Of a stretch of 64,000 nucleotides of DNA, positions 1 through 64,000 are shown in pieces; the first letter of the stretch is position 1, and each line of letters starts with the position of its first letter. The notes below the pieces were generated by a model. The model had not been told where the DNA came from, searched no databases, and was given only the letters and a program-made list of their open reading frames with translations. The stretch is from Rebecca billardiae RCC1528 (Eukaryota; Protista; Haptophyta), in NCBI GenBank assembly GCA_965240325.2, contig OZ251246.1:1116001-1180000 (forward strand), in the 5' to 3' direction. A program made the position numbers and the translations under genes.

Positions 1-668
1 CGTGGGCCCCCGAGCAGCCTGTTCTAGCCACGGACACAGGCGAAGCCCGTATCACTGACCTCGGCGGGACCCGTAGCGTACGCACAGAGCGCTCCCTGCC
101 GCCATGGGGCCGTGTACATCTCGCCCGAATGCTGCCCGCCGTGGCTTCTGTGGCCCCACGGGCTGCCCACGGAGTGCCGCCGACATCCGCGAGTAGGTGC
201 ACACCTCCAAAACAGCCTCGGCGCGCGGTTCAAACGACTGGACGCACGTGTGCACGCCCACCCCCGTACGCTCTGACCATCTGGGCGGCCAGTGGCGCAC
301 AAACCATGCAGCGCATCCACCGCGTCTGCAGATCGCCAGCCGACCCGCACGTGTGCACGCTGGTCCACGGCTGGAGCGTGAGGAGAGACGCGACGAGCTC
401 ATCAGGGGGCGAGCCAGGAGGCCGGCGCACGTGCTTTGACCACCCGGCATGCGCTCCGGACCGTGCTGTACGCGCTCGGCGCGCACGAGCCCCCAATCGG
501 CGTGCGCACGCGGCAGCCATGGCTGTTACGTCGCAGTCCGGCGGTTTCCTGCCGTGCCACCTTAAATCATAGAATGGGTCCGAGCGACCGTTGTCCGTTT
601 GCCGCATCGAGCGACGAGTTGAGAGCGTGTCCAACACGCTGATTGTACGCGGCACGGCCGGCAGCCGC

Positions 669-1109
669 ATGGGTCGAGGGCGGAGCGCACACATCTGCGC
701 CCTTTGCGGCCGCGCATTCAGCAGTGGGCACGCACTCGGGCAGCACACGGACGCCAAGCATAGCAGCTTCTATGATGACGAGGACATGCCCGAAGCACCT
801 GCCGGCCTCGAGGGGAAGGGAGAGTGGCGTAAACGCCATGACTTTCACGGCAAGAAGAGCTTTGGATTCTTCACGTGCACGTGCGGAGCGTACTGGCTCT
901 CAGCCCATGCCTTTACGAACGAGTTCAAACAGATGTGCAAGACATGCCGCAAGTGGTGGCAGCCAGAGCTCATGTGGCACAACTACTCCTCCCACTCCCG
1001 CGACCAGTTCTCCAACCAACAGCGCGGGGGGGAACATCTCAAGCCGCACCATCGAGACAAGTGCGAGGCATGTGCTGCGGGAGTGTGCACGGCCTGTTCT
1101 GCATATTGA
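669..1109 (+). CDS. C2H2 zinc finger + 3CxxC-type (ZAR1/RTP-like) zinc-binding protein
   Basis: CALCGRAFSSGHALGQHTDAKH (C2H2), then FGFFTCTCGAYWLSAHA...KQMCKTC...PHHRDKCEACAAGVC, matching the zf-3CxxC pattern. First in-frame ATG at 669; intronless. Confidence 0.75.
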   Translation: MGRGRSAHICALCGRAFSSGHALGQHTDAKHSSFYDDEDMPEAPAGLEGKGEWRKRHDFHGKKSFGFFTCTCGAYWLSAHAFTNEFKQMCKTCRKWWQPELMWHNYSSHSRDQFSNQQRGGEHLKPHHRDKCEACAAGVCTACSAY

Positions 1110-2636
1110 TGTGGATGGACTACTCTGACATCTCCCGAACCGTAGGCCGCTGCATAAGTCATCCAAGCCCCGCTCGTGTTCGCCTCCGAGCGGACCGTAC
1201 GGGCTGGCCGTTCGTCAGTAACGACGACTTCTCTTGGCTTGACACTGTGCCCGCGACCATTCCTAGTCTCAGTCCACGCAGAAGTCAAGAACTGCGAGTT
1301 CAGTGGTAGTAGGGCCATCAGTCAGACCTATGCCTGTGAATATAGCGCGGCACAGTAGCTAGCTGTTGGCGGCCGCTACAGTAGTAGTCACACATCGTGT
1401 TCGGCTCCGGGGCTGGCGCAGCCTTATGACTATGTCGGCCGCCGGCACGGTGCGCAGGGCGTCCGTTACGAGTCTGGCGCTTGCATGTGGCTATACTACT
1501 ACACCGACACCGTATCATATTCACAGTCTCCGCATACGGCATACGAGCTAAGACCACGAGGTGCACATCACTAGCTGGCCCTTCGGGTTGTGGCTGCCTG
1601 GCGCTGCGAGTACTGTATACATATGTATGCCCGTGCCGACGTGCATCAGCATGCACTCCACGCCACACGTTCAGCGGGCCACGACTCACGTAAGCCACTA
1701 GCCAGGCGGAAGAAAGTAGCCATTCTACGACGAGCCCGACAAGGCCACGCTCCATAGCAGGCGTCATCACTGCATCCACAACGAGGGCAACGATAAAACT
1801 AGGCTACCTGGGCGAATCATGTTATTGTTGTCACCGCGGTGACAACTGACAACTGACTATTGCTGCCGGAGGGGTACGCTTCGGCCAACCAGCGGTAGCC
1901 AGCCTTCTCGCCGCGGTCCGAGAAGGCGTCGCAATTGCGCAGCAGCGACTTGTCGTGCGCCTGCGACGCCACCGATCAGCTCTTGAAGTCGGGGCACCGG
2001 CAGTGGCACGCCGGGACGTAGCCGCGCTCGTAAAAGATCCTCGCAAGTGTGGCGGCGGTCCGCGGTGGAAGCCTGTCTTCGTTCGCCCGAGGCAAACTGA
2101 CACCTTGCTCGCGTTCCTCAGCGCGTGCGTCGGCACGAGGAGGGAACACGACACGAAGACCAACTACTGGTGGAGCGATGCCGTCTTGCACGACCCTTGC
2201 TGCCTGCCGCCTTGCGGCCATCATCCTTGCGGCCCGATGAGCTCGGCTCGGTCGACCTGCCACTGACAGCCACTGCCGCTGGGCGGCCTGGCAAAGGCCG
2301 CCGGCGCCCGGACGGTCCGTCTGGGCGGCAGCGACTGAGGTCTGCAGGTCTGTAGCAGTGAATGAGTGATGGCTAAGGCACGCAACAGCTTAGCCTCCGG
2401 TCCGCCAGCAGCTCGTTGATGGCGGCTTTGATGCGGCTGCGACGACAATAACTCTGATGAAAAATATGTAAGTAGCAGCCTGCTGAATTCATATAGCGCT
2501 CGCGGCATCATATCGTCGCGCGTCACTCGCGAATTATTGACGACATACATCTATTACATGACGACGGTGACGACTCGGGCGGCGCGCAGTGCGGGCCGGG
2601 CCACTGCCCACTCTGACAGACTCCTAAGAATGAAAT

Positions 2637-2799
<163 letters not shown>

Positions 2800-2937
2800 C
2801 GCGATATCAGCAGACATGAGACCATGCACTGCTACTGATGCAGACTGCTGCTAGCAGCTTATGCGTTCGACCAGACTGGCTGCGCTGCCGTAGGCCGGGA
2901 CCTGCGCGGGCGCCCGGCGGCTTCAATAAGACCGTAG

Positions 2938-3810
2938 TCACTCGGGGCCGCAGGCTTCATCACCTGAGCCGTCGTCGCCTAGCAACTCGGCGGGCTCAAA
3001 CGTGCGCCACTGCCCCGTGCGCAAACCGTCGAGCGTGAGCCTGCCCACGCGCACGCGCCGCAGAGCCACCACCTGCACCGGCTGCGCGCGGCCGAGCGCA
3101 GGCAGCAGCTGTGCGCACATGCGCCGCACCTGCCGGTGTCGCCCCTGCGTGAGGACGATGCGCAGGCTCGTGCCATCCGGGCAGTCCTCGCTCCAGCGCA
3201 CGTCGGCGGGGCGGCGCAGCGGGCGCTCGTCGCCCTCCAGCCTCGCGCCATCCCGCGCGAGCGCATCCATCGCCGCGCGCCGCCTGGCCTCCGACCACTC
3301 GCCCACCTCGCGCGAGAGATGCACGATGTACTCCTTCTCGCACGCGCTGGACGGGTGCACGATCGCACGGCAGAGCGTGCCAAGCTGCGAGAAGATGAGC
3401 AGGCCGGACGAGTCCGCGTCGAGCCGGCCGGCCACCGCCAACTTGCGCAGCCGAGGCAGCGCCGGCAGAGCGCGCGCCGGAGGTGGGAACGCGGGCGAGC
3501 GATTGCCCGGCACGAGCAGGTCCTTGGCCAGGCGCTGAGCGCCCGGGTGGCGGTGGCCGAGGGAGGAGTGGAAGCTCACTGGCTTGTGCAGCGCGATGCT
3601 GATGGGTGCGAGTGAGTCGCTGGGGTGCGCCGTCACGTCGAGCGCTGCATCTGCACGCACGCGCCAGCTGACGCCCTCGGGTGCAAACGGCGCGCCGTCG
3701 AGAGTCACGCGGCCCGCGGTGATCAGCGCGACCGCCTCGCGACGCGAGGCCATGCCGCGCCGCGCCATAAGCGCGGCGAGGTGCACCAGCCGATCGCCTC
3801 CGCTGGCCAT
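2938..3810 (-). CDS. S4-domain rRNA pseudouridine synthase (RsuA/RluB/E/F family)
   Basis: S4 domain (RL..LMARRGMASRREAVALITAGRVTLDG), LHKP, catalytic AGRLDADSSGLL, CEKEY, LTQGRHRQVRRM, LRRVRVG. Confidence 0.92.
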   Translation of the reverse strand: MASGGDRLVHLAALMARRGMASRREAVALITAGRVTLDGAPFAPEGVSWRVRADAALDVTAHPSDSLAPISIALHKPVSFHSSLGHRHPGAQRLAKDLLVPGNRSPAFPPPARALPALPRLRKLAVAGRLDADSSGLLIFSQLGTLCRAIVHPSSACEKEYIVHLSREVGEWSEARRRAAMDALARDGARLEGDERPLRRPADVRWSEDCPDGTSLRIVLTQGRHRQVRRMCAQLLPALGRAQPVQVVALRRVRVGRLTLDGLRTGQWRTFEPAELLGDDGSGDEACGPE

Positions 3811-4074
3811 GTAGCGGTGCAGCTCCAACCTTTTGCTACACGCCGTGCGCGCGTGAGGCCGCCATCGTGCCTAGGTTTGCGGCAATGCCGACCGCTGGCG
3901 GCGGCGGGCGGGCATCCGCGCGGCAGATGAGATACAGTATCGGCAGTACGACGGATGACTTGACCGATGGCGGTGCCACGTCTTCACCGCCGCCGGTCCC
4001 GGTCGAGGACTCGATCGGGCCACGGCACACCTGACCCGCACCCATCGCCGTCACCGTCCAAGCGACAGCGCGCC

Positions 4075-4693
4075 TCAGCCGCTGCCACCTTTTGCCGCCG
4101 CGTCGAATGCCGCGACCACCTCGGGCGGCGCCTGCACGAGCTCGAGCAGCACGCCTGCGCCTCCGAGCGGCCGCTCCGCGTTACCCTTCGGGTGGATGAA
4201 GGCGACGTCGTGGCCCGCAGCGCCCTTGCGGATGCCGCCGGGCGTGAAGCGCACGCCTTGCGCCTCGAGGTGCTCCACCGCCGCGTGCAGCGGATCGACC
4301 CAAAGCCCGATGTGGTTGAGGGGAGGCACGTGCACCTTGGGCGCACGCGTGGGGTCGATGGGCTGCATCAGGTCGAGCTCGACGGCGAGCGGGCCGGCGC
4401 CGAGGCGGAGAATGTCCTCGTCTACGTTCTCCTTCTCGCTGCGGAAGTGGTGCACCTTTGGCACGCCGAGGAGCCCTGTGCACGCGATGCGGCGGCCGTG
4501 CGGCACTGCGATCAGCGCGCTGAGTGGCGCTGCCACGCCCGCTGCGCGCGCTCGCGTACGCACCTTGCCACAGCGCGCTCAGGGCCTCTTTGCTCTCGCC
4601 ACCAATCGCCACCTGCTGCAGCCCGAGCACGCGGAACGGCCGCGCAGCCGCCGTGCTGAGCGCGCGCGCGCGCGCGCGGAAGGCCGCCGCCAT
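4075..4693 (-). CDS. VOC/glyoxalase family protein (methylmalonyl-CoA epimerase-like), probably mitochondrial
   Basis: Exons 4693-4564 and 4475-4075 (GT-AG intron 4563-4476). Motifs [49 protein letters not shown]. Arg/Ala-rich presequence. Confidence 0.88.
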
Positions 4694-4932
4694 CTCGGCG
4701 CTCACTCTGGCGCAATCTGAAGCCAGAAACTCGTCCGTTCGTCAGCTGGCCAAGTCCGGGCCGGCGCGCCCGGCGGACTGGATTTGAGATTCCGCGCCCC
4801 GGATTCAATTCGAGCAAGGTGGTTCGTGGTTGCGCGCGCACGCAGCGCGCCGCAGCGGCGCACTGGACCCCGAAGGCGACGAGCTCTGTCGAGCCCGCTT
4901 GGCCCTGGGCGCCCGCGCGTGGCGACGGTCCG

Positions 4933-6498
4933 ATGCGGGCTGCGCTGCTGCTCGCGCTGGCGTGCGCCGCGCCGGCGTGCGGCAACGCCGGCGCCAGGCC
5001 CGCCGGCGCCAGGCCCACGGCCGCCGGCGCCCGCGTCCCCGCCGGCGCGGTCGCGCTCGACTGCGAGATGGTGAAGGTGCGCCAGGGCAGCACGGGCGAG
5101 CGGTTCGCGCTCGGGCACTGCTGCATCATCGACGCGGCGACGGAGGAGGCGCTGTACGACGGGTACGTCCGGCCGGACGCGCCCGTCGTCGACTACCTCA
5201 CGCGCTACTCGGGCCTCACCGAGCCGCTGCTGCGCGACGCGACGCCGTTCGCCGAGGCGCGCGCCGCGATCTGCGACTTGCTCGACGGCCGGCTGATCAT
5301 CGGGCACGGGCTGGACAACGACTTCAAGGCGCTGCGCCTGACGCCCGAGCCGTCGCTCGTCGCGGACACGCGCTTCCTCGCGTGGGGCCCGCGCATCTCG
5401 TACAAGCTGCGCGACCTCGTGTACGACGAGCTCGGGCTGCTGATCCAGGCTGGCAGCCACTGCGCGCACGAGGACGCGCGCGCGGCGCTGCGGCTGTACG
5501 CGCACTGGCTGGCGGTGGGGCCGCAGGCGGCGGCGACGCCGAAGCGGCTGCGCGCCGCGCTGGCCAACGTCTCGCCCGACGAGGTCACGCCGCCGCCGGG
5601 CCAGGCCGCTGCGCCCGGCGGCGACGCGCGTGCGCGCTCGGACGCGCCGCCCGCGCCGCCGCCGGCGCCGTCAGCCGCGCCCACGCGTGTGTGCGGCGTG
5701 CCGCTGCCGCCAGGCGTCGCGGTCCTCGCCGCCGCGCGGCCAGCGGCGCACGCGGACGCGCAGCACGCCATCGACATCGAGTTCGAATGGTCGCGCGCCG
5801 GCGTGCGCGCGCTCGTCAGCTGGGTCGCTGCGGTGGGCAGCGCTCAGGACGGGGTGGCCGCGGCGAGCGGCGCGCCGCCGCCCGGCGCGGACGGCGCGAC
5901 GGGCGTGGAGGTCGTGCTCCCGCCGTCGCTGCACAAGGACGTGCGCAGGCGGCTGCACAGCGCGGCACGGCTCGCGGGCGCGGCGTCCGTCTCCGTCGGC
6001 ACGGGCAGCGCGCGGCACATCCGACTGATGAGCGCGCAGCAGGCCCTGGCGCGCGCGGCGCGCACGCACGCTCTGCACCGCTCGCAGCACTACCCGGCGG
6101 GCGCGGGCGGGGCGGCGGCGCTGGCGAGCGCCGCCGCCACGCGCGCCGCGGCGCGCGGCGGCGCGCGGCGGGAGGGCGGCGGCGGCGGCGGCGTCGGCGC
6201 GCGAGCGCGCCGACGCTCCTCGCGCCGCGCCGCGCCGCGCCCCGCCGCGCCGCGCGCACACGTCTCCGCCGCGTCCGCACTGTACAGGCTCTGTGGCGAG
6301 TCCGGCGGCCGGCTCTGCCGCTACTCGACCACCGAGCTGCTCGAGATGCTCACGAGCGGCCGGCTCGAGCCCGAGGTGGCGAGGCTTGCCGAGGCGGGGG
6401 GCATGTCGCTGCCGCCGCCACTCGGCGCGGCCGCGGCCGCGCCGCCGCCTGTCGGCGCGCCGAGCAAGGCGCCCTCGCTCGGCCAGGGCACGGCGTGA
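4933..6498 (+). CDS. DEDDh 3'-5' RNA exonuclease (REX4/ISG20-like) with R3H domain and N-terminal signal peptide
   Basis: ALDCEMV, YLTRYSG, IIGHGLDNDF, HCAHEDARAA. R3H-like segment LPPSLHKDVRRRLHSAA...SVSVGTGSARHI. Hydrophobic N-terminus MRAALLLALACAAPACG. Possible unresolved intron near 6190-6290. Confidence 0.85.
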   Translation: MRAALLLALACAAPACGNAGARPAGARPTAAGARVPAGAVALDCEMVKVRQGSTGERFALGHCCIIDAATEEALYDGYVRPDAPVVDYLTRYSGLTEPLLRDATPFAEARAAICDLLDGRLIIGHGLDNDFKALRLTPEPSLVADTRFLAWGPRISYKLRDLVYDELGLLIQAGSHCAHEDARAALRLYAHWLAVGPQAAATPKRLRAALANVSPDEVTPPPGQAAAPGGDARARSDAPPAPPPAPSAAPTRVCGVPLPPGVAVLAAARPAAHADAQHAIDIEFEWSRAGVRALVSWVAAVGSAQDGVAAASGAPPPGADGATGVEVVLPPSLHKDVRRRLHSAARLAGAASVSVGTGSARHIRLMSAQQALARAARTHALHRSQHYPAGAGGAAALASAAATRAAARGGARREGGGGGGVGARARRRSSRRAAPRPAAPRAHVSAASALYRLCGESGGRLCRYSTTELLEMLTSGRLEPEVARLAEAGGMSLPPPLGAAAAAPPPVGAPSKAPSLGQGTA

Positions 6499-8469
6499 TC
6501 CATCGCCGGGCAGCGAAAGCGCACGGGCCGATGGCGGGTGCGTGAGCGCCGCGCGCCGCGCGCCGTGCGCCGCGCGCGCGGCCCGGGCGTGCGGTGTGGC
6601 CGAGGACGACACAGCCTTTGCCGAGCGATGAGCAATCCACGCGTGCGGACGAACAAGGCGCCATCCATTTCTCGAGGCCACGGGGAGGGGAAGGGCGCGG
6701 GGAGTGCGACTGTGGGCGATGGCCCTGGGGTGGGCCGCGGCCTGGCTGGCGTACCTGCCGCCGAGCGCGCGCTCACGGATAGCGGCACCCACCGGCACGC
6801 GCGCGCGTGCGGCGGATGTGCGTGTGCAGCCAGTCCGCAGGCGAAGAGTGCCCTGCCCTGCACGTGCAGCTGCCAGCTCGAGCTCCCCGCCCGGTCGCAT
6901 TCGGACTCGTCGCTTTTAGGCTTCATTCACGGTGAGCACGGTCGGGACCAAGTTCCACGGCCCGAGCGCCCGTACGATAGTACGACGGTCCCTGGGCCTG
7001 ACAGACCCTGTTAATCGCATCGATCGGTCCGTGCTTCTAATTCTGAATAATGAATTATTATTAATCATCTGATCACGGCGGACGGTCCGCGCACCGTGGG
7101 CACTGGAGTAGTGGTGAGTGGCACTCGGCATCCGCGCTCCGCCGGCCCGCGGCCGCCGGCGCCGCGGTCCGCCGGGCCGCCGGCCGGCCGAGTCGCCAGT
7201 CGGCGACGGCCTGATCTTGCCGAGTTCGGGTGACGAATTCTGATGAACACAGCTTTAAACAATTTTAATTCGTGACAAAGCCCTGGGAGACCCAGCTCCG
7301 ACCCCCTTTAATTGGGTGTCCAATACTGCTGAGCAAAGTAATACCGGAGTAGCGGAATACGAACAATGGGGCCTCAAACGTTTTTTGATCAGGCACGCCT
7401 CGGGAATCGAGAACGCATGTCGTTACCTTTTTGAGCGTGCGCCATGGGGATGTCGTTGCGATTCCCATCTATTTGTTGACGCTTTTCTACGACCATCCAC
7501 CTGCTCCCTTGACCATCCGCTCCCAAGTTGAGGAACCGCGACGATTGCTTTCGCCAGGACCGCGCCGCGTGCGCTCGCGGCTCGGCACACGACACGATTG
7601 AGTATGACGAACGAGCTCAGCGCGCTGCTGCAGGAGGTGAAGGCCACGCGCGACACGCAGAACGGCGCTCAGCCGGCGTGGCTCGACGACGCTTCCGGCA
7701 CTCGCGCTCGCACTCGCACACAGGCGTAGCCCGAGTGCGTCATCATCACTGCTGATGAACGAATAATAACCGTTGACGGGGGTACCAGCCCATACGACGT
7801 GCAAATTCTGCTCCAGGCGGATCGGACTGCGGAGGCGAAGGCCGCGGAGGAGAGAATGCTTTGGAAAGACTACGACGAAGGTTTTTTTAATGGGGACATG
7901 AGAAGGTTGTGGATGCATGCTGAATCATCATCGCTGGCCTGTCCGCTGACGGGCGAGATCGGTGCGAGATTGAATAATAATAAAGCCTTCGCCGATGTAA
8001 CATCGCCGCAGCTTGTTGTGGGCGGGGGTACCCAGCCCAGCTTTGGAAAGCCGACGAAGGTTTTGTATGGAGAGAAGGTTGTGTGGGTCGTGGATGTGGA
8101 TCTTCTTAACCAACGAAGCGTTGCGATCCTTCCGATTCTGAGTCTCACGACGCCTCAGTATCGCGCCCATTAACGAGCGACGATATAATGAGCACACGCC
8201 AATTAGCCTCTAAGTTGTATTTGGGAGTCAGTCGCCGTTATGTGCATACCATGTGTAGCTTTGATTCGATTCGTCATGCTGCTTCGCGGCGAATTTTACC
8301 CAAAGAGCCAAGCACGTGAAAGCATAGTAATCTGTAGTACCACCCCCGCAGCAGCTGTATGTGTGATGCACCTTCATCGTTGATTTCGGTTCAACAGGTA
8401 AAAACAGGGTAGTAATCTTGCGGGGAATACTCGCCTGCAGAAACGTAGGTCTGTGTTGAATTCGACAGC

Positions 8470-9336
8470 ATGATGAACAGCGCCCCCAGCATCGACGACG
8501 GCGCTGCTGCCGCCGAGCAGTGCGCCGCCCGCTTTGCCGCCAAGGCCAGCGCCATTGCGTCCTCACGCACAAGTGACATGCCACTCTCCCGGGTCAAGCG
8601 AATCGCCAAGGAGCACTCGTGCTTTGACTGCAACAACGTCGCGGCCAACACGCCGCTCGCGATCGCCAAGATGACCGAGCTCTTCGTGCACGACATCACG
8701 CTGCGCGGCTACGCCTCCTCGCGCTCAGACGGGCGGCGGATCCTTCAGAAGAAAGATCTGCAAGAGGCCCTCGAGGCAGACGCCGCGTACGCCTTCCTCG
8801 GCGACATCATCGACGAGACGGGTGCAACCGTCGAGGTGCTCCTGCCGGCGAGCCGCTCCGACACAGAGTCAGAGGGACGCACGAGCCTCTATGACGCCCC
8901 CCAGACGACGGCCACGACGCCGCCGCGACCTTCGTTGAAGCGGCCGCACCCCGAGTCGCCCAGCCACAGTAGGGTCACCGCTCCTGATTCCCCTTGCACC
9001 CCCAGCCGCAGCACGGTGGCTGCCGCCTTCCCGCAACGCGACAAGGCCGGCAGTCATTCGGCGCGCAGGACGCCCTGCTCGCTCGCGCCAGCATTTGCGT
9101 CTGTCGCCGACACCGACGCCGCTATCACAGAGGATTTCGACCTGCTCCTGGACGCCTCGCCCTCGATCAGCGCCGAGAACATGCCGCAGCCTGGTCCAGT
9201 CGCACCCGTCTTCACCATCGACCAAGTTCGCCAGCTGCTCTACATGGAGCGCATGCAAGCAGAGTCGCAGCTGATGAACATGCTTGCGCCCGCGCTCGGC
9301 GAGCAAGGGAGAGTGGCGTCCCCGTCCACCGCGTGA
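8470..9336 (+). CDS. Histone-fold protein, NF-YC/POLE4-like, with disordered C-terminus
   Basis: MPLSRVKRIAK...PLAIAKMTELFVHDITLRGY...RRILQKKDLQEAL...YAFLGDII follows the NF-YC histone-fold pattern; intronless. Confidence 0.8.
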   Translation: MMNSAPSIDDGAAAAEQCAARFAAKASAIASSRTSDMPLSRVKRIAKEHSCFDCNNVAANTPLAIAKMTELFVHDITLRGYASSRSDGRRILQKKDLQEALEADAAYAFLGDIIDETGATVEVLLPASRSDTESEGRTSLYDAPQTTATTPPRPSLKRPHPESPSHSRVTAPDSPCTPSRSTVAAAFPQRDKAGSHSARRTPCSLAPAFASVADTDAAITEDFDLLLDASPSISAENMPQPGPVAPVFTIDQVRQLLYMERMQAESQLMNMLAPALGEQGRVASPSTA

Positions 9337-11590
9337 CCGGAGTCCATACACCATGTACCGTACCGGCGGCCAGCGAGGCGCCGGACACCGCCATCCACAC
9401 GTGACACTGCGCCACGCCGCGTGTCCGATCTGTCTGATGACTGATCTGACCCGCGTCGAGCCGCGGAGCGCCGGCGGAGGCCTGCCGCACTTAATAATCG
9501 ATCTAACTAATATAACTCATAAGTTGCAGCGTTCAACACTCATCTGGCCGGCTAGGATGCGCAGACTGAGAAGCCTGCTGCAGTGCTGACGTGCTGGTGC
9601 GTCGGGCGTGCGGCCACTCTCGGCGCGAGGCTTCGGACGGTTCGGTCGGCACCGTACCGTCATTCTATTTCTATATGATTTAACGACACAGGTAGGACTG
9701 TGTCGTCACTCACTACAGCGCGTTTTATTACTTTATTTATTATAAGTTTAGTAATATTGTACAGTGGCATCAATGCCGCAGCCCAGGGGGTTTGACAGCG
9801 CGCGCGGCGCGCGCACTTAATATAATATATATACTATATATTATAAGAATATATATATTAGTTTACTTAACTACTTATCGACATCCGCAGTCACTAAATA
9901 ATTCACTCACTTGCGTAGGGCGGACATCATCAATCACTTCAATGCACTCGTGGGACGACACCTGTCGGACGTGGACACGACTACACTTACCGACGTACTG
10001 CTGTTACGTCATCGTCTATTAGTATTACTCCGTGCTCGGTCGCTCCGTGTGACAGTGAGTGTGACAGTCTGTGACTGTGTTCGTGTGTACATAGCCAAGT
10101 TTGTCTTTGAGTCATGAGTGTGACGTGGGTGAGCGCCTGAGACCCTGATATATGATAAGTTAGATTAGGCGGCGGGAGCCCGCTTGCGCTACTGACGATG
10201 CCAGCGAACGGGCTGCTGACGAGGCGGCAGTGACACTGCATGCACGGTCCCGCCCGGTCACTCCGGTGCCTGCGATATCAAAGTGCGGACAGCCGCTCTA
10301 TGTAAGTATATGTACTAATCAGAATGTATAGAACGACCTTATTATATATTTAAAAGCTAGTCCGTAGCGGCCCGCCGTTACAGTTATTACTAGTTAGTGG
10401 CGACCACGCGGGTCGCGGCGAGGGCGACGACGGGCATACACGGCGAATGACTTTCACTTATATACGTACGGGGTTGGCCGCGGCCGACCGGGCGGGACGG
10501 CGCGCGGCGGGCCGTGGCCGCCGTGAATGTCATTCGGTCGGACCGCGGGGACGCCCTCTCGCCCGAGCCGCGGACACGCCACCGCGCCTCCTCGCACCCT
10601 GCTAACTTCAGTGATCCGGTGCGGCCCGACACTACTGCGGTGGTTATTTTGCTGCCGAGTAGTCAGACTATGACCAGCTAGGCCGCCGCCAGCCCCCTGA
10701 CGCAGTTACGCACGGTTTTAACAGGAATATAACAGTAGTACGTATAGGACGACGACTTCCTCAACGGCAAGGGCGACTACTCCCTCAACTCGGCAAGGCC
10801 ACTAGGCCGCGCACACCGGCCCGGGCGACCACACCCACTACCTGCACTACGGCATCAACTTGAGCAGCCTCGGTCGGACGACGCGGGCAACTACATGATG
10901 ACCAAGGCCGACGACGACTGCAAAACAGCGGCATCCCCGGGCGCCTACTACCTCAGTGACCATGTGCTCAGCATCGGATACGACGACTCCCTCACCCGCG
11001 GCCAACGCGCTCCGACATCCTCCATTGAACTCCATTCAGTACTTCGACAGACGAATCAGGAGAGCTGCGCCCTCGTGCCTGTGTCTTTAAATCATAGAAT
11101 TTGGTATGTATGCTCCCTCGGCCTCAGCCTTGGTCAGTGGTGCGGCTGCGAAAGTACGAAGTAAGTAGTTAGCAGTACAGTCAAGGGGTTTACAGTCAAG
11201 GGTGGTCCAGAAATACATCAGTTACTGCTATGTTTCAACGTGCACACTTGGTTAAGGCGTGATTGACGCCATCCAACAGGCAACACTGCACAAAGACACC
11301 GCCTGCGCCACAAAACAGACCGGCGCAGGCAGGTGAGGGGCGCGTTGCCGCACCTCATCGAGGCGGCCATTGCAGCAAGCGGCCGCCCCGCGCTCGGAGG
11401 CACGCGCACTGATAGAGCGTTCCCGTGCTCTGAGCGGCCTCGGCATCAACTCCGCACCAAAGGGCTGTATTGTACCAGTACCGTATCCGCACGTCGTCAC
11501 GGCGTCACTCACGGTCAAGGGCTTGTCACGGTGATCACGGCTCACGGCGCTTGGACGACGCGCCGATCTGCGCCCGCCGCCGGCATCATC

Positions 11591-12499
11591 ATGTTCGCCC
11601 CGAGCGGCGCGTCGCGTGCGGACCTCGAGGCTGCGAATGAGCACATCCGCGTCGCGACGGCGGACAACGCGCGCCTGCTCGCCGAGATCTCGCAGCTCCA
11701 GGCCCAGCTCGACGCCGCGCGCAAGGCCCTCGCGGCCGCGGAGGCGGACTCCGCCGCGCAGCGCTCGCGCGCCGAGCGCGCGGAGCGTCTGCTCGCGCAC
11801 GTGCGCGCGCTGGCGCAGGGCGTGGCGGACAGCGTCGACCGTGGCGAGCCGGCGATCCCGGCGGTGCTCGGCTCCCGCGCCGCCTCGGCCGCGCTCGCCT
11901 GCGCCGCCGCATCCTCGTGTGCGCCCGCCATGCCGGCGCGCGGCCGCGCGCCGTCGGGCGCGCGCACTGCCTGGCTCGAGCCGGTCCTGGAGGCGCTGCG
12001 CGCGGAGCCGAGCGTGCTCGAGCTCGTCGGGCTGGGGCTCGCGCAGCTCCCTCGCGCGCTTCTCGACGAGCTCCCGCCGCGCGCGCTCGCGGACGGCACG
12101 GCCGGCCTCCGCTCGATCGACCTCTCCGCCAACGCACTCTCCGTGCTGCCGGAGCGGCTGCTGCAGCCGGGCGGCGGCGGCGCGGGCGGCGAGGGGCGCG
12201 CGAAGCGGGGTGTGCACGCCGCCTTCGAGCTGCTCTGCGCGCGGCGCAACCGGCTCTGCGCGCTGCCGCCCGCGCTGGGCGCGTGCGCGGTGCGCCGGCT
12301 GCTGCTCGACCACAATGAGCTGGGCGCGCTCGAGCCGCTGCCGAGGCAGCTGCGCGCGCTCTCCGCGGCGCACAACGCGCTGCGCCGCACGGTGCGGCTC
12401 GAGCTGGGCGCGGAGCTCGAGAGCGTGGTGCTCGCGCACAACCGCATCGAGGAGCTCGCCCTCGAGCACTGTGCGCTCGGCGGCGAGGCGGAGGCGGAG

Positions 12500-12532
<33 letters not shown>

Positions 12533-13715
12533 GCGGCGGCGGGCGAGGGCGAGGGCAGTGCCAACGCCGGGGGCGGCGGGCGTGGCGCCGCGCTCACCGC
12601 GGGCGCGGGCGCGGCGGGCGCGTGCGCGCTCGCGCAGCTCGACGTGCGGCACAACCGGCTGCGCGCGCTGCCCGCCGCGCTCTTTGCTCCCGCCGCTGCG
12701 CGCTCGCTCGTGCGGCTGAGCGCGTCGCACAACCGGTTGCAGGTGCTGCCGGCGGCGGTGGGCGGCCTGCGCGCGCTGCGCACGCTCGAGCTGAGCCACA
12801 ACCGGCTGAGCGCGCTGCCGGCGCAGCTGGGCGCGCTCGGCGCGCTGCGCACGCTCGACCTCTCCGCCAACCAGCTCGTGTCGCTGCCAGCGGAGCTCGG
12901 CTGCGCCGCGCAGCTCGAGAGCGTGCGCGTGCGCGCCAACCGGCTAGGCGGCGAATTGCCCGCGGAGCTGTGGCGGCTGCGGCACCTGACGGAGCTCGAC
13001 GCGTCTCGGAACTGCCTGGCCGGCCTCGGGCTGCCGATGGCGCTGACGGGGTGCCCGCTGCGCTCGCTCCGCGTGCGCGAGAACGCGCTGCGCGCGCTGC
13101 CCCCGGCCATGGCCGCGCTCGGCAGCCTCACCGAGCTCGACGTGAGCCGAAACCCGCTCGAGCATCTGGACGAGGCGTCACTGGACGCGGCGCGCTCGCG
13201 CGCGGGCGCGGGCGCGGGCGGCGCGCTCGGCGGCGCGGAGGGCGGCGGCGCGGGCGGCGTGGGCGGCGGCGCGCGCGTGCACAGCCTGGCGCGCGCGTGC
13301 CCGGCGCTGCGCGCGCTGCGCGCCTCCGGCTGCGCCCTGCGCTCCTTCCCCGCGGGGCTGAGCGCGTGCGCCGCCCTGTGCGCGCTGCAGCTGTCGGACA
13401 ACCCCGCGTTCGGCCGCGCGGCGGTGCTCGACCTGAGCCGCGCGGCGGGGGCGGAGGACGAGGCGGAGGAGCAGGGCGTGGCGGCGGAGGATGGCGGCGC
13501 GCAAGGCGCGGGCGGCGGCGGCGTGCGCGTCGCGATGAGGTGGGCGCCGCGCGCTCACTGCTCGCTGCCCGCCGCCATCCGCTGCCTTGAGCTCGCGCGC
13601 TGCGGCCTGAGCGCCGCGCACGTGCGGGCGGTGTGCCTGCTGCCGCCCGCCGCGGCCTCGCTGCAGCTGCTCGAGCTCAGCGGGAACAGCCGGCTGCTGC
13701 CGCACGCGCCCGCTG

Positions 13716-13758
<43 letters not shown>

Positions 13759-15153
13759 AGCCGGCGCGGACGGCGGTGTGCTCGAGCTGAGGCGCGCGCG
13801 CTTCGCCCGGCTGCAGCCGATCCGCCTCGGCGCGGCCGAGGGTGCGGACGGCGCGCCGCTCGCCGCGGCGTGGGCGCAGGCGGCGGGCGGCGGGCGCGGC
13901 GCGCCCCCCGAAGGCGAGCGCGTCGTGCACACCGGCGCGACGGTCCAGCTGCAGCCAGGCGGCGGCGCCGCGGGCGCGGGCGCGGGCGCGGCCGAGGGCG
14001 CGGGCGCGCTGCACCGCGTGGACGTGCTCGCCGTGCTGAGCGGCCTGGGCGGCGAGGCGGGCGCGGCCGCGTGCGCAGACGCGCTGCCGGCCGCGCTGCT
14101 GCTCGAGCTGCGTGCCGCGCTGCCCTCCGCGCTCGCGCGCCCGGCGTCGTCGGCGGCGTGCGCGCTGCAGCCGAGCGGCGCGCGCGTGGACGCGGCTGTC
14201 CGCGACGCTGTGCGCGGCGCGTTCGCCTCGGTGCACGCGCGGCTCGCGGCGGACCCGGCGTTCGGGGAGGCGGGGAGCACGGCCACCGTCCTCGTCGCGC
14301 TGTGCGCGGAGGGCGGCGGCGCGGCCGGCGGCGCGCCGCGCGTGTGGGCGGCGTGCGTGGGCGACAGCGCTGCGATCGCGACCGCCATCGGCGGCGCCGC
14401 CGCGGACGAGGAGGCGGCGGCGGCGGCGGCGGGCGATTCGGCCGACGAGGAGGAGGAGGAGGCGTCGGCTGAGGAGGAGGAGGAGGAGGAGGAGGAGGAG
14501 GAGGGCGGCGGGCGCGGCGCGGCGCGGCGCCGCAGCGCGGGCCTGCAGCTGCTTGCGCCGCCGCACCGCGCGCACGCGCGCTCCGAGGCGGCGCGGATGC
14601 GCGCCGCGCGCGACGCGCAGGGCGCGCCGCCCTCTGCGCGCTGGGCGGTCGACGACGCGGGCGGGCTGGGCGGCTGGCTGCCCACGAGCCGCGCGCTCGG
14701 CTGCGCCGCGCTGCACCCGCCGCTCTGCGCCGAGCCGGAGGTGCGCGAGCTCGACGCGCAGCTGCTCGCGCGCGGCGCGGCCAGCGGCGGCGGCTGCGCC
14801 ATCGTCGTCGGCACGCGCGGGCTGTGGGCTGCGCTCGGCCGGCGCACAGTGGCCAGGTGCGCACCGCCGCGCACCGCACGCAAGTCAGAGCGCCGAGCGC
14901 CGTGCGCGCGCGCGCGCCGCGTGACACCGCGACCCGCGCCCTCCGCGCGCGCCGCGCGCCGCCCGCCCGCAGTGCCGCGCGGGCCGCGCTCGACCCGGGC
15001 AGCGACGCGCTCGTGTCCGTGGACGCGCTGTGCGCGCGTCTGCGCGACGAGGCGGCGGCGCGCGCGCCGCAAGGCTCGGCCGCCGCCGACGTGAGCGTGC
15101 TCGCGCTCCACGTCATCACGCCGCAGCAGCTGACGCCGGAGGCTGAGGCGTAG
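11591..15153 (+). CDS. Coiled-coil + leucine-rich-repeat + PP2C-like (PHLPP-like) protein
   Basis: Exons 11591-14856 and 14973-15153 (1148 aa). Many LxxLxLSxNxLxxLP repeats. PP2C motifs GSTATV, ACVGDSAA, TSRALG, AEPEV, ADVSVLAL. Confidence 0.82.
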
Positions 15154-15531
15154 TAGACTCAGCTGCTACTCTATACTGCTGTGCGCATATGTATATATAT
15201 CCCGTCATCTGCGGTCTGGGACGCGTCCGTCCGTCTGGCGTCTCCCGCCTCTCCCGTCTCCGGAGTCCGGGCGCCGACGACTAACTACCGCAGCGGTTAT
15301 AACGACTACGTGGCAGCATCGGACAAGCGTCAGGCTAGTCAGAGTGCAACAGACACATAGAATGCGTCCGCGCCTTCCGTCCGTCCAGGTCAGACAGTGC
15401 GCCACCCGCAGCCCTGCCCCCCTACGGGCTACGGGAGCGGGGCCGGGATGGAGCACCGCCTCGGCCTGGGGCACGCGGCGGCGACGGCAGAGCCAGATGC
15501 CGCCGCGGCCGAGCGCCCGTTCCGGAGCACT

Positions 15532-15700
15532 TGGATGAGGGTGAGGTCGTAGTCGATGTCGCCGCCCGCCGACTTAGCGGCGAGCAGCTCCGGCAAGCGG
15601 CAGCCGCGGCTGTCGCCCCCGTGCGCCCGCGTGGGCGCCTGGATGAGGATGAGGTCGTAGTACGCGTCGCCGCGCGCCGGCCAAGCGGCGCGCAGCTGCA
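15532..15700. repeat. Degenerate direct repeat pair (GGATGAGG..GAGGTCGTAGT..GTCGCCGC..), probable TE/gene remnant
   Basis: Two ~58-bp similar units starting near 15532 and 15641. Confidence 0.6.
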
Positions 15701-16288
15701 GAAGAGGGGCTTGGGAAGTGAGCGCGCCGCCTAGCGCGCTCTGGGCGATGAAGCAGATGAGGTGGAATATATATATATATATATAATATATATTAACGAC
15801 GTGGTATGCAACGGGCAGGCGTCAGAGTCAGCAAGCTGTAGCAGCAGATCGAGCAGCAGAGACAAACACCAGGATCAGCGCTCCTCGCCGTCGTCCCCCC
15901 CCCTCATAGTCGCCCATCACTCCATCGCCGAGCGGAAGCTCGACGCACCGTCTATATATATTTAACGATATATTATATATATATATTATAATTATAAATA
16001 TACTTTATTGTATTATTTGTAATAATAATAATAATTTATTATTATTTATGGTCAGATCCGCCGTATGCAGATCGTCCGCCGGCCCGCGGCGGGTGCGCGC
16101 AGGCTGCCACCACCCGCCAGGCGACGGCAGACTTGCGGCGGGAGAGTGGGAGACGGCCCCGGGCCCGGCCCGGCGGCCGAAGTGCTCCTCTCTCAGTCTC
16201 TGCTCCGGCGAGACCGCGCGGTGAGACCGCCATGCCGATGGCTGCAGATGTGCGTGACTCGGAATGCTGTCAGATGTGCGCCGGCGAC

Positions 16289-19200
16289 TCAGACGCTCCA
16301 CGAGAACGCGGCGAGCGCGCCGAGCATCGCCTCGCGCGTCTTTGCGTTGAAGACGTCGATCGAGTCGTCGGGCGCGGCATCGGCGGCGCCCGCCTCCTCA
16401 GCGCCCTGCCCGGCCTGGAGGTTGTGCCGGGTGGGCCTGCCGCGCACCGAGCGGTGGAAGTGCTCGATGGCGACGAGCAGCGACGCGCGGTCGTTCTCGT
16501 CCGAGAGCCCGGCGCTGCGCACGTCGAACTCGGTGAGCAGCTTCTGCACGCGCGCGCGGTCGGTCGCGAGCGTCTGCATGAAGCGCTCGCGCTCGCGGCG
16601 CGGCAGCGTGAGCTGGAACGTGCCGCCCGGCTGCATCGAGTGTACGGCCTGCGGGCGGAGGGGGGCGCGCGCGCGCGGCGGGCGCGCGGACGGGTGCGGG
16701 CGGTTGTCGGCGCGCGCGCGCGCGGCGGCGGCGGCGGCGGCGGGTGCGCGGTGCGCGGGTGCGCGGCATGCAGGTGTGCGGGTGCGGGTGCGCGGCATGC
16801 AGGTGTGCGTGCGCGGGTGCGCGGCATGCAGGTGTGCGGGTGCGGGTGCGCGGGTGCGTGTGCGTGCGCGTGTGCGCGGTGCTTGGCCCCACCTCGTACA
16901 GGCACCACGCGCGCGTGAGGCACACGGGCGCGTCCCACGGGTCTATCACCATCACGACGTGGCCAATCAGCCGCTCGATCGGGCCGATGTGCAGCACCTC
17001 CGTCGCCTGCTCGCGCAGCCGCATGCAGAACTGGTCGACCCAGAAGAAGGTGCGGCGCGCGTCCAGCCGGTGCAGCTCGAGGTAGCACTGCAAAGACTCG
17101 ACCATGCGCGCAAACGAGCACGCGTGCGCGTGCGAGACAAAGATGGTGGCGCGGCCGGTGGCGGGGTGGCCGCCCGCGGTGGTCGTGTGCGCCACGCGCT
17201 CGCACAGCGAGTACGGCGAGTTGCCGATCAGCCCGAGCACCGTCTGCGCCGAGTCGTACGACGGCTGCTCGCGGTCCGGCACGTACATCTCCACAAACTC
17301 GAGCAGGAAGGCGAGCGAGACGCCGAGCTGCATGTGCGCGGGCACCTCGGGCGCGCCGGCGTGCGCGGTCGAGCCCGCCTTGCTGCTGCCGCCGCCGGCG
17401 GCGCCACCGACGACGACGTTGCCGTACGGCGTCGCCGGCACCCCCGCGCCGAGCGCCGCCGCCGCCGAGACGGGCTCGGTGCGCGAGGAGCGCTGCCGGC
17501 GCGCGGCCGCGACCGTGTGCACGAGCGGCCGCGCGACGGGGGCGAGCTCGGCGGCGAGCCGGAGGCAGAGGCGGCGGAAGGGCGGCTCGAACGAGACGCC
17601 GTTCATCGGCGTGAACGCGCCGATCTGCGTGCAGAGGCGCGCGGCGCGCGGCGCCGCGGTGGGAGGGGGCGGGTGCGCGCGGCCGAGCGGACGGCGCCAC
17701 AGCAGCAGCGGCAGCGGCGGGGGCAGCAGCGGCAGCAGCGGCAGCGGCGGCAGCGGCGGCAGCGGCGCGTGAGCACGGGCGAGTGCGCGCGCGCGGCGGG
17801 GGGCGAGGCGGCGCCGAGCGCTCGCGCACCTGCACGTAGCTGGCGACGTGCATGAGCGTGAACTGCACGAGGAACAGGCCGAAGCTGCGCGTCGGGTGCC
17901 ACGTCGCCCACGGAAAGAGCGCCCCTGTGAGCAGCAGCCCGACCGTGAGCAGCGCGGTCGCCTGCACGCGCGCGTTGAGCCGCAGCAGCAGCACGCCGGG
18001 CAGGTGGAGCAGCAGCGTGCGCACGCGGCGCGCGGTGAGCGCGGCGGCGATCGCGACGACCGCCGGCGTGAGGATGTACGTGAGGAACATCTTGAGCATG
18101 AAGAGCAGGAACGAGTCGCTCAGGTAGAAGGAGAGCGAGGTGACGAGGTCGAGCAGCAGCGTGCAGCACACAAACGCCAGCAGCAGCCGCCGGTACACGC
18201 CGCGCGCGAGGCGGAGGGAGGCGAGGCCGCCCGAGGACGCGGCCTGCGAGAAGTAGACTGCGGGCGGAGCGAGCGGGCGGGCGGGCGGGGGCACACGCCG
18301 GGGTGCGCGGGCCGCGCGGGACGCGATGCCGGCGTGTCGGCGCGCGGCGAGCGCCGTGCGCGCGCGCAAGCGCCTCAAGTTCGCCGCGCCGCGCCGCGCC
18401 GCGCCGCGCCGCGCCGCGCCGCGCCGCGCCGCGCACCGAGGAAGATGGCGCTGGTGACGTTGCCCAGCGCGAAGACGATGGTGAGCAGCAGCGCGCCCGT
18501 CGGGAAGTCGAGCACGCCGCGCCCCCAGTCCGGGTCCAGCGCGAGGTACACGGTGCGCACGCCGTTGGTGAGCAGCTCGACGCCCAGCAGCAGCTGCGGG
18601 ATGGACGCGCGCGGCCCGCCGTCGACGCGGACGAAGGTGTAGAGCCGCGCGGCGGCGAACTCGAGGCACGCGAGGGCCTGCAGCGTGAGCACCACCTGCA
18701 GCGCCGTGTACAGCGGCCCGTCGAAGTACGCCGCCCACAGGCTCGGCGTCGGCGCCACGCGCACGCTCAGGCGCGCGCCGCCGGCCGCCGCCTCGACGAG
18801 CGGCAGCAGCGCGCGCTGCGTCGCGTCCGCGGCGGGGAGCGCGAGGGAGCGCGTGTCGCCGACCGTGAAGTACTTCTGCGTGCGCCCCGGCGGCGCGTCG
18901 AACAGCCCCGCCGCGCCCGTGTTCACGTTGAGGAACGCGCGGCCGCCGAGGCTGGCGACCGCCCTGGCGTACAGCTCGAAGGAGCACGAGAGGTCGGGGT
19001 CGACGGCGAGCACGACCGCGCCGGCGAGCGCGCGCGTGCCGACGTAGCGCGGGGGGCACGAGCCCACGTCCCACTCCGCCGTCTTCGTGCACACCAGCGG
19101 GCCCTGCACGTCGAACGCGGCGGGCGCAAACTCGTACCGAGCGACGTCGTACGCGCGGCCGACGAGCCCCGACGGGCCGGCGAGCACGGCGAGCTGTGCG

Positions 19201-19298
19201 GCGGCGGGAGTGGCGCCGTGTAGGAGCGCCACGCACACCACGCCGCGCGCGAGCAGGCGCGGGGGGGCGCGGCGACGCCAAAACCGCGCCCGGCTCAT
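16289..19298 (-). CDS. Signal peptide - PA domain - 7TM - HET/TIR-like domain fusion protein
   Basis: Exons 19298-18437, 18257-17830, 17624-16893, 16648-16289 (793 aa, all GT-AG, frame-consistent). PA motif GAVVLAV..SCSFELYARAVASLGGRAFLNVN; seven hydrophobic helices; then ATIFVSHAH, FFWVDQFC, PWDAPVCLTRAWCLYE. Confidence 0.8.
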
Positions 19299-19815
19299 CG
19301 CGGGCCGAGCCGCGAAAACAGCCAACCCTTCTCTGGAGTACGCGTGGAGCCCCGCCCCCCCGCGCCCCCCGAACGGCTTACGACCACCGACGCCGTGCTA
19401 ATGTTACCCGCATGTATCATGACGGGTGCAATCGAACATCATCAGCAGATATCAGACAATCAATCATGCTGCAATGCCGAAACATATCATGGGGATCATC
19501 ATCCTGTATCCGCCGGACACCCTTGATCCGCCATGACGGTTATTCGGCGGATTCGTTAGTACTCATCAGTACGGCCCTTGTCACTCATCAGGCTCATCAT
19601 GCCAGTTGCCACTGCTCCTTTTCCTAGACGTGTACCGATTGCTAAAGTATGAGTACCGTGGTGCCGTTATTTAAAGTCGGATACAATCATTCGAAAGCCC
19701 TTCAGAAGGGGTTCCTAAGAGTGGTAACTGTACAGTACGGTTACTTACAACAAGTCAACAACATCACAGTTGAGAGTCATGAGTGATCCTGACAGCACTT
19801 CCCTCGGCCACGCGG

Positions 19816-19955
19816 ACGGGGTGACCCTGGCTGGTACGCACCCAGCCCGCCTTGGCGTCCGGACTCCTGGCCTCCTCCGCCGCCAAGGCGGGGTGACCAC
19901 CCTTGCCTCGGCCTGGCTGGTACGCACCCAGCCGCCTTGGCGTCGGACTCCTTCC
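19816..19955. repeat. Tandem direct repeat (CCTGGCTGGTACGCACCCAGCC..CCTTGGCGT..GGACTCCT) x2
   Basis: Two near-identical copies differing by 1-nt duplications, lying just upstream of an AAATCATAGAAT motif. Confidence 0.75.
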
Positions 19956-20298
19956 TCGCGCCTCGGCCAAGGGCGGTTGCCTCGGCCATGCAGGCGCATG
20001 GGCGCGACTCGCTACCGGAAATCATAGAATGAGTATAGGGGTAAAGTACCCTCATGTCGAAATAGCGGCATGGGGGTCATATGTATCATATACGGCCCGC
20101 CATATATATACAAGCATGTACCATAGTATGCTCCCATATTGCGCGGGTACATTTCAAATAATAGAAGCTATGACGACTGTGATAATAGCGCCTTGCCGAC
20201 CCGCCGACCGCTTAACTGCTCACAGCCGGGGGGCAAGGGCACCTTGGCGTGCGCGCGGGAGGCCGGCCGGGTCGCGCAGAGCGGCGCGCGCGCACACG

Positions 20299-21594
20299 AT
20301 GCGCATGCGGCGAAACGGCTTCGACTGGCCGCCCGACCCCCTGCAGCTCGGCTCGTGGCTGCTCTTCGCTGCGTTTGTGTGCAGCTTTGCGCTGCTCGTG
20401 CTGCTCGGGCTGCCGCACGGCGCCTCGAGCGCCTTCGCCGCGCTGTACGGCGCGAGCGCGCTGGCGGTGCTGGTGATGGCGGCAGTGACGACCGCCTCCG
20501 ACGCGAGCGACCCCCACGTGCTCGCAGCGTGCCGGCCGGGCACTGCGCCGGACGCCGCGGCGGCGTCGGCGGGCGTGCCTGCGGCCGCTCAGAGCGCGCG
20601 GTGCGGCGGCTGGATGGGCGGCGGCGGCGGCGGCGGCGGCGAGCGAGGCGGCGGCGGCGGCGAGCTGAACTACTGCTACCTCTGCCAGCTCGAGGTGCAC
20701 AAGCGCTCGAAGCACTGCAAGGTGTGCCGCAAGTGCGTCGGCGTGTTTGACCACCACTGCGTGTGGCTGAACAACTGCATCGGCGCGTCCAACTACGGCC
20801 GCTTCCTGTGCACCATCTGGAGCACGCTCGCGTTCATGACGGTGCAGCTCGCGGGGGCGGTGGTCGTGCTCGCCGCGCTGCTCTCGAGCGACGAGGCCGT
20901 GTGGCGCGCCGTCCTCTGGCGCTTCACCGCGCGGCTAGACGGCGCCGCGCTGAGCGATGAGCCCGGCGGCGCGGGCTCGGCGCCGGCCGACGGCGCGGGT
21001 GCGTGGCCCGCGGTCGCACTCGGGCGGGTGCCGTACGCGGCGTTGGTTGGTGCGCGCGGCCGCGCGGGCGTCGAGCCCGGTCCGCCACGCGCGGCACACC
21101 GCCAGCGCGCGCCGAGCGCCCTCGCTCAGCCTCGGCCGCCTCGTCACCCTCGCCGCCCCCGCCGCCCCGCCGCCCCCGCCGCCCCCCCCGCCGCGCCGCG
21201 CGCGCGCCGTGCAGCTGTGCTGCTGCTGCTGAGTCTGCCCGCGTGGCTTCTGGTCGGGCAGCTGTGCGCTTTCCACGTCGACCTCGGCCGCAAGGGCATG
21301 ACCACGTACGACTACATCGTGCAGGAGCAGGTGCGCGCGCGTGCGCGCCCCGCTGCGCCGCCGCGCGGGCCCCGCCTGCCCTGCGCACCCTCGACGAGCA
21401 TGGCCGCACTCACCGCCCCCGCCCGCCGCCCGCCGCGCGTGGCGGGTCCGTCCGTCCGCCCGCTGATCCTCAGGTCCGGCTGAACGAGCGCACCGGACCG
21501 ACGGGGCTGGACGCGCTTCTCGAGAGAGCGCACGCGATGCTCGAGCGGGCCAAAGGGGGCGCCCAGCCGCCGTCGTACGGCTCAGCCGCGACCA

Positions 21595-21636
<42 letters not shown>

Positions 21637-22052
21637 GCTCGGCGGCGCCGACTGGCGGCAGCGGCGGAGGCAGCAGTGCGCTCAACGGCTCTGTTGGCGG
21701 CCGCGCCGCCGAGCGCTACGTGGTGCGGTGCGGAGCGAGCGCCGACGACGAGGAGAGTGCGCACGGCGACGTCGAGATGACGCCGGCTCGCCCGAGCGGC
21801 GCCGCCCGCCCTGCCGCCGCCGCCGAGCCCTCTCCGCTGGAGCCGCCGCCGCCGCTGTCAGGCCAGCCGTCGCTGCCGGGCGCGGTCGAGTCGGCGTGCG
21901 GCGGCAGCGGCGGCGGCAGCGCGCCCGGCGCAGCCGAGCCGCTGGACGCGGACGCGGTCTCTCTGACGGCGGTGGCGGGCGGCAGCACCGCCACCGTCTC
22001 GACCGCCCCCCCGCGCGGCAGCAGCCAGGACGCGGAGTCCCTCGCGGCCTGA
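20299..22052 (+). CDS. DHHC palmitoyltransferase (ZDHHC1/11-like)
   Basis: Exons 20299-21049, 21215-21330, 21474-22052. MRRNGF..P..PLQ N-terminus, RSKHCKVCRKCVGVFDHHCVWLNNCIGASNY, FHV...KGMTTYDYI. Confidence 0.95.
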
Positions 22053-22673
22053 GCGGAGGGCAGCGGCAGCGGACAGACTGACTGGCTCCGCGCCGACCTG
22101 GGCTGCGCAGCAGTCAGCAACGCGCTGGATGGAGACGGGCGATGCGAGGCGTCGGAGCACGATCGGCTGAGCGCCGCGCGTGTTGGGCAGCGGCTGCCCT
22201 GCGGAGGCGGTGCTGGCGTCGGCGAGCCCAGGCGCGTGCCGCCGAGCTGACGACGCGCTTTTGCGCCACCGCCGGGCCTGCGAATTGGCCGACTGAAGGG
22301 TGACTGTCTTCCGCAACCGAACTCACTACGCAGGGCGCGCCGAACTGGCGAACAGGCGGCGCGACTACGGCGACACGGTCGGGTGGCGCTGGCGTGGCCC
22401 GATGTCGGCATTTTTTGCAGCCCACCGCCGCGCGATCGCCCTCGCCGGGCACTCGGGGGCTGGGCGGAGCCGGACCACTTGGCGCTCAGCCTCATGCCCG
22501 GTCTGGCGGTCATGGGACGTACTGCCCCGTGCGCCTGCGCCGTGTGCGTGAGCCTGCGCCGCTGTCGACGACGCTGCTGCCTGCTGCGTGTTGCTCATCG
22601 TGCGGCGCTAGTCGCTATCATCTCATCCTCCTCTGCTGAGTGCTGACGACTGAGATCAAGGCCGTAACCGTAG

Positions 22674-22674
<1 letters not shown>

Positions 22675-22740
<66 letters not shown>
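22675..22740. repeat. (TA)n microsatellite
   Basis: Perfect TA run. Confidence 0.98.
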
Positions 22741-22741
<1 letters not shown>

Positions 22742-22812
22742 CTACTTGTAACGGCCGTGGTTAGTATTAGATTTCATGCACGCGCGGCCAAAATCGTCGG
22801 ACGATCGTCCTC

Positions 22813-23895
22813 ATGGCGACACCACTCGTTGCGAGGCGGCGGCAAGCAGCTCGGCCTCGGAGGGCGTGCCGCACGACGAGGGCGCCACGCGCAAAGCCAC
22901 GGGCCGCACGTGTACGCGTGGCAGGCGCCTCCCTGGCGCTTCTCGCCGCCTCTGTCGTGACCTGTCCGCTGCGCGCGGCAGCGGCGGCATCCCTCGCGGA
23001 CGGCTGCTCACACGTGTACGTCGACGTGGGCACCAACCTGGGCGTGCAGCTGCGCAAGCTGTTCGAGCCGCAGCACTACCCGGCCAGTCTGATCGAGCCC
23101 GTGTACACGCGCTGGTTCGGCGCCCCCGACGAGCGCGCGCAGCTCGCTGCGGCCGGGCGGCTGTGCGCGTTTGGGTTTGAGCCCAACCCAGCAAACACGC
23201 TGTGGTTGACGCGGCTCGAGAGCGCGTACCGCGCGCGTGGCTGGCGGCTCACGATCTTCACCGAGCTGGCCGCCGGCACGGCGAACGGCACCGTCCAGAT
23301 CTACTACACCGGCGACCCGTGGTCCGACCTCTCCGCGTCGGCGCGCGCGACCCCAGCACTCGACGGCGTGGATCAGCGGCGGCGCAACGCTCGGTACGCG
23401 CTCAAGGCGAAGGAGACGGCGGTGTTCGACCTGCCGGCGTTCCTGCTCGAGCAGGTCTGCGCGCGGCGCATGCCGCCGCCGCTCCCCGGCGCCCCGCCCC
23501 GGCTCGGCGGTGTGCTGATGAAGCTGGACGTGGAGGGCGAGGAGCAGCGGCTGCTGCCGGAGCTCAAGCGGAGGGGCGCGCTGTGCGGGGGCGCGTGCGC
23601 GCTGGACGAGGTGTACTACGAGCTGCACTTTCACATGAACTTCACCCGGTCCGAATTTCGCGCGTACGTCTCCGCGCTCCGGACCTTCAATCAGTGGGGG
23701 AGCAGGGGCGCCGTGTTGCCGCCGACGGCGTGCAGCAACACGTCCACCAAGCTCACGCTGCTGGACGACGAGACGTACCGCTTCGACAACGGGCGCAGCG
23801 GGCTCAAGGCGCTCAAGGCGCGCGAGAAGAGCGCGCCGCCCGGCAGCCGGCGGCGCCCGCCGCTACCCTCGCCGCTGCCCTCGCCGCTGCCCTAG
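22813..23895 (+). CDS. FkbM-like SAM-dependent methyltransferase, copy 1
   Basis: VYVDVGTNLG, FGFEPNP, MKLDVEGEE, ELH motifs; N-terminal hydrophobic anchor; intronless. Confidence 0.8.
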   Translation: MATPLVARRRQAARPRRACRTTRAPRAKPRAARVRVAGASLALLAASVVTCPLRAAAAASLADGCSHVYVDVGTNLGVQLRKLFEPQHYPASLIEPVYTRWFGAPDERAQLAAAGRLCAFGFEPNPANTLWLTRLESAYRARGWRLTIFTELAAGTANGTVQIYYTGDPWSDLSASARATPALDGVDQRRRNARYALKAKETAVFDLPAFLLEQVCARRMPPPLPGAPPRLGGVLMKLDVEGEEQRLLPELKRRGALCGGACALDEVYYELHFHMNFTRSEFRAYVSALRTFNQWGSRGAVLPPTACSNTSTKLTLLDDETYRFDNGRSGLKALKAREKSAPPGSRRRPPLPSPLPSPLP

Positions 23896-24133
23896 CTGGC
23901 TAGCAGGGCCGGCGCGCTGTGATTGCTGGCGCATATGCTCATGACTGCACTCTGCAGACAGATCGACTCAGCTGATGGCGACGAACTCAGTTGACGCGAT
24001 CAATCTATGACAAGTAGTAATCGCGGCGGGCCAGACTCAAGACTGGGCGGGCGGCCATCTATCAGCATCTCATCGTGGGCGTCAACCTCGCCTTCCTGAG
24101 CTGTGTGCGTCTCTTACCGGTACAATTGGCGCG

Positions 24134-25189
24134 ATGGCGACGCCACAGCGGCGGCAAGCAGCTCGGCCTCGGAGGGCGTGCCGCACGACGAGGGCGCCAC
24201 GCACAATAAAGCCACCGGGCGCGCGTGGCACCGTAGCAGGCGCCTCCCTGGCGCTGCTCGCCGCCTCTGTCGTGACCTGTCCGCTGCGCGCGGCAGCGGC
24301 GGCATCCCTCGCGGACGGCTGCTCACACGTGTACGTCGACGTGGGCACCAACCTGGGCGTGCAGCTGCGCAAGCTGTTCGAGCCGCAATATTATCCAGGC
24401 AACCTGATCGAGCCCGTGTACACGCGCTGGTTCGGCGCCCCCGACGAGCGCGCGCAGCTCGCTGCGGCCGGGCGGCTGTGCGCGTTTGGGTTTGAGCCCA
24501 ACCCAGCAAACACGCTGTGGTTGACGCGGCTCGAGAGCGCGTACCGCGCGCGTGGCTGGCGGCTCACGATCTTCACCGAGCTGGCCGCCGGCACGGCGAA
24601 CGGCACCGTCCAGATCTACTACACCAGCGACCCGTGGGCCGACCTCTCCGCGTCGGCGCGCGTGACCCCTCCGCTCGACGGCGTGGACGTGCGGGCGCGC
24701 AACGCTCGGTTCGCGCTCAAGGCGAAGGAGACGGCGGTGTTCGACCTGCCGGCGTTCCTGCTCGAGCAGGTCTGCGCGCGGCGCATGCCGCCGCCGCTCC
24801 CCGGCGCCCCGCCCCGGCTCGGCGGTGTGCTGATGAAGCTGGACGTGGAGGGCGAGGAGCAGCGGCTGCTGCCGGAGCTCAAGCGGAGGGGCGCGCTGTG
24901 CGGGGGCGCGTGCGCGCTGGACGAGGTGTACTACGAGCTGCACTTTCACATGAACTTTAGCCAGTCCGAGCGCCGCGCATACGACTCCGCGCTCCGCACT
25001 TTCAAGCACGTGCACCCGACGGCATGCAGCAAGACGTCCACCAAGCTCACGCTGCTGGACGACGAGACGTACCGCTTCGACAACGGGCGCAGCGGGCTCA
25101 AGGCGCTCAAGGCGCGCGAGAAGAGCGCGCCGCCCGGCAGCCGGCGGCGCCCGCCGCTACCCTCGCCGCTGCCCTCGCCACTGCCCTAG
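24134..25189 (+). CDS. FkbM-like SAM-dependent methyltransferase, copy 2 (tandem paralog)
   Basis: Same motifs; long stretches identical in DNA to 22813-23895. Confidence 0.8.
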   Translation: MATPQRRQAARPRRACRTTRAPRTIKPPGARGTVAGASLALLAASVVTCPLRAAAAASLADGCSHVYVDVGTNLGVQLRKLFEPQYYPGNLIEPVYTRWFGAPDERAQLAAAGRLCAFGFEPNPANTLWLTRLESAYRARGWRLTIFTELAAGTANGTVQIYYTSDPWADLSASARVTPPLDGVDVRARNARFALKAKETAVFDLPAFLLEQVCARRMPPPLPGAPPRLGGVLMKLDVEGEEQRLLPELKRRGALCGGACALDEVYYELHFHMNFSQSERRAYDSALRTFKHVHPTACSKTSTKLTLLDDETYRFDNGRSGLKALKAREKSAPPGSRRRPPLPSPLPSPLP

Positions 25190-25620
25190 CATCAGGGCCG
25201 AGGCGCACTGACTCGACGACGACTCTGGGACTGGCGGATCAGGATGAGTATGACTGGAGAGTCCGGTCCGGTAACAGTCGAGGTCGTCACCGTGACCAGT
25301 GTCAGACCGACGACATCACTGCTGATAGCAGTGACACCGGACTGCCGCTGCGCGACGACTTTCATATATGCAGCGTCTTGTAATATTATTATTATTATTA
25401 TTATATATATGATACATATTAATAATATAATCGATACATTTAATATATATATATTAATGATGATTATTAATGCTCTGCCGCTCAGGCGCTCCGGGCGCGA
25501 GTGCTGCCCGCGCGGGTACTCGACCTCGTTACGGACGCCGAACGCCTCCTGGACGGGCGCGTCGTCCCGGATCGGACCCGGTATAGCTGTGTGCTGCTGC
25601 CAATTCTATCTATCTATCTA

Positions 25621-26993
25621 GCGTCTTAACCCCTATTGTGGAACGGACCCCTATTGTGGAACGGCGCCAGTTTTTCCTATGTAGAGCTCGGATGTCGCGG
25701 AGGCGATGAGATCGGCGGCTACCGCCGTGTGCGCCTGGCCAAGGCGCGTCCAACGAGCCCAAGAACGTCGCCATAGCCCCACCCCAGCGCCGTCCGCTGC
25801 CGATCGTTTGCTGGAGTCAGAGCTGAGACTCTGGTGTGAAAAAATGGTTTTCGGCTCCTGTAGGCCGAAGCTTCGGCCGGGAGGGCGCGCACGGTATTTT
25901 TGGGAGCTCCCCGAAAGCAGCCCGGGCAGGGAATCAAGCCGGCTTGCCGCTGCCGCACTCGTGGATGGAGCGCAAGTGACACGAATTGGGTCAGGTCAGC
26001 ATGGCTGATTCCTGGGTTGGAGGGTCGAGGACGCCCCGCCGCGGCGGGGGGCGGTGCGGCGGCGCGAGCTGACTGGTGGCGATGATGAACGCGTAGCCGA
26101 AGGTGCCGGACCGTCAGGCGACGCCCAACCCCGCAAAGCAGCTGCATCGCCTGCCGACCGCGCGAGAGCCGCGCCGCGCGAAGCGGCTGGGCGCGAGTGG
26201 ACTACGACCCGCCGGATGCAGCCATCAGGGACTGTGTGTAGAGCGGGGAGCTGGCGTGAGGGCACAGCTGTCGCCGACTTCGGCTCATATGCCGTGACAA
26301 CGGGCCACGCTCTGTCGGATGGTGAAGGACCCGACCAGCCCGTCGAGGCCGCTGGGGCTGAAGCCGCGGCTGAGCGGCTGTGACGGTCGAGCAGATGCAC
26401 ACCAACTGGGTCGCGGAGATAGCGCTACTCGGCTTCGCGCCGACCACGCGGCAGGTCTGCATCGATGCGGCGCTTCTCTTCCTGCGTAGCGGCGCGCCCT
26501 TCTCGACGCTCTCCAGCATGCCCTGGAAGCGGTGGTGTCGGCGGCGGCTCAGGCGCCACGCGAAGGCGAGCGAGCGTCGATGACGGACACGCTCGTCGAC
26601 CGCATCACTCATCGTGGAGAGGGTTCGCGCGGGCAAGACGTGCCCCCCGGCGGCTGCGGGGTCGAGGGCGGGTGCCCACACCACCAGCACGCCGGCGAGC
26701 GCCAGTGGGCCGACTGCGAACGCTCAGGAGCCAGCAGTGGCACCGTCCTGAGCGAGGAACCAAAATCGTTCCACAATAGGGGTCAGTCGACCCGTCGACG
26801 CACCTCGCGGGCGCGCGCGCGCGCGCGCGCGCGCGCGCGGGCTAGTTCCGAGCTCCGCACCCTCAGCGGTGTATGGTCCCTTCGGTAGGACCCATGGCCA
26901 GTACCTGACACCTTAAGATCGCTCGCCGAGCCGCACTACCTCGCCCTAGGGGCGGAAAACCCGAAAATCGTTCCACAATAGGGGTTAAGACGT
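25621..26993 (+). mobile_element. Non-autonomous pogo/Fot1-like (Tc1/mariner) DNA transposon
   Basis: TIR CGTCTTAACCCCTATTGTGGAACG at 25622 and its reverse complement ending at 26992, TA on both flanks, extra subterminal copies at ~25647 and ~26766. Internal frameshifted psq/CENP-B-type HTH remnant. Confidence 0.88.
26190..26583 (+). pseudogene. Degenerate pogo transposase N-terminus (HTH_psq + CENP-B HTH); DDE domain absent
   Basis: Across frameshifts: REWTT..M, AAIRDCV, ATLCRMVKDP..RPLGLKPRLS, VEQMHTNWVAEIALLGFAPTTRQVCIDAA..PWKRWCRRRLRRH. Confidence 0.6.
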
Positions 26994-27000
26994 TATATCG

Positions 27001-27028
27001 TCTATCTATCTACCGATCTATCTATCTG

Positions 27029-27070
<42 letters not shown>
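27001..27070. repeat. (TCTA)n microsatellite, continuing 25605-25620 on the other side of the pogo element
   Basis: TCTA arrays flank both ends of the element. Confidence 0.9.
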
Positions 27071-27101
27071 CAATATAGGCCCAGCGACTCTATTTTACTA
27101 T

Positions 27102-27197
27102 GTAATTACCCGTCAATTACCCAAGTTTTAGCACGGTCCAGGGGCGATCCGGATACCTCTCTACACACGCAAAATACCACCCGGGCCGGGTAATTAC
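27102..27197. mobile_element. Tiny MITE-like element
   Basis: Inverted repeat GTAATTACCCG (27102) / CGGGTAATTAC (27187-27197), plus an internal AATTACCC copy. Confidence 0.45.
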
Positions 27198-27493
27198 TGA
27201 TGCTTATAATAGAAAACATCAGAGTCTGATGAATAATATATCGCAGGTCGATCACCAGAGGCCGCCGGCGATCCCGTCGATTTGCGTCTCAAGATGCAAC
27301 GCTACAGTGACCGGACTTAGGGGGGTGGGTCCACCGGAGCTGGAGCCATGAGTAACTATGGTAGTGACTCCGCCTACGTCGTCCGCGCAGATCCGAAGTC
27401 TTCCGTGACTTCGTCGCGCGGCTGCTCAGCCGCCACGACGATGATGATGTCGTGGCCCTTGTACGCGCGTTGTGATTGCTGGGACAGCCGCCC

Positions 27494-28369
27494 TCAGGCA
27501 ATGCCATACGCGGCGAAGAATGCGTCGTCGTTGGCTCGGTGCATGCTCAGGCTGAGATTTCCGCCACCGCTCGCCGAGCCCCACATCGCGGCCGCGTTGG
27601 GTGGCGCAGCGCCGAGCAGATGGGGCGGCGGCTGCGTTCCGTTCTGGAACTGAGCGAGGATGGCATCCTTCTTCGCGCCGTACGCGTCCGAGCTGGGGGC
27701 GCTTGCGGGCGTCGTCGGCTTGGAGGGGGCGCTGAACGGGAGGACAGGAACAGCCACCGCACTCAGCGGCGCGCTCAGCAGATCCTGCGCCTGGGCGGGC
27801 GCGGCGGCCGTCGGCAGCCGTATGGGCGCGCGGGTTGGTGGGGGGCGAGCCTCTGCGCGCGGGGCTGCGCAGGGCGTGCCGACGGCGGCGGAGGTCCCAT
27901 CGGCGCCCGAGCCTGACCTCGGCGCAGCCACCCAGGAGCGGTCGGCGTACTTGCCGCGCACGTACGCCAGCTTGGACTCCGGCGAGGCGTCGGCGTTGGG
28001 CTTGGTCGGCGCATGCGGGGCGCCGCAGAGCGCGGCCGAAGCGGGCGCATTGCCAGCCACGCGCATGACGGCGAGCTCCGGCTCGAACCACAGGTAGGTG
28101 CCAGTGTTGAAGGCCTTGACCTGCGAGATGTGCCGGCCGATGTGCCTGTGCAGCTGCGCGCAGTCGATGCACACAAACACGCCGTGCGGCAGCACAGCCC
28201 AGCCCGGGCGCTGCGCGGTGCAGTCCGCGCACGTCGCGTTGTCGGCACGGCGTGCGAGATTCTTGAGCTCGGCGTGGCTGGCCTGGTCGGCGGCGCGCGC
28301 CGCCGCCTTGTCCTCCTCGCTCTTGCCTCGCGAGAGCCACGAGAGGTAGTCGCGCTGCGCTGTCTCCAT
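27494..28369 (-). CDS. ArfGAP domain protein (SMAP/AGD5-like)
   Basis: NATCADC..PGWA....GVFVCIDCAQLHRHIG.HISQVK, W..E....M...GN, YVRGKY; C-terminal KDAILAQF. Confidence 0.92.
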   Translation of the reverse strand: METAQRDYLSWLSRGKSEEDKAAARAADQASHAELKNLARRADNATCADCTAQRPGWAVLPHGVFVCIDCAQLHRHIGRHISQVKAFNTGTYLWFEPELAVMRVAGNAPASAALCGAPHAPTKPNADASPESKLAYVRGKYADRSWVAAPRSGSGADGTSAAVGTPCAAPRAEARPPPTRAPIRLPTAAAPAQAQDLLSAPLSAVAVPVLPFSAPSKPTTPASAPSSDAYGAKKDAILAQFQNGTQPPPHLLGAAPPNAAAMWGSASGGGNLSLSMHRANDDAFFAAYGIA

Positions 28370-28864
28370 CGGGCCGAGGTCGGACGGGCCGGTCGTGGTT
28401 TGGTGGGACGCGTCAGCAGATTCACGTCACGCGCGTCACTGCCCTGATGGCCGGAACGGCGTCCGGCCGCGGGCGCGCAGCACTCCTGGAGTTCTCCGGC
28501 GGCTCGACGGCTCCGGACCCAGGGGAAAGGGGGATTCACATGAAATGATGATGACGAATGCGTCTAAGCTGCTGAGCCCCAACCCCAAAGGTGGTGTGGC
28601 TCGAGCGTGGGCCTCAGGGCGCCTGCGACTATGCGTGCCGCATCGATGTCAATCTGCGCGCATGCACGTGCCTCATGCCCGTCCGCCGAGGCCGATATGC
28701 GTCGAATCGGCCCGTCCGACTCCGAGCCCCCGTGCGAGCTGCGGCCAGCCCTCGGCCCCTCGGTGCCGCCGCCGGCCATCCCGCCTGAGTCTGACGCGGG
28801 GCCCCGTCGTGACCGGCCCGCCGACGGGCGTGCCTTGCCAACGTGGCTGCCAGCCAGCCCGGCA

Positions 28865-31800
28865 TCACGCGAGGTCCGCCTTGGGCGTCTCTGGCCCCAG
28901 GTAGATGCGCTCCTCCACGCAGCGCGTCCACGCGTTGTACTTGAGCTTGATCACGGTGTGCAGCGGGATGTTGATGCGCGGCGCGTCCATGCGGTCGTAG
29001 CTGAGCGCGGGCAGAGGCACGGGGCCGAGGGCGGGCGAGCGCGCGGTTGGGCGCGCGCTCACCGCCCGCCCGCCCCGCCGCCGCGCTGCGCACGCACCCC
29101 ATCAGGTAGGCGTACAGCAGCCGCAGCACCGCCTGGTGCGACACAATCAGCGTGGGCTCGCGGTAGGATTCGAGCTCGTGCACCAGAGGGTCGAGCCGTG
29201 AGATGATGTCGAAGTACGACTCGCCGCCTGGAGGGCGCGCCGCGCGCGCGGGGTGCGGCGCCAGCCGCCCAGCCGCGCGCGGCGTGAGTGCGCCGCGCGC
29301 AACCGCGCGCCGCGCTCAGCCGCGCGCCGCGCTCAGCCGCGCGCCGCGTGTGCGCTGCCTGCCGCTCCGCTCGCACGCTCGCGCGCGCGCTCGCACGCGC
29401 GCCCGCACGCGCGCACGCACGTGGGTAGCGGTAGCCGATCTTGTCCACCTTGCGCAGGAAGGCCTCGTCCTGGTGGTGCTGCGAGACCTCTGCGTACGTG
29501 AGGCCCTCGTACTCCCCCGCGAAGATCTCGTCGAGGTTGCGGTACACGCGGTGCGACATCTGCGTCCACTTCTGCTCGCGCACCGCCGCACGCGCGCCCG
29601 CACGCGCGCGGGAGCGGGGCGCGCGCGCGTGATCGATCGGCCGGTGTGCCGAGGGCCGGGGGTGAGGGCGAGGGCCTCGCGCGGGGTGAGGGCCAAGTGG
29701 GGTCTGTGGGGTGGGGGCGCCGCCCGGCGCATGGCCCGCGCGGCCGCGGCGCGCGCGCGGCCGCGCGCTCGAGCCGCAGCGGCCGCGCGCGGGCCATGCG
29801 CGCGAGCACGGCGCCCGTGCGCACGGCGCGCGGCCGCGCGCGCGCACGCCGCTTGCGCGCTCACCGCGCCGTCAATGATGAGCGTCGGGTGCTTGATGAA
29901 GGAGGCGGTCTCGTTGGTGCGGCGCAGCGAGGAGGTCCAGAGCCGCGCCTTGTTGATGCGCTCGCCGTCCTCGCGGCAGATGGTGGACTCGGCGAACTTG
30001 GCGAGGCGCTTGGCGTACTCGAGGCCGTACTCCGTCACCTGACACACGCGCACCACACACGCACCACACGCGCACCACACGCGCACCACACACGCACCAC
30101 ACACGCACCACACACGCACCACACGCGCACCACACACGCACCACACACGCACCACACACGCACCACACGCGCACCACACGCGCACCACACACGCACCACA
30201 CACGCACCACACGCGCACCACACGCGCACCACACACGCACCACACACGCACCACACACGCACCACACGCGCACCACACACGCACCACACACGCACCACAC
30301 ACGCACCACACGCGCACCACACACGCACCACACACGCACCACACACGCACCACACGCGCACCACACGCGCACCACACACGCACCACACACGCACCACACG
30401 CGCACCACACGCGCACCACACACACGCACCGGGATGCAGCGCAACACAGGCAACGGGACAGGGCGCAAAGCGCACAGGCGCGACACAGGCGCTCAGCAGC
30501 GCGCCCTCGGCAGCGAGCGCGCGCGGCGCGAGCACGCGAGCGCGCGCGCACCCCCGAGTTGCCGCCGATCTTGCCCAGCCGGTTGTACTCGCTCTGGCCG
30601 TGCCGCGTGATGTAGATCGTGTGCGTCTCCGTGTGGATGGTCGAGAGGAACTGCGCGATGCGCATGCGGAGGAAGCCGTGCATGCGGTTGGTCACCACCT
30701 TCTGCCCGTAGTTGATGAAGATCACGTACGACATGTCGTCCTCCGAGCCGTCGTCCTGCAGGGTGACGTACTTCTTGCGGAACTCGACGATGCGCGCCTC
30801 CTCCCTCCTGAACACCTCCTCCGAAGTCTCCCCGTAGCCCTGCGCCAGCGCGCCCCCACAGCGGCAGCGGCAGCGGCGGCGGGAGGGAGCGAGCGGGTGA
30901 GCGGCAGCGCGCGGCCGCGAGCTCGCACGGCAGCCGCGCGTGCGCGCGCGCGCGCACGCCCGCGGCCGCGTCGGGCGGCGCGTGCCAGGCTGCGCGCGCC
31001 CTCCGCGCGCCCTCCGCGCGCCCTCCCCGCACGCCCCGCACGCCCCGTGCGCGCGCGCGCGTGCGCGCGCCTTCGCCTCCCGCTTGAGCGCGATGTTGGA
31101 GCGCATCAGCGCCTGGTCCGGCACCTTCACCTCGATGAAGATCAGCTTGATCGACGGCGACATCTCGCACACGTTCTCGGCGATCCAGCGGCGGCGCTCC
31201 TTGGAGGAGCCCGACCACTTCTCCTCAAACGCCTGACGCAGCACGCAGCACGCAGCACGCAGCACGCAGCACGCGGGCGCCACCCCGCGGGCACGCGCGC
31301 GGCGGCGAGGCGGCGCCGCGCGGCGTGGGCCGGCGTGCGCACGCACCGGCGCGCGCGCACGCACAGCGCGCACAGCAGCGCGCGCGCACCCTCTCTGCGT
31401 GCCCGGAGACGCAGAGGGTGCGCAGAGGGTGCGCGCAGCGCGGCGCCGCGCAGCGCAGCGCGCACCCTCTGCGTGTCGGAGCCAAAGACGATCGCGCACC
31501 GCCCGCTGTCCACCACCTTCTGCCCCTTGTACGTGGTGCGCGAGTCGTCCCCCTCGGCCTCCTCGCCGCGCTCCCTCGCCTCCGACTCCTCCGCCAGCCC
31601 GCCCAGCGGCTGCCCCCGCTGCCCGCCCATCTGCCCGCCCAGCGCGTCGCCCAGCGCCTCGGTCGAGCGCGATGGCTCACTCTTGAGGATCCACGAGCCG
31701 ACGGCGCGCGAGACCTCGTCGGCGTTGGCGTCGATCGAGCCCTGGTGCTCGAAGGCGCAGATGTCGAAGAGCGCGCAGTCCGCCCCGTGGAAGAAGCGCA

Positions 31801-32206
31801 GGTACTGCCGCATCCGCTTCGCGAGGAAGGGCTTGCCCACCTCGGGCAGGCCGATCAGCACGACCACGTGCATGTCGCCGTGGTTGCCGCCGAGCGCGGC
31901 GATGGGCGGCGGCACCTCGGTGGGGAGCGGGTTGTGCGCCGACTCCTTGAGCAGGTGCTCCACGCTCTTCGTGTACTCGGTGATCGGCGCCGTGCCCACC
32001 GGCGACTGCGCGATCAGCGCGCCGCCATCGTCCGAGCGGCGGCGCGTGTCGATCCCGCGGCCCACCATCACCTCGGGCGCCCACGTGCCGGACGCCGTGG
32101 GCGTGACACCCACCGGCGTGAAGATGCCCGAGCCCTGCCGGCTCACCTCCGCCGGCGCGGTCGGCGCGCCGGGCGGGCCGGGCAGCGGTGCGGGCTCGTC
32201 GGCCAT
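28865..32206 (-). CDS. 6-phosphofructo-2-kinase/fructose-2,6-bisphosphatase family protein
   Basis: Seven exons: 32206-31466, 31232-31071, 30839-30552, 30038-29865, 29571-29421, 29227-29098, 29000-28865 (593 aa). IYITRHGQSEYN, WTSSLRRT, LDEIFAG, YRYPRGESY, VSHQAVLR, IPLHTVIKL. Confidence 0.93.
30043..30429. repeat. Intronic 11-bp minisatellite (CACCACACRCG)n
   Basis: Head-to-tail 11-mer array inside PFKFB intron 3. Confidence 0.95.
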
Positions 32207-32301
32207 CGAGACGCGCGCGGAGGCCTTAGGCAGCAGGGCGGCGCGGCCCTTCGATAATGGCAGGACGCAGCGCTGCGGCTTGCCGATATCTCGCGTCCAG
32301 A

Positions 32302-33407
32302 CAAGGGAGGTCCGGGCCGGGAGCTCCCAGCGAGCGGCCAGCGCGACATCACCTCAAGGTTTTTCCTGAGCGCCGGGCGGCAGCGGCGGCGAGGGCGGTG
32401 CTCCGCTGGCGGGGCGCGCACGGGGCACGGCGCTGCGGGCGCGGATGTGTCCGCAGAGCCGGCGCGTGCGGACGGGCTGTTGCGGGAGAGCATCTGGCGC
32501 CCTCCTGCGCCGCGCGCATTGCGCCACGCCTCTTTCGCCTTGACTCAGGGCAGCGCGCACATGCGCGCTGCGTCAAGGCCAGCCTTGCCGCGCCGCAGCC
32601 GACCGCACGCGCGCCGTGCGCGGCGTGGTCGGGAAGGAACGGGCGCGGCTGCCGGGCGAGATGGCGACATCACGTGCGCACGCCATGTCGTCCCGCGGCG
32701 CCGCGAAAGGGCGCGATAACGGATCCGCACAGCTGTTGACGAGTGCTGATTTCTTGCCGTGCCTGAAGCCAGACCTGAGCTCGAAAAAGATGATGAAAGT
32801 GCATCAGCGCGAGGAAAGCGTCGCACCCAGCACTTCTACATGGCCACGTGGTGATGGACATTCATGTAAGAGTAGTCCGCGTGCCCGTCTGGCACTGTTC
32901 TGTGTCTCAATGATCGTCCCGACAAGGGTCGCGACCGCGAGGCCGTGCAGACCATTTGAGACAACTCGAAGAGGCGTGCAAACGGACCGGCGACACGCTC
33001 GTCAAGGCGTGGCGGGGCGGCATGGCGTGCGCACGTGATGTCGCCATCTCGCCCGGCAGCCACGCCCGTTCCTTCCCGACCACGCCGCGCACGGCGCGCG
33101 CGCGGTCGGCTGCGGCGCGGCAAGGCTGGCCTTGACGCGGCGCGCATGTGCGCGCTGCCCTGAGTCAAGGCGAAAGAGGCGTGGCGCAATGCGCGCGGCG
33201 CAGGAGGGCGCCAGATGCTCTCCCGCAACAGCCCGTCCGCACGCGCCGGCTCTGCGGGCACATCCGCGCCCGCAGCGCCGTGCCCCGTGCGCGCCCCGCC
33301 AGCGGAGCACCGCCCTCGCCGCCGCTGCCGCCCGGCGCTCAGGAAAAAACCTTGAGGTGATGTCGCGCTGGCCGCTCGCTGGGAGCTCCCGGCCCGGACC
33401 TCCCTTG
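32302..33407. mobile_element. Foldback element, P/Galileo-like, with ~386-bp TIRs and 7-bp TSD
   Basis: Arms 32302-32687 and 33021-33407 are near-perfect reverse complements. Ends CAAGGG..CCCTTG; GTCCAGA duplicated at 32295-32301 and 33408-33414. Confidence 0.9.
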
Positions 33408-33808
33408 GTCCAGAACCGATGGCGCCAGCCAATGAGCGCGCGCGCCTTGGGCGTTGGCTAAGCCGATCCGGGCAGCGCACACGGAAGACGGAAGAGCTCG
33501 GGCGCAAGCCGCCCGGGCCGGGCACGCGAGCCTCGGCGACACACGGCAAGCGGGCGTCAGGACCTGGCCGGACAACAAGGCTCTTCGCGCCTTTTGTGGG
33601 GCGCAAAGCGGGAAGTCCTCGCGCCCTTCGCGCGCGCTGCGCTGGGCGCGCTACAAAAGTACTGACACGACCGGCGGGCCAAGTAGAAAAGCACTCAACG
33701 CTTTCCGCGTCCCAGCGGCCCCAGCAGCTTCCGCGAGCTGCCAATCGGTGGCCCACGCGCGCAGCAGCGGGCGCGCGTCCGCCACACCTCCGCCGCGCCG
33801 CGCTCGGG

Positions 33809-34498
33809 ATGGTGCCCCCGCGCGCGCCGTGCGCGCACGCGAACGACTCGCCCTCGCGCGCGCCCGACGGCGCCGCCGCCGACGGCTCGCAGCCCAGCGA
33901 CGCGGGCACCGAGCCGGCGGCGTCGCAGTCGCAGTCGCAGCCGTCTCCGCTCTCGCCCGACCGACCGGTCGCGCCGCCGCGCGCGCCCGGCGCGGGCGCG
34001 GAGGAGCAGTCGCGCAAGCGCTCGCGCGGCTCGCCGTCGGTGGTGAAGCGCGCCACCGTCGCGTGGGGCGGCGGCAAGAGCGGCCTCTCCCGCCAGATCT
34101 CCATCGACCGCCTGCCCGAGGAGGGCAAGCGTATCGACGGGCTGGGCGGCGGCTTTGGCCCGCCGCGCCGCGAGCCGAGCGTGGCGGACGGGCCGCACGA
34201 GCAGGTGCTGCGCGCGCTGCTGCGGCCGGACGACTGGACCCCGCCGCCGCCCAACTCGCGCTTCCAGTTCTCGCTGCGCACCGTCCGCTGGCTGTGCGAC
34301 GAGGCGCGCGCGATCCTCGCGCTCGAGCCGACGGTCGTGGACGTGCGCGCGCCCGCCAAGGTGTTCGGCGACATCCACGGGCAGTTCGGCGACCTGATGC
34401 GGCTGTTCCGCGAGTACGGCGCGCCGTGGCGCGACGACGGCCCGCCGCGCTCGCCCACGCCGCGCGCCGCCCACGCGCACGCCGCGCACGGCGCGGGC

Positions 34499-34529
<31 letters not shown>

Positions 34530-36295
34530 CGGGCGGGGCGCCGTCGCCCGCGACGCCGCAGCCGCAGCGCCGCGCGGCGGGCGACCTGGTGTACGCGGAC
34601 TACGTGTTCCTCGGGGACTACGTCGACCGCGGCTCGCACTCGCTGGAGACGCTGTGCCTCCTCCTCGCGCTCAAGGTGCGCCACCCCGCGCGCGTCGTTC
34701 TGCTGCGCGGCAACCACGAGCTGCCCGACGTCAACTCGAGGGACGGTGCGCGCACGCGCGGCACGCGCCGCGCCGTCGCGCGCGCACGGCCGGCGCCGCG
34801 CCGTGCCGTGCTGCGCGCCGCGCCCCGCGCCGCCGCGCGCGCGTGTCCGCGCGGCGTGTGCGCGCGCCGGGCGCGAGGCGCGGGGCGGGCGCGGCGCGCG
34901 GCGCGCGGCGTGCGCGCGCGGGCACGCGGCGCGGCGCGCGCCGCCGCGCGCCGCTCACGCCGCTCACGCGCGGCGCGCTCGGACCCGCCGGCGGCGCGCG
35001 GCGCGCGCGGCGCGTGCAGGCTTCCTGCTCGAGTGCGTGCAGCGCTTCGAGTCGCGCGAGGCGGGCGTGCAGGCGTGGAAGTGCTTCAACGAGCTCTTCT
35101 GCTACCTGCCCCTCGCCGCCGTCATCAACAACGTGATCCTGTGCCTGCACGGCGGGATCGGCGCGTCGCTCAACCAGTTGGAGCAGCTGCGCAGGCTGCA
35201 GCGCCCGCTGAGGATCGACGCGGACACGGAGCTCGCGCCGCTGCTGCTCGACGTGCTCTGGTCCGACCCGACCGAGCACGACTCCGTCGAGGGCGTCCAC
35301 CCCAACCACGGTGCGGGCAGCGCGCGCACGCGGCGCGCGACCGCGCCGGCCGCCGGGCGCGCGCATGCGCGCGCATGGCGCGCGCATGCGCGGAGGCGCG
35401 CGCGGTGGCGCGCCGCGCGATGTGCGGGGCGGGCGCGGGGGGCGAGCGGCGGAGGGCGGCGGGCTCGTCGTGCGGCGCCGCCGCGCGTGCGGCGCGCGCG
35501 CGCGCACTCACCTTTCGACGCCGCCCTCGCCCGCCCGCCCCCGCCCTCGCGCGCGCGCGCGCCCGCGCCGCCCGCTGCGCGCGCGCCGCGCCGCGCGCCC
35601 CGCCCGGCGCCGCGCCGCGCAGAGCGCGGCGACCCGGTGGTCCGGTACGGCCCGGACCGGGTGCGCTCGTTCCTGCGGCTCAACGGGCTCAAGCTGCTCA
35701 TCCGCGGGCACGAGTGCGTGATGGACGGATTCCAGCGCTTCGCCGGTGCGCTGCCGCGCCGCGCTTCGCTGCGCGCGGCCGCGCGGCGAGGGGTCAGCAA
35801 AGCGGGCAGCGGGCAGTGCGCTGCCCGCCCTGGGAGGGCGTGCCGACCCCCGCACTGCGCTGCACCGCGCCACGTGGCACGGCACGCGCGCGCGCCCCGC
35901 CTCACCGATCCTCACCGCGTCGCCCGTGTGTGCGTGTGCGTGTGCGTGTGTGTGCGCGCGCACGTGTGTGCGTGCGTGCGTGTGTGCGTGCTGTGGCGCA
36001 GGCGGGCTGCTGCTGACCGTCTTCTCCGCGACGGACTACTGCGGCGTGTGCGGCAACGCGGGCGCCCTCATCATCGTGGGCAAGGAGCTCGAGTGCGTGC
36101 CCAAGGTGAGGCGGAGGCGGAGGCTGGGGCCCAGGCGCAGGGGGCGCGCCCAGGGGTGCGCAGGGCGCGCCCGACCGCGCGCGGCGCAGCGCGGCGCAGC
36201 GCACGCGCCACCCCACGCCCAGCGCGCGCGGCGCGCGCGGCCACCGCCCTCACCGCTGCCTGTGCGTGCGTGGCTGCGCCCTTTGCCCCGTCCGC

Positions 36296-36332
<37 letters not shown>

Positions 36333-36364
36333 TGCGTGTGTGTGTGTGTGTGCGTGTGTGTGTG

Positions 36365-36409
<45 letters not shown>

Positions 36410-37650
36410 GTGTGTGTGTGTGTGTGCGTGTGCAGCTCATCTACCCGTGCGAGGAGCTCGAGGACGCGTGGCTGCGCGCGGACCAGATGCGCCCGCCCAC
36501 GCCCCCGCGCTCGCCGCCGCCTGAGGAGGCGGAGGCGGGCGGCGGCGCGGAGAGCGACGCGCGCAAGCGGCACGCGGGCGCGGTGCGCGCGATCGCGGCG
36601 GCGGCGGGCGCGAAGGCGGCCGAGCCGTTCGGCGGCGGCGGCGGCGGCGGGGCGGACGAGCTGCTCTGCGCAGAGGACGACCTCGGCACCGAGCTCGGCG
36701 GCGGCGAAGGCGGCGGCGAAGGCGGCGGCTTTGACGAGGCCGGTGCCGCGGTGGGCGCGCAGCCGCCGCCCTCGGGCCTCGAGTCGGGCTGGCCGCCCCC
36801 GCCGGGGCAGCAGGCGGGGGCGGTGCTGGCGCAGCGCGTCGCGGCGCTCTCGGGCGCGCCGGGGCTCGCGCGCCCGCTGCCGCTGCACGCGCGCTCGGCG
36901 CTCTCCGACGGCGCGGCGGCGTTCGCCGAGCCGCTGCAGCCGCCGCCGCCGGGCGCGCCGCTCGGCGTGCCGCCCACCGTGGTGGAGGGCTCGGAGGAGG
37001 AGGGCTGGGGGCTTGGCGGGGCGCAGGCGCACCCGCGCCCGCACCCGCAGCAGCACGGCGGCGGCGGCGGCGCGCTGCCGGGCGCATCCGCATCCGCAGC
37101 CGCGGCGGGCGCCGGCGCCGAGCGCGGCGGGTGCGCGGGCGGCGTGTGCGCAGACGAGAACGCGCCGCCGCCGCCGCCGCCGCTGCTGGCCGCCTCGCCG
37201 CAGCTGCGCGCGCGCGGCGCGGCGCTCGCCGCCGCGCTCGCCTCCGCCGCGCCCGAGCGCGCCGCGTCCGAGTGGCCGCGCGCGCCCTCGCCGCCGGAGG
37301 CCGTCGAGGCGGACGCGGCCGCGATGCCGCCGCCGCCGCCGTCGGCGCGCGGCGCGGCGCGCTCGGGCGAGGCGCGGCCGTCGATGCCGCGCACCGCCTC
37401 GGCCACCCTCGTCAACGGCGGCGCGCCCGCCTCGCCACAGTCGCCGCCGCCGCCCTCGCCGCCGGCTGCGGACCCGGCCCCGCCGCCCGCCGCCGGCCGC
37501 GCGGACGGGTCTGCGGCCGCGGCGGGCGCCTCCGCCGCGGGCGGCGTGAGCATGATGCAGCCTGTGCGCGTCACGCTGGGCTGCGTCGATGCGTGCACGC
37601 GCCGGCAGCGCCCGCCCACGCCGCCGCGCGAGGCGCGCACCTCGCACTGA
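33809..37650 (+). CDS. Ser/Thr phosphoprotein phosphatase, BSU1/PPKL-type catalytic domain
   Basis: Exons 33809-34745, 35020-35310, 35623-35745, 36002-36105, 36436-37650. [72 protein letters not shown]. Start could alternatively be 33419. Confidence 0.9.
36295..36432. repeat. Intronic (GT)n microsatellite
   Basis: GT/GCGT array running up to the 3' splice site. Confidence 0.95.
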
Positions 37651-38130
37651 GCGCGAGCGGTGCGCGCGCCGCGCGGCGGCGGCGCCCCCTGCGCCGCCGC
37701 CGGCCCCAGTCGACGCGCGCGCGCACTGCAGTGTCCACGCCTGCCGCCGCTGCTGCCGCCGCCTGCTGCATGGTGAGTGAAGGCCTCGCTGCGCGCGGCC
37801 GCGGCGGCCTTGCGCTGCGGCATGAGGCGACATCATGAGCGCGCACGATTCCGATCGATGCGCGTGGCGGCACCGGCTGCAATCAAAAGACAAACCGGCT
37901 ACTGCTGCTGCTTGCCGCGGCCGCCGACGATGCGTTATTATAACGATCCTTCCAACTCCAAGGCGGCGCGCACTTCGGATCATCGAGTCATCAGTCATAT
38001 CGTCAGTCACTTCATTCATCCGCGCAGCACTGCCACTGACGACTGATGACAGATGCTGAGTCCTCGCGTCGTAGTCGGACGTCGTCGTCAGTTATACCCA
38101 TCGGCGGCATCATCATCAGGCATCACGGCC

Positions 38131-38212
38131 ACGGTGCATGCGCGGCCGCGCGCCGGCGGAGCGGCGCACTGACGGTGCATGCGCGGCCGCGCGCCGGCGG
38201 AGCGGCGCACTG
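38131..38212. repeat. 41-bp tandem duplication followed by a GA-rich tract
   Basis: ACGGTGCATGCGCGGCCGCGCGCCGGCGGAGCGGCGCACTG occurs twice. Confidence 0.85.
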
Positions 38213-38406
38213 ATGATCGAGAGAGCAGAGAGAGAGAGAGAGAGTAGATGATGACGATGATGACGACTACGGGAATCGTAGCCGAGCCGCCTGCTCAGCA
38301 GGCTCAGCGCAGTCATCTGGACCAGCAGGCGTCGCGTGTAGTCATGGCAGACAGCTTATTGCATATATCATGCCGCGCGTGGTCGCACCGCCGGGCTGCT
38401 CAGTGC

Positions 38407-40953
38407 TCACGGCTGATGCTGCGCAGGCGGCTGTGCGGCCGCGCCGCCCGTCGGCGCCGCGCTCGCGCTCGCCGCCTTGGCCGCGACCGAGCTGGCCACG
38501 CGCGCCGCGGTCTCCTGCGCCTCGCGCACCCTCTCCGCCAGCTGCGCGCCGACGGAGCGCAGCTCCGCCAGCTCCGACTCGGCGCCCGCGCCCGCGCCGC
38601 GCGCGCAGCGCAGCTCGAGCGCGTCCGCGCGCGCGCGCACGCCCGCGAGCGCGCGCGCCAGCGTCGACGCCGCCAGCCGGCCGAGGCCGAGCTGCTCCGC
38701 GCACGCGCCGAGCAGCACGCGCTGCGTGCACAGCAGCCGCGCGTGCTCCGGCAGCAGCGCGGCGAGCGCGCGCTCTGCCTGCTCGTGCTCGTGCAGCGCG
38801 AGCTCGAGCAGCTCAGAGGCGGAGGCGGCGGCGGCGGCGGAGGCGGCGGCGGAGGCGGAGGCGGAGGCGGAGGCGGCGGCGGAGGCGGAGGCGGAGGCGG
38901 AGGCGGAGGCCGCCGCGTGCTGCGGCTGCGGCTGCGGCTGTGGCGGCTGCGGCGGCGGCTGCTGCTGCTGCTGCATCATGAGCGCGCGCGCGCTGAGCAG
39001 CTCGCCGCGCGCCGAGTGGCACTCCGCGAGCGTGAGCGCCGCGCGCGCCTGTGCAGAGTGCAGCTGTGCGCTGCCGCCCGCTGCGCCGCCGCCCACGGCG
39101 CCGCCGCGCTGCGCGCCGCCCGGCGCCGCGTGCGCCCTCGGCTTGAGCCGCTCCCACAGACTCGTGGCGAGGGAGAGCATCTCGTCGGCGATCTCGAGAT
39201 CCTCGGCGAGGTCGGACTCGCCCTCCTCGCTCTCCTCCTCGCCCTCGCCCTCCTCCTCCTCCGACACGCCGCCATCCGACGCGGCCGGCGCGGCCGCGTC
39301 GGCCGGCGCGCCGTGCGACGCGGAGTGCGTGTGCTGCTGCTGCGCGCTGCCGCCGCCCGCCGGCTGAGCGCCCTCGAGCTCAGCCTCGAGCCTGTCCTGC
39401 GCGGCGCACACGAGCGCGCGGCCGTAGTGCAGGCACGTGCGCGCGTACACCTCGCGCGCGAGCAGCGCCTCCTCCGCCGCCTCCGCGCGCCGCGCGCCCG
39501 CGGCCTCGTCGAGTGCTTGCAGCGCGCGGCTGTAGAGCGCGGCCGCGGCGCCGTGCCGCGCCGCGCGCTCGGCCGCGGCCGCCTGCGCGAGCAGGGCGGC
39601 CGCCGCCTCGTCGACGCCCGCCGCGTCTTCCGCGCCGTCGGCGTCGGCGTCGGCGTCGGCGAGCGTGCTCGCGCCCGCCCCGCCGCCGCCGCCCCTTTGC
39701 CGCTGCCGCTGCGCCTGCGCCTGCGCCTGCGCCTGCGCCTGCGCCTGCGCCTGCGCCTGCGCCTGCGCCTGCGCCTGCGCCTGCGCCTGCTGCGCATTGG
39801 CCGCCGCCTTCGCCGATGCCTTGCGCTCGCGCGAGGCGAGCTGCGCGCTGCGCACGCCGCCGCCCTCGCCGAGTAGCGCGGCGCGCACCCGCGGCGCCAG
39901 CGCGCACAGGCACGCGGCGATCGGATCCGCCGCGCCCGCCTCCGCCTCCGCCGCCGCCGCCGCCGCCGCCTCCCCGCCGCCTCGGTCGCGCCACCAGAGC
40001 AACGACCAGAAGAGACGGGGCGAGCTGGCGGCGACGCGCGCGGAGGCGAGCTGGCGCGCGAGGCCGGCGCCGTCCGCGCCGGCCTCCTCGACCAGCCGCT
40101 CGAGCACGTGCTCCATCGCCTCGCGCGGCAGCACGTCGATCTCCTCCGCCTCCTCGCGGCAGCGCACATTGCCAGGCTCGCTCGGGAAGTGCGCGCGCAC
40201 GCTCGCGGCCGCGGCCGGCTGGGGCGTGCCCGCGCGCGGCGTCGCGGGGTCGGGCTCGGCGGCGGCGGGGGCGGCGGGGGCGGATGCACCGCCCTCGCCC
40301 TCGCCGCCGCCCAGCCGGAACGCCGCGACCGCCTCGAACCGGTACCGCCCGCCGACCGCAGCCGCATACCGCGCGCGCGCCGTCGCCTCTGCGTAGCGCG
40401 CCGCGCGCTCGTCCTGCGCGGCGCCCTTGATGAGGGCGAGGACGGGGTCCTCGCGCGCGAGCTGCTTGGAGCTCTTGGAGACGGCCAGCGCGAACGCCTC
40501 GCCGATGCCCGCCTCGCCGCCCTCGGACGTCTGCAGCCTGCGACCGCCGCCGGCCGCGCGCCGCTTGGTTGCGCCGCCGCCGCCTCCGGCGCGCGGGCCG
40601 CTCGGCGCGCGCTTGCCGGAGGCGGCAGCCGACGTCGGCGACGTGGCGGTGGAGCGCGGGCGCGCGGATGCGGGCGTCGGCGGCGCCGCCTCCGCCGCGC
40701 CGACACTGATCAGCGCCTCGGGCACGGCGAGCACGAGCGTCTCGCCGTCCGGCACGGCCTCGGCGACGGCCGATTCGTCCGCGCCGCCGAGCGGTTGCGG
40801 CGGGAAGCCGAGGCGCAGGACTTGGTCGGCGCGGGGCACGCCGGTCTTCGCCTCGATCTCGGCGCGCAGCTCGCCGAGCGTCGCGCCGGGAGCCAGGGAG
40901 ACCGTCAGCGGGCCGCCCTGGGGCAGCCGCACGCGCAGCGTCCTCGACGACAT
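38407..40953 (-). CDS. Ubiquitin-like (OTU1/Npl4-type) N-terminal domain fused to NASP-like SHNi-TPR histone chaperone
   Basis: LRVRLPQG..ATLGELRAEIEAKTGVP..QVLRLGFPP..DGETLVL; later LHYGRALVCAAQ, acidic insert, EDLEIADEMLSLA, LTLAECH, ALLPEHARLL and a C-terminal coiled coil. Single 848-aa ORF. Confidence 0.7.
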   Translation of the reverse strand: MSSRTLRVRLPQGGPLTVSLAPGATLGELRAEIEAKTGVPRADQVLRLGFPPQPLGGADESAVAEAVPDGETLVLAVPEALISVGAAEAAPPTPASARPRSTATSPTSAAASGKRAPSGPRAGGGGGATKRRAAGGGRRLQTSEGGEAGIGEAFALAVSKSSKQLAREDPVLALIKGAAQDERAARYAEATARARYAAAVGGRYRFEAVAAFRLGGGEGEGGASAPAAPAAAEPDPATPRAGTPQPAAAASVRAHFPSEPGNVRCREEAEEIDVLPREAMEHVLERLVEEAGADGAGLARQLASARVAASSPRLFWSLLWWRDRGGGEAAAAAAAEAEAGAADPIAACLCALAPRVRAALLGEGGGVRSAQLASRERKASAKAAANAQQAQAQAQAQAQAQAQAQAQAQAQAQAQRQRQRGGGGGAGASTLADADADADGAEDAAGVDEAAAALLAQAAAAERAARHGAAAALYSRALQALDEAAGARRAEAAEEALLAREVYARTCLHYGRALVCAAQDRLEAELEGAQPAGGGSAQQQHTHSASHGAPADAAAPAASDGGVSEEEEGEGEEESEEGESDLAEDLEIADEMLSLATSLWERLKPRAHAAPGGAQRGGAVGGGAAGGSAQLHSAQARAALTLAECHSARGELLSARALMMQQQQQPPPQPPQPQPQPQHAAASASASASASAAASASASASAAASAAAAASASELLELALHEHEQAERALAALLPEHARLLCTQRVLLGACAEQLGLGRLAASTLARALAGVRARADALELRCARGAGAGAESELAELRSVGAQLAERVREAQETAARVASSVAAKAASASAAPTGGAAAQPPAQHQP

Positions 40954-41098
40954 CGCGTCCTGCTGCCGCCCGCCGCTCGCGCGCGCCTGATGGGCTGTGA
41001 CTCTGTGAGGGACTGAGGGTCCTGGCCGAGCGATGGCCGCCGCGACGACCTCGCGGGCAAGGGGTTAGCAAGCGGATCCCCGACCAAGCCCGATCGGC

Positions 41099-42403
41099 AT
41101 GCTGATCGCCGTCGGGACCTACACGGAGCGCGTGCCACACTGCGACGGGCACGGCGCAGGGGTGCACCTCTTCGAGCTCGGCGCCGACGACGGCCGCCTC
41201 ACGCCGCGCGGCGTGATCGGCGTGGGCGCGTGCGGGCCCAACCCGTCTTACCTCGCGCACAGCGGCGGCACGCTGTACGCGGCGAACGAGGTGGCCGAGG
41301 CGGAGCGCTCGACGGTGACGGCCGTGCGGCTAGCGCGCACGCCGGGCGACCCGCTCATCGGCCGCGTCCCCGCCGGCGGCACGGCCTGCTGCCACCTCGT
41401 GCCCCTCCGCGCCGGCCGCGCGCTCGGCTGGGCCAACTATGGCGACGGAACCGTCGGCGCGCGCGACATCCGCGCTGACGGCTCGCTCGGCGACGCGCCG
41501 ACGCTGCAGTGCGCGCTGGGCGCGGGCGTGCGCTTCCCCGGGCCCAACTCCGAGCGGCAGGACGGCTCGCACGCGCACGCCCTCCTCGAGCTGCCCGGCG
41601 GCGCAGGCGCAGGCACAGGTGCCGCGCTGCTGTGCGCAGACCTGGGGTCAGACGCGGTGTGGGCGTGGCGCGCGCCCGCGGGCGCGGCGGACGGCGGCGC
41701 GGGCGCGGGCGCGGGCGAGCAGCCGGCAGGGGGCTGGGGCTCGCAGCGCCCGGTGCGCGCGCTCGCGGCCACGCCGGGCGCCGGCCCGCGCCACCTCGCG
41801 CTGCACCCCAACGGCGAGTGGGTGTTCATCCTGAACGAGCTGGGCGCGAGCGTGAGCGCCTGTGCGTGGGATGGCGCCGCCTCCGCGCTGCGGCGGCTGT
41901 GCGCGGACGTGCCGCTCGGGGGGCGCGGCGGCGAGGATGGCGAGCCCGTGGCGCTGGCGGAGGGCGGCAGCGCGGCGGGCGCGGCGATCCGCGTGCACCC
42001 GAGCGGGCGCTGGCTGTACGCCAGCGTCCGCGCCGCCCACCGATCGTTTGTTGCGCAGCTGAGCGTCGACGGCCGCACGGGCGCGCTCGCGCTGAGCGGC
42101 CGGCACGCGCGCGCCGGCGCGACGCCGCGCGACTTTGCGCTGGCGCAGCCCGCGGGCAGCGGCGGCGCGTGCTACGCCGTCGTGGCGTACCAGGACTCGG
42201 ACACGCTCGCCGTCTTCCGCGTGGACGAGGACGGGCACGGCGGCGGCGAGCACGGCGGCGGCGAGCACGGCGGCGGCGACGGCGCGGAGGCCGAGGGCGC
42301 GCCGGGCCGGCTGGTCGCTGTGGACGGCGGCGTGGCCAGCTGCCCCTCGCCCGTGTGCGTGTGCGTGTGCGACCCGGGCAGCGGTGGCAGCGCCGTGGCG
42401 TAG
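41099..42403 (+). CDS. pgl: 6-phosphogluconolactonase/cycloisomerase-2 family beta-propeller lactonase
   Basis: VGTYT, NPSYLA, LYAANE, ANYGDG, GPNSERQDGSHAH, DLGSD, GAGPRHLALHP, LNEL, HPSGRWLYASVR, TPRDF, QDSD; intronless. Confidence 0.9.
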   Translation: MLIAVGTYTERVPHCDGHGAGVHLFELGADDGRLTPRGVIGVGACGPNPSYLAHSGGTLYAANEVAEAERSTVTAVRLARTPGDPLIGRVPAGGTACCHLVPLRAGRALGWANYGDGTVGARDIRADGSLGDAPTLQCALGAGVRFPGPNSERQDGSHAHALLELPGGAGAGTGAALLCADLGSDAVWAWRAPAGAADGGAGAGAGEQPAGGWGSQRPVRALAATPGAGPRHLALHPNGEWVFILNELGASVSACAWDGAASALRRLCADVPLGGRGGEDGEPVALAEGGSAAGAAIRVHPSGRWLYASVRAAHRSFVAQLSVDGRTGALALSGRHARAGATPRDFALAQPAGSGGACYAVVAYQDSDTLAVFRVDEDGHGGGEHGGGEHGGGDGAEAEGAPGRLVAVDGGVASCPSPVCVCVCDPGSGGSAVA

Positions 42404-42721
42404 CGCCCGACGCGCCCGACGCGTGCCTCGCGGTGGCTGTCGCCGATCGGCGCCGGCACTGCTCGTTCCAGAGTTGCATGCCCTGTGCAGGCACAGTTGG
42501 CGTTGGCGTCAGCTGAAGCTGATTTTAAGTTCCGTAGTTCCCCGCCGGACCCGAGCCGCCGAAGTTAATGATCGCGACAATCTGAAATATCGGCTACCGT
42601 GTACGTACCTATCGGCTACGGTGCTGCTGACGAATCCCGCTGCACGTGAAGCTCCGGTGAAGTCGCGCCCGCCAACGCTCTCGCGCCGCCGAACTCCCGC
42701 AATCGCGGCGTGCCATCCGCG

Positions 42722-44122
42722 ATGCCGACGCCGCAGGAGAAGAAGGAGGAGTACGAGAGGAGGCGCAAGATCGCCATCGGCGGCTTCGCCAGCTGCTGCT
42801 GCTGCGCGGCCCTTGGCTTCCTCTTCTTCTCCCTCGTCTGGTGGACGCCCGCGTTCAATGGCACCGCGCTCGGCGGCAAGGGCGTGAACCGGCCGAAGCC
42901 CGACCTCGGCGGCGCGGTCGTGCAGGCGCTGGTGCCGTCCCCACCGCCCGCGCCTCCGTCGCCCCCGTCGCCCCCGTCGCCCCCCTGGTTCAGCGTCAAC
43001 GGCGCCATGCAGTACGCCTACTCGTACGTCAACGCCGCAGGCAGCGAGAAGAACCCGGGCGGCACGACCAACGAGGTCGCTGTGCGCATCTTCGACCTCG
43101 AGGGCAACGAGCTGGACAAGGTGCGCGCGCGCGCGCCGCGCCGCGGGCGCGCGGGCGCGCGGGCGCGCGCGGCGCGCGCGCCGCGCCTCCTCACGCGCCG
43201 CCCCCTTCCCCCCGGCCCCTTCCCCCCGCCCTGCAGTTCGTGCTCTACCCGGACGGCGTGCCGCCCAACACGAACGAGGTCGTGGAGCGGCGGGACCTGC
43301 TGGCGGGCATCGACTGGTCGAACGTGGGCGACTTCCAGTTCGAGCAGCACGGCGACGACAAGTCGAAGCTGGGCAAGATCTTCATGATCCTCGTCTTCGA
43401 GCAGCGCATGATCCGCGTCATGCCCCGGCCCGGCTCCTTCCCGAAGGGCGGCGTCGATTCGATCGTCTTCGACGCGGGCACGGCCTCGGGCGAGGCGGGC
43501 GTGAAGGTGCCGACGGACAAGGGGCAGTTCGGCAAGGCGTTCTGCGACATCATCGTGACCGGCGGCCCGAACACCGCCAACGCCAAGCTGTACGCCCAGA
43601 TCCGCGGGTACACGCCCGGCACCGCGCTGGAGGACAAGAGCAACGCCACGGAGGCGCTCTCCCCGAAGGTCCTCGTCTCCGAGGGGCTGGAGGACGGCAT
43701 CTCGGCGCCGATCGTGGACATCCTGCCGCTGATCTGGGCGGTGACGGACAACACCGACTTCCTGTACGAGGATGACGCGATCGTCTTCACCGCGGAGGGC
43801 GACGACGTGCGCGCGCGCGCACGGCCCTCGCGCCAGCTGCGGCCTCGCCCGCCCGGCAGGCGGCGCACTCGCTCACGCGCTCACGCCCCGCCACGCGCTC
43901 GCGCGCGCGCCCCGCCGTCCGCCCGCCCACCAGCTGCCGGACGAGATCGTGTACCAGGAGATCAAGGTGGAGTACGACATCTTCGACCACCACATCGTCG
44001 GCGACAAGTTCGACTTCACCGTGCCCACCGTGCCGGGCCAGCGGCACGAGTACTCGATGGCGGACCTGGACGCCACCTCCAGCCGGCGGGAGCTCAGGGT
44101 CACCACGTCGCTCTGGGGCTGA
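42722..44122 (+). CDS. Uncharacterised type II membrane protein with Pro-rich stalk
   Basis: Exons 42722-43120, 43237-43806, 43934-44122 (385 aa). Cys-rich TM near the N-terminus, PSPP stalk, acidic beta-rich domain; strong G/C third-position bias. Confidence 0.75.
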
Positions 44123-44437
44123 GCAGCGGTGCGCGAAGGAGCGCGCAGACGGGGCGCACCCTGCACCTCTTGTGGAAGCGCACGCCGCCGTCGGAGCGCG
44201 CTGCGGCGCGGGGCCCCGTATTTGATCCCGCGCACTACCTGCGCGGCCCGGCGGCCATGGGCGGCGGTGGCGGCCAGCGCCGCATGCAGCGCGGCGCTGC
44301 GTTGCCTCATACGTAGTAGGTATCGTCGTTACCACTACGGCTCAGAATTATGTCGTAGCCGCCTCGCTCCGGCTCGCGTAGCAGTCGTCGGCGTCACGTT
44401 ATTATATGTATATGTGGGGTTATTGGTACAATAACTG

Positions 44438-46333
44438 TAGGTGGGCCCACTGGCCACTGTGGGATTATAGTGACGCAGAGCGCGAGCTCATAGAGCGATG
44501 TTTACTTTCGTCTCGAGCTGGATTCCAGCCCCAGGAGATGGCCCCTGGCCTGCCTGGTTAAAAAACCAGTGGTACATGCTGTAAATATAGGGAGTAACGG
44601 TGGTCCTGTTTACTTATTGGAAATGGCCTGTGACCAATGTAACGGCCATGTAACGGGCGTCTTAAACGTGATATATAGGGTCGATAGACGTCACTTTGAT
44701 ATAGCACTTTGATGAGCTGATCATAGGTCTTCAGCAGCATGCACACCCATTGTCACATATACGGCGTATATGGGCACTGTGAGAATACGGGATAACGGCC
44801 GTTACACCCGTGCGTTACATATACACCGCCATGCTGATCAGCATGGCTGCCATAGTATTTCAGACTGTTTCAGACTGCTCTCGTAGCAGCCGTACGGCGT
44901 GCATGTGACACCTAAGATTTTTTCCAACCCTTCTACCCTCGAAGGATGAGTCTTAAGGAGCCGTGGGCAAAGATTGAGCCGCACCGAGTCGCGGCGCCAG
45001 CCCGCCCGCCGTGGTCAAGGCAAGCAGGAGTGGTGCACGCGGCGCCGGGCCCATCCAGCAGCCCGCAGCGTAAACACGGCGGACAAGGTTCGTCGAGAGC
45101 TCATCTGTGGCGTTCAAGGCAGGCACTGCTATGCATCGAACGCCTATTCTCATGCCCCGACCTAACCGTTGCTCTACACTGCGACCAAGCTGTGTCCGAG
45201 CTGTCCTCAGCTTGACCGTCCTTTGCCTAACTGTGCGCAACGGCCGCTTCGTCGCAGCGCCGAGCTGGCTCGCCGTGGTGCGCGCGCGCGCGTAGCGATG
45301 TGCACTCATCACCGCTTCCTGCGTGGCAGCAGGGCGAGACATGGCTCGCAGGTAAGCTGAAACGCCTGCTGACCGTGCACCGGCGTCGGCGGCGCCACCA
45401 ACGTCCTCGGGCAGGCTCACGAAGGGCTCAAATCACTGGTGAACGCATCAACTGTACTGTCCGCAGCGAGCACGGCGCACAGCGGATGACCAAGCAGAGG
45501 CGGGGCGACTGCTGTGCGGCCGCGCGGGGGGAGTAGCTGGGCTCTTGAGGTACGCGTAGAGCCACGACAGGGCTCAACAAGCGCATCAGCTGCGATCTAC
45601 CCGGCTTGACGCGCAGCCCGACCTCGTGCAATCGTGTGGCTCGAGGCCCTCCAAGGGGCTCGTAGCTTCCAAACACCTGAGGTGCGTCGGCACTGAGAGT
45701 TGAGTCGAGGCCGGGGAGGTAACAGACGGCACACGCATCCACTTTGACCGCTGTTTGACCATCAGATCCTTCCCCAAGTGCCCACGATCATGTGAATAGC
45801 CACAGCGTTCGGTCACACCGCGCAGACTTCCGGGGACCTGACCGACGAGGCGGGTCTCCGCAGGGCCACAGAAGTAGCTGGGCCTTGCCAGGATACCATG
45901 CATATGCTGTCCGAGTAACGCTCCGGAGTGTCCGAGTTGATTCGAGTGCGTCCCAAGCTCGCGTTGTGCACGCATTACAATCCTCAAAGCTGTTCCGGTG
46001 TTTGAACGCGCGACTGTCGGCGAGAGATGGCGGACCGGGAAGATGACCCAGGGATGAACCGTTCGCATGGCTCGTTTCAGAGGGCTACGCAGTATGCCAC
46101 GGGCGTGCGGCGCAGCGTGCCTCGCATGGTAGGCGGGCAAGCGCGGCGGACAACGCGCTGACGACGCGCACAGGTCGATCCCGGTCATCGTTTTCGCGAG
46201 CGACCGGCTTCCCGGACCGGGAGTTTGGCGGCCTGGAAAAAAGGGACTTCAGCGCGAGAAAAAGAGCACGGCTGCGGTCCGAAAAAGCCAGAGAGATTGT
46301 GTTTTCATTTTTAAATGGCTGTGGGCCCACCTA
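44438..46333. mobile_element. Non-autonomous TIR DNA transposon (hAT- or P-like)
   Basis: TIR TAGGTGGGCCCAC (44438-44450) / GTGGGCCCACCTA (46321-46333); ATAACTG duplicated at 44431-44437 and 46334-46340; no intact transposase. Confidence 0.8.
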
Positions 46334-47028
46334 ATAACTGATTGTCTAAGAGGACGATGCCAAGAACGCCGGGCGCCAGCGCCGCTCATCAGCCACATCG
46401 CCCTCTACCAGACCATCGCCTCAAAGCGCTGCTCCCGGACAAACAGTCTGTCCGGGTTTGTCGCCGCGGAGATCTGCTGTTTCCGGCGCCCCCTGGCTGC
46501 TTCGCCAGGCGCGGGCGCGCGAGATGGCTGCAGCCGGGCTCGTGGCCCTGCGTCGCCGGCGGCGGCGGCTCGCACGCGGGTGGCGCGTCGCGTGCACCGA
46601 CCAACATCTTTCGGCAACTCAGCGGTAAGCAACATCACTCACGCACCGCGTCTCGTCGACGGCGAGCGGCATGCCCACCGCATCTGCTGCCGCTCGCCAA
46701 GGCATGAGGACACGTAAATCCCACTGAGTAGGAACACACGCAGCCGCCTCGGCATCGACATGCCAGGCGGCGTGCCCACCTTCGGCCAGCAGTTGGCGTC
46801 GGCGTTCACGAGGACGGCTAGACATATATATATATCACTGTTTCGAACCGTCGTCGAGTCGCGATCAACTTTCAGCGACTACAGCTTTCTCGCGCGATGC
46901 CGATCGCGATCGATCTCTCTCTTGCCCGCGGACCGTCTCATCATCCGAAGGCGCCCCTGGAGGCTCGCCGGGCGCCACGGGCCGACTCGGCCTCGGGCTC
47001 GGGCACGGCGCGCCCGGCGACTATACGC

Positions 47029-47030
<2 letters not shown>

Positions 47031-47089
<59 letters not shown>
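47031..47089. repeat. (TA)n microsatellite
   Basis: Perfect TA run. Confidence 0.98.
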
Positions 47090-47091
<2 letters not shown>

Positions 47092-47561
47092 CATCCTAGC
47101 TCGGCTCGACTCTGGCTCGGTCGTACTCGTAACGGGGCGCCGGCTGCGCCGCGCCCGCTGCGGCGGCGCGATGGCTGCTTCTTTCTATACTGCTAAGCCA
47201 GTCACGGACTATATACGCATACCTAGCTGTGTCGTAGTCTGTGATCTGCTTCATTCAGCATGTAACTACTCGCGCGCAGCGTACTGCGTTGTCTGCCAGC
47301 CGGCGGAGCCAGTCACAGTGCCCAGTCGCCCACTCTGCGCGGCACAGAGAATGCCGATACGAGTCTGACGAGAGTCAGCCGAGAGTAGCTGCTAGTCGTC
47401 GGCACGCCGTATACTCTTGAGCGAGCGGAGCTAGCCTCGTCGTCGCGCGCCGCGCGCAGCGCGACCCGCCCGTACCCGGTTACCGGTACCGTACACGTCA
47501 CGGCGTAACATCTCCCTGGAAGTAGTCACGGCTGGGTAGACGATATCGCCCATGGATCGAC

Positions 47562-48533
47562 TCAGCGCGCCATGGTCGGCGCCTGTGCCGGCTCGGGCGG
47601 TGACGACGCCGGCGGAGGCATGCCGACGGGCGCGAGGTTGCTCCGCTCGAGCTTGGCAAGCACGTCCTCAAAGTTGCACACGGCGCAGATGCCCGGGTCC
47701 TTCCACTCGTACAGCGCCTCCCCTCCCGGGCCGAGCACGAGGCAGCCGCCCAGCTGGGTGAGCAGCTGCAGCTGCGCGTCCGCGGGGCGGAGCGCGTCCC
47801 ACTCCTTGAGGGAGAGGCCGAGCATGTTCTGCAGCCGCAGCGTCGCGAGCTCGAGCGGGCGGCGCGGCCACGAGCCGACGAGCGGCAGCGCCGCGAACTT
47901 GTTCTCGAGCACCTCGCCCGTCGCGGGGTCGAGCTCGAGGGCGTTGGCCGGCCATCGGCCCGCGCGCGCGCCCTGCGCCAGCGCGTCCTCAATCCACGGC
48001 TGCCCGCCGAGCGGGTTGCCGAGGTAGCCGCCGATCACGGCGGGGAGCGTCGCCCATGCGCCGAGCCCGAAGAGCATCCCAAACAGCTTGAGGTACGGCG
48101 ACATCTCCGCGTCGTCCGGCCGCCAGCCGCGCGCGACGCCAAACGCGAGGCCTGCGGCACCCGTCGGGTCCGCGAGCAGCTCGACCGCCTCGGGGAGGTC
48201 GAGGCGGTCGGCGAGCGTGCGCGCAGCGTCGGGCTCGGCGTTGACAATGAAGAGCACGCGCTCCACCCCGCGCTGCCGCAGCTTGGGCAGGTAGTGCCGC
48301 ACGCGCTGGCCGTACTCGATCGCGTTGAAGTCGGCCGCGTACGTGCCAAAGATGACGCACGTGGCGTGCTGCGCGGAGGTGGAGGTGCACGCCTCGAGCT
48401 CGCGGCCGAGGTCGATGGGCGGCGCGTCGGGGCTTGCGCGCACGCGACTGGCCATGACGCCCTGCAGCTTGGCGTACGCGCTCACGCCCGCGGCGTGCGT
48501 GAGCACGAGGAGCGCGGCCGAGCGCAGCGACAT
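47562..48533 (-). CDS. AhpC-TSA_2 / peroxiredoxin-like 2 (AAED1-like) protein, probably plastid
   Basis: Signal peptide MSLRSAALLVLTHAAGVSA; IFGTYAADFNAIEY, LLADPTG, RPLELATLRLQNM, LTQLGG, YEWKDPGI. Confidence 0.75.
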   Translation of the reverse strand: MSLRSAALLVLTHAAGVSAYAKLQGVMASRVRASPDAPPIDLGRELEACTSTSAQHATCVIFGTYAADFNAIEYGQRVRHYLPKLRQRGVERVLFIVNAEPDAARTLADRLDLPEAVELLADPTGAAGLAFGVARGWRPDDAEMSPYLKLFGMLFGLGAWATLPAVIGGYLGNPLGGQPWIEDALAQGARAGRWPANALELDPATGEVLENKFAALPLVGSWPRRPLELATLRLQNMLGLSLKEWDALRPADAQLQLLTQLGGCLVLGPGGEALYEWKDPGICAVCNFEDVLAKLERSNLAPVGMPPPASSPPEPAQAPTMAR

Positions 48534-48918
48534 CGTCACGATGGTGATTGCGCCGGGACGTTCAGCGCGCTCGAATCTTCTCGGGCGGACAAACCGCCGC
48601 CGCAGAACCGCCGGCGCAGTGCGCGTTGCGCAGGCACCGTGCCCGGTCTTGCCTCAGTGCTCGAATGATCGTCGAACGGAAATGGTCAGACTCATGGTGC
48701 GTGCGGCTGAGCAAGGCACCATGGACGTCGTCATGCGGGCGTCGTCATCCGGAGGCAAGTCCGGAGCGGTGAGGCGCCGAGCATCGAGTCTGAGTAGTAC
48801 TAGTAGGCTAGTAGCAGAATACACCGCGCCGGTGCGTGCGCACACGTACTCGGCACTGGCGCGCCGGATGGCTCATGGTGCGGGCCGAGCGTGCGCTCGC
48901 GAGTCAGAAGAGGGGCCC

Positions 48919-50600
48919 TCAGAAGAGCTGCTCCTCCTTCTCCTTGGCCATGATCTTGGCCATCTCCTCGTCGCTCAGCTCCGTCTTGGTCACCTTGGCC
49001 TTTTCCGCGATGAGTCCGAGCACCTTCTCGCGCAGCATGGTCGCCTCGATCTGCGTCATCAGCATCGCGTCGTCCACCTTCTCGATGCCCTCGGGGTCGG
49101 ACTGCTTCATCATCGCCTGCGCGAGAGGCGGCGCGCGGCGCGTGGCGGCGGGGCGGCGCGCGGAATCAGGGGCGGCGGCGCGCGGGCGCAGCGGCCTGCC
49201 GCGAGCGCACGTGCGTGTGCGCGCGCGCGCGCGTGCGCGCGTGTGCGCGCACACACCTTCTGCTCCTCTATCTCCGCCTTGTCCACGCGGATGCCCTCGA
49301 GGCGGGCGATGGCGTCGACGAGCAGCGACGCGCGCACGATGTTCTCCGTCTTCGCCCGCGTCTCCTCCTTGTACGCATCGAACGACTCCGGCGTGACCAT
49401 CGACTGCAGCTGCTCGTCGTCGACCTCGCCTCGGTCCCTCAGCTCTGTCAGCATCGTCGCAAACCGCTTGCGCGCGTGCTCGGTGACGAGCGTGTCGGGC
49501 ACGGCGACGCCGGGGAGCAGCCGGTCGACGAGGACGTCCTCGAGCGCGAGGTACAGCCGCTCCTTCACCATCTTGTCCATCTCCGCCTGCACGCCCTGCC
49601 GCACGCGCTCGTGCAGCCCGGCGAGGTCGAGCGTCGGGTCGATCGACTTGGCGAGCGCGTCGTCCAGCTCAGGGAGCACGCGCGTCTGCACCGCCTTCAC
49701 CTCGACGTCGAAGAGGAGCTTCTTGCCCGCGAGCTGCGCCTGCTGCGAGCGCTGCGAGAACTCGACCGGCACCTCCCGCCGCTCGCCCGCCTTCGCGCCG
49801 AGCAGCCCCTCCACCAGCCCGGGCATGAAGCGGCCGGGCACAAGCTCGATCGTGAGCTCCTCGCCCGACGCGACGTTGAGCTCCTGCCCGCGCGCGCCGT
49901 CGGGCAGCGCCTCGTAGCCGGTCATGTCGACGCGGACGACGTCGCCCTCCTGCGCGACGCGCCCCTCGGGCAGGTCCTCCAGCTTCGCTTGCCGCTCGCG
50001 CAGCGCCTTGAGCGTCTCGTCGTACGCCTTGGTGTTGAACTTGGGCACGTCGATCTCGACGTCCAGGTTCTCATACGCGCCCTTCTCCACCTCGACCTCC
50101 GGCCAGAGCTCGACGTCGAGGTTGACGTCGAGGGGCTTGCCCGGGCTGAAGCGCGCGATCAGCGCCGTCGAGTCCTCCACCACCTGCGGCTCGCCGATCG
50201 CGTTGAGCTCGGGGTGGTTGCCGATCGCGTTGGTGCCGTAGTGCTCGAGCAGCTGCGCGATCGCGTCCGACGCGAGCACGTCGCGGCCGACGGCGCCAAT
50301 GACGAGGGCCTCGGGCGCGGCGCCCTTCTTGAAGCCATCCACGTTCACCTGCCCCTTCGCCTTCCGCACGAGCCCGTCGAACACCTCGCGCGTCGCCTCC
50401 GCCGGGATCGTGAGCGTGACCCGCGCCTCGCTCTTGCCCGGCACCTTCTCGTACGACAGCGACGCGTCCGGGATGGCGACCATCATGCGCACGGCGCGCG
50501 TGCCCGCGGGCAGCCGCGCCACGCCCACGATGCTGCCCCCGCGCGCGGCCGCAGCGCCCGCGAGCGCGGGGAGCAGCCACGTGCACGCCGCGGCCACCAT
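48919..50600 (-). CDS. tig: Plastid trigger factor (FKBP-type chaperone)
   Basis: Exons 50600-49257 and 49116-48919. Bipartite-like targeting, VDGFKKG (GFRxG signature variant), GDVVRVD, FMPGLVEGLLGAKAGE, LAGKKLLFDVEV, LPELDDALAK. Confidence 0.92.
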
Positions 50601-50779
50601 GATCACGAGCAGCTGGACGGACAGTCCCGTGGCCAAGCGGCACGCGAGCTTTTCGGCCCTCGGCGGAGCTCCGCAGCGCTCACGATGGCGGCGGCCAGGC
50701 TGGCGATCTCACGCAGGGAGATGGTGTCTCTGCGTGAGGCGACTACGGTCGACGACGGCTCACGGCTCCCGAAGTCGCG

Positions 50780-51538
50780 ATGGTGATGTCATCACGTCCG
50801 CTCGTCGCGCTGTGCCTGCTCGGCTCCGCGGCGGGCCTGCGTGTGACTCCGGCGCGATCGCGCGTGCTGAGCGCCGACGCCGTCGCGCGGCGCTCAGCGC
50901 TCGCCGCGGCGAGCTCGGCCGTGCTGCTCGGCTGCGCGAGCGCGCTGCCCGGCGGCGGCGCCGCGCTCGCCGCCGTCAAAGCGCCCAAGCGCGACGAGGC
51001 TCAGCTGAAACGCGTGACCGTGCTGATCCTGCGCGTGATGGAGGCGACGGACCAGGAGGAGCGGCTGATCAAGTCCGGCATGTACAAGGACGTCCAGCGG
51101 AAGAGCGTCAAGAACGCCGCGACGATGATGCTCGACAACTACGACCTGCGCAACTCGCTCGTGACCGCCAGCATCTTTGTGGACGCGGCGCAGGTGGCGG
51201 AGGCGACGCGGCTGGGTCAGGAGGCGAGCGAAGCGCTCACGCAGATCGTGGGCTACTTCCCCGCCGACCTCAGCGTGGGCGAGCTCGAGCGGCCTCAGCA
51301 GGACTTTGTGCTAAAGGCGCTCGCGACCACGCGCGTCAACCTCGAGTCGTTTGTCGCCATGCTGCCTCAGGACGTCGTGCGCGCCGCCCGCAGCCAGATC
51401 GCCGAGGAGAACCAGCTGAACGTGAAGGAGTTCAAGGAGCTTTACCCGGGCGAGGCGATGATCAACGTGCCCACGCCCGGCGCAACCACCGGCCCCCAAA
51501 TCCAGTACATCCCGTCAGGGTCGCTGCCCTCGAAGTGA
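50780..51538 (+). CDS. Conserved algal plastid protein, likely thylakoid lumen (Tat signal)
   Basis: Signal peptide, then RRSAL-hydrophobic-ALA Tat-type lumen signal; helical mature domain; strong coding bias. Confidence 0.72.
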   Translation: MVMSSRPLVALCLLGSAAGLRVTPARSRVLSADAVARRSALAAASSAVLLGCASALPGGGAALAAVKAPKRDEAQLKRVTVLILRVMEATDQEERLIKSGMYKDVQRKSVKNAATMMLDNYDLRNSLVTASIFVDAAQVAEATRLGQEASEALTQIVGYFPADLSVGELERPQQDFVLKALATTRVNLESFVAMLPQDVVRAARSQIAEENQLNVKEFKELYPGEAMINVPTPGATTGPQIQYIPSGSLPSK

Positions 51539-51565
51539 GTTTAGCTGTTTATTAGTCCGGTCGTG

Positions 51566-52140
51566 TAGACTCATTCTATGATTTAACGACACAGGTAGGA
51601 CGACGCGGGTCTCCTGATTCGTCGGCGGCAGTGCCCGATCGTCGACACGAAGTCGGCGTTGGTGGCAGAGCATAGCCTGCACCGCGATCCGATTGCTTGA
51701 GCGCGGCCTTGAGCTGCTGGAGCGCGATCCACCTGCGCTGCGCGGCTCGCATGGCCCTGCTGTGCCCCGAGCGAGGGCGATGGTGCAGGTCCGGATGTCA
51801 GCTGGCAGTCTCAGCCGCTGGTGGCAGCTGGTCGAGCCTGCCCCGTGCTCCCCGAGCGGTCGCGTACGCGCCTGCCGCTCGAGCCAGCTGGCTGGCTGGC
51901 GGCGGCTGGCGCTGCAGCGTCGTCCAGGGTGCGCTTCGTCCGCTGCTGCGGCAGCTCCTCGTCGTCCAAGTCGTCGCCCGGGGGCGAGTCTCGGTCCTCG
52001 TGGAGCGGGGCAGCAGGGACTGGCGTGGGTGCAGCGGCCGGTGCCAGGCGCGCCGCCTTGCGCGCCTGGCGTTCCTTGACGGCGCGGCGCGTCGAGGAGC
52101 GACTCGCCTGCCTGAGCTGTGTGCGTCTCCTATTCTTAGT
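51566..52140 (-). mobile_element. Degenerate repeat element ending in ...CCTGTGTCGTTAAATCATAGAATGAGT
   Basis: Terminus 51566-51623 matches 11050-11100 and 9661-9698; the inner boundary is uncertain. Confidence 0.5.
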
Positions 52141-52241
52141 AAACTGTAGTGCATGCTGCGACGAGTATGATACGAGTCGGACGAGCAGGCGGACTGAGAG
52201 CGCCGCTGCAACTGCTATATATAGAGAGGCCAATAGAGGCC

Positions 52242-52670
52242 GGTTACCGCCCGAGAGCCCCACTGGGGCCTGGGGGGTGCGTGGCCCAAAATCCAACTTC
52301 CTGCCGTCTTGAGATGAGGCTCTCAAACTTCGGGATGTCAATATATTCGCCTGATGAAATGAGCCGCGCTGGGGTCACGCTGACAAGTTTTGCGAAAAAA
52401 TGGCACATACTGGAGATATACGACCTCAATCTCGACGCGATCTCGGCAACATTAGTAGGGGAGATACACGATCTCCAAGGTGATCTCGCTATGTGCACCA
52501 GAATCGCACCGTCTAGATCACATTTTGGCAGTCTGAAATTGGCACAGGCGGATTCTACACCCTGGAATTAAGCCTAAACGAACTTAAACGGCGGACTCAA
52601 ACAGTTAGAAACCGAGGAGATATTTCATATTTCGAGATTTCGGGAGATTGTGTCACTCGGGAGTGTAACG
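52242..52670. mobile_element. MITE-like element with imperfect TIR and GAGAT-rich subterminal repeats
   Basis: GTTACCGCCCGAG vs reverse complement GTTACACTCCCGAG; low GC; repeated GAGAT/ATCTC. Confidence 0.4.
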
Positions 52671-52746
52671 GTCGGAGCTCTGACCCCACTCAACTGCTAT
52701 ACAGGCTCCAGCCACAGAGTCAGGGACGTCCACTGACCCTATGGGG

Positions 52747-53640
52747 GGGGTGCATTTAGACGAACCCCTGGGAGCCAGGGAGCGATGAGGGTACCAATCG
52801 AAAGATCTCCGGGGCGGCGGACGAAGTAACGTAGTCCTCATCGAAGTAATCGACGTCTTCTCACGCCTCGACGTGTTTGAACGCGTCGTCACAGTCGAAC
52901 ACGGAGGACTCCATCGTGCTGAACTTTTTTTTGGGCTCCCGGACCGGTCTCTCGCACGATGGAGCTCCGCCGAGCGGGCGAGGAGACGAGACGCCTTGGA
53001 GGCCTTGATCCGGGCGCATCCGCTGGTTGGCCGCGGCACCCTGTCGCGCTCGCGCCCCGGGTGCACCTTCGTGCACTGAGAGTCACCGATGGGCGAGAAG
53101 CTGCTCGTCGACTCGAGCAAGCTGCGCGCTGTCCGCGTCGAGCTGCTCGCGCCGGCGGCCACACCTTGAGCTCGCGGCGGTGCGGGTGTGCGCATGAGCT
53201 TGTCGGCTTCGAGCTGCTCGCGCCCCGGGCCGCGCCGTCAGCTCGTGGTGGCACGGGTATGCGCACGAGCTCGTGCTTGGCTGCAGCTCCTCAGAGGACT
53301 GCCACAGCTGGCTGGCTCAGAGCTTGTTCGACGAGTGCTCAGTGCTGAGGTGCGGTGTGGCCTGCGCGGTGCGCCGCAGCGGTCAATGCGTTGCTCGATC
53401 CTGCAGTGCAAGCTACGTCTTGACTCGCGAGGGAGGCGCCGATATCGGGGCTGTGTGCAATGCGTCATGGCCGCTCGGCGCAGAGCCGACGCCGCACGAC
53501 GCAGCCCTCAGCCAACACCAGCGAACACGGTCTGCTATGACGAATTCTGGCGAGTTGGGGCCTTATTGAGGCGTATTTGGTCCTTCGATCGGCTGGGGGG
53601 AGCCCCCCCCAGACCCCCCCAGAGAGTCTGAATGCACCCC
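52747..53640. mobile_element. TIR element (GGGGTGCATTYAGAC)
   Basis: GGGGTGCATTTAGAC at 52747 and GTCTGAATGCACCCC ending at 53640; internal ~70-bp tandem repeat; no clear TSD. Confidence 0.65.
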
Positions 53641-54162
53641 TGCTGGACGTCCCGGACAGTGACCGGAGCCTACAGCTATCGATATAGCATCAGATAGACG
53701 TAACTAGTATATATGTATATATATACCATTATATATTTATTAATTGCGCTCTGATAAATTCGACGACGACATTCACTGTCGGACCGGACAATCCGACATT
53801 CGAATTCATTCGTCACTCGGTCGGTCCTGCGCAGTGCACTCACGCCCTCACACCGGTCAACCAACGACAATAATAATATATTATAACTATACCGATATAT
53901 ATATATCATATATATATCATCGACACGGCCTAAGTGCCGGCGTGCCGGCGCACCGGGACCGGGGCTGCCATGCAGTCACACCGGCTGATGCCAGCAGACG
54001 ACCGGCTTGCGCGCACGAATTTGGACTCGGAGTCCGATTCTCTCCGCGGCCAGTCCGCGAGGCGGCGAGTCGTAGCGAATAAGCGATTATTTAAAAAAAA
54101 CTACTCAGAATAATATATATATATTAATAATATATATCAATGATATGCATAATGAGTATATA

Positions 54163-55538
54163 TCAAGTGACGATGCGGATGAAGAGGGTCAGCCACGCTG
54201 TCAGATAGAGCGGTGCTACGATCATCTGCACGGCGAGAATGGCCGCAGCGCGGCGGCTGAGGTTGTGCGGTTGTCTCTGGTTCAGCATGACGACGGCGTT
54301 GTTCGCCGTGGGCATTGCCGTCTGCAGCAGCAGCACGAGGCGCAGCAGCGTGCCCACGCGCCGCCCGTCGTCACCAGGCCCGCCGCCGGTGGCGAGCGCG
54401 GGGATGCAGCGCGTGTCGAGGCTGTACAGCGCCAAGCCGAGCGCAGGCATCAAGCCCGCGCGCACGATGAACGTGAGCGCGGCGTCGAGCGGCAGCCCGT
54501 GCCACCACGGCTGCTCCGTGCCCGCATGCCCCTGGCCCTCCGCCTCGTCGTCCGCGTCCGCACCCGCGCCGAGCACCGCGCCGAGCAAGACGGTGCCCAC
54601 CGGGATGCACGCGTCGCCCACCAGCAGCAGCGCCGCCTGCAGCGGCGCGAGGGGCGCGTTGGCGCCGACGAGCAGGCGCTTGGCGGGCGAGATGCCGACG
54701 AGCAGCCCGGCGAGGACGGCGACGATTGGCGCGTTGAGCGTGCGCCGCGCCATCGCCACCATGCTATCGCGCTCCGGCAGGCGCGCCCACACGGCTGCGA
54801 CGGGGCGAGACGCGGCGTGCTGGTGCGCCCATAGCCGCCCGCCGACCGAGCCGCTGAGTGCGATCGTGCCCCCCGCAGAGCTCTCCTCCGTGACGGATGA
54901 ACCGCGCCCCCCGCTCTCCTCCACGCTCGGCTGCGCCGCCAGCTTGGTCGGCGGCTCGGCCGCAATCGGCCGCCCCGCGTACTCCCAGCCAGCCGTCCAG
55001 CAGAGCACGCTCCAGCCGAGCAGGTACACGGACACGTTGCCGAACGCGCGGTCGAGGGCGAGCGGGTCGTCGGGTACGAGGACGGGCGCGAGGCTAGTGA
55101 GGAGGATCAGGGGGAACAGGTTGCCTGTGGCGCGGCCCGCGCGGCGCAGGCAGCAGCGTGAGGTGTGCAAAAGCGGTGCGCGCGCGCGCACTGACTGTTC
55201 CGCGCACCATTGCCGAACGTGCCAGCCAATACTACGACCCGCCTGCGAGATGGGCTCAGTCTGCACACCCAGGCGAGCGCGCTCGTCACCGCAAAGCCCA
55301 AGCCAACGTGCACGACCGCGTGCGCGGGCAGCAACCAGTCCGTTGCGAGCCCGGCCAACGTCGCTGACTCCGCAACGCGCGCAAAGAGCATGCACGGGAG
55401 CAGCAGATGGACGGTGAAGGCGTTGAGCTGCTTGACCGCCGGCGCGTTGACGAAGCCCGTGCGCGCCAGGACCACGCCGAAGCTCAACACGAGCATGGCC
55501 TTCGCCACGGCGGCGCCGGCCGCCGCGAAGGGCGTCAT
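54163..55538 (-). CDS. PIN-like (PILS) auxin-efflux-carrier family transporter
   Basis: Exons 55538-55208 and 55124-54163. LLLPCMLFA, FGNGNLFPL, LNAPIVA, GDACIP...LLGA, LLLQTAMPTANN; about 10 TM helices. Confidence 0.88.
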
Positions 55539-55660
55539 GCAACTCAACAACGATGCATGGCGCCCGGCGCCCTCGCCCTGGTCGGCGGCCCGCACGCCAT
55601 CTGCGAAAGAGAGGAAAAGCCGTCCTGGACGAAATCTAAATCCTACGCTGGTGATTCGGC

Positions 55661-57168
55661 ATGGCGGCAGCGGCGAGCGCGCCGATGGAGGCGAAGCCGC
55701 GCATCTTGCTCATGGGGATGCGGAGGTGCGCCGCGCGCGCGCGCTTGTTCGCGCGTGGTGCCGGCGCATATCGCCCCTTCACCGCCCGCTCCCCGTCGGC
55801 CCCTCGACGCCCGCCCTTGCGCGCCCGCAGGAGCGGGAAGACCTCGATTCAAAAAGTCGTCTTTCACAAGCTCTCGCCGCACGAGACGCTCTTCCTCGAG
55901 GGGACGACGAAGATCATCAAAACAGGTGCGCGCCCGCCGGCGCGCGCTGCAGCCACCCCTCCATCCCGCGCGTGCCGACCGACCGCGCCGGCCTCCCTTC
56001 CGCGGCGCGCGGGCGGCCGCGGGGTGCGCGGAGCGCAGACATCTCGAACAGCGCGCTGCTGCAGTTCGAGGTGTGGGACTTCCCGCCGCCGGGGCCGACC
56101 GACTTCACCGACCACGAGGCGAAGTGGACGCCCGTCTTCGCCGCGTGCTCCACGCTGGTGTGGGTCATTGACGTGCAGGTCGGCGCTCGCGCGCGCACGG
56201 GGCGCATGCGCGTGCAGCGCCGCGCGCTGGCTTGCGCGCCGCGTGCGCGCCAGCGCGAGCGGCCCACAACGACGGCGGCCGCGCGTGGCGCCGCGCGCGC
56301 CACACCCCGCCCTTCCCGCGCGCAGGACGAGTACGCCGAGTCGATCGCGCGGCTGCAGGCCGCGCTCGCGGTCGCGCTGCGCGCGCGCGGCGGCGCGCCG
56401 CTCGCATGCGAGGTCGTTGTCCACAAGACCGACTCGCTGTCGGAGGACCAGAAGTTCGAGGTGCAGCGCGACGTGCACGCGCAGGTGTCGGAGGAGCTCT
56501 CGTCGCTGCGCTCGGGCGTGCCCCTCCGCGTCTTCCTCACCTCGATCTACGACCACTCCATCTTCGAGGCGCTGAGCAAGGTGGTGCAGCGGCTGCTCGC
56601 GCCGCTGCCCGCGCTGCAGCACCTGCTGGACGTGCTGCTCTCAAAGGCGGCGGGCGAGAAGGCGTTCCTCTTCGACATGGTGTCCAAGCTGTACCTCGCG
56701 ACGGACTCGTCGCCCGTGGACATGCAGCTGTACGAGCTCTGCGCCGACGTGATCGACGTCGTGATCGACGTAACGTACATCTACGCGCCCAGGCCGCAGC
56801 CGCAGGGCGGCGCGGCGGGCGGCGCGGCCGCGGCGGGGCAGCCGGGCGCGGCGGGCGGCGCGGCGGCGGCGGGCGGCGGCGCGGATGGCGCGGCGCGCGG
56901 CGGCGCGGGCGGCGCGGACGGCGGCGCCGCCGAGCCGGACGACGGCCCGGCCGCCGCCCCGGGCGCCACCTCCTCCGCCGTGATCCGGCTCTCCAACGGC
57001 TCGGTGCTGCACCTGCGGCCGGTGGACGAGTACGTGGCGCTGGTGGTCGTCATGTCCGAGCACACGCTGCAGCGGCAGGGGCTGGTCGAGGTGAACTTCC
57101 AGTGCTTCAGGGAGGCGGTGCGCAGCCTGTTCCCGGCGAAGCGCGCGCTCGCCGCGGCCGAGGTGTAG
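55661..57168 (+). CDS. RRAGC: Rag GTPase RagC/D (Gtr2)
   Basis: Exons 55661-55725, 55831-55925, 56039-56178, 56326-57168. [73 protein letters not shown]. Confidence 0.95.
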
Positions 57169-57576
57169 GCGGCCCGCCAGCTGGCGCGCGCGCTCTTCGC
57201 CGCGGCTCAGGCCCGTGTGCGCGGAGTGTCCTGTGCCGCTGCGCGGCGTCGGCGTGGCGGGCGCGGCGCTGGCTGGTGGCTTTGGGTCTGACCACCGTGG
57301 CTCACAGCGGCCGCGGGTGCCGACGGTCGGCACTGCGCCCCGGGGCCGCCGCCCGGCCGCCGGCTAGTGCTGTCACTCCGGCGGCCGGGCCGCGGCGGAC
57401 GCGCCGCACGGGTCGCCCGCTTCGCGCCATCGGGCCCGCGCATCGGCGGCCGCGCACCCGCCACCGGCCCACCGGTCCCGGACGACGGCCTGTTTGGCTG
57501 TTATTAGTATCACGAGTGTTAGGCTGTAGTTGCCAAGCCCTGGCTTTCATGTTGCGGCCGTTTCAGTCGCGTCACT

Positions 57577-59619
57577 CAGGGTGAAAATCCCATTTTCTGG
57601 CCTGTCCGGGTGGAAAATCCGGCTGCTCAGATCTGACCGGACCGGGACCCGGACAGCACAGTATCTAGGGACCAGACACTTTTACATCTTCGTTCTCTTC
57701 GGATTTGTGGCTGAGTCAGTTTAAATTCCCCTTCGGCGAAGGGAAACTTTTTCCGCGCAAAGCCCGGCCAAAGAAAGTCGAAACCCGCTGACTCATCTGC
57801 AAAGCTCAGAGTGGCGCCCGTGCGGTTGCCAGCATGCCTGCGGTCGGCCGTCCCGGTGGGCGAGCCGCGGTGATCGGAGCCAACTGGATGGGCTCGGTCG
57901 CAGCCGAGTCAGCAGGGAGGTGATCGTAGCGAGCAGCACCGCCGACATGCGGCATGTTGGACGAGGTGAGTCATGCAGCAGCTCGGCTCGCGGCACGGAG
58001 CGGCTCACGTGATCGGCGTCGAGTGATGCCGGCCTCGACAAGCGCCAGACACGCTGCCTACAGGCCTGACAGGATGCACTGAGCAAGCTGCGCCAGTGGG
58101 TGCGGCAGCGACATGCGTCTCTAGCTGCGCCGTGACCTCTTGACGCGCTGGCCGCCCCGGCGCCCCGGCCCAGCGCGCGCGCGCTGCCGCGCGCTGCGCG
58201 GCTCAGGCTGGAGCCGTCTCAGATCCAATCTGACTCAAACTTCTCAGAAATTCAAAAAAATGGATTTTCTCGCCCATTTTTCGTCCTTCGTCGACGTTCT
58301 TGGGCTCTACGTGCTCCTCTCGACGAGGCGCTTCGGGTAGGCTAGCTAACTCGGATCGCGACCCCTGCACTAAAAAGGGGATTTTAAACTGACTCAGCCA
58401 CAATTTTGAGCATGGGGCGGCGCCCCATTTGCACAGTCAAAAGACCGCGGGTGTAAAAGCAACCGTTGTCGAGTTCGATGTAGCGGCTGGGCGAATTATT
58501 AGTGAATAAAAAACAATTCACGAGACACTTGCGCCCACGGCCGCGATGGCGTGCGCCGTCCACCCACGACGGAGTCGTGGACGGACATCGCTACACAGCC
58601 TACGCGACAGGCGTTGTCGTGATCGAGGTGCCCGTGCCCGTTGTCGATAGCCAAACGATTGGCACGACGACCTGGCACCACATCCGCGTCAAGCGCGGCG
58701 AGGCCGTGGTCCAGCGCGTGTGCGCCACTGAGCTGGCCGATGTGCGGACGGCGTCGGGTGGCGCAGGGGCTCCTGCCGATGCTACCTGGCGGCTGCTGCG
58801 GGGCCTGCTGCCGTGGTCGAGCCTGGGGCAGAGGCTGAGTCAACCGCGGAGCAGCTCAACGCTTCCGAGATCGAGCTGCGCGCGGTCGGACCAGATGACG
58901 GCCCGCGGCCGTCCAAGCGCACACGCAAGGACGCCTGAGCACACGCGTTCAGTCCGAGCAAAGCCTGGTCGGCGTACGAGCGCGAGCCAGCTCAGACACG
59001 GCACGAGCGCACGCGTGACGGCTCGTACGATGAGCTCGTCGGCTTGGTCATCGGGCTGCTGTCGCTCGTCGCCTCGCTTGTCACGTCACACTCAGCTGAG
59101 CAGAGACATCACTCCCGCCGTTCAGCTGATCGACGAGGACGAGGCGGCCAAGACGGCGGCGGCTCAAACGCCTGGAGGAGGAGCGCAGGAGGAGGAGGAG
59201 CTCCCAGCGCTGAGCCTGTGGGGCCGCGCCGAGGCCAGGCACCGCGGCCAGCGGCTGCAGTCGCGGGTGGCTGCCGGACAGCAGCTCGGCGGCACACGCT
59301 CACTCATACGTCGATCCTCTTGCTCGAGAGTCGAGGCGGCGGGCAAGGTGCAGGCCGCACGCGAGCTTGCTGAGCGTGCGCAGGCCGAGCCGCAGCTGAG
59401 GCCCGAGGGTGCTCGGGACGCCGCGTGCGCAAGCAGGCCGCCTCGCAGCAGATGGTGCTTCGCATCGAATAACTACGCTGATACTAACCCGAAAAAATTT
59501 CTTCGCACTGCGTGCGCTTTACTCCCATTATTATTATTTTATTCCTTATTCGCGTATTAAATGCCGCTTTTCCGCCTCCCCAGTGCGGAAGTGCGCCAGA
59601 AAATGGGAATTCCACCCCT
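57577..59619 (+). mobile_element. Degenerate hAT transposon
   Basis: 24-bp TIR with 3 mismatches (AGGGTGAAAATCCCATTTTCTGGC vs reverse complement of 59595-59618). Internal YDELVGLVIGLLSLVAS..SAEQ (~59020-59105) resembles the hAT dimerisation domain. TSD not discernible. Confidence 0.7.
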
Positions 59620-59928
59620 CAGAGTTCACTCTCACTGGTCCGCGGCGGCCCCCGGCCCGGCGGGCGGCCGGCCGCGGCCGCGGGTGCGGGCGGGCCGCCG
59701 CCGGCGTCAGTCGTATTCGTAACCACTCAGACTCAGAGACAGAGTGATGACAGAGTCAGACGCAGACAGACGTGAGACGACGACGTCGTAACGCGCGGAC
59801 CGTCAGCGCCGCCATCAGTCATCACGATCGTGAACTGGCGGAATCCGCGCCGAACTCGACTACTATCACCTGCGATGCGAGTCTAGCTCAGATAACAGTT
59901 GCATGCCGCGTTGGTATCGCAGGGACGG

Positions 59929-60579
59929 TCATGGGACGATCGGTGTCTCTTTGCTGGTGATGATGTAGGCTGCGCGGTTGAATTCGTGCATGACACCATT
60001 CTCCTGCGCGAGTGATGCCGCGACGCCGAGGCTGACAGGGAAGCCGTTGGCGTGAAGCCAGATCATGAGGCGCTCGTCGCCCACGCACGCTGCCGCCGAA
60101 AAGGCACTCGTGTCCCGCGGCGCGTCCCGCGCGCGCAGCTCCTCGAGAACCTCGAGCTGGCCAGCAGCGGCGGCCCACGCGCACGCGCTCGCATCCACAC
60201 TGAGGTGGTCACACGCGTAGCGGACGATGTCGAGCTGGCCGCGCTCGGCCGCGTACGCGCACACGCGACCGGGGGGTGGCATCCAGCCGGCGCTCAACGC
60301 CCACTCGAGCATGCGAACGCTCGTGCATAGCGCGAAGCCTGACGTGTGGAATGTTGGCTCCCCTCCCCTCCCTCCCCTCCCCTTCTCCCCTTCGTCCGGA
60401 GCTTGGCCTTGCCGCGTCGCGTCCCGAAGCGCGCGGCAGGTGAGGGCGAGCAGGAAGCGAACGTCCTCGCCAGCGTGCGAAACGATAAGAGCGAGCTCGT
60501 CCACGGGGAGGTCTGTGAGCGAGCATCCGCGGGGGGCATTCATGCGCTCCGTCGTGAGCTCTGTGCTGGCGAGCAGCAT
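59929..60579 (-). CDS. F-box + ankyrin-like repeat protein (possibly truncated or a pseudogene)
   Basis: SLTDLPVDELALI..LALTCRALR (F-box), then VCAYAAERGQLDIVRYA, ACAWAAAAGQLEVLEELR, AAACVGDERLMIWLHANGFP. Confidence 0.7.
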   Translation of the reverse strand: MLLASTELTTERMNAPRGCSLTDLPVDELALIVSHAGEDVRFLLALTCRALRDATRQGQAPDEGEKGRGGRGGEPTFHTSGFALCTSVRMLEWALSAGWMPPPGRVCAYAAERGQLDIVRYACDHLSVDASACAWAAAAGQLEVLEELRARDAPRDTSAFSAAACVGDERLMIWLHANGFPVSLGVAASLAQENGVMHEFNRAAYIITSKETPIVP

Positions 60580-61243
60580 CGCGTACTAGTTTGAGGTTGG
60601 GAAGCGGTAAGTACCGGGGGGCATCGGCGACGGCCGGTTGATGAGTTTCCGACGGTCGGGCCGACGGAGAAGTTGCTATTTATTTAGCTTTTTTATAGGG
60701 CGCAAAGGACCAGCAAATACCCTCGCAATCAGACCCCGGGCCGGTTTTTCATCACGCGGGTGCATGTGCATGATAGACAGCCCGGATACAACCGATGTAA
60801 ACCATGTATCGTGATAAGATAGATTTTACTATCATACGGTATATACGGTATACATATATGGGCGGCTCACACACCTCTGCACACAGACACACACGTCTCA
60901 CTGATTAGCCCTGCACAGTAACTACTAATTGCGCGGGACAGCAAACCGGCGCAAATGGGGGGATTGGCGAATCAAGGCTTCGATTCGATAATGCGGAAGG
61001 ACCTCAGCAGCAGCAGAGCTATCTTAGCTAGGTTGTGCCAATAAAGGACCATCCTTTGGTTGTGCGCTGGAGCCCCCAACGGCCGGCTCGCGCGTTCCAG
61101 GCCTCCGCAACGCGTCGTCCGGGGGGCAGCCTGCGTGCCGTCCTGATTGCCAGAATGAGCAGCACGCGTAGCAGCATCTGCAAGTGCATGGCGCCAGACC
61201 GCGGGTGAGTTGGGCACTGCAGACTGCTGAAGTCAGTCACGTG

Positions 61244-61802
61244 CAGGCCTGGGCTATGACGCGTCATGACGCCCATTTCTGGCGTCACGTCCGATGACGT
61301 CATGCGTTTTACGCGTAATTTACGCGTCATAGCAACACGTCTTTTGGCGGGGACCGTTTCGTCCATTACGCATGTATTCTTGTAATTGGTGTCATTAGCT
61401 ATAATGGGTTGACGTTTCGGGGTTCCCTAATCCCTTCCCGTACGGGGGAGTCCGCGGAGTGCGCCGGGTCCGGCCGGCTGGCCGGACCGCACAGAGGAGG
61501 TGGGCTCGTCGCCCAAAGGCGAGGGCTCCCGCTCCCGCACCCATGTGGCCGTGGAGCTGGAGGATCCACGAGCTGGTGTTGGGGCAGGGCTGCACCGCCG
61601 CCCGGCACCGCGGCGCCGACGCGGCGCGCACGCGGCCGCGCGCGCGCGCGCAGCCGCCTGTAGTAGCGGCTACTGTGAGTCCGGGTGTGCCAGGCGTGGG
61701 CAGAGCGCTCGGTCCGGGCGTCACGTTACGCCATTCCTCGCGTCACGTCATGACGTCATGACGTGACGTCACGTCATGACGCGTCACACACGCCCAGCCT
61801 TG
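61244..61802. mobile_element. hAT-like MITE rich in TGACGTCA/TGACGC motifs
   Basis: Ends CAGGCCTGGGC..TGACGCGTCATGACG and reverse complement CAAGGCTGGGC..TGACGCGTCATGACG; 8-bp TSD GTCACGTG / GTGACGTG (1 mismatch). Confidence 0.75.
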
Positions 61803-62759
61803 GTGACGTGTCTGAAATCGGCAGTGGGCCGAGCCTCCTTACCGGCTACCGCTCCCGACGAGTAAGTGTGGGGCTGTGGGCATGGCGTTGAAGCTGTGCA
61901 TTCCCCCTGCGTTCCTGATTCGGCTGGTAAAGACTACAACTCCTTCGTGGCTCTGTCGTCTCATTCACAAATAGAGTAGTCCGTCAGATTGGTCATCGCG
62001 CAGTCACTTGTCGCACCTGTCTGACATGAATCGAGTTACCGTGTTAGAGCTGAGAGTGCTGAGTGGTCAGTCAGAGAGCACTAGAGCAGGTGCCGATAAG
62101 AGGGGAATCAAACTGCATATGCAACTGAGCCTGGCCCAGACGCCGCTTACGCCAGAGTTCCGGGTCATTTGCATGAGACCAATTGAGCCTCGCGGGCACG
62201 ACCCCCCGGGACTAGTGGCGACCGTACTCTGCCGTCCGTCCGAGGCGTCTCACGGTCCGGCCCCGCCGGATCCGGGAAGCATGAGTCAATGAGACACTCC
62301 CTGCTTCAAGAACTACTGTGACCTAGAGGCTCTCAGGCACGCGCTACATCTTAACGATCAGCATCACGGACGGCAGGCGCAAGTCGGCGTGCGTCCGCGG
62401 TGACCGGCGGGCGTGGCCGACTGCCGCCGCCTCCGGGGCAGAGTCGGCGGTCTCATGCAGCTCCCGAGACGCTCGGTCCCCTCTTGCATACTCATATAAT
62501 CATGTGGAACACGCGCAGTTATCGCCCTTTCACTCCATACTTTCCGGGTAGTACGGCAGAGTATGACATCACTCGATCTCACCTGAATCTCAGGCTGAAA
62601 ATTCGTAGTCGACGATCCCAAGTCCCAACCGGCACCAGGATCCGTGTGGAACGTCATTCGACGTCGTTCGTCAGCCCCAACTCGGGACGCCGGTCCCAGG
62701 AGCTCTGGACGAAAGGCACCCCGCTGTGCTATTGAAATAGCAGCGCGGCCACGGCGTCC

Positions 62760-64000
62760 ATGGTCGACGTCGAGGCCCTGCAGCCCGGGAGGGATCCGCG
62801 CGGCGACTCGCGCGTGGAGGGACCCCCCGTGGCGTCGGCTCCGTCGTCCGAGTCGCCCTTGCCGGCAGACACGCCCCTGGGGCTCCCGCGTCGGGGCTCG
62901 CCGTCCGCCGTGAACGCGGACGGCTCGGGCGGGAGCGCGCCAGCCGCAGGGCGAGTGGTGGAGGCGGGCACGGCCGCACCGTCCCAGCCCAAAGGCGCCG
63001 TGGAGGCCGCCGCCGTGGGCGCCCACAACCTCGCTGACGCGCAGGTCCGAGCGCCGGTGCGTGCGGATGAGATCACGATCGACATCCGCGCGCACGATTC
63101 GGATGGCGACACGAGCGACAGCGGGAGCTCGATCCGCAAGTCCTCGTCGGGCTCGCTGCCTCCCGAGTCGAACGAGGTCGCCCCGGGTGGCACCGCCGTG
63201 GCGCGCGGCCCGTCCGACGAATCGACGCTCGGCACGCTCGGCGACGGCGAGCGCGAGCGTGGCGATTCGAGCGCGTGGCTGCGCTCGGTGCCGCGCCTGT
63301 CGCGGCTGAGCGGCGGCACGAAGAGCGACCTCGGCGTCGGCGCGCGGCGTCACTCCACGCCCCCCTGGCTGCGTGCGTCACAGCGCGGCAGCGGCGGCAA
63401 GGGCGCCGCGCTCGGCGACGACGGCTCGAGCCGGCGCGGCAGCCACTTCCTCGCGCCGCCCGTGCTGCTGCGCACCGCGTCCAACAGCAGTGCCGCGTTC
63501 GAGCGCTGGACGAGCGCCGCGCGGCAGGCGCCCGCGCTGGTGCTCGCCGAGCTGCAGAACGGCGAGTGGCACCCCGGCCGGCTGCTGCGCTCGCTGCTCG
63601 TCTTCATCCAGCTCGCCGTGATCCTCTACTACGCGAGCGAGCTGTACGAAGTGTACGAGGTCGCGCAGGCGAACCCGGCGACCTCGCTCGACACGCGCAC
63701 GGACGCGACGCTGCCCTTCCCGCACGTGGTGGTGTGCAACTCGTTCGCGCCCGGCGTGCGGCTCGAGCCGCTGACGTGCTCGCTCACCGGCGAGGCGGGC
63801 GGCAGCACCAACTGCATGGGCTCGTGGGAGTCGTTCGTGCTGCTGCCGGCGGGCGCGCGAGAGGCGGCGGACGCGGCGGCGGCGGACGCGGCGGCGGCGG
63901 CGGCGGCGGCGCGGCAGGCGGCGCCGTCGCTCGAGCCTGCGCTGGAGAAGAGCGTGGACGCGGCCGTGGGCGATGGCGGCGCGGCGGCGCGGGCGAACTC
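62760..64000 (+). CDS. Partial ENaC/degenerin (ASC-family)-like membrane protein; runs off the window
   Basis: Open frame from ATG 62760 to the window end. TM LLRSLLVFIQLAVILYYA followed by NPATSLDTRTDATLPFPHVVVCN (FPxVTxCN signature). Confidence 0.6.
   Translation, partial: MVDVEALQPGRDPRGDSRVEGPPVASAPSSESPLPADTPLGLPRRGSPSAVNADGSGGSAPAAGRVVEAGTAAPSQPKGAVEAAAVGAHNLADAQVRAPVRADEITIDIRAHDSDGDTSDSGSSIRKSSSGSLPPESNEVAPGGTAVARGPSDESTLGTLGDGERERGDSSAWLRSVPRLSRLSGGTKSDLGVGARRHSTPPWLRASQRGSGGKGAALGDDGSSRRGSHFLAPPVLLRTASNSSAAFERWTSAARQAPALVLAELQNGEWHPGRLLRSLLVFIQLAVILYYASELYEVYEVAQANPATSLDTRTDATLPFPHVVVCNSFAPGVRLEPLTCSLTGEAGGSTNCMGSWESFVLLPAGAREAADAAAADAAAAAAAARQAAPSLEPALEKSVDAAVGDGGAAARAN

What the first reader, a model, noticed from the sequence alone, without database searches (positions are those of the whole stretch)
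16289..19298. Candidate new receptor class: PA-domain 7TM (GPCR-like) protein fused to a cytoplasmic HET/TIR-like domain
Seen: a spliced 793-aa gene that the ORF track splits over several frames. It has a signal peptide, a PA (protease-associated) ectodomain (~19180-18745), seven hydrophobic helices (~18720-17610), and a C-terminal domain with ATIFVSHAH, FFWVDQFC and LTRAWCLYE. Known: xSH/SY, WxD and R/SxWCxxE are hallmark motifs of TIR and fungal HET domains, where the Glu is the NADase catalytic residue. PA domains are ligand-binding ectodomains. GPCR-enzyme fusions (PIPK, AC, PDE, TKL) are described in oomycetes and some other protists. Inference: a signal peptide plus 7 TM puts PA outside and HET/TIR inside, giving a one-component, ligand-gated NAD+-cleaving or cell-death receptor, possibly for algal innate immunity. 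I do not know of this architecture being described.
Basis: partly seen in the sequence, partly recalled or inferred. Interest (0 to 1): 0.88.

Follow-up and report, generated by a model that had tools for sequence, protein, structure and literature searches.

The report
PA-7TM receptor with TIR/HET-like tail
This GC-rich haptophyte-type algal gene encodes one protein with an outside PA-like binding domain, a seven-helix GPCR-shaped membrane core and an inside domain shaped like the TIR/HET immune and cell-death modules. It is one of about 55 such genes in the genome, no paper I searched describes the design, and its function is untested.

Summary
On the minus strand, four exons (19298-18437, 18257-17830, 17624-16893, 16648-16289) joined by three GT-AG introns give a 793-aa protein. 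An 850-aa transcript-derived protein from a related alga (MMETSP) aligns colinearly across all three exon junctions, so this is one gene.

The protein has four parts:
- A signal peptide.
- A PA-like ectodomain. The sequence match is weak but recurs across the family.
- Seven helices with a GPCR fold (Z up to 19.4 to solved GPCRs, on a model of the closest full-length homologue).
- A 216-aa cytoplasmic domain with an invariant Glu in a WCLxE motif.

The predicted fold of that last domain ranks TIR domains first, but only at Z 5-6.8. No Pfam TIR or HET model reaches its threshold, so it is a separate family in the TIR/HET superfamily, not a member of either.

At least 55 of 61 PA-7TM loci in this 72-Mb genome carry the same tail. 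Homologues in Diacronema lutheri are filed as hypothetical proteins. Ligand-triggered NADase or cell-death signalling is inferred and untested. No RNA run was listed for this genome.

The scan has already reported this family on at least eight other pieces of this genome, with the same reading. I rate it a new variant of known kinds (GPCR-enzyme fusions, TIR receptors).

The parts
16289..19298 (-). Whole CDS of the 793-aa PA-7TM-TIR/HET-like protein. Exons are 19298-18437, 18257-17830, 17624-16893 and 16648-16289 (stop included).
   Evidence: Spliced translation is open, and the GT-AG introns are 179/205/244 nt. It is colinear with transcript-derived P0151 across all junctions.
19197..19298 (-). 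Signal peptide, about residues 1-34.
   Evidence: Basic n-region, hydrophobic core, AAA|QL. Homologues have equivalent N-termini. Inferred; no predictor was run.
18723..19196 (-). PA-like ectodomain, residues 35-192, with two near-invariant Cys (CPPRY 81-85, SCSFE 104-108).
   Evidence: Pfam PA at E 0.008, below the cut-off. PA is the only recurrent Pfam hit in the family, 9/30 members, best 3e-4. Foldseek hit to the PA-bearing aminopeptidase 2ek8 at E 5.5e-3. Atlas neighbours are PA peptidases and RNF128. Conserved Cys pair.
17619..18716 (-). Seven-helix GPCR-fold membrane core, residues 195-432. It spans the end of exon 1, intron 1, exon 2, intron 2 and the first codons of exon 3.
   Evidence: Hydropathy. 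AF2 model of P0151:1-445 has pLDDT 89.8 and seven helices. Foldseek finds GPCRs of classes A/B/F at E ~1e-3. VIA-align gives Z 16-19.4 over 230-250 residues. Coordinates.
17352..17618 (-). Low-complexity cytoplasmic linker, residues 433-521.
   Evidence: Ala/Gly-rich. It is the least conserved region, 25% mean identity.
16460..17351 (-). C-terminal TIR/HET-like domain, residues 522-737. It has an N-terminal helical extension (522-588) and a core (589-737), and is interrupted by intron 3 (16649-16892).
   Evidence: Family HMM match of 262.9 bits over residues 522-737. A homologue model has pLDDT 88.7. TIR domains top the fold searches.
16893..16895 (-). Codon of Glu674 (WCLYE), the candidate catalytic residue. 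It is the last codon of exon 3.
   Evidence: It is the only invariant column in 56 aligned domains. Coordinates. Equivalence to the TIR catalytic Glu is inferred from motif context, not from a residue-level superposition.
16292..16459 (-). C-terminal tail, residues 738-793, with a conserved end motif (FN.KTR.A.LGALA..SW).
   Evidence: The last 40 residues align to the C-terminus of P0151 and to several homologues. Role unknown.

Best explanation
The gene encodes a one-chain membrane receptor. A signal peptide and a disulfide-bearing PA-like domain face outside (or into a lumen). A seven-helix GPCR-fold core spans the membrane. After a flexible linker, a cytoplasmic domain of the TIR/HET superfamily follows, with the strictly conserved Glu of a (S/T)RxWCLxE motif. 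The likeliest mechanism is inferred, not shown: a ligand bound by the ectodomain or 7TM core changes the conformation or clustering of the receptor. This switches on the TIR-like domain, which acts as an N-glycosidase on NAD+ or a related nucleotide. The result is a signal molecule or NAD+ depletion. The roughly 55 deeply diverged paralogues would then form a repertoire for sensing non-self or environmental cues in a pavlovophyte-type haptophyte.
For: Shown:
- One gene, with splice junctions confirmed by a homologous transcript.
- Seven helices and a GPCR fold.
- PA-like ectodomain.
- Positive-inside charge bias of 12 against 2.
- The C-domain model (pLDDT 88.7) finds TIR domains first in three fold searches: AbTir Z 6.8, SARM1 Z 6.5, and about 45 of 50 rows are TIR.
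- The family profile's best PDB hit is the Paracoccus TIR protein 3h16 at E 0.05.
- HET and TIR_2 are the two commonest sub-threshold Pfam hits among members.
- Glu is invariant, and S, W.D, PW and R.WC are at least 90% conserved in 56 domains.
- 54 of 61 PA-7TM loci have the domain 0.9-4.8 kb downstream on the same strand, and one more shows a diverged copy.
- Distant homologues put the same domain in front of TPR arrays, as immune STAND/NLR-type proteins do with TIR and HET.

Established knowledge: TIR NADases use a conserved Glu. HET is a remote TIR relative that is sufficient for cell death in fungi (PMC10197012). A divergent 'TeTIR' family with the Glu was recently shown to be an NADase (preprint 10.64898/2026.09.21.753143).
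Against: - Fold Z-scores of 5-6.8 lie in the range the tool calls common for unrelated matches.
- No Pfam TIR or HET model passes its cut-off on the window protein or its relatives.
- hhalign against this genome's own TIR_2 domains gives 4.8% probability.
- The structures are of a 43%-identical homologue, not of the window protein.
- The ectodomain is not more variable than the rest (33% against 27-36% mean identity), so there is no classical immune-receptor signature.
- No expression data exist for this gene.
- Many TIR domains are non-catalytic adaptors despite keeping similar motifs.
Confidence: 0.5

Rival explanations
1. Same architecture, but the TIR/HET-like domain is a non-enzymatic assembly module, as in Toll-like receptors and MyD88. 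Receptor clustering would recruit other proteins carrying the same domain, for example the soluble or TPR-fused copies in this genome, and so build a signalling complex.
For: MyD88, MAL, TRIF/TRAM and IL-1R-family TIR domains score as well as the enzymatic ones in the fold searches. Twelve loci carry the domain without PA-7TM, and some relatives have tandem copies or TPR arrays; these could be partners.
Against: Glu is invariant in all 56 domains, and the surrounding R.WC..E motif is at least 95% conserved. This is more typical of an active site than of an interface. The homodimer prediction gave no answer, which is no evidence either way.
Confidence: 0.2
2. The C-domain is an N-glycosidase of the wider TIR / nucleoside 2-deoxyribosyltransferase / MilB-DNPH clade. 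It acts on nucleosides or nucleotides other than NAD+, so the protein is a membrane-tethered metabolic or salvage enzyme rather than an immune trigger.
For: Nucleoside 2-deoxyribosyltransferases (1f8x, 6evs, 8rh3) and MilB (4ohr) appear among the fold hits at Z 4.3-5.8, within one unit of the TIR hits. That clade shares the catalytic Glu.
Against: The sequence motifs (F-V-S-H-A, W.D, WC..E) and the only sequence-level hits point to TIR and HET, not to the deoxyribosyltransferase family. A 55-member receptor-fused family is hard to reconcile with housekeeping salvage.
Confidence: 0.1
3. The PA-7TM part is not a ligand-gated sensor. It is an endomembrane cargo or sorting receptor, or an anchor, as in PA-TM-RING proteins or GPCR-fold proteins such as LYCHOS. 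The tail would act in trafficking or local regulation.
For: The atlas search finds RNF128-type PA-TM proteins as ectodomain neighbours. LYCHOS/GPR155 is among the 7TM hits at Z 16-17. No GPCR sequence family or motif was detected. The search for G-alpha in this genome was inconclusive.
Against: The best 7TM matches are signalling GPCRs over all seven helices. Fusion to a TIR-like effector in 55 paralogues fits signalling better than sorting.
Confidence: 0.12
4. The fusion is a gene-model artefact: a 7TM gene and a separate downstream gene for the C-domain.
For: No RNA reads for this genome were available. GC-rich sequence gives long open frames in many frames, for example a 1003-codon open frame across the whole locus.
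Against: A transcriptome-derived homologue is colinear across all junctions. Several paralogues encode PA-7TM and the C-domain in one uninterrupted frame (L003, L008, L010/L021). About 30 public proteins show the same order. There are 54-55 co-linear loci in this genome.
Confidence: 0.03

Closest known systems
TIR domains with NADase activity (SARM1, plant TIR-NLRs such as RUN1/RPP1, bacterial AbTir, ThsB)
   Same: Predicted flavodoxin-like fold. TIR domains top every fold search. There is an F-x-S-H/Y first-strand motif, a W.D second-strand motif, and a strand followed by a loop and a WC..E helix carrying an invariant Glu.
   Different: No Pfam TIR model reaches threshold, and the profile comparison with this genome's own TIR_2 domains is not significant. 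The domain has an extra ~65-residue N-terminal helical extension and a longer C-terminal helical part. Activity is untested.
Fungal HET domain (PF06985), cell-death module of heterokaryon incompatibility
   Same: The order and type of conserved blocks are parallel: S-H/Y block, W-x-D block, hydrophobic strand, R-x-W-x-x-x-E block. This comparison is from my memory of the HET motifs, supported by sub-threshold HET hits in 4 of 56 members (best E 2.5e-4) and in P0013. Like HET, the family is greatly expanded in one lineage (PMC10197012).
   Different: The HET model finds nothing in this genome and does not hit the window protein. HET is fungal and is not known fused to 7TM receptors.
GPCR-bigrams of oomycetes and other protists (GPCR-PIPK, -INPP, -AC, -PDE, -TKL)
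   Same: A seven-helix GPCR-type N-terminal half with a C-terminal cytoplasmic catalytic-type domain in one chain. They form multi-copy families (PMC6033456).
   Different: The effector here is TIR/HET-like, which is not among the described types (no occurrence of TIR in that paper). This family also carries a PA-like ectodomain.
Toll-like / IL-1 receptors, and the membrane-anchored TIR proteins reported in Gephyrocapsa huxleyi
   Same: Ectodomain outside, membrane span, TIR-type domain inside. [quoted passage not shown]
   Different: Those have one helix or unspecified helices and canonical Pfam TIR domains. Here the membrane part is a GPCR-fold 7TM, the ectodomain is PA-like, and the tail lies outside the Pfam TIR families.
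PA-TM-RING proteins (RNF128/GRAIL, plant RMR) and PA-bearing peptidases
   Same: PA-type luminal or extracellular domain next to the membrane.
   Different: Those have one TM helix and a RING, or a peptidase body. Here there are seven helices and a TIR-like tail.
TeTIR domains (TEP1, NWD1/2)
   Same: A divergent, extended TIR-like domain missed by standard models, with a conserved Glu and experimentally shown NADase activity. It is associated with TPR or WD40 repeat proteins (preprint 10.64898/2026.09.21.753143).
   Different: TeTIR always sits directly upstream of a NACHT ATPase and has an RWG loop motif. Neither is present here. Relatedness was not tested.

Membership tests
TIR (Pfam TIR_2 PF13676 / TIR PF01582) | Match to the family HMM at or above the curated cut-off | tested here: not met
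   No hit on the window's exons. 4 of 56 family members hit TIR_2 only below threshold, best E 0.006. TIR_2 hits in this genome lie at other loci. hhalign against those gives probability 4.8%.
TIR (Pfam TIR_2 PF13676 / TIR PF01582) | TIR-type flavodoxin-like fold | tested here: inconclusive
   The model of homologue P0151:487-746 (pLDDT 88.7) finds TIR domains first: Foldseek E 0.1-1, VIA-align Z 5-6.8, rmsd 2.6-3.5 over 91-115 residues. The ranking is consistent, but Z lies below the tool's confidence zone of 8.
TIR (Pfam TIR_2 PF13676 / TIR PF01582) | Conserved catalytic Glu on the helix after the third strand | tested here: inconclusive
   An invariant Glu (674 in the window protein) lies in a helix 17 residues after a conserved strand.
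TIR (Pfam TIR_2 PF13676 / TIR PF01582) | NAD+ glycohydrolase or cyclase activity | not testable with these tools
   Needs an enzyme assay.
HET (PF06985) | Match to the family HMM at or above the 22.5-bit cut-off | tested here: not met
   No hit on the window protein. No hit in the whole genome, though the control genomes also gave none. Sub-threshold hits occur in 4 of 56 members (best E 2.5e-4) and in P0013 (15.2 bits).
GPCR fold (7TM receptors) | Seven transmembrane helices with the N-terminus outside | tested here: met
   Seven helices in the AF2 model of the homologue. Seven hydrophobic segments and positive-inside bias in the window protein, plus a signal peptide and Cys-bearing ectodomain.
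GPCR fold (7TM receptors) | Structural similarity to solved GPCRs over the whole bundle | tested here: met
   VIA-align Z 16-19.4 with 230-250 aligned residues; the top 50 rows are almost all GPCRs or GPCR-fold proteins. Foldseek probability 1.00, E ~1e-3.
GPCR fold (7TM receptors) | Membership of a described GPCR sequence family, or G-protein coupling | tested here: not met
   No Pfam 7TM family hit in the window protein or in 30 relatives. Coupling is not testable, and the G-alpha search in the genome was inconclusive.
PA domain (PF02225) | Match to the family HMM at or above the 23.9-bit cut-off | tested here: not met
   16.7 bits, E 0.008 on residues 64-138. 9 of 30 relatives hit PA, all below the cut-off, best E 3e-4.
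PA domain (PF02225) | PA-type fold of the ectodomain | tested here: inconclusive
   Foldseek hit to PA-bearing aminopeptidase 2ek8 at E 5.5e-3 over 163 columns. Atlas neighbours are PA peptidases and RNF128 at TM 0.35-0.45 on the two-domain model. The ectodomain was not folded on its own.
GPCR-bigram (GPCR with C-terminal catalytic domain) | 7TM N-terminal half and cytoplasmic enzyme-type domain in one polypeptide | tested here: met
   Single gene and colinear transcript homologue. The accessory domain type (TIR/HET-like) is not one of the described types.

The most novel reading that the evidence does not exclude
This is a previously undescribed class of eukaryotic innate-immune or allorecognition receptor. 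A GPCR-fold sensor directly gates a TIR/HET-superfamily NADase in the same chain, with no G protein and no NLR scaffold. It has expanded to about 55 specificities in pavlovophyte haptophytes and would link surface recognition of viruses, grazers or kin to NAD+-derived signalling or programmed cell death in marine algae.
Probability: 0.3. Interest if true: 0.85.

Novelty: new variant of a known kind. Interest (0 to 1): 0.68.

Why it matters
TIR-type domains are the most widespread immune and cell-death enzymes known. So far they are seen behind single-pass receptors, in NLR/STAND proteins, or in bacterial defence operons. A GPCR-fold receptor carrying such a domain on its own tail would be a new way of wiring surface sensing to NAD+-based signalling. 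It would add a sixth effector type to the GPCR-enzyme fusions of protists. It would also give algal immunity research, where antiviral receptors are essentially unknown, a concrete family of about 55 genes to test. The key residue (Glu674) and the domain boundaries are defined well enough for a direct enzyme or toxicity assay.

Tried and rejected
- The word-index protein search with exon 2, using the long open frame as carrier, found nothing. With exon 3 it found only two Logan-derived proteins. The window's own protein is not in that database.
- RNA evidence: no sequencing run was listed for this locus.
- hhalign of the C-domain family (A1) against eight TIR_2 domains of this genome (A3) gave probability 4.8%, aligning only the first strand to the W.D region. 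hmmsearch of the A1 profile on those TIR_2 domains gave only the F-I-S-H-A-W motif. A sequence-level link to canonical TIR is therefore not proven.
- Homodimer prediction of the C-domain gave 'no answer' (score 0.00). It is no evidence either way.
- Viral contigs: a pattern scan with a close-family alignment (A4) and with two full-length proteins found no relative.
- UniRef's name 'RGS domain-containing protein' for the Diacronema homologue P0033 could not be reproduced with Pfam on the inter-domain regions.
- The G-alpha search in the genome gave only partial, GTPase-core-like matches, one of them marginally over the cut-off. This is inconclusive for G-protein coupling.
- Region-wise identity among 16 full-length proteins shows no hypervariable ectodomain.
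- The Atlas search by language-model features gave no informative named cluster.
- The tails of three of the six PA-7TM loci that lack the C-domain (L036, L039, L040) have no Pfam domain.
Full report
**1. The observation**

The minus strand between 19298 and 16289 carries an ATG, four coding segments and a TGA stop. Joining 19298-18437, 18257-17830, 17624-16893 and 16648-16289 gives 2,382 nt and an open 793-aa product. The three introns (179, 205, 244 nt) all start GT and end AG.

The window is 58-81% G+C, so long open frames occur in several frames. One of 1003 codons runs across the whole locus. Open frames alone therefore prove nothing here.

Independent support comes from P0151, an 850-aa protein translated from an MMETSP transcriptome. 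It aligns with the model at 43% identity from residue 43 to 736 and again over the last 40 residues. The alignment runs straight through all three exon junctions. In addition, several paralogues in the same genome encode the N-terminal and C-terminal parts in one uninterrupted frame (L003, L008, L010/L021). The 793-aa single-gene model is therefore sound. No RNA run could be listed for this genome itself.

**2. Anatomy**

- **Residues 1-34** look like a signal peptide.
- **Residues 35-192** give a sub-threshold Pfam PA match (E 0.008, 16.7 against 23.9 bits). PA is the only Pfam family that recurs among 30 relatives, in 9 members, best E 3e-4. Two Cys (CPPRY, SCSFE) are nearly invariant.
- **Residues 195-432** hold seven hydrophobic segments.

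An AlphaFold2 model of P0151:1-445, built on a 30-sequence alignment, has pLDDT 89.8. It shows a mixed alpha/beta ectodomain followed by exactly seven long helices.

- Foldseek matches it to GPCRs of classes A, B and F (E about 1e-3, probability 1.00) and, for the ectodomain, to a PA-bearing aminopeptidase.
- VIA-align against 48,161 chains gives Z 16-19.4 over 230-250 residues. Almost every top row is a GPCR, above the tool's stated noise level for helical bundles.
- Predicted-structure neighbours include a 532-aa PA+7TM cluster from Endomyxa (TM 0.71), PA peptidases and RNF128.

No GPCR sequence family is detected. The loops predicted to face inward carry 12 Arg/Lys, against 2 in the outward loops. 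Together with the signal peptide, this puts the PA-like domain outside and the C-terminus in the cytoplasm. This topology is inferred.

**3. The C-terminal domain**

Residues 522-737 match a profile built from 56 related domains over its full length (262.9 bits). The exon-4 part was not in that alignment, so its match is independent.

In the alignment the Glu of WCLxE is the only invariant column. The following are 90-98% conserved: A, F and S of the F-V-S-H-A block, W and D of W.D, G before the central strand, P-W and P of the DPWD.P loop, and R, W, C of R.WC.

Pfam does not recognise the domain.

- The window's exons give no hit.
- Among the 56 members, the two commonest sub-threshold families are HET (4 members, best 2.5e-4) and TIR_2 (4 members, best 0.006).
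- The profile's best hit in the PDB is the Paracoccus TIR protein 3h16 (E 0.05), aligned over the first strand and the W.D strand.

An AlphaFold2 model of P0151:487-746 (57% identical to the window's exon-3 domain piece in alignment A1) has pLDDT 88.7.

- Foldseek ranks plant, SARM1 and AbTir TIR domains first, at weak E-values of 0.1-1.
- The exhaustive VIA-align search puts TIR domains and the related nucleoside deoxyribosyltransferases at the top, at Z 5-6.1.
- The second look gives AbTir Z 6.8 (rmsd 2.6 over 91 residues) and SARM1 Z 6.5, and about 45 of 50 rows are TIR domains.

These Z values are modest; it is the consistency of the ranking that carries weight. A profile-profile comparison with eight canonical TIR_2 domains of the same genome is not significant. 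The HET model finds nothing in this genome. TIR_2 finds at least ten loci, none of them at a PA-7TM locus.

My reading is that this is a separate, unnamed family within the TIR/HET superfamily. It has an N-terminal helical extension of about 65 residues and is not a member of either Pfam family.

**4. Family and distribution**

Six-frame searches of the 72-Mb, 41-contig assembly find 61 loci with the PA-7TM half and 66 with the C-domain. In 54 cases the C-domain lies 0.9-4.8 kb downstream on the same strand. A profile search adds one more diverged case. Six PA-7TM loci lack the domain; I scanned the tails of three of them and found no Pfam domain. Twelve loci have the domain without PA-7TM.

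The exhaustive representative search finds 1,204 proteins at E <= 0.001. About 30 of the best 150 share the full architecture. Two of these are Diacronema lutheri proteins filed as 'hypothetical protein' (KAG8460825.1, KAG8458467.1), and others come from MMETSP or Logan assemblies. More distant relatives place the domain, sometimes in tandem, in front of TPR arrays. Predicted-structure neighbours at TM 0.8 are oomycete TPR proteins.

The organism is therefore most likely a pavlovophyte-type haptophyte, but not D. lutheri itself, since the best public match is only 63% identical.

Mean pairwise identity among 16 full-length proteins is 33% (ectodomain), 27% (7TM) and 36% (C-domain core). The ectodomain is not specially variable.

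**5. Mechanism**

Shown: the chain order, the folds at the confidence levels above, the conserved residues and the family size.

Inferred: a ligand acting on the ectodomain or 7TM core alters receptor conformation or clustering. This activates the cytoplasmic domain, which uses Glu674 to cleave NAD+ or a related nucleotide.

The inference rests on established TIR enzymology, on the remote HET-TIR relationship and HET's cell-death activity (PMC10197012), and on the recent demonstration that another divergent, Pfam-invisible TIR-like family (TeTIR) is an NADase.

The rivals are a non-catalytic adaptor role, a different N-glycosidase substrate, an endomembrane sorting or anchor role for PA-7TM, and a gene-model artefact. 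They are weighed in their own sections. Only the artefact is close to excluded.

**6. Comparison with what is known**

GPCR-enzyme fusions ('GPCR-bigrams') are described with PIPK, INPP, AC, PDE, TKL and an N-terminal aspartic protease. TIR does not occur in that paper (PMC6033456).

[quoted passage not shown] This is the closest published idea. It does not describe a GPCR-fold core, a PA ectodomain or this domain family.

Searches combining HET, TIR, seven-transmembrane, PA domain, haptophyte and protist found no description of the architecture.

**7. Earlier notes of this scan**

At least eight other pieces of this genome were reported with the same architecture. Their follow-ups reached the same reading, including 'about 50 such genes'. 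My counts and fold searches agree with them independently. One note mentions a probable giant-virus carrier; my scans of viral contigs did not find one.

**8. Verdict**

The architectural interpretation is supported, and the functional interpretation is plausible but untested. I rate it a new variant of known kinds (GPCR-effector fusion; receptor with a TIR-type tail), built on an unnamed TIR/HET-superfamily domain.

Limits:
- The TIR-fold Z-scores are moderate.
- There are no transcript data for this gene.

Noticed in passing
window 19903-21480 (+): Divergently oriented neighbour about 600 bp upstream of the receptor's ATG. Its open frame holds a DHHC palmitoyltransferase domain (Pfam E 6.9e-26).
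   Followed up: partly
window 15990-16060: Short, extremely A+T-rich tract (ATAAATAATAATAAATTATTATT...) about 230 nt downstream of the receptor's stop codon, in a region otherwise 70-80% G+C. It may be a 3'-end or terminator signal, or a mobile-element scar.
   Followed up: no
window 18385-18436, 17700-17790, 16700-16890: Each of the three introns is largely simple repeat: (GGCGC)n in intron 1, (GCC/GCT)n in intron 2 and CACCCGCA-type units in intron 3.
   Followed up: no
window 16270-19281 (-): A 1003-codon open frame with no stop spans the whole locus in the frame of exon 2. This shows how misleading ORF lists are in this G+C-rich genome.
   Followed up: yes
L034-L037, L039, L040 (G000 C19:794000, C19:1026300, C22:900000, C21:475500, C17:177600, C29:1378600): Six PA-7TM paralogues have no detectable TIR/HET-like domain within about 5 kb downstream. 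The tails of three of them (L036, L039, L040) were scanned and match no Pfam family. They may be truncated or may carry other effectors.
   Followed up: partly
G000 C10:349526-349840 and C10:352362-352568 (+): A locus with the C-domain but without PA-7TM lies 3 kb upstream of a weak canonical TIR_2 match on the same strand. It may be a protein or cluster combining both TIR-type domains.
   Followed up: no
P0018, P0070, P0096, P0031, P0059 (public homologues): Distant relatives carry two or three tandem copies of the domain and/or long TPR_10/TPR_12 arrays. This is an NLR-like layout with no ATPase domain recognised by Pfam.
   Followed up: partly
L021 / L008 against P0036 / P0024: Two Logan-derived public proteins look the same as paralogues of this genome wherever their aligned or printed sequences overlap; P0036 comes from run ERR14847151. 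Reads of this organism or a very close strain may therefore be public, although no run was listed for the window's locus.
   Followed up: partly
G000, many paralogues (one search matches ending at query 148-150): In many paralogues the match to exon 3 stops at or just before the Glu codon, as in the window gene. This suggests a shared intron position directly after the candidate catalytic residue. The closest paralogue (C7) instead has its last intron 17 codons earlier and lacks intron 2.
   Followed up: partly
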